NCBI RefSeq assembly: GCF_000422845.1 | Contig: NZ_KE383931.1 | Span: forward strand, 531,366 to 563,365 | Direction: 5' to 3' | From: Oceanobacter kriegii DSM 6294 | Lineage (GTDB): Bacteria > Pseudomonadota > Gammaproteobacteria > Pseudomonadales > Oceanobacteraceae | Length of the DNA: 32,000 nucleotides | In this document: piece after piece, positions 1-32,000 of the stretch | Position numbering within the stretch: the first letter of the stretch is position 1 | Layout of the letters: each line of letters starts with the position of its first letter | Notes under the pieces: model-generated | The model's input: only the letters and a program-made list of their open reading frames with translations | The model's database searches: none | What the model was told of the DNA's origin: nothing | Translations under genes and position numbers: made by a program

Positions 1-1132
1 TCACTTTCATTGGCAGGACTGTAAGCAAAGCAGGGAAGGTGGTTACCGAGAATACAAACGCCAACATCACACCCATCGCGACCATGTTGCCGAGGTCGTT
101 AAATGGTGGCGAGTCGGAGAAGTTCATGCTCAGGAAACCAATGGCCGTGGTGGCACTGGTCAGGAACACTGGCGTCAGGTTGAGCTTGAGGCTATGCATC
201 AGGGCATCGCGCTTGGTGGCACCGTGGCGCATATCGTAGAACATCGACGCCAGAATATGCACGCAGTCAGCCACCGCCAGTGTCAGCACCATAATCGGCG
301 TTGTTGCTGATGGGCCGGTTAAATAAAACCCCATCCAGCCCGCCAGTCCCATGGTCGACAGAATTGAGAAGATGATCACCACCAGTGACGCCAACGTCCC
401 CGTAATGCTGCGCAACAGGAAAATCATGGCGACCAGAACCATCAGGAACATGGCTGGCACCAGCGTTGCCTGATCTCCCAGTGACGATTCGGCAAAGGCG
501 TTGTTGAGCATCACCACCCCAGACAACCGCACTTCAATGTCCGGGTTTGCGGTAACAAATTGATCGCGCAGTTCACGAGCAAAGGTAACGACCTCAGGCA
601 CTTCTTTCGTAGGATCAATAGCAGGTAATTGCACCGTGACGTTAACCACGGTGACGTGGCCCTTGTCAGACAGCAGCTTGTCGACCAGCAGCGGCTCATC
701 AACAGCGATGTCTTTCAGCTGCTGCATGTCCATGTCAGGCAGTTCATCGGCTTCCAACACCAGATCCGCCACAAACAGGTCGTCTTCCTCGGCCTCGGTG
801 TGTTGATAGTTGGTGATGGAATCCACCCGGGTGGAATACGGAATCTGCCAGGCATCTTCCGTCAGCTGTTTGATGGCAGCCAGCGTAGCCGGTGTGAATA
901 CTTCACCATTTTTCGGCGACAGCACAAAGGCAACGTTGTCGCTTTTGCTGTACACCTTCTGCATGGCCTCAAAGGCCATCAGTTGAGGGTTTTCGTCACT
1001 GAAAAACACCCGGTAGTCACTTTTGAATACCAGGTTCTTGCCGCCAACCGCAGCGGCCATCACAAACAACGCCGACAACAGCAGCACCAGCCACGGTCGA
1101 TTCAGCACAAAGTTAAAGAAGCGGTCTTGCAT
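1..1132 (-). CDS. RND-superfamily (MMPL/COG1033-type) exporter, N-terminal ~377 codons; gene continues beyond window start
   Basis: Hand translation of the minus strand from ATG 1132-1130, with GGAAGGAG about 7 nt upstream: MQDRFFNFVLNRPWLVLLLLSALFVMAAAVGGKNLVFKSDYRVFFSDENPQLMAFEAM... I checked every codon of this frame down to position 2 and found no stop. It is absent from the ORF track because its stop lies outside the window. The + ORF 629..1195 is its antisense shadow. Confidence 0.8.
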   Translation of the reverse strand, partial: MQDRFFNFVLNRPWLVLLLSALFVMAAAVGGKNLVFKSDYRVFFSDENPQLMAFEAMQKVYSKSDNVAFVLSPKNGEVFTPATLAAIKQLTEDAWQIPYSTRVDSITNYQHTEAEEDDLFVADLVLEADELPDMDMQQLKDIAVDEPLLVDKLLSDKGHVTVVNVTVQLPAIDPTKEVPEVVTFARELRDQFVTANPDIEVRLSGVVMLNNAFAESSLGDQATLVPAMFLMVLVAMIFLLRSITGTLASLVVIIFSILSTMGLAGWMGFYLTGPSATTPIMVLTLAVADCVHILASMFYDMRHGATKRDALMHSLKLNLTPVFLTSATTAIGFLSMNFSDSPPFNDLGNMVAMGVMLAFVFSVTTFPALLTVLPMKV

Positions 1133-1204
1133 CAGGTCTCCTTCCCTGCAAGCGTCAGGGGGCGTATTAAGGTGAGTAGCAGAGCAAATGAATAAAAGCT
1201 GAAA

Positions 1205-1945
1205 TCAGGGTTTGTGCAGGCCATGGTTCTTGATTTGTGGGGCTACCCGCTGGTGACAGGCGCGGGTCAGGGCTTGCAGATCGATACTGTTGTCCAGTGG
1301 CTGCCAGCCGAGGCCATCCAGCACCAGATTGGTATGTGTCAGATAGGCTACTTCCAGAACCTGGGATTCGCGGATGGCACAACGCTCAACCTGGTCCTGT
1401 AGCAGTGCCACGGTGCCGTAGGCCATCGACCAAATCGCAAAGGCAACACCGCCAGCGTCCATACCCGGCTTGGGCGTCAGCTCACCGTTGTCAATGGCGT
1501 CCACGATCACGCTGCAGAACAGCCGATTCAAATCGTCTTCCAGCGCCATGTGCTCTTCGGTGTGGTGTTGTGAAGCCTTGGCCCGGGTGGCTGGTGTTTT
1601 CGCCGTCACCACCAGATTGAAACGGGTCATGTCGGATTGCGCATGCAGCAAATAGGAATACGCCAGACACAGCGCTTTCTCTCGGGTGGAGCCTTCAAAA
1701 TCAATCGCTGCGGCAAACACCTCAATCAGGGTACTGACGCAGTAGTTGCACATGGCCGTCAGCAGGTCTTCCTTGCTGGAGTAATGGCCGTATACGGTGC
1801 CTTTTGAGTACGGCACTTTGGCAACCACCTTATCGATGGTGACGGCACCGACTCCACCGCCGCTGCGAATCAACTCCAGTGCAGCCCCCATAATGACTTG
1901 CTGGCGTTGCTGTTTGTCTTCGTCGTTGATGATCTTCGGGGCCAT
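1205..1945 (-). CDS. TetR/AcrR-family transcriptional regulator
   Basis: ORF track 1205..1972. The N-terminal HTH region (ALELIRSGGGVGAVTIDKVVAKVPYSKGTVYGHYSSKEDLL) is typical of TetR. The track start is a TTG lying inside a palindrome, so I prefer ATG at 1945 (MAPKIIND...). It lies directly upstream of, and co-directional with, the RND exporter gene. Confidence 0.85.
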   Translation of the reverse strand: MAPKIINDEDKQQRQQVIMGAALELIRSGGGVGAVTIDKVVAKVPYSKGTVYGHYSSKEDLLTAMCNYCVSTLIEVFAAAIDFEGSTREKALCLAYSYLLHAQSDMTRFNLVVTAKTPATRAKASQHHTEEHMALEDDLNRLFCSVIVDAIDNGELTPKPGMDAGGVAFAIWSMAYGTVALLQDQVERCAIRESQVLEVAYLTHTNLVLDGLGWQPLDNSIDLQALTRACHQRVAPQIKNHGLHKP

Positions 1946-1958
1946 ATCGCTACCAGTT

Positions 1959-1982
1959 TGACGATTCGTCAAAATAAAACAG
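1959..1982. promoter_or_regulatory. Candidate TetR operator, copy 1 (TGACGATTCGTCAAAATAAAACAG)
   Basis: It contains a perfect 7-1-7 palindrome TTGACGA-T-TCGTCAA (1958-1972), 13 nt upstream of the tetR ATG. It is the first of three related 24-mers. Confidence 0.5.
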
Positions 1983-2038
1983 TTAAAAAAGCGAAGTGGT
2001 TCAACCCAACTTCGCCGATGGAAAACGCTGACGTTTTC

Positions 2039-2062
2039 TGACTAATCGTCAAAATAAAACAG
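2039..2062. promoter_or_regulatory. Candidate TetR operator, copy 2 (TGACTAATCGTCAAAATAAAACAG)
   Basis: 22/24 identical to copy 1, 80 bp away. Confidence 0.45.
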
Positions 2063-2120
2063 CCCACTCTGATCGAAAAGCATCCAGATTGAAACAATCC
2101 GTTCCCTCAGGCGCTTTAAT

Positions 2121-2144
2121 TGACGATCCGTCGAAATAAAGTCG
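2121..2144. promoter_or_regulatory. Candidate TetR operator, copy 3 (TGACGATCCGTCGAAATAAAGTCG)
   Basis: 19/24 identical to copy 1, 82 bp from copy 2. It retains the TGACGAnnCGTC half-sites. Confidence 0.35.
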
Positions 2145-2854
2145 TCGACCAACAAGCATCCCGGTACGGATGCTCAGGAGTCAGAGGTCAGGAGTCAGAC
2201 CGGAGAGGCGCGTAAGTTAATCAGGTAGCTCCCTAGGTAGCTCCGGGTGGTTAAGGAAGCCTTTAAAGAAACAAAAACGAATTGATCAGCACGGAAAATA
2301 AATAGTGATATCCGGGTAATACAATACCAATATCTAATAGCAAAGCGGTTATTCACTACCCTTTTGAATAAACAAAACCTGGATTACAAATAATAACGTT
2401 ACAGCCTTAAAGCACAGCTCAAATGTGTCAATAAGGTGACATTTTGATGGGTGTATTTATTCACCGAGCACAGGTCAGCGCTGACATAAGCCGCGCCTTT
2501 GACCACTTTGGCACAGACAGGATTTGTGCCCGTCTGATCGCACCTCAAACTGCGCCCAAAACGCCCGTCATCAGGGCTTTGGTGCTCAATCACCCTGTCA
2601 GTCCGACCGCGATAAAAAGCCGCCAGCATAAAACGTGATATACTCTGCTCAGCGCAATATCAATGAAACCGTTCACCCGGATATGAGTTTGAATTGCCCT
2701 GCCATTATGAGAATCATTTTCATTAAGTTGTTTGCGCAGGGACATGCTAAAAACGGCGGCTTTTGCATACGAATGGGCTGGCTCGAAAAATAGCCAAAAA
2801 ACAACACATTCACAAAAGTTATTACAGATATTCACGCCATTTATAGCGTTTTCA

Positions 2855-2883
2855 TTGAGCTGTTAACGAGTTTTCAATATCTT
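2855..2883 (+). promoter_or_regulatory. Candidate sigma-70 promoter for acnB (TTGAGC-17-TATCTT)
   Basis: Hexamers read directly from the sequence: -35 at 2855-2860 and -10 at 2878-2883, about 40 nt upstream of the acnB ATG. This is pattern matching only. Confidence 0.3.
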
Positions 2884-2923
2884 ATTGCGCGATCAAAATT
2901 AGACTAGATGAGATGTGGGCGCT

Positions 2924-5716
2924 ATGAGTTACTATTCAGAATATCTACAAGAAATTGAGGTTCGTAAAAAGGACCTGGGTCTGAACCCGAAGCCAATCGA
3001 CAGTGCCGAGCTGCTGTCTGAAATCATTGCCCAGATCAAAGACACCGGCAATGAGCACCGCGAAGCATCTCTGAACTTCTTCATTTATAACACTCTGCCA
3101 GGTACGACGCCTGCTGCAGTTGTTAAATCTGCATTCCTGAAAGAGATCGTACTGGGTAACGAAGTGGTTGCCGAGATCTCTCCTGAGTTTGCTCTGGAGC
3201 AGCTGTCTCACATGAAGGGTGGCCCATCTGTTGCTGCTCTGCTGGACGTTGCCCTGTCTGACCACGCTCAAGCCGCTGCTGCTGGCGAAGTGCTGAAGTC
3301 CCAGGTATTCCTGTACGACGCCGACTACGAGCGTCTGGCCGCTGCCTTCAAAGAAGGTAACGCTGTTGCCAAGGAACTGCTGGAAAGCTACGCCAAGGCT
3401 GAGTTCTTCACCAAGTTGGACGATATCCCAGAAAAAATCGACGTGGTGACCTACATCGCGGCAGAAGGTGATATCTCTACCGACCTGCTGTCTCCGGGTA
3501 ACCAGTCTCACTCCCGTGCTGACCGTGAACTGCACGGCCTGTGCATGATCAGCCCTGAAGCACAGAAAGAAATCGTTGAACTGGGCAAACAGCACCCGAA
3601 CGCCAAAGTGATGCTGATCGCTGAAAAAGGCACCATGGGTGTGGGTTCTTCCCGTATGTCCGGTGTGAACAACGTAGCGCTGTGGGCTGGTGAAAAGACT
3701 TCCCCATACATCCCGTTCATCAACAACCGTCCAGTGGTTGCTGGTACCAACGGTATTGCGCCTATCTTCCTGACCACCGTGGGTGTGACCGGCGGTATTG
3801 GTCTGGACCTGAAAAACTGGGTCAAGAAAGTTGATGCAGACGGCAACGTGGTACGTGACGAAAACGGCGATCCAGTACTGGAAGAAGCCTACTCCGTTGC
3901 TACCGGTACCGTGCTGACCATCGATACCAAAGCCAAGAAGCTGTACAACGGCGATAAGGAACTGGTAGACGTATCTGCTTCTTTCACTCCACAGAAAGTG
4001 GAATTCATGAAAGCCGGCGGTTCCTACGCAGTAACCTTCGGTAAGAAGCTGCAAACCTTTGCTGCTGAAACCCTGGGTGTTGAAGCTCCAGCCGTTTACG
4101 CACAGGCGAAAGAAATCTCCATCGAAGGTCAGGGTCTGACTGCCGTAGAGAAAATCTTCAACCGTAACGCCATCGGTGTTAACTCCAAGACTCCGCTGCA
4201 CACGGGTTCCGACGTTCGCGTTAAGGTGAACATCGTAGGTTCCCAGGACACTACCGGTCCTATGACCTGTCAGGAACTGGAATCCATGGCGGCTTCCACC
4301 ATCTCTGCAACCGTCGATGGTGCTTTCCAGTCTGGTTGTCACACTGCTTCTGTATGGGACAAGAAAGCTCAGGCCAACACGCCTAAGCTGATGGCCTTCA
4401 TGAACGCGTTTGGTGTAATCACCGCACGTGACCCGAAAGGCATCTACCACTCCATGACCGACGTAATCCACAAGGTTCTGAACGACATTACTGTCGACGA
4501 CCGTGCGATCATCATCGGTGGTGACTCTCACACCCGTATGTCCAAGGGCGTGGCCTTCGGTGCTGACTCCGGTACTGTTGCTATCGCACTGGCGACCGGT
4601 GAAGCAGAAATGCCAATCCCTGAGTCTGTGAAGGTTACCTTCAAAGGCAACATGAAGCCTCACATGGACTTCCGTGACATCGTTCACGCCACCCAGGCTC
4701 AGATGCTGAAGCAGTTCCAGGGCGAAAACGTCTTCCAGGGTCGTGTGATCGAAGTACAAATCGGTACCCTGCTGGCTGACCAGGCCTTCACCTTCACCGA
4801 CTGGACTGCAGAAATGAAAGCCAAGGCTTCCATCTGTATCTCCACCGATGAAACCCTGATCGCCTCTCTGGAACTGGCCAAGTCCCGTATCCAGATCATG
4901 ATCAACAAGGGCATGGACAACGAAGCCAAGATGCTGGAAGGCCTGATTGCTCTGGCCGACAAGCGAATTGCTGAAGTTAAGTCCGGTGAAGCCCCTGCAC
5001 TGGCTCCAGACGACAACGCCAAGTACTACGCCGAAGTGGTTGTAGATCTGGACTCTATCGAAGAGCCAATGATCGCTGACCCGGACGTTAACAACGAAGA
5101 CGTGTCCAAGCGTTACACCCACGATGTGATCCGTCCAACTTCCTACTACGATGGCCGCAAAGTTGATCTGGGCTTCGTTGGTTCTTGTATGGTTCACAAG
5201 GGCGACATGCAGATCATCGCTGCGATGCTGCGTAATCTGGAGAAGAACGGTCCGGTTACCTTCAAGGCTCCACTGGTTGTTGCGCCACCAACGTACAACA
5301 TCGTTGACGAACTGAAGGCCGAAGGCGACTGGGACATCCTGTCCAAGTACGCTGGCTTCACCTTCGACGACGAGAATCCAAAGCAAGCCGCTCGTACCCA
5401 GTACGAGAACATCATGTACCTGGAGCGTCCAGGATGTAACCTGTGTATGGGTAACCAGGAAAAAGCAGCGCCTGGCGACACCGTACTGGCGACTTCCACC
5501 CGTCTGTTCCAGGGCCGTGTGGTAGAAGATACTGCCGAGAAGAAAGGTGAGTCCCTGCTGGGCTCTACCCCAATGGTTGTTCTGTCCTGTGTTCTGGGTC
5601 GCTTCCCGACTCTGGAAGAGTACAAGGCTGCCGTTGAAGGTATTAACCTGACTTCCTTCGCGCCACCAAGCAAGGACCTGAGCGTTTCCGGTGATATCCC
5701 GGTAGTTGCTGTGTAA
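2924..5716 (+). CDS. acnB: Aconitate hydratase B (bifunctional aconitase 2 / 2-methylisocitrate dehydratase type), long form
   Basis: ORF track 2915..5716. AcnB signature blocks are visible: VGSQDTTGPMT, IGGDSHTRM, GFVGSCM, PGCNLCMGNQ. The N-terminus MSYYSEYLQEIEVRKK parallels the E. coli AcnB N-terminus, so I prefer ATG 2924 over GTG 2915. Codon bias is strong. Confidence 0.93.
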   Translation: MSYYSEYLQEIEVRKKDLGLNPKPIDSAELLSEIIAQIKDTGNEHREASLNFFIYNTLPGTTPAAVVKSAFLKEIVLGNEVVAEISPEFALEQLSHMKGGPSVAALLDVALSDHAQAAAAGEVLKSQVFLYDADYERLAAAFKEGNAVAKELLESYAKAEFFTKLDDIPEKIDVVTYIAAEGDISTDLLSPGNQSHSRADRELHGLCMISPEAQKEIVELGKQHPNAKVMLIAEKGTMGVGSSRMSGVNNVALWAGEKTSPYIPFINNRPVVAGTNGIAPIFLTTVGVTGGIGLDLKNWVKKVDADGNVVRDENGDPVLEEAYSVATGTVLTIDTKAKKLYNGDKELVDVSASFTPQKVEFMKAGGSYAVTFGKKLQTFAAETLGVEAPAVYAQAKEISIEGQGLTAVEKIFNRNAIGVNSKTPLHTGSDVRVKVNIVGSQDTTGPMTCQELESMAASTISATVDGAFQSGCHTASVWDKKAQANTPKLMAFMNAFGVITARDPKGIYHSMTDVIHKVLNDITVDDRAIIIGGDSHTRMSKGVAFGADSGTVAIALATGEAEMPIPESVKVTFKGNMKPHMDFRDIVHATQAQMLKQFQGENVFQGRVIEVQIGTLLADQAFTFTDWTAEMKAKASICISTDETLIASLELAKSRIQIMINKGMDNEAKMLEGLIALADKRIAEVKSGEAPALAPDDNAKYYAEVVVDLDSIEEPMIADPDVNNEDVSKRYTHDVIRPTSYYDGRKVDLGFVGSCMVHKGDMQIIAAMLRNLEKNGPVTFKAPLVVAPPTYNIVDELKAEGDWDILSKYAGFTFDDENPKQAARTQYENIMYLERPGCNLCMGNQEKAAPGDTVLATSTRLFQGRVVEDTAEKKGESLLGSTPMVVLSCVLGRFPTLEEYKAAVEGINLTSFAPPSKDLSVSGDIPVVAV

Positions 5717-5775
5717 TTGCTGCCCGAGCGCAGATGACAGTTTGGCCCACGCCGCTGGCATGGGTCATTCCTCCC

Positions 5776-5806
5776 AAAACGCCTGATACTTGTCATCGGG
5801 CGTTTT
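5776..5806 (+). terminator. Rho-independent terminator of acnB
   Basis: AAAACGCCTGAT-acttgtc-ATCGGGCGTTTT forms a 12-bp stem with one G.U pair. The T-run is in and after the 3' arm. Confidence 0.6.
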
Positions 5807-5876
5807 GCGTTTAAGGGCCAAGCAAAGGCCAGACCGGGGTAACAGACCCCTGAATAAAGCTCTGAAAAACAGCCAC

Positions 5877-5910
5877 AAAAAAGCCCCCGCTGCTTATCGC
5901 AGTGGGGGCT
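5877..5910 (-). terminator. Rho-independent terminator of the peroxiredoxin gene
   Basis: GCCCCCGCTGC-ttatc-GCAGTGGGGGC forms an 11-bp stem with one G.U pair. On the minus strand it is followed by a T6 run (plus-strand A-run 5877-5882). Confidence 0.7.
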
Positions 5911-5936
5911 TTTCGAATCACATCAAAAGGCGCTGA

Positions 5937-6539
5937 TTACAGGCCTTCAGCAGACTCGGACAGGTACTTGGCAACGCCTTCCGGAGAAGCGTTCATACCT
6001 TTGTCACCCTTGTTCCAGCCAGCTGGGCAAACTTCGCCGTGCTCTTCATGGAATTGCAGAGCGTCAACCAGACGAACCAGCTCGTCGATGTTACGACCCA
6101 GTGGCAGGTCGTTGATGTTAGCAGCACGTACCACGCCTTCCTTGTCGATCAGAAATGCGCCACGCAGAGCAACACCGCCAGCAGTTTCAACGTCGTACGC
6201 TTTACAGATAGCGTGGGAAACGTCAGCCGCCATGGTGTACTTAACAGGACCAATACCACCGTCGTTGATGGCAGTGTTACGCCATGCGTTGTGAGTGAAG
6301 TGAGAGTCGATGGATACAGAGATCACTTCAACGCCCATTTCTTCGAACTTGGCCATACGCTTGTCCAGAGCGATCAGCTCGGATGGGCATACGAAAGTGA
6401 AGTCCAGTGGGTAGAAGAAAACCAGGGCGTACTTGCCTTTGGTCGCTTCAGCGAAGTTGTAAGAATCAACGATGGTACCGTCGCCCAGTACGGCTGGAAC
6501 GGTAAAGTCAGGGGCTTGCTTGCCTACCAAAACGCTCAT
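5937..6539 (-). CDS. Peroxiredoxin, typical 2-Cys (AhpC/TsaA/Prx1 subfamily)
   Basis: 200 aa. The peroxidatic Cys lies in FYPLDFTFVCPSE and the resolving Cys in GEVCPAGW. GGAG sits 9 nt upstream of the ATG. No ahpF is adjacent. Confidence 0.92.
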   Translation of the reverse strand: MSVLVGKQAPDFTVPAVLGDGTIVDSYNFAEATKGKYALVFFYPLDFTFVCPSELIALDKRMAKFEEMGVEVISVSIDSHFTHNAWRNTAINDGGIGPVKYTMAADVSHAICKAYDVETAGGVALRGAFLIDKEGVVRAANINDLPLGRNIDELVRLVDALQFHEEHGEVCPAGWNKGDKGMNASPEGVAKYLSESAEGL

Positions 6540-6592
6540 GGTGTCACTCCATTAGTGAGTCGCAGCAGAATTGCTGCATTTCAGAAACGCCG

Positions 6593-6620
6593 ATAATACA
6601 TGGGGTTTTGGGCTACTCAA
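6593..6620 (-). promoter_or_regulatory. Candidate sigma-70 promoter of the peroxiredoxin gene (TTGAGT-16-TATTAT)
   Basis: Read on the minus strand: -35 at plus 6615-6620 and -10 at plus 6593-6598, about 55 nt upstream of the ATG. Confidence 0.35.
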
Positions 6621-6728
6621 GCGGGCCTGATCACGGTTCAAACAACTGATAGATTGAAATAATAAACCTGATAGCTTTTTATAATTCGAAGTGTCCGAAT
6701 TGCCGTAATACCGATGTTTTTTCGGCGC

Positions 6729-8084
6729 CTATTCCCGGTAGTCACTGCTGTTAATCCCGTACTTCACCAGCTTCTGGTTAAAGGTACGGCGTTCAATACA
6801 GAGGTCGTCCAACACCGCGGAGACCTTGCCCGCATGTTGAGCCAGTTTCGAGCGCAGCAGCTTTTCTTCGTAGGCCTGCACCAGCTCCTTTAACGACTCT
6901 CCGGCTTGCACCTCAAAGGTGTTGGCGGTGTCGGATTCAATCGCTTTTTCAATCTGGCGGCAGCTACGTATGGCATAGCGGGTTGCAACGTTGATCAGCT
7001 CACGAACATTGCCGGGCCAGCTGTACTGCAACAACACCTGGCGGGTATGTTCGTCGGCGCTTTTGTATTGGGTGCCAAAGTTGTCGCACTGCTGACGGGC
7101 ATAGAATTCAAACAGGCTGACCACATCCCCTTCCCGGTCGCGCAGTGCCGGAATCCGCAGTTCTGCCACTTGCAGGCGGAAGAACAGGTCCTGACGGAAG
7201 TTGTCGTTATTACGTAGCTCGTCTTTGGTCGCCGACACAATGCGGCAGTCAATGGGGATTTCCTTGTTGGAGCCCAGCGGCGTTATCAGCTTGTCGGATA
7301 TGGCTCGCAATAACTTGGCCTGGGTGCTTAATGGCAGGCTTTCGATCTCGTCCAGAAACAGCGTGCCGCCATTGGCGTGCACCAGTTTGCCGTCACGAGC
7401 GGCACCGGCATCGGTAAAAGCGCCTTTTTCATGGCCAAACAGTTCGGCTTCTGCCAGTTGCTCCGGAATTGCGGCACAGTTCAGCGCGACAAAACGGCCG
7501 TTAGATCGACCCGACAGGTCGTGTAACGAGCGTGCGACCAGCTCTTTGCCCACCCCGGTTTCTCCGTACACCAGTACCGGAATATCCATTGGGGCAAACT
7601 CTTCAATGTCTTGCCTGAGCGATTTGATGGCCTTGCACTGACCAACAATGGTGTTGGCCAAACCCGCTTCGCCCCCCTGCCCGCCAGACTTTAACGCCAA
7701 TTGATTGGCCCGGGTTTCCAGCGCTCGCCGGATGGCGTTCATCAGATAATCGATGTCGAACGGCTTTTCGACAAAGTCGAAAATGCCCTGCTTCATGGCG
7801 TCGACGGCAATCGAAATATCGCCATAGCCCGTCATCAGAATAACCGGAATGTCAGCGTCGATATCCAACACCTGTTTGGCAAATTCAAAACCGTCGGCAT
7901 CGGGCATGCGCAAGTCGGTCACCACCACCACAGGGGCGCCTTTTTTGATGCGCGGCATTACCTTGGTTGGAGAAGACCAGGTGGACAGTTGCTCAAACTC
8001 GGTGGAGAGTAAATCCGACAAGTTGATACGGATGTCTTCATCATCATCGATGATCAGGATTTCAATGTGGGAATCTGCAGTCAT
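6729..8084 (-). CDS. dctD: Sigma-54-dependent response regulator (NtrC family, DctD-like)
   Basis: The receiver domain shows DDDED...VVVVTDLRMPD. The AAA+ domain has Walker A GETGVGKE, a GAFTDA loop, GGTLFLDEI and WPGNVREL. A C-terminal Fis-type HTH follows. It lies next to the DctB-like kinase and dctPQM, the same arrangement as P. aeruginosa dctBD-dctPQM. Confidence 0.85.
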   Translation of the reverse strand: MTADSHIEILIIDDDEDIRINLSDLLSTEFEQLSTWSSPTKVMPRIKKGAPVVVVTDLRMPDADGFEFAKQVLDIDADIPVILMTGYGDISIAVDAMKQGIFDFVEKPFDIDYLMNAIRRALETRANQLALKSGGQGGEAGLANTIVGQCKAIKSLRQDIEEFAPMDIPVLVYGETGVGKELVARSLHDLSGRSNGRFVALNCAAIPEQLAEAELFGHEKGAFTDAGAARDGKLVHANGGTLFLDEIESLPLSTQAKLLRAISDKLITPLGSNKEIPIDCRIVSATKDELRNNDNFRQDLFFRLQVAELRIPALRDREGDVVSLFEFYARQQCDNFGTQYKSADEHTRQVLLQYSWPGNVRELINVATRYAIRSCRQIEKAIESDTANTFEVQAGESLKELVQAYEEKLLRSKLAQHAGKVSAVLDDLCIERRTFNQKLVKYGINSSDYRE

Positions 8085-8148
8085 TATCTGGCCATCAACG
8101 CGGTGTAAACATCATGCTTGCAGCTTACACCGCGGTAAAACAAAAGGT

Positions 8149-10305
8149 CTAACGGATCAGGGGCAATCTGAGGGTAAAGCAGGCACCGCCATCGCGGTTG
8201 CAAACGTCCAGCGTGCCTTGCATTTGCTGAACGATTTCCTGGGTAATCGATAAGCCAAGTCCAATGCCCTTACCCACTTCCTTGGTGGTCACATAAGGGT
8301 TGAACAGCTGCCCCATAATAGCGCTGTCGATACCGCCACCGTTATCGGCCATGGTCAGCAGCAGCTCGCCGTTGTCTTCCCGCAGGCCAATATTAATGGT
8401 CGGCTCGGCGCAATCAGCAACGGCATCCAGGGCATTTTTCAGCAAGTTGGACACCGCCAGATCGAGCTTCAGGGCGCTGCCCATGACCTTGCCGTGTTCC
8501 GCAGGCAACTGCTGGTGAATATTCAGCTGTACTCCCCGCTCGGTGAGTTGGTCGGCGCTGACTTCCACCACCTGCTCGACCACCGCCAGCAAGTCGATGG
8601 CTTCCAACTGTTCGCTTTCACCGTAGCTGAAGTGCTTTAGCATACGCACCACTTTTTCCATCTTGCTGGACAGGGGTTTCAAACGGCTGGCGGATTGCGC
8701 CGCACCTTGCCAGTTTTCCCGTTTGAGTTTGTACTCCAGCGCCGCCACCGAGCTGTTCATGGCCGACAACGGCTGGCTCAGCTCGTGCACAATGGTGCCC
8801 GCCATCTTGCCCAGCGCTGCCGCCTTGCTCTTTTGCAGCAAGGCTTGCTGAGCGGTTTCCAGCTCTCTGGTGCGTTCGCTGATGGTTTCTTCCAAAGAGG
8901 CGTTCAGCTTCACCAGCTCGTCTTCGGCTCGTTTGCGCTTGGCAATGTTGATCAGGGTAACCAGATAATGCTCGCGGTTGTCGTACACCACGGGTGACAC
9001 CGCATACATGACCGGCACCGGCTGACCGCCAATGCGAGTCCAGGTTTCGGCGTATTGTGGCGCTTGCTGCTGCAAAGCAACCGGGCTCTGCAGGGTTTGC
9101 AGCGAAGGGATTTGCAGCAGGTCGACTACGCTGACTTGCTGACCGTCACGGAAGTCGGCACCAGCCAACAACAGATTTTCGGCGTAGTCGTTCATCGACG
9201 AAATCCGACCGTCGGCCGAACACACCAACACGCCGATGTGAATGTTATCGATCAGCCGTTGCAGGTCTTCCCGACGCTGGGTCTCGGCTTGACGAATACT
9301 GGCGCGGTAGCGGGCTTTTTTACGGCGTTCAATCATAAACAGCAGCCACAACACCGCCACCAGCGTCAGCACCGCAAAACACACCATGGTCGGCAGCACC
9401 AGTTCGCTCTGGCGTTTGACCTGGTGCATGGTCCAGTCCATGCCCTCAATGGGGGAATGATTCACCAGCCAGGCATCGCGGCCGATGTGCCATAAATCGG
9501 TATCGCTGAACCAACCCAGCGACGCCGATTTCTGGAACAGCATGGCCGGGTCTTCGTCCGGAAACTGACGTTCGGAAATTAATTGCTCACGCTGCTGCAA
9601 ACTCAGCGGCGCAATCAGTTGGTACTGCCAATCCGGCTCGGATGTGATGATCACCACGCCACGATGATCAGTCACCATCACCCGCTGGGCTGCGGATTCC
9701 CAACTGCGGGTCAGGCTTTCCAGCTCCAGCTTGACGGTCACGACGCCGATAAACTCGTCGTTTTCAAACACCGGCGCGGAAATAAAGAACCCCGGAATCC
9801 CGGTGGTGGTGCCTTTGGCAAAATAGAACTGACGACTGCGAAAATCGCGGGCGCGGTGAAAATACGGCCGGAAAGCGTAATTTTCATCAAGAAAGCTGGA
9901 GTTATCCAGGTAGTTACTGGCCGCCAGCACTTCGCCACGAGCGTCCATGGCATAGACGATATCTGCGCCCGACCGCTCGGCGGTAAAGCGCAAATACTGG
10001 TTAATAAAATCCTGATTGTTCACTCGGCCAGTGAGCATATCGCGCAGCCGCTCATCACGAGCCAACAGCGCAGGCAGGTATTCAAACTGGTCGATGGAGG
10101 CTTTGAGGGATTGTTTGAAAATCACCGCAGAATTGCGGTTTTCCTGTGCCAGCGAGGCCACCTTACCGATGTAGTAACCGGCGGTGCCCAGCAGCACAAA
10201 GGCAACGGCCAACAGCACCCAGGCCAGAGGCAAGCGGCTGTCCTTTCGAACAGCCGTTGCAGCAACACGGTTGCTGCCTGAATCCGGGTGACTGTTGGTC
10301 GTCAT
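8149..10305 (-). CDS. dctB: Sensor histidine kinase with large periplasmic sensor domain (DctB-like)
   Basis: 718 aa. Two TM segments flank a ~270-aa periplasmic region, followed by a PAS-like segment. The H-box reads IVHELSQPL, and HATPase N/G boxes (NLLKNALDA, DNGGGI, GIGLGLS) are visible. Confidence 0.8.
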   Translation of the reverse strand: MTTNSHPDSGSNRVAATAVRKDSRLPLAWVLLAVAFVLLGTAGYYIGKVASLAQENRNSAVIFKQSLKASIDQFEYLPALLARDERLRDMLTGRVNNQDFINQYLRFTAERSGADIVYAMDARGEVLAASNYLDNSSFLDENYAFRPYFHRARDFRSRQFYFAKGTTTGIPGFFISAPVFENDEFIGVVTVKLELESLTRSWESAAQRVMVTDHRGVVIITSEPDWQYQLIAPLSLQQREQLISERQFPDEDPAMLFQKSASLGWFSDTDLWHIGRDAWLVNHSPIEGMDWTMHQVKRQSELVLPTMVCFAVLTLVAVLWLLFMIERRKKARYRASIRQAETQRREDLQRLIDNIHIGVLVCSADGRISSMNDYAENLLLAGADFRDGQQVSVVDLLQIPSLQTLQSPVALQQQAPQYAETWTRIGGQPVPVMYAVSPVVYDNREHYLVTLINIAKRKRAEDELVKLNASLEETISERTRELETAQQALLQKSKAAALGKMAGTIVHELSQPLSAMNSSVAALEYKLKRENWQGAAQSASRLKPLSSKMEKVVRMLKHFSYGESEQLEAIDLLAVVEQVVEVSADQLTERGVQLNIHQQLPAEHGKVMGSALKLDLAVSNLLKNALDAVADCAEPTINIGLREDNGELLLTMADNGGGIDSAIMGQLFNPYVTTKEVGKGIGLGLSITQEIVQQMQGTLDVCNRDGGACFTLRLPLIR

Positions 10306-10341
10306 GCGATGTGCCTTACAGATGTTTCATTGAGAAGGCTA

Positions 10342-11748
10342 TCAACCATAGCCCATCAATGATGGCAGCCACAGCACAAAGCCCGGCACTGTGATCAACA
10401 CAATGATGGTCAGTACGTCTGCCACAAAGAATGGCGTACAACCGCGGAACACATCCTGTACCGAACACTCTGGGCGCACGCCGGCAACCACAAAGCAATT
10501 CAGACCAATGGGCGGCGTAATCAGGCACAGCTCGGCCATCTTCACCACAATGATGCCGAACCAGATCGCACAGGCCGTACCAGACATACCAAATGCCGAC
10601 TCAGCAGCCGTCACATCCATGCCGCCATTAAGGGCGATGATCGCCGGGTACACCACAGGCAGTGTCAGCAACAGCATGCCGATAGCATCCATAAACATGC
10701 CCAGAATGGCGTAGGCGCACAGAATCAGCACCAGTGTCAGCATTGGGCTCTGGTCCAGACCGGTCAACCAGTCAGAGAACGCGCTTGGCAGGTCGGCAAA
10801 GCCGAGGAAGCGTACGTACAACAACACACCCCAGATGATGGTGAAGATCATCACCGTCAGCTTGGCAGACTCCAGCAACGCATCTTTCAGCTGGCCCAGC
10901 TTCATGCCCTTGTAGAACGCCATGCACAGAATCACAAACGCGCCCAGTGCACCGGCTTCTGTTGGTGTACCCACACCGCCGTACACACAGATGACGATGA
11001 TGCCGACCACAAACAAAATCGGAGAGGCACCCGGCAAGGTCGCCAGACGCTCTTTCCAGGTAAAGCCTTTTACTGGCGGCCCCAATTTCGGGTTCATCAA
11101 GGCCAGGAAAACCACCAAACCACCGTAAATCAGCGCCGATACAGCACCCGGAATAAAGCCTGCCATCAGCAATGCGCCTACATCCTGCTCAACAATAATG
11201 GCGTAGATCACCAGAATCGAAGACGGTGGAATCAGCGAGGCCAGCGTGCCACCAGCAGCCACCACTCCCGCGGCAAAGCGTTTGTCGTAGCCCAGCTTGA
11301 GCATTTCAGGCACTGCAATGCGAGCGAATACCGCAGACGTCGCCACAGACGCTCCGGACACCGCGGCAAAACCGGCAGTAGAAAATACCGTGGCCACACC
11401 CATACCGCCCGGCAACCAGCCAAGCCACTTTTTCGCCGCTTCAAACAAGGAGCGGGTAAGACCGGCGTGATAGGCCAAAAAGCCGATCAGAATAAAGGTC
11501 GGAATCAGCGACAGTGCCAACGAAGACACTTTGGAATGCGGAATGGTACCCGCCATTTTTACCGCTACTTCAAAGCCGCGCTCAAAGCCCATGCGGGCCG
11601 AAAAAATCCACAGCAGGCCCAGAAAACCTGCCAATGCCGCAGCGAACGCCACTCGCAAACCCAGCAGCACACACAACAACATAACACCCGTTACCCACAG
11701 ACCAATCTCGATCGGGTCCATGGCGGCCATTGTTTCCCAAATACCCAT
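10342..11748 (-). CDS. dctM: TRAP transporter large permease subunit (DctM family)
   Basis: 468 aa and highly hydrophobic, a multi-span protein. It starts 2 nt after the dctQ stop. Confidence 0.9.
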   Translation of the reverse strand: MGIWETMAAMDPIEIGLWVTGVMLLCVLLGLRVAFAAALAGFLGLLWIFSARMGFERGFEVAVKMAGTIPHSKVSSLALSLIPTFILIGFLAYHAGLTRSLFEAAKKWLGWLPGGMGVATVFSTAGFAAVSGASVATSAVFARIAVPEMLKLGYDKRFAAGVVAAGGTLASLIPPSSILVIYAIIVEQDVGALLMAGFIPGAVSALIYGGLVVFLALMNPKLGPPVKGFTWKERLATLPGASPILFVVGIIVICVYGGVGTPTEAGALGAFVILCMAFYKGMKLGQLKDALLESAKLTVMIFTIIWGVLLYVRFLGFADLPSAFSDWLTGLDQSPMLTLVLILCAYAILGMFMDAIGMLLLTLPVVYPAIIALNGGMDVTAAESAFGMSGTACAIWFGIIVVKMAELCLITPPIGLNCFVVAGVRPECSVQDVFRGCTPFFVADVLTIIVLITVPGFVLWLPSLMGYG

Positions 11749-11750
11749 GT

Positions 11751-12401
11751 TCAGCTCCGCCCTGCCTGATCGTTATTATCTGAAGACTCAATCGTGTCTG
11801 ATTCCACCGACGCTGCCTCACGGGCAGCCACAGTCGCTGCATCTTCCACCAACGGCACCGCCACCGGATTGCTTTCACCGGAAATAAGCGCACGGCCATA
11901 ACCCCAGATTTGCATCACCAAACGCAGCGCCAGAATGGCAAAGGCCACCGGTACCACCAGCTTCGCAGGCCAGGTTGGCAAGCCAATATCAAACGAGGTG
12001 TCGCCATTTTCAAAGGCACGCCAGAAGTGTTTGTACGAGCCCCAGGCCAGCAGAACGGTCAGGCCCAGCATGATCAAACAGGTCAGCAGTTCAACGAACC
12101 ACAGGTAACGGCCTTTCAGTTGGCCCACCAGAATATCCATACGAATATGGCCGCCATCCCGCTGCGTGAACGACAAGCCCATAAACGCCATAAAGGCCAT
12201 CGCCTGCTCAACCCAGTCGATGTAGCCCTGCACCGGCAAATCAAAAAACCAACGACCCAGAATGTTGGCGGTCGCCAGCAACACCAGTAACAGAATTACC
12301 ACCCCACCAGCGAGTCCAAGCAAGGACTCCAGCCGATAGAACAGGCGGTCAATACGGCTCAATGCCGACTGATCGGACAGCACGGTAGCGCTTCCAGCCA
12401 T
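11751..12401 (-). CDS. dctQ: TRAP transporter small permease subunit (DctQ family)
   Basis: 216 aa with four predicted TM segments and an acidic C-terminal tail. It sits between the SBP and DctM genes. Confidence 0.85.
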   Translation of the reverse strand: MAGSATVLSDQSALSRIDRLFYRLESLLGLAGGVVILLLVLLATANILGRWFFDLPVQGYIDWVEQAMAFMAFMGLSFTQRDGGHIRMDILVGQLKGRYLWFVELLTCLIMLGLTVLLAWGSYKHFWRAFENGDTSFDIGLPTWPAKLVVPVAFAILALRLVMQIWGYGRALISGESNPVAVPLVEDAATVAAREAASVESDTIESSDNNDQAGRS

Positions 12402-12427
12402 AATTCAGCTCTCTTGAAATAATCGTG

Positions 12428-12453
12428 AATACAAAGCCCACCGGCCGGTGAGC
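12428..12453 (-). terminator. Intercistronic hairpin / partial terminator between dctP and dctQ
   Basis: The minus strand reads GCUCACC-GGCC-GGUGGGC followed by UUUGUAUU. The core is the perfect palindrome CACCGGCCGGTG. Confidence 0.45.
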
Positions 12454-12514
12454 TTGAAGAGGTGGGACTGGCGGAAAACTCCGCAAGCCCCTACCGGGTT
12501 AACACCGCCTGACG

Positions 12515-13519
12515 TTACTTGCCGGCAAATTGCGCGGCAGCGAAGTCCAGCAGTTTCTGAGAGTCAAACTTGCCCTTGTACTGCTTCACCCATTCCTCGC
12601 GAACGGTGGCAGCCGCTTTGTCCAGCTCAGCGGTTTGCTCTGGGGTAAAGGTCACGCGGGTGATATTGTTTTCATCCAGCTTGGCCTCGTAGGCTGCGGT
12701 GACGCCTTCGTAGTTTTCAACGTAGTACGCCAGCGCTTCAGGCACAGAATCCAACAGCGCTTTTTTGTGAGCAGGCTTGAGCATGTCCAGCGCGTCGTTG
12801 TTAACAACGACCGGGCAGTCACCGGAACCCAGGTTCAGGTTGGTGGTGGCCCAGTTGCCAATGGCGGTGGTGTTGGTGGCCAGATGGGCGTGAGGAGCAA
12901 AGGAAGCCGCATCGATCACACCGGAGTCCATCGCCTGACGCACTTCACTGAACGGCACGCCGGTTTTGATAGCGCCGTATTTGGTCAGCACTTCCAGCAG
13001 ACCGCCCGGCCCACGAATACGCATGCCTTCAAAGTCGCTCAGCTCGTCCAGCACATCACCCTTACCCACCAGGTTGTACTGCGGCATTGGGGTTGGCATC
13101 AGCAGCGTGGCGTTCCAGCGCGCCAGGTCTTTTTTAACGATTGGGTGGTTGTACACCGCGGTGTAAATTTCAGCGACGCGGCTCAGGGAAACATCGTGAG
13201 AGAACGGCAGTTCGTTCACGGTAATGGTCGGGTTTTTACCAGCGTGGTAGAAGGCGCAGAACTGTGCCATTTCAAACGCACCGAAGGAAATACCATCGAG
13301 GTTTTCCTTGGATTTGCTCAGACCGCCGTAGGAAATATTCAGCTTGAACTCGCCATTGGTTTTCTGTTCAACCAGTTCGGCCAGCTTTTCAACGTTCTCG
13401 GTAAAGGCACGCTGCTTGCCCCACAGGGACACGTTCCAGGTGGTATCGGCCATAGCGGATGGCGCCATTACAGCCATGGACAGAGCAGACACCAGGCCCA
13501 GCTTCTTGATCGCTTTCAT
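12515..13519 (-). CDS. dctP: TRAP transporter substrate-binding protein (DctP family); substrate not assignable
   Basis: 334 aa with signal peptide MKAIKKLGLVSALSMAVMAPSAMA and GGAG 8 nt upstream. It is the first gene of the P-Q-M operon. Confidence 0.88.
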   Translation of the reverse strand: MKAIKKLGLVSALSMAVMAPSAMADTTWNVSLWGKQRAFTENVEKLAELVEQKTNGEFKLNISYGGLSKSKENLDGISFGAFEMAQFCAFYHAGKNPTITVNELPFSHDVSLSRVAEIYTAVYNHPIVKKDLARWNATLLMPTPMPQYNLVGKGDVLDELSDFEGMRIRGPGGLLEVLTKYGAIKTGVPFSEVRQAMDSGVIDAASFAPHAHLATNTTAIGNWATTNLNLGSGDCPVVVNNDALDMLKPAHKKALLDSVPEALAYYVENYEGVTAAYEAKLDENNITRVTFTPEQTAELDKAAATVREEWVKQYKGKFDSQKLLDFAAAQFAGK

Positions 13520-13600
13520 GAGATTACTCCACGTTCGAATTTATTGTTGTTGGTGACGAGCAGTGAATTGCTTGTTTTTTCGTTGTTGTGGAAGTTCTAC

Positions 13601-13618
13601 TACAAAGATCGGGCCAAA
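13601..13618 (-). promoter_or_regulatory. Candidate sigma-54 (-24/-12) promoter for dctPQM
   Basis: The minus strand reads TTGGCCCGATCTTTGTA, i.e. GG-N10-GT against the consensus TGGCAC-N5-TTGC, so the -12 element is GT rather than GC. It lies about 85 nt upstream of the dctP ATG. The DctD-like activator gene is encoded in the same cluster. Confidence 0.3.
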
Positions 13619-13796
13619 ATCATAAGCTATTGTTTTTAATAGCTTTTTTTCAATTCACCCTAAACATCAGTGACAGAAAAAGCCGTTAAATTCCTGCCAC
13701 AAGCCCAGAACAGGAATTTTTTTTCTCATGAAAGCCCTTTAAATAGCCCCTCAAACAGTCCTTCAAAAAACCGCAAATAGCCCCTCTTACGGCCAC

Positions 13797-13822
13797 AAAA
13801 AAGCCTGCATAAGCAGGCTTTT
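13797..13822 (-). terminator. Rho-independent terminator of the MCP gene
   Basis: AAGCCTGC-ataa-GCAGGCTT forms an 8-bp stem. On the minus strand it is followed by a T-run. Confidence 0.7.
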
Positions 13823-13852
13823 GAGTGTCGTTATTGAATCAAGCAATGAACA

Positions 13853-15793
13853 TCAGATCCGGAACCGCGACACCGTTGCCGCCAAACGGTCGGCCAACTG
13901 CTTGAGGCTACCCGAGCTGTTGTGCAACTTGTCGGCAAACCCCTGAGTCGCATTGGCTTCGGTGTTCACCTCAACAATGTTCTTGTTGATGCTCTCCGAC
14001 ACCTGTTGCTGTTGCTCCGCTGCCGCTGCAATTTGCTGCGCCATATCCCGGATGCGGGTCACCGAATCCTGAATGGACGAGAACACTTCGCGGGTTTGAT
14101 CAGAAGCCGACAGGGTTTGCTCGGAATGCTGCAAGGTGGTTTCCAGCTTGTTGGCTACGTCCGCCGTTTGCTGGTTGAAGGAGGCAATCATGGCATCGAT
14201 TTCAGCAGTAGAGTCCGCCGTACGGCCAGCCAGAGTGCGTACTTCATCGGCCACCACCGCAAAGCCCCGCCCCTGTTCGCCAGCGCGTGCAGCCTCAATG
14301 GCTGCGTTCAATGCCAACAGGTTGGTTTGTTCAGCAATGCCACGAATGGTGTCCAAAATGGTGGTGATGTTGCGGGATTCATCAGCCAGGTTTTTCATCG
14401 CCTGGTTAGAGTCTTCAATACCACGGGTCAGGTACTGCACCGCGCTGGTCGAACGGTCGATATACTGCTGACCACTCAACACCAGCCCCTGACTCTGATC
14501 CGCAGATGAGGCCGTTTCGTTACAGCTTTTGGCCACCTCGGAGGCCGTTGCCACCATTTCGTTGAAGGCCACGGACACCTGATCCATGGCATCAGACTGC
14601 ATCCGGGCACTGCGCGCCATCGACTCCGAGATGCCTGCACCATCCCCCGACTGCACGCCCACTGAGCGCGACGTCTCGGTAATGTCCCTCACCAATTGAT
14701 GAATCATGGCCACGAACTTGTTAAACGCCGAGGCCATGTGGGCCAGCTCGTCGCTGCCACCATCTGGCAAGCGTTTGGTCAGGTCACCTTCACCGTTAGC
14801 TATTTCTTCCATATTGCGTGTCATGGCGGCAATAGGACGAGTGATCAGATTGCTGAACCACATGCCCAGCACGCCGAAGGCCAGCACCAGTACCAGAGCC
14901 ACCAATACTACATCCAGCTGGAACGCATCCGCAGACGCAAACACTTCGGATGCCGGAACCAGGCCAATCAGCGTCCAGCCAGAGGCTTCAGACACATGGC
15001 GTGCCACCAGCCAGTTATCGCCCGCCATCGTCACATTATTGAGGCTTCCCGCGGCCATCGCCGAATAGTCGTTACCGAGCTCAGTCACTTTCTTGAAATT
15101 ATTGTCGGGATTGCCAGCATCCGCTAACACCACGCCGGTCTGGTCGACCAGAATCAGATAACCGGATTCGCCAAAGGTCACCCCACGGACAATTTCGGTC
15201 AATTTCGCCAACGTAATATCAATGGCTACCACGCCGGTCATGCCGCTGCGGGTTTTGAAGGTATGCATGTACGGCAACAACGGGTTACCCGTGTTGAAGT
15301 CGGCGTACGGCGCCATGCTGACCGACTGCCCCGGCTGCTTCAGTGCAGCGCCAAACCACGGACGTTTGGTTGGGTTGTATTCGCCAAGGTCAGTCTTTGG
15401 CCATTGGATGTAACTGCCGTTATCCAGGCCCAGATACACGTATTCCAGATTCGGGTTACTGGAGCCAAAATCATCCATCAAACGCCATGCGTTACGCTCA
15501 ACGGCACTGTTTTGCTCCGGCGTCATGGCTTTGGTTGGGCCAAAGTAGTTGGTCACCGAACCATCCAGCTCGGCCAGTGCATCGGTTTTGGCCAGGAACG
15601 CCACCGACTCGGCCATGCTGTTCAAATAGGTTTGAAAGGTTTGGCTGATTTGGGTCATACGCTCAGCCGCATCGGAACGAAACGCCCGTTCGGAAGTTGC
15701 CCGAAAATCCTGCACCGCAATGGTTGTAATCACCAGCATCGGTAAAACCACCGCAGCCAGAATAATAAGAATTAACCGTTGACGGAGTGTCAT
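13853..15793 (-). CDS. Methyl-accepting chemotaxis protein with periplasmic dCache-like sensor
   Basis: Architecture is TM1, a ~270-aa periplasmic domain, TM2, HAMP, and the conserved MA signalling hairpin ([35 protein letters not shown]). The track start 15799 is a TTG. ATG 15793 has GGAG 8 nt upstream, so I prefer it. Confidence 0.92.
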
Positions 15794-15866
15794 GGTCAAA
15801 GCTCCAGAAAGATAAAAGTGAGGGTCTCTCTAAAGCCTAGACCACATTTTCAAGAAGGAACGTTTG

Positions 15867-15883
15867 TTAACCGCAATTGTTAA
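15867..15883. promoter_or_regulatory. LysR-type (T-N11-A) inverted repeat TTAAC-N7-GTTAA upstream of gcvT
   Basis: Perfect 5-bp arms, about 190 nt upstream of the gcvT ATG. This is the kind of site used by GcvA-like regulators. Pattern matching only. Confidence 0.3.
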
Positions 15884-16068
15884 TTTTGATACAAAACGGC
15901 CCGAAACCACCGCTTTCCCGCCACCACACAGTGAACGGTAACTGCTCCGTACAGTGCAATTGCTGTGCTCCCGTTCACAACACTGTATACTGCTTGCCCT
16001 TTTTTGATCTCGCCCGGCCCACATCCTGAGTGGCCACGTGGCGCCAACGGATAACAACAGGACGGCTC

Positions 16069-17157
16069 ATGGCAAAACGCACTGCTTTGTACGAGAAACA
16101 CCTCGAAGCCAACGGCAAAATGGTCGACTTCGCCGGCTGGGACATGCCGGTGAACTACGGTTCACAAATTGAAGAACACAAAGCGGTACGTACCGACGCC
16201 GGTATGTTCGATGTGTCCCACATGACCATCGTTGACGTCATGGGCTCCGACGCCACCGACTACCTGCAAAAACTGCTGGCCAACGACGTTGCCAAGTTGA
16301 CCGAGAAAGGCAAGGCACTGTACTCCGGCATGCTGAACAAAGACGGCGGCGTGATCGACGACCTGATCGTCTACAAGGCCGACGGCGGTTACCGCGTGGT
16401 AGTGAACTCCGCCACCCGCGCCAAAGACCTGGAGTGGATGGAAGCCAACCTGCGCGGTTTCTCCAACATCTCCCTCACCGAGCGTCCTGAGCTGGCAATG
16501 ATCGCCGTCCAGGGCCCGAACGCCATCGCCAAGGTGAAGCAAGTTAAACCGGAGTCTGCCGTAGCGGTTGATGGCCTGAAAATTTTCCAGGGTCGCCCAT
16601 TGGCCGACTGGTTCTTCGCGCGTACCGGTTACACGGGTGAAGACGGTCTGGAAATCATGATTCCTGAATCCGACGTTGCTGCCTTCTGGCAAGCACTGGT
16701 CGAAGGCGGCGTGCAGCCATGTGGCCTCGGCGCTCGCGATACCCTGCGTCTGGAAGCTGGCATGAACCTGTACGGCAACGACATGAGCGAAACCGTATCG
16801 CCACTGCAAGCCAACATGGGCTGGACCATCGCCTGGGAACCGGCCGGTCGCGACTTCATCGGCCGTGAAGCGCTGGAAGCGGAAAAAGCCGCCGGCGTTG
16901 CCAATAAACTGGTTGGTCTGGTGCTGGAAGGCCGTGGCATCATGCGTTCACACCAGAAGGTTATCGTTGAAGGTGTGGGCGAAGGTGAAGTGACCTCCGG
17001 TACCTTCTCACCAACGCTGGAATGCTCCATCGCCATGGCCCGTGTACCGGTTGGTACCGGCGACAGCTGCTTCGTCGATATTCGCGGCAAGCAGATTCCA
17101 GCGAAAGTAGTGAAACTGCCGTTCGTTCGTAACGGTAAAAAGGTTTACGAAGGTTGA
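16069..17157 (+). CDS. gcvT: Glycine cleavage system aminomethyltransferase (T protein)
   Basis: ORF track 16030..17157. The conserved N-terminus [30 protein letters not shown] begins at ATG 16069, with AGGA upstream. Confidence 0.95.
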
Positions 17158-17331
17158 TTAACCTTTTTCTGTCATAAATTCGCGGATTCCTTCCAAAGAC
17201 GGCTTTTGCCCGCCGCAGGAATCCGTAAAATGCAGCGCTTATACAAACAAACATCGTCGTTGCCTGTGTCTTGCTGAATTTGGTCAACCTAACGCCAACA
17301 GCCGGGCAACGCAGCCAGCTTGGAGATAAAC

Positions 17332-17718
17332 ATGGCTAATGTTCCTGCAGATCTGAAATACGTTGCCTCCCACGAGTGGATTCGCGTAGAAGCCGACGGC
17401 ACTGTGACCATCGGTATTACCGACTTCGCTCAGGAATCTCTGGGTGACGTGGTATTCGTTGAACTGCCAGAAGTAGACGCCGAATTCGAAGCCGAAGCCG
17501 ATTGCGCCGTGGTTGAATCCGTAAAAGCCGCCTCCGATATCTACGCCCCGCTGGCGGGTAAAATCGTTGCGGTTAACGAAGACCTGGTTGACGCTCCGGA
17601 AAAAGTAAACGAAGACCCATACGGCGAAGCCTGGTTCTTCCGTATGGAACTGGCCAACCCGGCCGACCTGGACGCCCTGCTGGACGCTGACGCTTACACC
17701 GCCCTGTGCGAAGACTAA
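17332..17718 (+). CDS. gcvH: Glycine cleavage system H protein (lipoyl carrier)
   Basis: [20 protein letters not shown]...; the lipoyl-lysine motif reads [13 protein letters not shown] lies 7 nt upstream of ATG 17332; the track start 17320 is unlikely. Confidence 0.95.
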
Positions 17719-17835
17719 GCCAGCGCTAACAGCGACCTGTCATCAAGCCGGATGCTTCTGCCTCCGGCTTGCTTGTTTCTGGCAAGCCAGAGACCCGACG
17801 ACAGCGCCTCTGACGCGACCAACGATCGAATTTTG

Positions 17836-17866
17836 AACCTCTGAGCCTTCAGAGGTTTTTTGTTTT
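17836..17866 (+). terminator. Strong rho-independent terminator between gcvH and gcvP
   Basis: AACCTCTGA-gcct-TCAGAGGTT is followed by TTTTGTTTT. Confidence 0.7.
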
Positions 17867-17917
17867 ACAAGCAGGGCCCCTCAGCCCGGTTTATTCACCT
17901 TCAAGGGTTTTGTATCC

Positions 17918-20842
17918 ATGACTCAAACTCTGTCTCTGCAACAACTGGAACAGCGCGATGGCTTTGTTGGCCGTCATATCGCCTCCAACGGTGCCGGCTT
18001 CAGTAACGCCGAAACCGCCGCCATGCTGGAAGCAATCAACGCGGAATCGCTGGACGCACTGACCGCCGAAATCGTCCCATCGGACATTCTCAGCGACGCC
18101 TTTCTGGAAATTGACGACAGCAAGACCGAGTTTGAAGCGCTGAACTACCTGCGCGGTCTGGCTAACCAGAACAAGGTATTCAAAAGCTACATTGGCCTGG
18201 GCTACCACGACACCATCATCCCCAACGTAATCCTGCGTAACGTGCTGGAAAACCCGGGCTGGTACACCGCCTACACCCCATACCAGCCAGAAATCGCCCA
18301 GGGCCGTCTGGAAGCCCTGCTGAACTTCCAGCAAATGGTCATCGACATGACCGGCATGGAACTGGCCAACGCCTCCCTGCTGGACGAAGGTACTGCCGCT
18401 GCTGAAGCCATGGCGATGGCCAAGCGTTCTGTTAAAAAGAACAAATCCAGCACCTTCTTCATTGACGAAAACTGCCTGCCGCAAACCATCGACGTGGTCA
18501 AAACCCGCGCTGAAGCGTTCGGTTGGGACGTACTGGTTGGCCCGGCTGACGACGCTGCCAGCGCCGACGTATTCGGTGCGCTGTTCCAGTACCCGGGCAA
18601 AAACGGTGACGTGCGTGACTTCACCGCACTGATTGACGCCCTGCACGCCAACAACGCGCTGGTTGCTATGGCCACCGACCTGATGGCACTGGTGAACCTG
18701 AAAGCACCGGGTGAAATGGGTGCCGACATCGTTCTGGGTAACGCCCAGCACCTTGGTGTGCCAATGGGCTTTGGTGGCCCACACGCAGCCTTCTTCGCCA
18801 CTCGCGACGCCTTCAAGCGTTCTATCCCGGGCCGTATCATCGGTGTTTCCATCGACGCCAATGGCAAGCCCGCCCTGCGTATGGCGCTGCAAACCCGCGA
18901 ACAGCACATTCGTCGTGAGAAAGCCAACTCCAACATCTGTACCGCTCAGGTGCTGCTGGCCAACCTGTCTTCCTTCTACGCTGTGTACCACGGTCCACAG
19001 GGCCTGAAGACCATCGCTGGCCGCATTCACCGCCTGGCCGATATTCTGGCCGCGGGCCTGAAGAAAGGCGGCATTGAACTGCTGAACGACAGCTGGTTCG
19101 ACACCCTCACCTTCAAGGTTGCCGACCGTGACGCCGTGCTGGGCCGCGCCGACGACGCCGAAGTGAACCTGCGTGACGACCTGCGCCTGCAAGGTACCGA
19201 CACTCTGGGCGTATCCATCAGCGAAAAAACCTCTGCTGCCGACGTGCAACAGCTGTTCGACGTTATTCTGGGTGGCTCTGTTGATACCCATGGTCTGGAT
19301 GTGTACGCACTGGACGCCGAAATCGTTGCCAACGGTTCTGAATCCATTCCGGCCGACGCCGCACGTAACACCGAATTCCTGACCCACCCGACCTTCAACC
19401 AGTACCACACCGAGCACGACATGCTGCGGTACATGAAGCGTCTGGAAGCCAAAGACCTGGCCATGAACCACAGCATGATCACGCTGGGTTCCTGCACCAT
19501 GAAACTGAACGCCACCACCGAAATGATCCCGGTGACCTGGCCTGAGTTCGCCAACATTCACCCGTTTGCCCCTGCCGACCAAACGGTTGGCTACCGCACC
19601 ATGATTGGCGAACTGAACGACTACCTGAAAACCATCACCGGCTTGCCAGCCGTGTGCATGCAGCCAAACTCAGGTGCTCAAGGTGAATACGCCGGTCTGC
19701 TGGCGATCAAGAAATACCACGAGAGCCGTGGCGAAGGTCACCGCAACGTGTGTCTGATTCCACGCTCCGCTCACGGTACCAACCCAGCGTCCGCCCAGAT
19801 GGCCTCCATGCGCGTTGTGGTCACCGACTGTGACGAACACGGCAACGTGGATTTCAACGACCTCAAAGCCAAGGCCGAAGAGCTGAAAGACCAGCTGTCC
19901 TGCCTGATGCTGACCTACCCGTCGACCCACGGCGTGTACGAAAAAGGCGTGAAGGAAATCTGCGACCTGATCCACGCCAACGGCGGTCAGGTATACATGG
20001 ACGGCGCCAACCTGAACGCACAGGTGGGCCTGACTGCCCCTGGCATCATCGGTGCCGACGTGACCCACATGAACCTGCACAAAACCTTCGCCATTCCACA
20101 CGGTGGCGGTGGCCCGGGCATGGGTCCTATTGGCGTTGCTGCACACCTGGCGCCGTTTGTTGCCAACCACAGCGTGGCACCGATTGACGACGCCGCCAAA
20201 GGCAACGGCGCGGTATCCTCCGCCCCATACGGCTCCTCCAGCATCCTGCCAATCAGCTGGATGTACATCACCCTGATGGGCGGCAACGGCCTGCGTCTGG
20301 CCACCCAAAACGCACTGCTGAAAGCCAACTACCTGGCCAAGCGCCTGGCAGACCACTACCCGATTCTGTACACCGGCCAAAACGACCGCGTGGCACACGA
20401 ATGCATCGTCGACCTGCGCCCAATCAAGGCCGAAACCGGCGTGACCGAAGTGGATATCGCCAAGCGCCTGATGGACTACGGCTTCCACGCCCCGACCATG
20501 TCGTTCCCGGTAGCGGGCACCTTCATGATCGAACCGACCGAATCCGAATCCAAAGCCGAAATCGACCGCTTCGCAGATGCCATGATCTCCATCAAACAGG
20601 AAATCAACGCCATCCACGCTGGTGAAATGGACGCCGAAAACAACGCCCTCAAACACGCCCCGCACACCGCGGAAGTGATTGCAGGCGAATGGGACCGCCC
20701 ATACAGCCGCGAACAAGCCGTGTACCCAACCAAAAACCTGGGTGCCCACAAGTTCTGGCCAAGCGTCGGCCGTATCGACGATGTATACGGCGACCGCAAC
20801 CTGATCTGCTCCTGCCCGGCGATTGAAAACTACGAAGACTAA
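17918..20842 (+). CDS. gcvP: Glycine dehydrogenase (decarboxylating), P protein
   Basis: 974 aa. It is collinear by eye with E. coli GcvP (MTQTLS..., [53 protein letters not shown]). Confidence 0.97.
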
Positions 20843-20850
20843 CTTGGAAC

Positions 20851-20871
20851 GCGCCCCAACCCATGGGGCGC
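20851..20871 (+). terminator. Hairpin after the gcvP stop (no T-tract)
   Basis: GCGCCCCA-accca-TGGGGCGC forms an 8-bp GC-rich stem and is followed by AAATCAACG, so it is probably a leaky terminator. It sits exactly at the left edge of the low-GC islet. Confidence 0.4.
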
Positions 20872-20879
20872 AAATCAAC

Positions 20880-21527
20880 GTGAAACCAGAAATTCGTGCC
20901 AAACTCAGACTAATTGATCACCTAATAGCGACCCAAAGGTTAGCTGAAGGTGATCTTTTAATTAGTGAATTTAGACTTCCAAATAAAAAAAGGCGCGTTG
21001 ACTTGGCACTTTTCACAACAAGCCGAGCGATAGCTTTCGAAATAAAAACAGAAGGTGATAATTTATCCAGACTTTCTGAACAAGTAAAAGATCTTTCCAC
21101 TCATTTTGATAAGGTCATAGTTTTTTGCGCTCATAAACACTACAACAATGCGAAGAAATTAGTTTCTAAAAGTATAGAAATATGGTCTTACAACGATAAG
21201 AAAACAAAGCTATTACAACGAGGTAGATCCAACATAAAAAACACTAAAGCCATAATAGAACTACTTCCAAAGTATGAGCGTCACACGATCAAAAACAGAA
21301 ATGACGCACTAAATAAAATAAGAAAAAAATTCAGAAAGAATATCGAATTGTTTTGGAAAATCAGATCCCAAAAGAAAAATTGCGACTTAAAAGATCTGAT
21401 ATCAATTAGCAGGACTCCCCCAAAGGATCAAACCAAGAAAACCAGCGATGATCTCTGGACTTCTATCATAGAGGATCAATCTTCCCAATCTTCATCTGAA
21501 TCAATTTCAGATAATTCTTCATCATAA
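20880..21527 (+). CDS. PD-(D/E)xK nuclease-fold protein, sce7726/MmcB-like
   Basis: ORF track 20823..21527. The motif E30...D41(VDLAL)...E54-I-K56(FEIKT), followed by LSRLSEQ...FDKV, matches my recollection of the sce7726/MmcB pattern. The start is uncertain: GTG 20880 is preferred, and the TTG starts at 20823 and 20844 lie in or next to the gcvP 3' end. The Lys-rich C-terminal half ends in a Ser-rich tail. Confidence 0.6.
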   Translation: MKPEIRAKLRLIDHLIATQRLAEGDLLISEFRLPNKKRRVDLALFTTSRAIAFEIKTEGDNLSRLSEQVKDLSTHFDKVIVFCAHKHYNNAKKLVSKSIEIWSYNDKKTKLLQRGRSNIKNTKAIIELLPKYERHTIKNRNDALNKIRKKFRKNIELFWKIRSQKKNCDLKDLISISRTPPKDQTKKTSDDLWTSIIEDQSSQSSSESISDNSSS

Positions 21528-22564
21528 TGAAGCTGATTGTATAAATGTATGTTTATTCTTACTGCTGTCGACTTCATCGGAGTGGATATTGCGTAATCGT
21601 TACCTTGAGCCGTCAGTTCAATCATTTGAGTACCCCATACTTTCAATTCAGGCTGCCAATAATCTTTCACCATAATCTCATTTGCAGCCCACCTATATTG
21701 ATCAGTTCTATTGGGTATTGAGCCTTCCCTATAACGAACATAACGCCAACTATTTTTCAAAGGAAAGTCAATCCTAGGAACAGGAACACCACCACCGCCT
21801 CTATTCTCTTTGACACGTGCACTTGCATAATCAGAGTAAATTAAATTGCCTCTGAAATTCTTGATAAGATTGTTATACAAAAGCCTTTCACATATTGGGT
21901 TTTCTCCATTTTCCGTACCCCCAAATCCATCTGGGAAAGAACTACCACTGATACAAAAATCAGCACTTGGAAAAATACTCCGAGCCTTTTCTAGCCAACC
22001 CAAGAAAATATCATTATATTTTTGCGTACCAGAATCAATCCTTCCAAAATCAAAAATAATTAAACAAGGATCAAAACCAGACAGCATATTAATTAATCCC
22101 AGCCAGCGTCCAGTCTCGATATCAAGCAAGGAAAACCGTATAACAAATTGCCGCCCAGACCTAGTTAGAGTTTGACACTGTTCAATCACATGGTCGAATT
22201 CTTCCGTTTGAATCACCGGTATGCACCAATCATACGAGAGTACAAATTCAGTCCAGTTTTTATACCCCCCCGTCGGATCCATCAAAGCCTTTAATTGTTC
22301 ATAGACCGGACGTGGAAAACTTCCACTAACCAAATAATCCTTATTTTCAAAAACATATTCATAATCTAAATCTAATATGACATTCCCCGCTCCCAAACTC
22401 TCGAGCTTAGATATCGAATTCGAAATATCTTTAGCAGCCAACCATCCTTTCAGCTTTATACATGGAGATAGGTTTTTTTTATCTTTATCTGGAAGTTCAG
22501 AAAACGCCATAATTTCAGCAGGACTTAGAGATAATATAGGAAGGTATTCAGTTGATTCATACAT
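21476..22564 (-). CDS. Beta_protein-family (sce7725-like; P4 beta-like) protein, function unknown
   Basis: 362 aa. The N-terminus reads Y-L-P-I-L-x6-E-x2-A-x2-E-L, with later blocks GSSFPDGF, IYSDYASARV and NSWRYVRY. Length and motifs fit my memory of Pfam Beta_protein (PF14350). GGTGA lies 6 nt upstream of the ATG, and the gene starts 2 nt after the peptidase stop. Confidence 0.55.
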   Translation of the reverse strand: MYESTEYLPILSLSPAEIMAFSELPDKDKKNLSPCIKLKGWLAAKDISNSISKLESLGAGNVILDLDYEYVFENKDYLVSGSFPRPVYEQLKALMDPTGGYKNWTEFVLSYDWCIPVIQTEEFDHVIEQCQTLTRSGRQFVIRFSLLDIETGRWLGLINMLSGFDPCLIIFDFGRIDSGTQKYNDIFLGWLEKARSIFPSADFCISGSSFPDGFGGTENGENPICERLLYNNLIKNFRGNLIYSDYASARVKENRGGGGVPVPRIDFPLKNSWRYVRYREGSIPNRTDQYRWAANEIMVKDYWQPELKVWGTQMIELTAQGNDYAISTPMKSTAVRINIHLYNQLHYDEELSEIDSDEDWED

Positions 22565-22566
22565 TT

Positions 22567-23070
22567 TTAATCACCCACCCTAATTTTCAAAGCCACCACA
22601 GATACTTCTAGCTCTTGAGCAGCTTTTTCAAGGGCATACTCTTTTTTCTCACCTGCATAGTTAGAGATGCAACTTCTAACAAGATTTCCAGGCATCAATA
22701 TGTCAGCTGCGATCCTATTAGCTTGCGTTTCCATTGCGTTTGAAAGATTTGATCTATACAAAACATCATCGACAATACCATCTCCTATTAAATCCCGATG
22801 AAGAAGGAAATGACCAATTTCATGTGCAATTGTAAATCGCTGCCTTTCTGATGTATCGTGACGATTAACCTTGATAACAAACGTTCCATCTATATTTCTT
22901 ATCTCTCCAGAGACACTAGCGGACAGCGTCGACTTCTTAACAACCAACCCCAAAGACTTCGCGACAGCACCAATTTTCACGGGGGCTTCGAGTTGAAAAC
23001 TAGAGATTATTCTTTGAATTTCGGGAGAGATCAAATCCCACTCTCGCGAGTACTCGTTTAACTTAACCAT
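22567..23070 (-). CDS. ImmA/IrrE-family zinc metallo-endopeptidase (COG2856 / Peptidase_M78)
   Basis: HExxH is present as HEIGH (nt 22810-22824, verified codon by codon) in the context RQRFTIAHEIGHFLLH...METQANRIAADILMP. I prefer ATG 23070 (MVKLNEY...), which overlaps the upstream stop as ATGGTTAA. The track start 23115 is unlikely. Confidence 0.85.
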   Translation of the reverse strand: MVKLNEYSREWDLISPEIQRIISSFQLEAPVKIGAVAKSLGLVVKKSTLSASVSGEIRNIDGTFVIKVNRHDTSERQRFTIAHEIGHFLLHRDLIGDGIVDDVLYRSNLSNAMETQANRIAADILMPGNLVRSCISNYAGEKKEYALEKAAQELEVSVVALKIRVGD

Positions 23071-23731
23071 TATTATCGATCCCCCGATAAATTGCTCTTT
23101 CAACCCCGTTCTCAACCATATTATAAACCAGTTTTTCCAAACCTTTTTGGAAATCGCTCTTCTCTACAACATTACCATCAGCGTCATACAAAGAGCGATC
23201 ATCGACAATCGAATTCTTGAGGGATTCATATACCATTTGAGGCAATTCCTGCTCAGCCACTCTATTTATTTCCTGTCGAGCCTTTTCAGATACTAAATTT
23301 TGAAGTTTTTTGTATCCAAATATTGATGCAACACCAATCAATATCGTAAGTGCCGTCATAATAACGGTTATAGTACCTAAAAGGACGCTGACCCACCCAC
23401 TCCAGCCCTCATCTCTAGAGTTGATTTTATTCAACCCTACTTTTACAGCTTCTAATGCCTCACTAATTTCAGCAATAGATTCCGAATTAGTAGCAATAGA
23501 CTGCGAGCCCAACTCTAAACCATTTAAAGAGTCTTGAATTTTATCTATGCGGGATCTCAAATAAGATATTTCATCATATTGCCGATGAACTTGACCGAGA
23601 ACAACATCTGGATTCTCAGAGGGAAAAACAAGATCTCTTGAAACATCCTTATCGAATTCCGAATTACTTTCCGCATGTAAATTAACTGCCCCACCAAGAA
23701 ATATCGAGATAAATATCAACAACTTCCACAT
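23063..23731 (-). CDS. Bitopic membrane protein: signal peptide, periplasmic coiled-coil, one TM, ~70-aa cytoplasmic tail; no recognisable family
   Basis: The signal peptide is MWKLLIFISIFLGGAVNLHA|ES. A heptad-like region follows (ISYLRSRIDKIQDSLNGLELG...ALEAVKVGLNKI), then the TM segment WVSVLLGTITVIMTALTILIGVASIFGY. GAGGA lies 7 nt upstream of the ATG. It is the first gene of the islet operon. Confidence 0.7.
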   Translation of the reverse strand: MWKLLIFISIFLGGAVNLHAESNSEFDKDVSRDLVFPSENPDVVLGQVHRQYDEISYLRSRIDKIQDSLNGLELGSQSIATNSESIAEISEALEAVKVGLNKINSRDEGWSGWVSVLLGTITVIMTALTILIGVASIFGYKKLQNLVSEKARQEINRVAEQELPQMVYESLKNSIVDDRSLYDADGNVVEKSDFQKGLEKLVYNMVENGVERAIYRGIDNNG

Positions 23732-23764
23732 CAGTTCATCCTCAATTCAGTCTCCATCTAGTGG

Positions 23765-23792
23765 ATAATAAAGTAACTTGTATAAATAACAA
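23765..23792 (-). promoter_or_regulatory. Candidate sigma-70 promoter of the islet operon (TTGTTA-16-TATTAT)
   Basis: Read on the minus strand: -35 at plus 23787-23792 and -10 at plus 23765-23770, about 35 nt upstream of the ATG at 23731. Confidence 0.4.
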
Positions 23793-24274
23793 TCATAAAT
23801 CTATTGCTTACTGCCCTCTATATGACCATACTGCAGCATTAGCTATATGGACTACCAGATTTTATACACCGGTCAGAGCCTTTCCCCACTCACATAACCT
23901 CTCGCACTGGAATAGCGCAGTGTTCTGCCAAGTCAACGTAACCCCGTTTCACTAGGTTATGGTGAAGATATTCGATTTTCTGCCGCATCATATCAACGCC
24001 CATCTCGCTCTCACGCTCCGCGCTGTATTACAGCGGTTTCACACTCACGACGCCTGTCTTTCCCGGGAGCGCGGGCCGCTGGCCCGCTCTTGATGCAGAC
24101 GACCTGCGCGGCCCGAGCCGTCCTCGCTCCCAGCCAAGTTACACAACTCCTCCCAAGACACTACTGAAGACCCATGGTCTTGTGCGTTCAGCGCCCTACA
24201 CTGAGAGAAAACAATAATAACCCGCGTGGCAGCGTGTCTTTGGACAGCATGCTGTGCGGTGAACCGGAGGTAGC

Positions 24275-24853
24275 ATGTTACGTTCGAGTCGTTTTTCCGT
24301 TCTCTCTTCGCTTTCTTGTGCTGCTGTAGCAGCAGTGACGCTGACCACCAGCGTGCTGGCGAATCCGGCCCTGGAAGGTGAAAAGCACGTCTATTTGCTG
24401 GATAAGCAAGGCAACGAATACCCGATAGGCAGTGTGCATTTCACGGCTGCAGATGCTGGCAGCAAGTATTCGCTGCATATGGAGCACGAGCGCTTCAAGG
24501 ATTTCTTTTTGTCGATGAAGGAGATGAAGTGCCTCGAAGGGCCGGAGCTGATGTGCCATTTGGCCTACCCGTACGATCAGCCGCGCACAGTGACGGAACA
24601 GGAGTTAGGCTGGCTGTCTCATGACTTGTTGTTTATGTACAAGCAACCGGCTGAGTTTGGGGCCAATTTCTGGAATGGCGTGTATTACCAGCTGCGTATT
24701 GAGGGCGGTGTGATCAAAGGCAACGCTCAGGCAGTTGATTTGAACATGCTGGCGTCGCCTCCTGATGATTTGTCAGTGCTGCCGTTTGGCGAATGGGACC
24801 GGGAAGAGCTGGAGCCGAAAAACCGCTGGCTGCCGTTTATCGAAATTCGCTAA
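24275..24853 (+). CDS. Secreted hypothetical protein (signal peptide), unknown family
   Basis: 192 aa. GGAGG lies 4 nt upstream of the ATG. The signal peptide ends in ...TTSVLA|NP. Composition is host-like. Confidence 0.7.
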   Translation: MLRSSRFSVLSSLSCAAVAAVTLTTSVLANPALEGEKHVYLLDKQGNEYPIGSVHFTAADAGSKYSLHMEHERFKDFFLSMKEMKCLEGPELMCHLAYPYDQPRTVTEQELGWLSHDLLFMYKQPAEFGANFWNGVYYQLRIEGGVIKGNAQAVDLNMLASPPDDLSVLPFGEWDREELEPKNRWLPFIEIR

Positions 24854-24874
24854 CGGCTGTCAGGTTCTGTCTGA

Positions 24875-25702
24875 TTATTCGAAGCCCAGCAGTTCCGCGG
24901 CATTTTGCCAAAAGTATTTGTGGCGCAGCTGGGGATCGGGGAATTGCTGTTCGGCCAACGCCAGCAAGGTGCCGTAATCCAGTCTTTGGCGGGCTTTCAG
25001 AAATGGCCAGTCAGAGCCCCAAATCAGTTTGTTTTCTCCAAAGGCCTGTTTGATCTCTTGTACCCAGGGAGTAACGTCATTGAAAGGCAGTGCCTGCTGA
25101 GAGAACTTATCGAAGCCCGATACCTTGATCCAGGCACGGCCGGTATTTGCCATGTTCAGCACGGTCTGAAAGCCGTGTGCTTTTGTACCTTCATCAAGCA
25201 CCGGTCGCCCGCAATGATCGATCAACAATTTCGCACCACTGTGGCGAAAGGTGTCCTCCAGCGCCAGCAGCTGTGCTCCCTCTGTTTGAAACTGCGCCAC
25301 CATATCCAGTTGGGCAATGTTATCGAGCAATGCATCACAGTTAGCAAAGTGCTCCACGCCATAAAAGGCAATGTTAAAAGTAACGCCAGCGATGCCTTGT
25401 TCGGCCAGTTCCTGTAGCTGCGACAAGGATGTATCCATTCCAACAACCGCCATGCCTTTACAACGACCGTTAGAGCGAGCAATGCCATCCAGCAAAGCCC
25501 TGTTATCATTCTCTCCGTATGCGGAGTTAGGACCCACTATCAAGGCATGGCTTACACCGTAGGTGTCCAGGACCTGATAAAAGGTGTCGGCGCTGGCAAT
25601 TTCAGCACCTTGCGGGTGATAGACATTTGGCTGAAAGGGAAACCGCAGCGGGTCGAAAATATGGTTGTGGCAGTCGATCTTACGTTCGCTGAATACAGAC
25701 AT
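24875..25702 (-). CDS. Amidohydrolase-2 family metal-dependent hydrolase (LigI/ACMSD-like fold)
   Basis: The sequence shows IDCHNHIF at the N-terminus, LLIDHCGRP, and IWGSDWPF near the C-terminus. ATG 25702 (MSVFSERKIDCHNH) is preferred over the track start 25738. Confidence 0.8.
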   Translation of the reverse strand: MSVFSERKIDCHNHIFDPLRFPFQPNVYHPQGAEIASADTFYQVLDTYGVSHALIVGPNSAYGENDNRALLDGIARSNGRCKGMAVVGMDTSLSQLQELAEQGIAGVTFNIAFYGVEHFANCDALLDNIAQLDMVAQFQTEGAQLLALEDTFRHSGAKLLIDHCGRPVLDEGTKAHGFQTVLNMANTGRAWIKVSGFDKFSQQALPFNDVTPWVQEIKQAFGENKLIWGSDWPFLKARQRLDYGTLLALAEQQFPDPQLRHKYFWQNAAELLGFE

Positions 25703-25825
25703 GGGGATCTCTGGTCGTTGAATGGCCAGTCCCCACATTAGCTATCATGTAGCCCTGTAACCAGTTGGTTTCGTGCCCATAGCCATGCAAAACCCGCACA
25801 GCCCGGCACGCAAGAAGCAGCCTGA

Positions 25826-26068
25826 CTACTTCTGAAACCCGTACAGTTGGCCGGGGTAAAAGCGTTCGTCCACTTGCTGACCGTCGATAAACAATCCAAT
25901 CAGCAAGTTGGAAAAACTCTCTATAATGGCTTTGCCTTGGTTGTCGGTGTATACCGCTGGCAGCAATCGACGGTGGCCGTCCATGTAGATGCCTTCCAGT
26001 GAAACATGCTGAATGCCGTTTCCTTGTGCGTCCATAATGTGAAAATAGAAGGCGTGCTCTGGCAGCAT
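25826..26068 (-). CDS. Small hypothetical protein (80 aa)
   Basis: GGAG lies 8 nt upstream of the ATG. The composition is protein-like, unlike the overlapping Arg-rich ORF 25680..26123. It is co-directional with the amidohydrolase gene. Confidence 0.45.
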   Translation of the reverse strand: MLPEHAFYFHIMDAQGNGIQHVSLEGIYMDGHRRLLPAVYTDNQGKAIIESFSNLLIGLFIDGQQVDERFYPGQLYGFQK

Positions 26069-26195
26069 GGGCCTCGCTCCATGTGTTGATAAATGAATAA
26101 TTATCAGTTGAATTAAAGACCAAAAATTACCATTCAGCAGCGCACTTATGCTGTAAACACCGGTCTACGGAGACCCACATCAAGCTTTGTTGATC

Positions 26196-26810
26196 ATGCC
26201 CTTGTCACGCGCAAAACATTTAAGTCGTATTTTTCTGGCCACCACGGCTGCTGCTACCAGTCTGGCGCCGGACATGGCGTTTGCTGCCTGCGACCCCACC
26301 AGCCGTAGCCTCTGGAAAAGTGCTTACGTTAACGGCGGCATCTTGCTGCGCGATGGCGAACTGCGCGACGTCGATCTTTATAACCTGTCGATTGGAGCCA
26401 AGCACACCGCCTGGTGTGTCAGCCAGGATTGGGAAGCGTCGCTGGCAGGCAAGGTGTATTACTCCCAGCGGGAAGTCCGACTGGAGAGCGCGCGTATTCG
26501 AAGCCAGGTGATGGGGTTTGGCCTGGCGCGGATGTCGTACGACAACTGGACCCAAACCGATGGTTTTACCCCTTACGGCGTGCTGAATCTGGAAAAGAGC
26601 AACATCAAGCGCAGCAACGATGAGGGCACCCAAACCCGCGATCACTCCAGTGTGTTTGTGTGGGGCATTGGTATTGAACAAACCCTTGGCCCAGAGGATT
26701 CCATCACTCTGGATTTGTCGCGCCGCTTCAAGTTCGACAAGATTGCCAGCGACCGGCTCAGCGACGAAATCGTGCTGACGCTGAAATTCAACTTTCTGCG
26801 ATTGCTCTGA
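26196..26810 (+). CDS. Secreted, possibly outer-membrane beta-barrel-like hypothetical protein
   Basis: The signal peptide is MPLSRAKHLSRIFLATTAAATSLAPDMAFA|AC. Alternating-hydrophobicity strands are visible, with an aromatic-rich C-terminus (LTLKFNF). The track start is TTG 26187. No good SD is visible. Confidence 0.5.
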   Translation: MPLSRAKHLSRIFLATTAAATSLAPDMAFAACDPTSRSLWKSAYVNGGILLRDGELRDVDLYNLSIGAKHTAWCVSQDWEASLAGKVYYSQREVRLESARIRSQVMGFGLARMSYDNWTQTDGFTPYGVLNLEKSNIKRSNDEGTQTRDHSSVFVWGIGIEQTLGPEDSITLDLSRRFKFDKIASDRLSDEIVLTLKFNFLRLL

Positions 26811-26948
26811 GCCCAGCGCAAGTTTTCAGGGTTATCTTGCTCGAACGGTCATCGACTTTTCTGATACATTACCGGGGCGTTATATAGCGTCTGTTTTTCT
26901 TTGTTATCGCCCCGACAAACTGCTCTGTAGAGCTTTCAGGATTTAACG

Positions 26949-28838
26949 TTGAACCGTACCGAACAAGCGTCCACTCCGGGCACGACGCCCTTCGCCACCC
27001 CGGCTGCCCTGCTCAAACATTTTGGTCAACACGCCCGTCGAGAGAACACGCTTTCTACCCTGCTCGGCATGGTACAAGTGGTGATGACCATTGCGCTGGC
27101 ATGGCAGGTTGCAGGCATGTTGGATGCCGCCATTTACCACCCAACTAGCCAACCCAATGTCCATCCCGACAACGAGCCCAGCAATCAGTTACCGGGCACA
27201 CTGGATTGGTTGATACTGGCCACCACCCTGATCCTTCGCGTACTGGCGGCCAATGCGCAGCAACGGGTGGGTAACCGCGCCAGCATCAAGGCTCGGGATG
27301 CCTTGCGACGCTTTGCTCTGCAACGTTGCTTTCGCTTGAATATTCGTTTGTTCCCGGCCTTCAACAGCGCAGAAGCTAGCAACCTGCTAACCACCGAGAT
27401 CGACAAGCAGCGGGGCTATTTTGCCGACTTTGTGGCGCAGAAAAATCTCGCTGTGCTGATGCCGCTGGCCATCATTATTGCCTCCGCCACCGTCAGCTGG
27501 CTGGTGCCGATTATCTTTTTGCTCACTGCGCCTCTGGTGCCCATTTTTATGGTTCTGGTCGGCTCACGGGCCGCTGAGATCAGCCGGGTGAACATTCAAC
27601 AGCTCAATCGTTTGGGCGACCTACTGTCCGATCGCCTGAAGAACCTTCAGGCGCTTCAATTGGCCAACGCCACCGATGCCGAAAGCAACCAGCTGTTTAA
27701 GCAGTCCGAACAGTTTCGGCGATCCACCATGAAGGTGCTACGCCTGTCGTTTTTGTCCGGCACCTTGCTGGAGTTTTTCAGCGCCATCAGCGTGGCCATT
27801 GTCGCCGTGTATTTGGGTCTGTTTTTCCTGAACAAGTACGATTTTGGCGCCTATGCCAGTGGCTACGGAATGTTCGAAGGTGTTTTCCTGCTGATGCTGG
27901 CCCCTGAGTTTTATATGCCGCTGCGCAAGATGGGCGCTTTGTATCACGACCGTATGGACGCCATGAGCGTGGCCGAGCACCTGCAAAAGCTGGATGCGCT
28001 GTATCACGCAGAAACCAGCCCAGAAACTGGTACAGCAACCGGTGTAGAAAACCAGACAGGGCCAGAAACCAACACTCACAGCACCAACTCTGGCAATGCA
28101 AACAACACCGTAACGTCGTTGCACGTAGAGCTACTGCAAAGCGGCAGTCACAGTCATGCTGTTCATGCGCCGGTCAGTTTCCACCTGCACCCCGGCGACC
28201 GCCTGTTGTTGGACGGTGCCTCCGGCTCTGGCAAAACCACCCTGTTGGATACCCTCGCCGGTTTGCGACCTGCCCATTCGGGCAATGCTGTGGCTGTTAC
28301 TGGCAATACAGACGCCGACACCGATACAGGCCGCATCGATAACCTGTTCCAAAACCCACAGTGGTATTGCCATATTGGTTATCTGTCGCAAAAACCGGAG
28401 CTGTTGTTTGCCAGTATTCGCGACAACCTGACGCTGGGAGGCGATTTCACCGATGAGCATATTCGTAAGGCTTTGGACGATGCTCGCGCCCTCGATCTGG
28501 TGAACGCTTTACCAGGCCAGCTGGATTACCTGATCAGCGACAGCGGTGGCTATCTGTCAGGTGGTCAGGCACAGCGCATCGCCCTCGCACGGGTGTTTTT
28601 GCACCAGCCTGCGCTGTTGTTACTGGACGAGCCCACCGCCAATCTGGATCAGGACACCGCCAACGAATTTATGCAACGGCTCGATCAGTATTGCCAACAG
28701 GGCGGCATGCTGATCATGGCCAGCCACCGAGTCGCCGAGCAGGACTTCTTTAATCAGGTGATCGCCATGCAGCCGGCTGACAGTGCACTCTCCGCTTCCG
28801 CCTCTACCAGCCCTGCCGCAACCGGAGCACAGTCATGA
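26949..28838 (+). CDS. cydD: Thiol-reductant (cysteine/glutathione) ABC exporter subunit CydD
   Basis: TTG start, with AGGA 7 nt upstream. The block STMKVLRLSFLSGTLLEFFSAISVAIVAVY parallels E. coli CydD. Walker A is GASGSGKTT, the signature is LSGGQAQR, and Walker B is LLLLDEP. The stop forms an ATGA overlap with cydC. Confidence 0.88.
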   Translation: MNRTEQASTPGTTPFATPAALLKHFGQHARRENTLSTLLGMVQVVMTIALAWQVAGMLDAAIYHPTSQPNVHPDNEPSNQLPGTLDWLILATTLILRVLAANAQQRVGNRASIKARDALRRFALQRCFRLNIRLFPAFNSAEASNLLTTEIDKQRGYFADFVAQKNLAVLMPLAIIIASATVSWLVPIIFLLTAPLVPIFMVLVGSRAAEISRVNIQQLNRLGDLLSDRLKNLQALQLANATDAESNQLFKQSEQFRRSTMKVLRLSFLSGTLLEFFSAISVAIVAVYLGLFFLNKYDFGAYASGYGMFEGVFLLMLAPEFYMPLRKMGALYHDRMDAMSVAEHLQKLDALYHAETSPETGTATGVENQTGPETNTHSTNSGNANNTVTSLHVELLQSGSHSHAVHAPVSFHLHPGDRLLLDGASGSGKTTLLDTLAGLRPAHSGNAVAVTGNTDADTDTGRIDNLFQNPQWYCHIGYLSQKPELLFASIRDNLTLGGDFTDEHIRKALDDARALDLVNALPGQLDYLISDSGGYLSGGQAQRIALARVFLHQPALLLLDEPTANLDQDTANEFMQRLDQYCQQGGMLIMASHRVAEQDFFNQVIAMQPADSALSASASTSPAATGAQS

Positions 28839-30481
28839 ACAACTCGTTACGCTCCCACTATTTCCGTATCTTGCGGCAACAAAAAGGCATGGCACTGCTG
28901 GGCGTTTTCCTCGCCGTGGTCACCGCTTATGCCGGTGTCGCCTTGCTGGCGGTATCCGGCTGGTTTATCAGTGCGGCGGCCCTTGCCGGACTGAGCGCCG
29001 TGGCCGCACATCAGTTCGACTTTTTCTCCCCCGGTGCCATGGTGCGAGGGTTCTCGATCGCCCGTACCTTTGGCCGCTACGGCGAACGTCTGAGCAGCCA
29101 CGAAGCCACGTTTCGAGTAGTTTCCCACCTGCGCACGGATCTGTTTCGGTTTATCAGTCAGCAGCGCTGGCAGGAAACCCAGCTGAACCGCCACGACAGC
29201 GCCAGCCGTCTGATGCAGGATATTCAGCACATTGAATCCATCTATTTGTCGGCCTTACTGCCTGCCGTGGTTGCGCTGGCCACCACCCTGGGCTTTGTAA
29301 TCACGCTCTGGCTGGTCGTGCCGGATTCACTGGTATTGGCGCTGCCGTTGTTGTTGTTGGCCGTGGTCGTCATGCCATGGCTGTACAGCCGTGAAGTGCT
29401 GGCTTCACAGAATCAGCTGCACACCCAACGGGCCGAGCAATGGCAGCGTTCCAGTGCGTTGCTGAGCAACTTGCGCACGCTGACCCTGCATGGCCGTTTA
29501 CAGCAAACCGGCCAGCAACTGGTGGATCAGGGCCAGCAGGCCGATCAGCAGGAAGCCCGTACGGTAAATCTGCAACAAAGCCTGTTGCTGCTGGCGAACC
29601 TCAGCCTGATTGCACTGACGGTATGGGTGTTCTGGCAAGGGTTTTTGGCCTGGCAGGCTGGGGAATTGATTGCGGCCAATCTGTTTATGTTGCTGTTGCT
29701 GTCACTCGGAACTGCCGATGTACTGATCACCGCCAGCCCCGTTCTTGCGGCCTGGCAGCTGGGCATGAAAGCTCTGCAACGACTGGGGCAAGAGCCCGTT
29801 AAACGACACGACCAGCGCCTGTTTGGCCCGGCCAGCAGCCGTTTTGAATCGGATACCGCCAGGGCCTGTGTTCGGCTGCAAGCCATCAACTACCGCTATC
29901 CATCCACCAGCGAAACCCTGAACCCGCCAGTGTTTGAACAGTTCAGCCATGAATTCAAACAAGGCCAATGGTGCTGGATTACCGGCAGCAGCGGTCGTGG
30001 CAAAAGTACCCTGATTCATTTGCTGGCTGGTGAATTACAAGTTCAACGAGGGGTGATTGAGCTATTGGGTGTCGACGCCGAAGACATCGGCCTGATGCCA
30101 CAACGCATTGATATTCTGAAAGCACCACTGCGCGACAACCTCTGTCTGCATCAGAACGTCAGCGACGACGACATTTGGGCGGCACTGGCCATGGTTGAAC
30201 TGGATGACTGGGCGCGCCAACTTCCCAATGGGCTGGACACCTGGATGGGCGATGGTGAATGGCAACCTTCCGGTGGCGAAACCAAGCGCATTGGTCTGGC
30301 TCGGCTGATTCTGAGAGCACCGGCGATGGTACTGCTGGACGAGCCGGCCGCCGGTATGGATGCCGCCCTGGCAGCACGCATTTTTGCGCGACTGGCCTCG
30401 CACTGGCACAACCATTTGGTCATCGCCAACACCCATGACCAGGGCTTGATTCAGGACGGTCAACAGGTGCTGGAGTTGTAA
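28835..30481 (+). CDS. cydC: Thiol-reductant ABC exporter subunit CydC
   Basis: 548 aa with six TM segments plus an NBD. Walker A is GSSGRGKST, the signature is PSGGETKR, and Walker B is VLLDEP. GGAG lies 7 nt upstream of the ATG. Confidence 0.88.
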   Translation: MNNSLRSHYFRILRQQKGMALLGVFLAVVTAYAGVALLAVSGWFISAAALAGLSAVAAHQFDFFSPGAMVRGFSIARTFGRYGERLSSHEATFRVVSHLRTDLFRFISQQRWQETQLNRHDSASRLMQDIQHIESIYLSALLPAVVALATTLGFVITLWLVVPDSLVLALPLLLLAVVVMPWLYSREVLASQNQLHTQRAEQWQRSSALLSNLRTLTLHGRLQQTGQQLVDQGQQADQQEARTVNLQQSLLLLANLSLIALTVWVFWQGFLAWQAGELIAANLFMLLLLSLGTADVLITASPVLAAWQLGMKALQRLGQEPVKRHDQRLFGPASSRFESDTARACVRLQAINYRYPSTSETLNPPVFEQFSHEFKQGQWCWITGSSGRGKSTLIHLLAGELQVQRGVIELLGVDAEDIGLMPQRIDILKAPLRDNLCLHQNVSDDDIWAALAMVELDDWARQLPNGLDTWMGDGEWQPSGGETKRIGLARLILRAPAMVLLDEPAAGMDAALAARIFARLASHWHNHLVIANTHDQGLIQDGQQVLEL

Positions 30482-30512
30482 GACCTGCAGGAGCAAGTAA
30501 GAACGACGCTGT

Positions 30513-30806
30513 TTAATCCAACGCCGTACTCAAAGAGCGGGCTTCGCGCTTGCGGAGCCACAGCTCAACCGGCACAAAACCAAACGGAATCAGCGACGCA
30601 AAGAACACCATAATCAGGGCAAAGCCCGACCAACGATCCCGGCTCCCCGCAGCAACACAGCATACGCAGTACAACAAAAACAGCACGCCGTGGCCCATGC
30701 CCAGAGTGCTGACGTATTCACGGCTGATATAGCCCATCGTTACACTCAAAATCAGCAAATACGACAAGCCTTCCAACAGACTTACTACTCGGAACAGTCC
30801 AGACAT
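30513..30806 (-). CDS. DUF3817-type small integral membrane protein
   Basis: I prefer ATG 30806 (MSGLFRVVSLLEGLSYLLIL...GHGVLFLLY...), giving 97 aa, which is typical of the family. The upstream extension of track ORF 30513..30914 looks non-coding. Confidence 0.65.
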   Translation of the reverse strand: MSGLFRVVSLLEGLSYLLILSVTMGYISREYVSTLGMGHGVLFLLYCVCCVAAGSRDRWSGFALIMVFFASLIPFGFVPVELWLRKREARSLSTALD

Positions 30807-30950
30807 GGGGGATTTTTCTCTTATCACGGGTTTTATGCGGGGCATGGTGTGGAAAGCGGAGGAGGTTTGCAAGTCTGGCTCGTTCCCTGTGACAGACACC
30901 GGAGCAAGGTGCATTGATCAATCATGCATAAAACACGGGGCCTGAAACAA

Positions 30951-30976
30951 AGAAGCCCCGCACTGGCGGGGCTTCT
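30951..30976 (-). terminator. Rho-independent terminator after the lysine-rich small ORF
   Basis: AGAAGCCCCGC-actg-GCGGGGCTTCT forms an 11-bp stem. On the minus strand it is followed by TTGTTTC. Confidence 0.65.
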
Positions 30977-30990
30977 GACTGAGAACCGAA

Positions 30991-31119
30991 TCAGGCCGCT
31001 TTTTTCAGCTTCTTCTTCAGTGTTTTCAGCTTGGCTTCATGCTTGGCCACTTTCGCCTTGCGAGCCTTGATTGCTTTTTTCAGGCTAACAACTTTTTTGG
31101 ATTCTTTTTTCTTGGCCAT
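30991..31119 (-). CDS. Small lysine-rich helical protein (42 aa), not in the ORF track
   Basis: Hand translation: MAKKKESKKVVSLKKAIKARKAKVAKHEAKLKTLKKKLKKAA*. AGGAG lies 8 nt upstream of the ATG at 31119, and a strong terminator lies 15 nt after the stop. Confidence 0.55.
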   Translation of the reverse strand: MAKKKESKKVVSLKKAIKARKAKVAKHEAKLKTLKKKLKKAA

Positions 31120-31166
31120 GAGACATGCTCCTGTCAGTGAACTGACGGTAATGGGTTTTGGCATCT

Positions 31167-31373
31167 TCAGTCGTGCTGGTGATCCTTGATGAACTGGCGG
31201 ATAAAACGGCGAAGCTCCCGAGCGGCGGTGGTATCCAGCTCTTCACACAAAGAGATGAATTCGTCCCGCTCTTCTGAATGAATCCGAATCAGCAGCTGGG
31301 CGTCTTTCTTACCCTTACGTGCTTTTTTGTCATCACCCGAAGCCAATGCTGCCTGCTTTTTATCCGTGCTCAT
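31167..31373 (-). CDS. Ribbon-helix-helix (CopG/Arc-like) small DNA-binding protein
   Basis: I prefer ATG 31373 (MSTDKKQAAL...), giving 68 aa. The RHH pattern is a beta strand LLIRIHSEE, helix RDEFISLCEEL, and helix TTAARELRRFIRQFI. The track start 31436 is unlikely. Confidence 0.6.
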   Translation of the reverse strand: MSTDKKQAALASGDDKKARKGKKDAQLLIRIHSEERDEFISLCEELDTTAARELRRFIRQFIKDHQHD

Positions 31374-31503
31374 TCGGTACCTCTGCGCCCGAAGATATTT
31401 TAAGCATATACAACGTATATACTTTTTAAACCCCAATATGACAGAAATGTGTCATTTTTCGCAGATTACTGCAATCTGGCTCAAATGGTTTCTTTTTCGG
31501 CCA

Positions 31504-32000
31504 CTACTGGCCACCGTCCAGAATACGGTCGATCACCTGTTCAATGGCCGCTGGTGGTTGGGCGCCAGATACCAGAAACTTCTCGTTGAACACCATCGCA
31601 GGCACCGAGCGGATACCACGCTCTTGCCACAGTTGCTCTTCGTAACGAACATCGCCGGCGTAACGGTCACCGGCCAGCACCTCGGCGGCTTCGGTCGCGT
31701 CCAGGCCAACGTCTTCGGCTGCCTGTTGCAATATGGCGTGGTCACTGATGTTCTGGTTTTCAGTGAAATAGCGTTGGAACAGCAGATGCTTCAACAGCAG
31801 CGCCTTGTTGCCTTTCTCGGCTTTTTCAGAGGCTGACGCCCAATGAATCAAGCGGTGGGCATCGAAGGTATTCCACTTGCGACTATCAGCGCGAAAATCG
31901 AAGGTAAAACCCACATTAGCGCCACGTTCGGTGATGGTTTGCTGATTCTCTGCCACCTGTTCTTCGGTCATACCGTATTTCTTGCACAGGTAAGGAATCA
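31504..32000 (-). CDS. DsbA-family oxidoreductase (FrnE / 2-hydroxychromene-2-carboxylate isomerase-like), C-terminal part; N-terminus beyond window end
   Basis: Track ORF 31504..31971. The frame stays open to position 32000 (...IPYLCKKYGMTEEQV...). The C-terminal pattern reads GIRSVPAMVFNEKFLVSGAQP. Confidence 0.75.
   Translation of the reverse strand, partial: IPYLCKKYGMTEEQVAENQQTITERGANVGFTFDFRADSRKWNTFDAHRLIHWASASEKAEKGNKALLLKHLLFQRYFTENQNISDHAILQQAAEDVGLDATEAAEVLAGDRYAGDVRYEEQLWQERGIRSVPAMVFNEKFLVSGAQPPAAIEQVIDRILDGGQ

Follow-up and report, generated by a model that had tools for sequence, protein, structure and literature searches.

Two described systems resemble the locus discussed here most closely. 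The gop-beta-cII genes of satellite phage P4 (Ghisotti 1990 as cited in PMC9122126) protect against lambda and P1 (PMC9122126). In the E. coli/P4 system gop is toxic without beta, and gop and beta form a toxin–antitoxin-like pair (PMC9122126); triggering by phage orf184 leads to cell death (bioRxiv 10.1101/2023.04.06.535777). The P4 genes are arranged in the order gop, beta, then convergent cII. The gop, beta and cll models of PADLOC were built on the P4 system, which DefenseFinder and PADLOC name 'gop_beta_cll' (Rousset 2022, PMC9122126). PD-lambda-2 (Vassallo 2022) is likewise TA-like: the toxicity of its Xre-peptidase is relieved by the upstream gene, and a Beta-like gene is required for defence (PMC9519451).

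The window, by which is meant the whole stretch of 32,000 nucleotides of Oceanobacter kriegii DSM 6294 that was analysed, contains a low-GC islet directly behind gcvP. It is probable that this islet is an acquired cassette of gop-beta-cII/PD-lambda-2 type, ~3 kb long, lodged in a variable slot between gcvP and a RAYT (REP-associated tyrosine transposase). The acquisition appears to be of the ordinary defence-hotspot kind, and the cargo is apparently an unnamed variant of a known system. What had been a composition anomaly can now be annotated as a candidate anti-phage cassette whose boundaries are defined and whose empty site can be identified.

Composition and Anatomy of the Islet

GC content falls from 0.57–0.64 in gcvP to 0.31–0.41 across ~20900–23900 and is back up by ~23900–24050; outside the islet the window is ~58% GC. 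The four islet genes have GC3 values of 0.30–0.37, against 0.57–0.73 in flanking genes, and the tetranucleotide distance between the islet and the rest of the window corresponds to z = 8.5–10. These sliding-window and composition measures bear out an earlier sequence-only reading, which had proposed a low-GC islet with four ORFs; the four are confirmed.

20880 to 21527, plus strand: cII/sce7726-family gene, 215 aa from a conserved GTG
21476 to 22564, minus strand: Beta-family protein, 362 aa, PF14350, predicted to be TIM-barrel-like
22567 to 23070, minus strand: stand-alone ImmA/IrrE-type M78 zinc metallopeptidase, 167 aa from the ATG at 23070, without an HTH domain
23063 to 23731, minus strand: membrane protein by hydropathy, 222 aa, first gene of the operon
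23765 to 23792, minus strand: candidate sigma-70-like promoter of the membrane protein–peptidase–beta operon (TTGTTA, 16-nt spacer, TATTAT)

The three minus-strand genes form a tightly packed operon with which the plus-strand cII gene is convergent. The start of the peptidase gene overlaps the stop of the membrane-protein gene upstream, and the operon is translationally coupled. At their 3′ ends beta and cII overlap by 52 bp, whereas the P4 pair is separated by a terminator. The promoter candidate is a consensus match only, and the count of such sites is not above shuffle expectation.

Searches of Pfam, NCBIfam and PHROGs reveal no integrase or transposase domain in the four islet genes; ARAGORN finds no tRNA or tmRNA gene in the window, and Rfam gives no matches. 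The earlier statement that mobility genes are lacking thus stands for the islet itself but has to be amended at the right edge, which adjoins a RAYT remnant. At the level of sequence, the view that the islet is foreign DNA inserted directly behind gcvP, without mobility genes of its own, is supported.

The Slot between gcvP and RAYT

17918 to 20842, plus strand: gcvP (glycine dehydrogenase), conserved left flank, with 88% amino acid identity to Oceanobacter mangrovi gcvP
20851 to 20871, plus strand: GC-rich hairpin with an 8-bp stem, in the gap between the gcvP stop and the cassette
23855 to 23994, minus strand: RAYT remnant, ancestral right flank, residues 148–194 only
24065 to 24131, no strand: REP-like GC-rich palindromic element (GGGAGCG...CGCTCCC) with an imperfect hairpin fold

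DNA homology with all relatives stops at the gcvP stop codon, only 37 bp from the start of cII. The hairpin described earlier within this gap is real (−11.5 kcal/mol, z = −4.2). It has no U-tract, occurs once in the window, and is absent from islet-free relatives; its stem is kept in the sister locus of a metagenomic relative (L082/L083), with one G–C pair changed to G–U and a different loop. On the right, ~110 bp lie between the operon start and the beginning of RAYT homology. The window has no full-length RAYT. Intact orthologues in L022, L002 and L007 score 97–98 bits against NF047646 (cutoff 80), and in tblastn the remnant is 73% identical to the L022 RAYT over residues 148–173 and 62% over residues 174–194. 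Judged by this alignment, the remnant is ancestral flank and lies outside the islet. The REP-like element shows 80% column identity to the element directly after gcvP in O. mangrovi (L001).

Alignment with related genomes, which had been recommended as a check, reveals empty sites in four related genera (L022, L002, L003, L007), where gcvP is followed by 140–440 bp, an intact RAYT, and nothing more. By empty-site homology the insert extends from ~20872/20880 to ~23840. Insertion behind gcvP therefore holds, with a right limit at ~23840 rather than at 23945.

The more distal limit had been suggested by two 17-mers at the edges of the islet, taken as a possible target duplication or att remnant.

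20871 to 20887, plus strand: left 17-mer, spanning the cII GTG start codon
23929 to 23945, plus strand: right 17-mer, inside the RAYT remnant, encoding KRGYVD

Both copies exist and are identical at 13/17 positions with a 7-nt core. Depending on zone width, 2–31% of shuffles reach 13/17 between the edge zones: 2–5% when the zones are narrow, and 31% when they span 200–300 bp. Neither copy marks a junction. Empty-site homology starts at ~23841, some 90 bp left of the right copy, and the 3′ end of the RAYT (23841–23928) would fall inside any element that the repeats enclose. The right copy belongs to the RAYT coding sequence and is conserved in relatives that lack the islet, reading CTGATCAACGTAACCCC in L022 and aligning at the DNA level with L001 as well. 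The sister islet conserves neither copy; its left counterpart reads GAATTTACTTGAAACC, and the TCAACGT core is lost. The 17-mers are ruled out as target duplication or att remnant, the junction set by the empty sites lying elsewhere. An integrated element or remnant bounded by them, and equipped with no integrase, tRNA or IS end, is scarcely credible.

The contents of the slot vary among relatives. In O. mangrovi it holds other low-GC cargo, a NACHT-like NTPase; in L011 it holds a low-GC DUF2971 protein and a predicted lipoprotein (187 aa, no family match); and in L082/L083 a sister cassette occupies the identical site with equally tight boundaries. The cassette is absent from species at least as close by gcvP, although relatedness in this comparison is measured by one-gene identities, a weak phylogeny. 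On these alignments the gcvP–RAYT spacer is a recurrent variable cargo slot beside a decaying RAYT. The alternation of unrelated low-GC cargo at one conserved position, with empty alleles in relatives, is shared with core-gene-flanked defence hotspots and REP/RAYT loci. The slot differs from them in being a gcvP–RAYT spacer and in that the RAYT is degraded wherever cargo sits, a co-occurrence only. Between the two same-site carriers dS is 1.6 to saturated for islet genes, above the 0.77 of gcvP, and co-inheritance and allele exchange are therefore indistinguishable. With its four alternative states, the slot is a natural experiment, if a small one, in how cargo turns over when no mobility genes are present.

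RAYT decay at every filled site, together with the position of all three kinds of cargo directly 3′ of the RAYT and the REP palindromes carried by the spacer when it is empty, might suggest that capture or mobilisation of the cargo was the work of the RAYT/REP machinery itself, the islet being the passenger of a RAYT-flanked unit. However, RAYTs are domesticated enzymes, and their known substrates are REP/REPIN sequences, not cargo genes. There is no REP copy on the gcvP side of the window cassette, and in other hosts neither REP nor RAYT sequences adjoin the cassette. Capture by this machinery is very unlikely.

Occurrence of the Cassette at Other Loci

A search for the islet at other loci and in phages, also proposed from the sequence, recovers the same cassette on viral contigs and in bacteria that are not related. 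Its gene order (membrane protein, M78, beta, then cII in convergent orientation) is shared by 11 of 11 further loci, one of them cut off before the first gene. Beta identities in these loci are 33–69%; the sources are Vibrio, Pseudomonas, metagenomes and viral contigs of P2-like type. Homologues of the membrane protein, 180–216 aa long, hold the first position in every complete cassette. One protein, P0040, is a fusion of Beta with an M78 domain. A four-gene relative of P4 gop-beta-cII is accordingly common in gammaproteobacteria of marine and clinical origin, and rule-based defence finders requiring gop would probably miss it.

In several carriers the cassette lies among genes of integrative elements or beside tRNA genes. 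The surroundings include an integrase and tRNA-Met in V. vulnificus (L084), tRNA-Pro in L087, tRNA-Arg and a P2 gpA-like gene in L089, and P2 tail genes in L093. In L084, as in P4, cII lies beside int at the edge of the element, a further likeness between the islet-type cassettes of other hosts and gop-beta-cII. The window cassette differs from that of P4 in being chromosomal, in a non-tRNA slot, with no surrounding satellite.

It could be argued from the position of cII beside int, and from the cassettes on IMG/VR contigs and beside P2-type genes, that a P4-like satellite or P2-like prophage once sat behind gcvP and was deleted down to its accessory hotspot genes, of which the islet is all that is left. 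The gaps at this locus, 37 bp and ~110 bp, are short for such a history; they hold no int, cos or other phage fragments, and there is no tRNA target. The boundaries of the sister locus are just as tight, and two other lineages have unrelated, non-phage cargo in the same slot. We consider a decayed prophage or satellite quite unlikely. The vehicle of an acquired cassette was probably an element of some donor, either P4/P2-like or tRNA-targeting, that carried it as cargo. Its fixation at gcvP may have occurred by recombination in the REP-rich gcvP–RAYT spacer rather than through an integrase. Later turnover, in which the cargo of the slot was swapped between lineages, would probably have proceeded by homologous recombination via the conserved flanks.

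The Gene Products

Comparison with P4 shows both the kinship and its limits. Beta (PF14350) and cII/sce7726 are homologous in the two systems, cII follows beta immediately in convergent orientation, and a small membrane-type protein heads the beta operon in each. In contrast, the islet has no gop homologue, and two genes precede beta (the 222-aa membrane protein and the stand-alone M78 peptidase) where P4 has one.

The membrane protein has a signal-like N terminus, a coiled-coil region, one central transmembrane helix (~113–139), and a conserved C-terminal tail; it matches no family in Pfam, PADLOC, NCBIfam or PHROGs. It takes the place of gop in the P4 order. The PADLOC gop model recognizes P4 Gop at 4.8e-70, yet none of the five first-gene proteins tested (0/5), and the 18% identity between the membrane protein and Gop is not significant. 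The peptidase is no better a candidate for a Gop homologue (BLASTP E 4.7). Homology of the first gene to Gop, HigB or any defence model is not detectable.

The peptidase matches Pfam Peptidase_M78 (4.4e-19) and, in PADLOC, capP best (2.7e-29), followed by PD-Lambda-2_B (1.6e-8); its PDB matches include IrrE (2.5e-7) and also CapP. The HEIGH (HExxH) motif and the downstream glutamate in METQAN are intact, and all five cassette orthologues in the alignment share them. In its M78 fold and intact HExxH...E site the protein resembles the peptidases of IrrE–DdrO and of CapP–CapH (CBASS). It differs from them in lacking an adjacent HTH repressor as substrate, and CBASS genes are absent. An HTH repressor is the usual substrate of ImmA/IrrE, and the cassette encodes none.

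The likeness to PD-lambda-2 lies in the succession of a small upstream gene, an M78 peptidase and a Beta-like protein, and in the PD-Lambda-2_B match, which covers positions 270–374 of the 402-position model, that is, the peptidase domain alone. The differences are considerable. The upstream gene of the islet encodes a membrane protein and is not HigB-like (no PADLOC or Pfam match), the peptidase lacks the Xre HTH domain, and the islet adds cII/sce7726, whereas PD-lambda-2, as described, consists of three components, none of them cII. The resemblance of Beta to component C is weak and partial (PADLOC PD-Lambda-2_C, 1.1e-4, residues 167–322 only), compared with 1.8e-40 for the PADLOC 'beta' model.

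Beta itself is recognized by Pfam Beta_protein at 3.8e-49 and is 26.6% identical to P4 beta over 95% of its length (tblastn 4e-22). The AF2 model is of high confidence (pLDDT 90.9, pTM 0.91), and its structural matches are generic TIM barrels only (TM 0.33–0.42). Its invariant polar residues form a conserved set resembling that of an enzyme, which would fit poorly with the role of a simple antitoxin.

The cII product matches NCBIfam sce7726_fam (NF033832) at 8.8e-28 (97.5 bits, cutoff 70) and PADLOC 'cll' at 9.6e-28; P4 cII itself carries the annotation 'sce7726 family protein'. In the alignment with the sister gene, its GTG start stands opposite the TTG there. Foldseek searches with the AF2 model (pLDDT 89) give 3dnx as the top match (E 3.8e-5, TMt 0.63, rmsd 3.0 over 125 columns), followed by SfsA, XisH, Hjc and Can2. 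Residues E30, D41, E54 and K56 are invariant across 48 sequences. The N-terminal domain is predicted to adopt a PD-(D/E)XK nuclease fold with its E...D...ExK motif intact, and the C-terminal part to be helical. The TIM-barrel prediction for Beta, the PD-(D/E)XK prediction for cII and the intact M78 site provide targets for mutation.

A Possible Mode of Action

By analogy with P4 gop-beta-cII and PD-lambda-2, the cassette may act as a toxin–antitoxin-like abortive-infection system; its defence activity, the identity of its toxin and the substrate of its peptidase are all points that we infer. In the uninfected cell a toxic activity would be restrained by its partners, with Beta serving as a neutralizer of the P4 type or as a required cofactor. 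The most plausible candidates for the toxic component are the membrane protein, which occupies the position of Gop, and the peptidase, by comparison with PD-lambda-2B. Once turned on by a phage cue, the M78 peptidase would cleave a partner, and membrane damage, release of the cII nuclease, or both would halt the infected cell. This particular switch, from phage cue through M78 to partner cleavage, is a tentative proposal with somewhat less than an even chance of being right.

The tight, translationally coupled operon and the toxin–antitoxin-like behaviour of gop/beta and of PD-lambda-2 (PMC9122126, PMC9519451) would also suit a selfish addiction module that has no role in phage defence and is kept since its loss kills the cell. 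Both characterized relatives, however, protect against phage (PMC9122126, PMC9519451), and elsewhere the cassette occupies the defence hotspots of satellites and prophages. Addiction would not need as many as four conserved components, a peptidase and a nuclease-fold protein among them. Mere addiction is an unlikely reason for the retention of the cassette.

A more speculative view, which we regard as rather doubtful, is that the arrangement of the membrane protein, the M78 peptidase and Beta with convergent cII is a defence system of its own, widespread and as yet without a name. Beta, as a TIM-barrel enzyme, and cII, as a PD-(D/E)XK nuclease, would then be under the control of two proteins, a single-pass membrane protein facing the periplasm and the stand-alone ImmA/IrrE protease, and Beta would be an enzyme or sensor rather than a mere antitoxin. 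Separately, and with the same reserve, the REP-rich spacer beside the RAYT could be a cargo-capture hotspot whose use is paired with RAYT decay.

Gene content of the islet

The islet directly behind gcvP is a conserved four-gene variant of the gop-beta-cII and PD-lambda-2 systems. It is flanked on its right by the relics of a gene for a REP-associated tyrosine transposase (RAYT).

Features of the islet and its right flank (window positions)
20880-21527, plus strand: cII/sce7726 gene (NCBIfam sce7726_fam 8.8e-28; PADLOC 'cll' 9.6e-28)
21476-22564, minus strand: Beta protein (Pfam PF14350 3.8e-49; PADLOC 'beta' 1.8e-40)
22567-23070, minus strand: M78 peptidase, ImmA/IrrE-type, with an intact HEIGH...E site and lacking an HTH domain
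23063-23731, minus strand: membrane protein, 222 aa; signal-like N-terminus, coiled-coil region, single central transmembrane helix
23855-23994, minus strand: RAYT remnant, residues 148-194 only
24065-24131: REP-like palindrome, homologous to the element directly 3' of gcvP in O. mangrovi

The sequence-only reading described this stretch as compositionally foreign, free of mobility genes and abutting a hairpin, and it was right on each count. In 300-bp windows GC is 0.57-0.64 in gcvP, 0.31-0.41 from ~20900 to ~23900, and back to 0.58 by 23900-24200. The tetranucleotide distance of 1.5-kb islet windows lies 8.5-10 SD above the background of the rest of the window, and third-position GC is 0.30-0.37 in the four islet genes versus 0.57-0.73 in flanking genes. 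No integrase or transposase domain was found in the four genes, a tRNA scan found no tRNA gene in the window, and an Rfam scan returned no family. The hairpin at 20851-20871 was confirmed, and its stability is unusually high. A milder dip occurs near the window start (1501-3500; GC 0.47, tetranucleotide z ~2.0-2.4).

On the minus strand the three genes form a compact operon, in which the ATG of the peptidase gene overlaps the stop codon of the membrane-protein gene and beta begins 2 nt past the peptidase stop. Searches of Pfam, PADLOC, NCBIfam and PHROGs found no family for the membrane protein. Beta is predicted with high confidence to fold as an alternating beta/alpha barrel (pLDDT 90.9, pTM 0.91), and its structural matches are generic TIM-barrel enzymes only (TM 0.33-0.42). 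Polar and aromatic side chains are frequent among its ~30 invariant residues, which suggests a site for ligand binding or catalysis and is hard to square with the role of a passive antitoxin.

The N-terminal domain of cII has a predicted structure (pLDDT 89) that matches PD-(D/E)XK proteins, with 3dnx best (E 3.8e-5), followed by SfsA, XisH, Hjc and the Can2 nuclease domain. Its catalytic motif, like that of the peptidase, is intact; residues E30, D41, E54 and K56 do not vary in any of 48 homologues. A single-sequence search with cII recovered only itself and the copy in the sister islet (the same cassette in metagenome contigs L082 and L083), and the wider homologue set needed a profile search. 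PDB sequence searches with cII, its profile or Beta gave nothing meaningful; a Cas1 match (E 0.6) was disregarded.

The public cII call (P0121, 227 aa) begins at TTG 20844, within the gcvP hairpin, but a start at GTG 20880 is favoured by both the sister gene and the family alignment. Only 37 bp, with no promoter-like site, separate this start from the gcvP stop codon, and the hairpin between them has no U-tract; transcripts of gcvTHP may therefore run on into cII. At their 3' ends beta and cII overlap by 52 bp (21476-21527), where one strand encodes the conserved acidic tail of Beta, DSDEDWED, and the other a low-confidence Ser-rich cII tail, SSQSSSESISDNSSS. The overlap is 49 bp in the sister locus, only 4 bp in a 4-Mb genome assembly (L086) and one Pseudomonas mosselii locus (L087), and absent in P4 and the Vibrio vulnificus cassette.

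Relation to known defence systems

The cassette is homologous to two experimentally validated abortive-infection systems. In the satellite phage P4 the order is gop (133 aa), beta (355 aa) and convergent cII (264 aa, annotated 'sce7726 family protein'), adjoining int, and the PADLOC gop, beta and cll models derive from this system. The Beta of the window is 26.6% identical to P4 beta over 95% of its length. The gop-beta-cII genes protect E. coli from both lambda and P1, with gop proving toxic when beta is missing (PMC9122126); programmed cell death follows expression of the phage accessory gene orf184 (bioRxiv 10.1101/2023.04.06.535777). The components of PD-lambda-2 are HigB-like, a fusion of Xre to an M78 peptidase, toxic alone, and a Beta-like gene needed for defence (PMC9519451).

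The window cassette falls outside both named systems, lacking a defining component of each. It shares beta and cII with P4 but lacks gop; neither the PADLOC gop model nor sequence comparison showed its first gene to be a Gop homologue, and that reading was rejected. With PD-lambda-2 it shares the order peptidase-then-Beta, but it has neither HigB nor the HTH domain. No description of the four-gene variant was found in the literature on PF14350, gop_beta_cll and sce7726.

By analogy with these relatives, the four-gene variant would defend against phage, a phage cue releasing a toxic activity. Either the membrane protein, located where P4 has Gop, or, on the model of PD-lambda-2B, the peptidase could be the toxic component. 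The M78 peptidase may act as the switch, and cII as a nuclease effector or a regulator.

The cultured temperate Pasteurella phage Pmp11 (L094, 2589-4881) has a gene for a Beta homologue together with one of 131 aa and a convergent one of 260 aa; all three are annotated hypothetical and directly adjoin the CI repressor of the phage.

The cassette in other hosts

Beta homologues of 33-69% identity were traced to 11 further loci: the two sister contigs, V. vulnificus (L084), the 4-Mb assembly, P. mosselii (L087, L088), a JGI metagenome contig (L089) and IMG/VR viral contigs (L090-L093). A metagenome scan with Beta gave one locus only, at 40% identity. The order membrane protein, M78, beta, convergent cII recurs in 11/11, one contig ending before the first gene, and the layout is a conserved module. 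The first-gene products are mutually homologous and conserve the TM helix, the motif GYKKI and, at the C-terminus, AVERxAYRxI; in one database protein Beta and M78 are fused.

In other hosts the cassette is a passenger at the edges of mobile elements. It adjoins an integrase and tRNA-Met in V. vulnificus, tRNA-Pro in P. mosselii and P2 tail genes in L093, and in L089 its neighbours are tRNA-Arg, a HEPN/RES protein and a P2 gpA-like gene. No REP or RAYT neighbours were found there, tRNA genes or an integrase being present instead. The cassette is AT-rich in every host found (e.g., 28-38% GC in a 60% GC host).

Insertion site and turnover of cargo

The idea that the islet is a foreign insert is borne out by empty sites in four genera; not all relatives carry the four genes. 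The window gcvP product is 88% identical to that of O. mangrovi. The islet genes are present at 0 of 80 gcvP loci of GTDB species representatives. (Exact-protein look-ups with gcvP and the downstream 192-aa protein gave no match.) At the empty sites (L022, L002, L003 and L007) gcvP is followed, after 140-440 bp holding terminators and REP palindromes, by an intact minus-strand RAYT gene; three of the four RAYTs were scored (L022, L002, L007) and reach 97-98 bits against NF047646 (cutoff 80). Homology to the empty site stops on the left at the gcvP stop codon and begins on the right at ~23841. The insert therefore extends from ~20872/20880 to ~23840, roughly 2.96 kb, and consists of the cassette and ~110 bp of upstream region with a promoter-like site.

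The same slot holds other cargo in other species. In O. mangrovi (L001) a different low-GC insert, encoding a 754-aa NACHT-like NTPase, lies between the REP element and a RAYT remnant, and in Thalassolituus marinus (L011) a third low-GC cargo comprises a DUF2971 protein and a predicted lipoprotein (187 aa, no family match). The RAYT gene is degraded in every filled site. Just past the RAYT remnant of T. marinus (L011 15488-16706) lie an AHH-nuclease toxin gene and an Imm11 immunity gene, a polymorphic-toxin pair and further accessory content at this locus. The event, now explained, is of an ordinary kind: acquisition of a defence cassette by a chromosomal hotspot. The cassette may have arrived by recombination within the REP-rich spacer, and cargo would be exchanged through the conserved flanks.

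In the sister contigs the cassette occupies precisely this site, with a RAYT pseudogene. They share the hairpin stem and are 83.5% identical to the window in the gcvP 3' end (nt) and 69-76% (nt) or 64-81% (aa) in the cassette. O. mangrovi (87.0%), L005 (84.4%) and L002 (84.1%) are at least as close by the gcvP tail and lack the cassette, so its distribution is patchy. Between the two carriers gcvP has a dS of 0.77, whereas the islet genes range from 1.6 to saturation. With dS saturated, a dN/dS comparison gives no date for the insertion, and the values are compatible alike with ancient co-inheritance combined with faster evolution and with allele exchange.

Repeats at the islet edges

The sequence-only reading had also pointed to imperfect 17-mers at 20871-20887 and 23929-23945 as a possible target duplication or att remnant. 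The repeat exists and matches at 13/17, but its role at the junction does not hold. Shuffling yields such a match in 2-5% of cases if the edge zones are narrow, and in 31% if they span 200-300 bp. The right copy consists of KRGYVD codons of the RAYT remnant and is also found in the islet-free L022 (14/17 identical) and in O. mangrovi; the RAYT 3' end sits between it and the cassette, the wrong side for a target duplication. Neither copy is conserved in the sister islet, where GAATTTACTTGAAACC stands in place of the left 17-mer and the right region has diverged or been lost. On these grounds the proposal is rejected; the junction defined by the empty sites differs from the repeats, an outcome that the sequence-only reading had itself named as refuting.

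A perfect 13-nt inverted repeat, CGTTGACTTGGCA at 20996-21008 and TGCCAAGTCAACG at 23926-23938, overlaps the right 17-mer. It connects the catalytic RVDLAL codons of cII with the YVDLAE codons of the RAYT remnant. The chance expectation is ~0.1 in 3.7 kb; as the sister islet does not conserve the left arm, the repeat is probably fortuitous and was set aside.

The right flank

Rearrangement or deletion has affected the right flank too (24003-24274), since the window lacks the first ~147 RAYT codons as well as the TRAP-transporter genes. In L002 these genes separate RAYT from the gene for the 192-aa protein, and in L005 they lie upstream of the latter gene. Farther downstream, an 80-aa and a 207-aa gene are divergent in the window (25826-26810) and convergent, with their order swapped, in O. 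mangrovi (L001 17728-18549), which indicates a local inversion or rearrangement beyond the slot.

What the first reader, a model, noticed from the sequence alone, without database searches (positions are those of the whole stretch)
21476..23731. Orphan ImmA/IrrE protease coupled to a membrane coiled-coil protein and a Beta-family protein: candidate undescribed defence / abortive-infection module
**Operon structure.** Three minus-strand genes are packed as one unit behind a single sigma-70-like promoter: 23731->23063, 23070->22567 and 22564->21476. An 8-nt ATGGTTAA stop/start overlap joins the first two, and a 2-nt gap separates the last two.

**Gene 2** carries HEIGH (22810-22824) in the RFTIAHEIGHFLLH...ETQANRIAADILMP context typical of ImmA/IrrE switch proteases.

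**Gene 3** (362 aa) has the N-terminal Y-L-P-I-L...E..A motif and the SSFP / YSDYA / WRYVRY blocks that I associate with Pfam Beta_protein and the sce7725 family.

**Missing partner.** ImmA-type proteases normally sit beside the HTH repressor they cleave (ImmR, DdrO, Xre). I find no HTH ORF anywhere in the islet. That position is taken by a signal-peptide/coiled-coil/TM protein.

**Closest known context.** From memory, the only studied context for a Beta-family protein is the gop-beta-cII module of satellite P4, which has been reported as an anti-phage hotspot system. This locus would be a rewired relative, with a membrane protein in place of the HTH and a convergent nuclease added.

**Working model (inference).** An envelope or infection signal acts through the membrane protein. 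The protease is then activated, and the Beta protein and/or the nuclease effector is released.
Basis: partly seen in the sequence, partly recalled or inferred. Interest (0 to 1): 0.85.

Follow-up and report, generated by a model that had tools for sequence, protein, structure and literature searches.

The report
Peptidase-bearing relative of P4 gop-beta-cII
This 3-kb foreign islet in Oceanobacter kriegii is a four-gene relative of the phage-defence system gop-beta-cII of satellite P4, carrying an extra ImmA-like metallopeptidase that has no repressor partner, and the same cassette recurs in many proteobacteria without apparently having been described.

Summary
In detail: three tightly coupled minus-strand genes (membrane/coiled-coil protein g1, 167-aa M78 peptidase, 362-aa Beta protein) lie in a 38%-GC islet directly after gcvP.

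The convergent "nuclease" is not an add-on. It is the cII/sce7726 homologue, so Beta and cII form the core of a P4 gop-beta-cII-type system. The membrane protein occupies the Gop position, not an HTH position, although it shows no detectable homology to Gop. The real addition is the peptidase.

The four-gene cassette is conserved. All 35 Beta proteins of this clade (Gamma- and Alphaproteobacteria, one Eremiobacterota MAG) have an adjacent M78. None of 7 P4-clade Betas do. No fifth gene or HTH is conserved. The catalytic H83/E84/H87/E114 are invariant.

Beta models as a divergent TIM barrel. cII models as a PD-(D/E)XK nuclease with an invariant E/D/ExK motif. Neighbours often include integrases and known defence genes.

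Best reading: an abortive-infection-type defence cassette in which the peptidase gates a membrane effector, a nuclease, or both. The mechanism is inferred, not shown. It is a new variant of a known kind, of moderate interest.

The parts
23063..23731 (-). g1: 222-aa membrane protein. It has a signal-like hydrophobic N-terminus (residues 2-20), a coiled-coil-like segment of about residues 45-105, a TM helix at 112-140 and a cytoplasmic tail of about 80 aa. It is the positional and architectural analogue of P4 Gop.
   Evidence: - ORF; hydropathy.
- Only weak coiled-coil-type Pfam/NCBIfam hits.
- Homologues in the same position: L003 64% identity, V. vulnificus L006 E = 2e-14.
- 26 representatives at E <= 1e-3 among 1.84 billion.
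- No PADLOC or PHROG hit.
- No homology to Gop (BLASTP E = 0.16; hhalign probability 1.5%).
22567..23070 (-). g2: 167-aa stand-alone M78 (ImmA/IrrE/CapP-type) zinc metallopeptidase. The start overlaps the g1 stop by 8 nt (ATGGTTAA).
   Evidence: - Pfam PF06114 at 3.4e-19; PADLOC capP at 2.1e-29.
- PDB sequence hits: IrrE 2e-7, CapP 2e-3.
- H83, E84, H87 and E114 are 100% conserved in 33 cassette peptidases.
- 56% identical to the V. vulnificus cassette peptidase.
21476..22564 (-). g3: 362-aa Beta-family protein, a predicted divergent TIM-barrel-like fold. It starts 2 nt after the g2 stop.
   Evidence: - Pfam PF14350 at 3.8e-49; PADLOC beta at 1.8e-40.
- 26.6% identity to P4 Beta, E = 3e-22.
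- 100% identical to an O. kriegii 'beta family protein'.
- AF2 pLDDT 91, pTM 0.90.
- Only weak generic TIM-barrel matches in the PDB.
- A Beta-like fold in Gordonia phage Powerball, TM 0.67.
20880..21527 (+). cII/sce7726 homologue (215 aa from GTG 20880; NCBI aa from TTG 20844). It is convergent with g3, and the 3' ends overlap by 52 nt. The N-terminal domain is a PD-(D/E)XK nuclease fold.
   Evidence: - NCBIfam sce7726 at 1.3e-27, 97 bits against a cutoff of 70; PADLOC cll at 9.6e-28.
- BLASTP to P4 cII, E = 6e-14.
- Invariant E30, D41, E54-x-K56, D60, R64 and Q68.
- AF2 pLDDT 90, pTM 0.83.
- Foldseek hits: 3dnx 2.6e-5, SfsA-DNA, Bax1, XisH, Hjc, Can2 nuclease domain.
23765..23792 (-). Candidate sigma-70-like promoter for g1-g2-g3 (TTGTTA, 16 nt, TATTAT), 34 nt upstream of the g1 ATG.
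   Evidence: Consensus scan, 9 of 12 matches. This is not statistically supported, because the site count in the region does not exceed shuffles.
20851..20871 (.). Perfect hairpin GCGCCCCA-accca-TGGGGCGC immediately after the gcvP stop. It marks the left border of the low-GC islet.
   Evidence: Read from the sequence. It is unique in the window, with 0 expected by chance. GC falls from about 0.58 to 0.36-0.39 here.
20872..23960 (.). Low-GC islet (about 3.1 kb) carrying the four-gene cassette, between gcvP and a 192-aa hypothetical secreted protein. It has no integrase, tRNA or flanking repeats.
   Evidence: - Composition profile.
- Flanking genes are housekeeping.
- No tRNA and no convincing border repeats.
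- Same position downstream of an 85-89%-identical gcvP in a metagenome relative.

Best explanation
**What it is.** The islet is a complete four-gene anti-phage cassette belonging to a sister clade of the P4 satellite system gop-beta-cII. Its layout is:
- a small membrane protein (g1), followed by
- a stand-alone M78 zinc peptidase, followed by
- the Beta TIM-barrel protein, all co-transcribed and translationally coupled, with
- the cII-type PD-(D/E)XK nuclease encoded convergently.

**Shown here.**
- Homology of Beta and cII to the P4 proteins.
- Conservation of the four-gene unit across many proteobacteria.
- Strict co-occurrence of the peptidase with this Beta clade.
- An intact catalytic centre in the peptidase and an intact nuclease motif in cII.
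- The absence of any HTH partner.

**Inferred, by analogy with P4 and with ImmA, IrrE and CapP.** In P4, Gop is toxic unless Beta is present. ImmA, IrrE and CapP act as signal-activated switch proteases.
1. In uninfected cells, Beta (possibly together with cII) holds the membrane protein in check.
2. On infection, the peptidase cleaves a cassette-encoded protein rather than a repressor. The most likely substrates are Beta, at its flexible Gly-rich loop or its conserved acidic C-terminal tail, or the cytoplasmic tail of g1.
3. This releases the membrane effector, the nuclease, or both, and aborts the infection.

**Confidence by level.** Identity about 0.9. Defence role about 0.7. The specific protease-gating step about 0.3.
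For: **Core homology.**
- PADLOC beta 1.8e-40 and cll 9.6e-28.
- Pfam Beta_protein 3.8e-49.
- NCBIfam sce7726 above its cutoff.
- tblastn and BLASTP to P4 Beta and cII.

**Same geometry as P4.** P4 has gop 247-648, beta 651-1718 and cII 1746-2540 convergent.

**Published function of the P4 system.**
- It protects against lambda and P1, and Gop is toxic without Beta (PMC9122126).
- It is triggered to kill by phage orf184 (bioRxiv 10.1101/2023.04.06.535777).

**Conservation of the cassette.**
- g1->M78->Beta-><-cII in L003/L004, V. vulnificus L006 and about 30 of 38 reference-genome loci.
- 35 of 35 window-clade Betas have M78, against 0 of 7 P4-clade Betas.
- No fifth conserved gene.

**Active sites.**
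- Peptidase H83/E84/H87/E114 are invariant.
- The cII E/D/ExK motif is invariant and the fold is PD-(D/E)XK.

**Physical coupling.**
- 8-nt overlap and 2-nt gap between genes.
- A g1-M78 read-through fusion in a complete Sphingomonas chromosome (L025) and an M78-Beta fusion ORF in L005/P0040.

**Context.**
- Low-GC islet.
- In V. vulnificus the cassette lies next to an integrase and AlpA genes, as in P4-like satellites.
- A plasmid copy lies next to a TA pair and an integrase.
- Flanks of other loci include GajA, Drt4/6, MzaA, type IIG/III R-M, a retron PRTase, DrmMI, integrases and IS66.

**Clade-specific Beta features.** A GGGG loop of low pLDDT and an invariant DTDEDWxD tail.
Against: - No experiment exists on this clade. 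Defence is extrapolated from a Beta relative with 27% identity.
- g1 is not detectably homologous to Gop, so its toxicity is assumed from position and architecture only.
- The peptidase substrate is unknown. No cleavage site can be predicted.
- In PD-lambda-2, the M78-containing protein itself was the toxic component (PMC9519451). That does not fit a simple 'peptidase releases toxin' scheme.
- The invariant polar residues of Beta in a TIM barrel suggest an enzyme rather than a passive antitoxin.
- The L005 fusion junction lies in an A-rich homopolymer tract and could be a sequencing artefact.
- Many cassettes sit among housekeeping genes, including this one.
Confidence: 0.6

Rival explanations
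1. The nuclease is the effector. cII (PD-(D/E)XK) degrades phage or host DNA. Beta is the sensor or enzyme that controls it. g1 merely anchors the complex at the inner membrane, where phage DNA enters. The peptidase matures or activates cII or Beta.
For: - cII has an invariant catalytic motif and a nuclease fold.
- Beta and cII are the only components shared by all clades.
- Their 3' ends are tightly convergent or overlapping, from -80 to +29 nt.
- The first-position protein is replaceable by unrelated membrane proteins.
Against: - In P4 the toxic component identified genetically is Gop, not cII (PMC9122126, citing Ghisotti 1990).
- PD-lambda-2 defends with a Beta-like protein but without cII.
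- A membrane protein is present in the first position in every locus where that position is intact (L015 is disrupted there), which argues for more than a dispensable anchor.
Confidence: 0.2
2. The peptidase is itself the toxin. When released from inhibition by g1, Beta or both, it cleaves an essential host or phage protein, as suggested by the toxicity of the HTH-M78 protein of PD-lambda-2.
For: - PD-lambda-2B (HTH plus M78) is toxic on its own and works together with a Beta-like protein (PMC9519451).
- The window peptidase matches PD-Lambda-2_B at 1.2e-8, and Beta matches PD-Lambda-2_C at 1.1e-4.
- The catalytic residues are invariant.
- No cognate HTH substrate exists.
Against: - P4-clade systems function without any peptidase, so the killing activity must lie elsewhere in at least that clade.
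- The similarity to the PD-lambda-2 proteins is much weaker than to gop-beta-cII.
Confidence: 0.12
3. It is not primarily anti-phage. It is a toxin-antitoxin-like addiction or stabilisation module of mobile elements, or a leftover of one, retained here downstream of gcvP.
For: - Gop and Beta behave as a toxin-antitoxin pair.
- Cassettes sit next to integrases, IS elements and TA genes.
- The window islet has lost, or never had, any mobility gene.
- It is retained at the same site in a relative.
Against: - The P4 relative demonstrably protects against phages.
- All four ORFs and their catalytic residues are intact and conserved across phyla.
- Several loci have adjacent known defence systems.
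- TA behaviour and defence by abortive infection are not mutually exclusive.
Confidence: 0.08

Closest known systems
gop-beta-cII of satellite P4 (PADLOC gop_beta_cll; Rousset et al. 2022, PMC9122126)
   Same: - Homologous Beta (27% identity, PADLOC beta 1.8e-40) and homologous cII (PADLOC cll 9.6e-28).
- Same gene order and convergent cII.
- A small membrane plus coiled-coil protein in the first position.
- Location beside an integrase in P4-like elements, as in V. vulnificus L006.
   Different: - An M78 peptidase is inserted between the membrane protein and Beta.
- The membrane protein is not detectably homologous to Gop (hhalign probability 1.5%).
- Beta belongs to a separate clade with a GGGG loop and a DTDEDWxD tail.
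- The window copy is not on a recognisable satellite.
PD-lambda-2 (Vassallo et al. 2022, PMC9519451)
   Same: It combines an M78 peptidase domain with a Beta-like protein in one defence operon. Abortive-infection behaviour has been reported for it.
   Different: - PD-lambda-2 has a HigB-like toxin and an HTH fused to the peptidase.
- It has no membrane protein and no cII.
- Profile similarity is weak (B 1.2e-8, C 1.1e-4).
ImmA/ImmR (ICEBs1), IrrE/DdrO (Deinococcus) and CapP/CapH (CBASS regulation) switch proteases
   Same: - Same M78 catalytic domain with HExxH plus a downstream Glu.
- PADLOC capP 2.1e-29; IrrE PDB hit 2e-7.
- A size similar to ImmA (about 170 aa, from memory).
   Different: - No adjacent HTH repressor substrate, either here or in 35 related loci.
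- No C-terminal sensor domain of the IrrE/CapP type.
- The partners are a membrane protein, a TIM-barrel protein and a nuclease.
Xre-COG2856 (HTH-M78) antitoxin fusions: spr1629 family, PADLOC RmrA
   Same: The peptidase domain matches these models (NCBIfam spr1629 1.1e-9; RmrA about 1e-12).
   Different: Only the peptidase part matches, at about positions 190-290 of models of about 380 residues. There is no HTH domain, and the score is far below the family cutoff (38 against 335 bits).

Membership tests
gop-beta-cII (P4-type defence system) | Beta protein homologue (PF14350 / PADLOC beta) | tested here: met
   Pfam 3.8e-49, 168 bits against a cutoff of 27. PADLOC beta 1.8e-40. P4 Beta 26.6% identity over 95% of the length, E = 3e-22.
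gop-beta-cII (P4-type defence system) | cII / sce7726 homologue encoded convergently downstream of beta | tested here: met
   PADLOC cll 9.6e-28. NCBIfam sce7726 97 bits against a cutoff of 70. BLASTP to P4 cII, E = 6e-14. Convergent with a 52-nt 3' overlap.
gop-beta-cII (P4-type defence system) | Gop homologue upstream of beta | tested here: not met
   - No PADLOC gop hit at E <= 1 for g1 or g2.
- BLASTP of g1 against Gop, E = 0.16; of g2 against Gop, E = 3.2.
- hhalign of the g1 family against the Gop family, probability 1.5%.
- Only the position and the membrane plus coiled-coil architecture are shared.
gop-beta-cII (P4-type defence system) | Three-gene composition with nothing between gop and beta | tested here: not met
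   A 167-aa M78 peptidase gene lies between g1 and beta. This holds in 35 of 35 loci of this Beta clade.
gop-beta-cII (P4-type defence system) | Phage protection; first-gene toxicity neutralised by Beta | not testable with these tools
   Known only for P4-type loci (PMC9122126). It requires cloning and phage assays.
ImmA/IrrE/CapP switch protease modules | M78 catalytic centre (HExxH plus downstream Glu) | tested here: met
   H83, E84, H87 and E114 are present and 100% conserved in 33 homologues. Pfam M78 3.4e-19. The IrrE alignment covers the motif.
ImmA/IrrE/CapP switch protease modules | Adjacent HTH repressor substrate (ImmR, DdrO, CapH, Xre) | tested here: not met
   No HTH domain in any islet ORF. 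No conserved fifth gene within 2.5 kb of 35 cassettes.
ImmA/IrrE/CapP switch protease modules | C-terminal sensor domain (IrrE/CapP type, proteins of about 290-300 aa) | tested here: not met
   The protein is 167 aa. The PDB matches cover only residues of about 75-175 of IrrE and CapP.
PD-lambda-2 | HigB-like toxin, HTH-M78 fusion and Beta-like protein | tested here: not met
   There is no HigB-like gene and no HTH. PD-Lambda-2_B matches only through its peptidase part (positions 270-374 of 402, 1.2e-8). PD-Lambda-2_C matches at 1.1e-4. The composition is taken from PMC9519451.
sce7725/sce7726 pair (NCBIfam) | sce7726 family member | tested here: met
   The convergent ORF scores 97 bits against a cutoff of 70. 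NCBI names it 'sce7726 family protein'.
sce7725/sce7726 pair (NCBIfam) | sce7725 family member (claimed for gene 3) | tested here: not met
   No NCBIfam hit of any kind for gene 3 at E <= 1.
PD-(D/E)XK nucleases (for cII) | E...D...ExK catalytic motif on a restriction-endonuclease-like fold | tested here: met
   E30, D41, E54 and K56 are invariant in 45 sequences. The model has pLDDT 90. Foldseek hits: 3dnx 2.6e-5, SfsA, Bax1, XisH, Hjc, Can2. Nuclease activity itself is not testable here.

The most novel reading that the evidence does not exclude
The M78-bearing clade is a distinct, widespread and so far undescribed four-component defence system. In it, a stand-alone ImmA-like protease has been rewired from cleaving an HTH repressor to cleaving a system component (Beta or the cytoplasmic tail of the membrane protein). 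That would give a post-translational, protease-gated trigger for a membrane effector and a nuclease. It would also mean that Beta, an unstudied TIM-barrel family with an invariant polar pocket, is the phage sensor or a signalling enzyme.
Probability: 0.3. Interest if true: 0.7.

Novelty: new variant of a known kind. Interest (0 to 1): 0.55.

Why it matters
- **The parent system is unexplained.** gop-beta-cII is a validated anti-phage system whose mechanism is unknown. Beta and cII have no solved structure and no assigned activity.
- **This clade may be the commoner form.** In the reference-genome sample, 31 of 38 loci belong to it. It adds a recognisable enzymatic switch, which gives an experimental handle through catalytic mutants and cleavage assays on how the whole family is triggered.
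- **It extends the known partners of ImmA/IrrE-type peptidases.** It is a clear case of such a peptidase operating without any HTH partner, which widens the known logic of this protease family in immunity.
- **It matters for annotation.** Tools that require a Gop match would probably miss these cassettes.

Tried and rejected
1. **Is P4 Gop an M78 peptidase?** Rejected. Pfam shows no M78 in Gop, and BLASTP gives E = 3.2.
2. **Is g1 homologous to Gop?** BLASTP, the PADLOC gop model and hhalign of a 27-sequence g1 profile against a 6-sequence Gop profile are all negative. Only the architecture is shared.
3. **Is gene 3 an sce7725 member?** No NCBIfam hit.
4. **Is there a hidden HTH or a fifth gene?** Small-ORF listing, Pfam scans and clustering of 900 flanking ORFs from 35 loci found none.
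5. **Are there mobility signatures at the islet borders?** No tRNA, no integrase and no convincing direct repeats. A 37-aa ORF at 24003->23890 reminded me of the C-terminus of IS200/RAYT transposases, but it gets no Pfam support.
6. **Do Beta and cII have solved structures by sequence?** None.
7. **Does Beta's fold indicate a function?** Foldseek against the PDB gives only generic TIM barrels (TM 0.3-0.4). BFVD gives an uncharacterised Gordonia phage protein.
9. **RNA families.** Rfam scan of the window gave no hits.
10. **Literature on an M78-containing gop-beta-cII variant.** Nothing found. Subscription-only papers are not covered.
11. **Single-sequence k-mer search with cII.** It returned only 2 relatives. 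An alignment query was needed.

Full report
**1.

The window carries three minus-strand ORFs at 23731-23063 (g1, 222 aa), 23070-22567 (g2, 167 aa) and 22564-21476 (g3, 362 aa).
- The sequence shows the ATGGTTAA start/stop overlap between g1 and g2, and a 2-nt gap between g2 and g3.
- All three genes have purine-rich Shine-Dalgarno-like stretches upstream of the start codon.
- The genes sit in a sharply bounded low-GC block (0.36-0.39, against 0.52-0.60 around it).
- The block begins right after a perfect hairpin that follows the gcvP stop codon (20851-20871).
- The flanking genes are housekeeping: gcvT, gcvP, an amidohydrolase and an ABC transporter.
- The proposed promoter is a 9/12 consensus match (23792-23765). 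Such matches are no more frequent here than in shuffled sequence, so it is plausible but unproven.

**2. What the proteins are.**

*g2* is an M78 peptidase.
- Pfam gives 3.4e-19, and the PADLOC capP model gives 2.1e-29.
- IrrE and CapP are its nearest solved relatives by sequence.
- It comprises only the catalytic core, with HEIGH at residues 83-87 and Glu114.

*g3* is a Beta-family protein.
- Pfam gives 3.8e-49, and the PADLOC beta model gives 1.8e-40.
- It is 26.6% identical to P4 Beta.
- NCBIfam gives it no match, so the sce7725 link is not reproduced.

- It passes the NCBIfam sce7726 cutoff (97 against 70 bits).
- It matches the PADLOC cll model at 9.6e-28.
- It aligns to P4 cII at E = 6e-14.

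*g1* has a signal-like N-terminus, a coiled-coil-like segment, one TM helix and a cytoplasmic tail. It matches nothing in Pfam, NCBIfam, PADLOC or PHROGs.

**3. Comparison with the real P4 locus.**
- P4 encodes gop (133 aa) and beta in tandem, with cII convergent.
- A Pasteurella phage has the same trio.
- Gop is not a peptidase. It is a small protein with two N-terminal TM helices followed by a coiled coil.
- So the window's membrane protein occupies the Gop position and the peptidase is the extra gene.
- g1 and Gop are not detectably homologous, either pairwise or profile against profile (hhalign probability 1.5%).

**4. The cassette is a conserved unit.**
- The window's Beta is 100% identical to an Oceanobacter kriegii protein, and it has hundreds of relatives.
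- Neighbourhoods of a 69%-identical metagenome relative and of a Vibrio vulnificus homologue show the same four genes. In Vibrio the cassette lies next to an integrase and AlpA genes, the layout of P4-like satellites.
- A scan of species-representative genomes returned 38 Beta loci. The search pattern admitted the consensus of both clades.
- Classifying their ORFs with phmmer shows the g1-like -> M78 -> Beta -> <- cII arrangement in about 30 of them. They come from Gamma- and Alphaproteobacteria and one Eremiobacterota MAG.
- Beta splits into two clades that correlate perfectly with the peptidase. All 35 window-clade Betas have it and none of the 7 P4-clade Betas do.
- g1 homologues are recognisable but diverge fast: 26 representatives at E <= 1e-3 among 1.84 billion.
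- Gammaproteobacterial g1 versions carry the periplasmic coiled coil. Alphaproteobacterial ones are Gop-like in layout, with two TM helices, a cytoplasmic helical tail and an acidic C-terminus.
- No fifth gene, and in particular no HTH gene, is conserved near the cassette.
- The Beta and cII 3' ends are always tightly convergent, from an 80-nt overlap to a 29-nt gap.

**5. Signs of function.**

*Peptidase.* Its metal-binding and catalytic residues (H83, E84, H87, E114), and some 35 other positions, are conserved in at least 93% of 33 sequences.

*cII.*
- E30, D41, E54-x-K56, D60, R64 and Q68 are invariant.
- The AlphaFold model is confident (pLDDT 90).
- It matches PD-(D/E)XK nucleases: 3dnx, SfsA with DNA, Bax1, XisH, Hjc and the Can2 nuclease domain.

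*Beta.*
- It models confidently (pLDDT 91, pTM 0.90) as an alternating beta/alpha protein.
- It matches only generic TIM barrels, and weakly. A Beta-like fold also occurs in a Gordonia phage protein.
- Its many invariant polar residues suggest an active site. That is an inference.
- The peptidase-associated clade has a Gly-rich loop of low confidence and a nearly invariant C-terminal DTDEDWxD tail.

*Fusion ORFs.* Two exist.
- g1-M78 in a complete Sphingomonas chromosome, where the g1 stop is lost and M78 keeps its own ATG.
- M78-Beta in L005, where the junction lies in an A-rich tract and may be an artefact.

**6. Context.**
- The window islet has no tRNA, integrase or border repeats.
- A metagenome relative has the cassette at the same place. 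Its gcvP is 85-89% identical, whereas its cassette proteins are 64-69% identical.
- Elsewhere the cassette's neighbours vary widely. Among 111 flanking proteins there are integrases, IS66 transposases and Fic/DOC proteins.
- About a dozen of those 111 proteins give strong hits to known defence proteins: GajA, Drt4, Drt6, MzaA, type II/IIG/III R-M, a retron PRTase and DrmMI.
- A rhizobial plasmid copy lies beside a TA pair and an integrase.

**7. Mechanism.**

From the literature:
- P4 gop-beta-cII protects against lambda and P1, and Gop is toxic without Beta (PMC9122126).
- A phage accessory gene, orf184, triggers its cell-death activity.
- PD-lambda-2 joins a HigB-like protein, an HTH-M78 fusion that is toxic on its own, and a Beta-like protein needed for defence (PMC9519451).

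On that basis I propose that the cassette is an abortive-infection-type system.
- The peptidase has no repressor to cleave, so it would act on a cassette component (Beta or the g1 tail).
- That cleavage would release the membrane effector, the nuclease, or both.
- The identity of the system is well supported. The defence role is a reasoned extrapolation. The gating step is inference.

Rivals are that the nuclease is the effector, that the peptidase is itself the toxin, or that the cassette is mainly an addiction module.

**8. Novelty.**
- I found no description of the peptidase-bearing variant in the searchable literature.
- PADLOC-DB v2 has no model matching g1.
- The components and the parent system are known, so this is a new variant of a known kind rather than a new category.
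I score it 0.55.

Noticed in passing
window 20851-20871: A perfect 8-bp-stem hairpin (GCGCCCCA-accca-TGGGGCGC) lies directly after the gcvP stop, exactly where GC content drops. It is probably the gcvP terminator, and it may be the insertion boundary. The annotated cII start (TTG 20844) would overlap it.
   Followed up: partly
window 23890-24003 (minus strand): A 37-aa ORF (MGVDMMRQKIEYLHHNLVKRGYVDLAEHC...) sits at the right border of the islet. From memory, it resembles the C-terminal YIHxNPVxxGLV motif of IS200/RAYT-type Y1 transposases. Pfam gives no hit, so a mobility-gene remnant is unproven.
   Followed up: partly
L025 4973-5983 (Sphingomonas sp. 7/4-4 chromosome) and L005 383-2008: Two fusion ORFs occur within the cassette family: g1-M78 through loss of the stop codon, and M78-Beta (541 aa, P0040). 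The second has an A-rich homopolymer at the junction and may be a sequencing artefact.
   Followed up: partly
L003/L004 (metagenome contigs): A relative carries the same cassette directly downstream of a gcvP that is 85-89% identical, while its cassette proteins are only 64-69% identical. The site is the same, and the cargo evolves faster than the housekeeping neighbour.
   Followed up: partly
window 21476-21527, and 40 other loci: Beta and cII are always convergent, with 3' ends from an 80-nt overlap to a 29-nt gap (52-nt overlap here). Antisense or transcriptional-interference regulation between the two units is possible.
   Followed up: no
window 15800-16030: No Rfam family, including no glycine riboswitch, was detected upstream of gcvT or anywhere else in the window at gathering thresholds.
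   Followed up: no
window 1973-2914: An intergenic stretch of about 940 nt has lower GC (0.44). It lies between a 255-aa minus-strand ORF that looks like a TetR-type regulator (not tested) and a 933-aa ORF. It has no long ORF and no Rfam hit.
   Followed up: no
L002 (Pasteurella phage Pmp11) 5099-5881, and P0145-P0167: Pasteurellaceae cII homologues carry an additional SAP DNA-binding domain (PF02037). This is consistent with cII acting on DNA.
   Followed up: no
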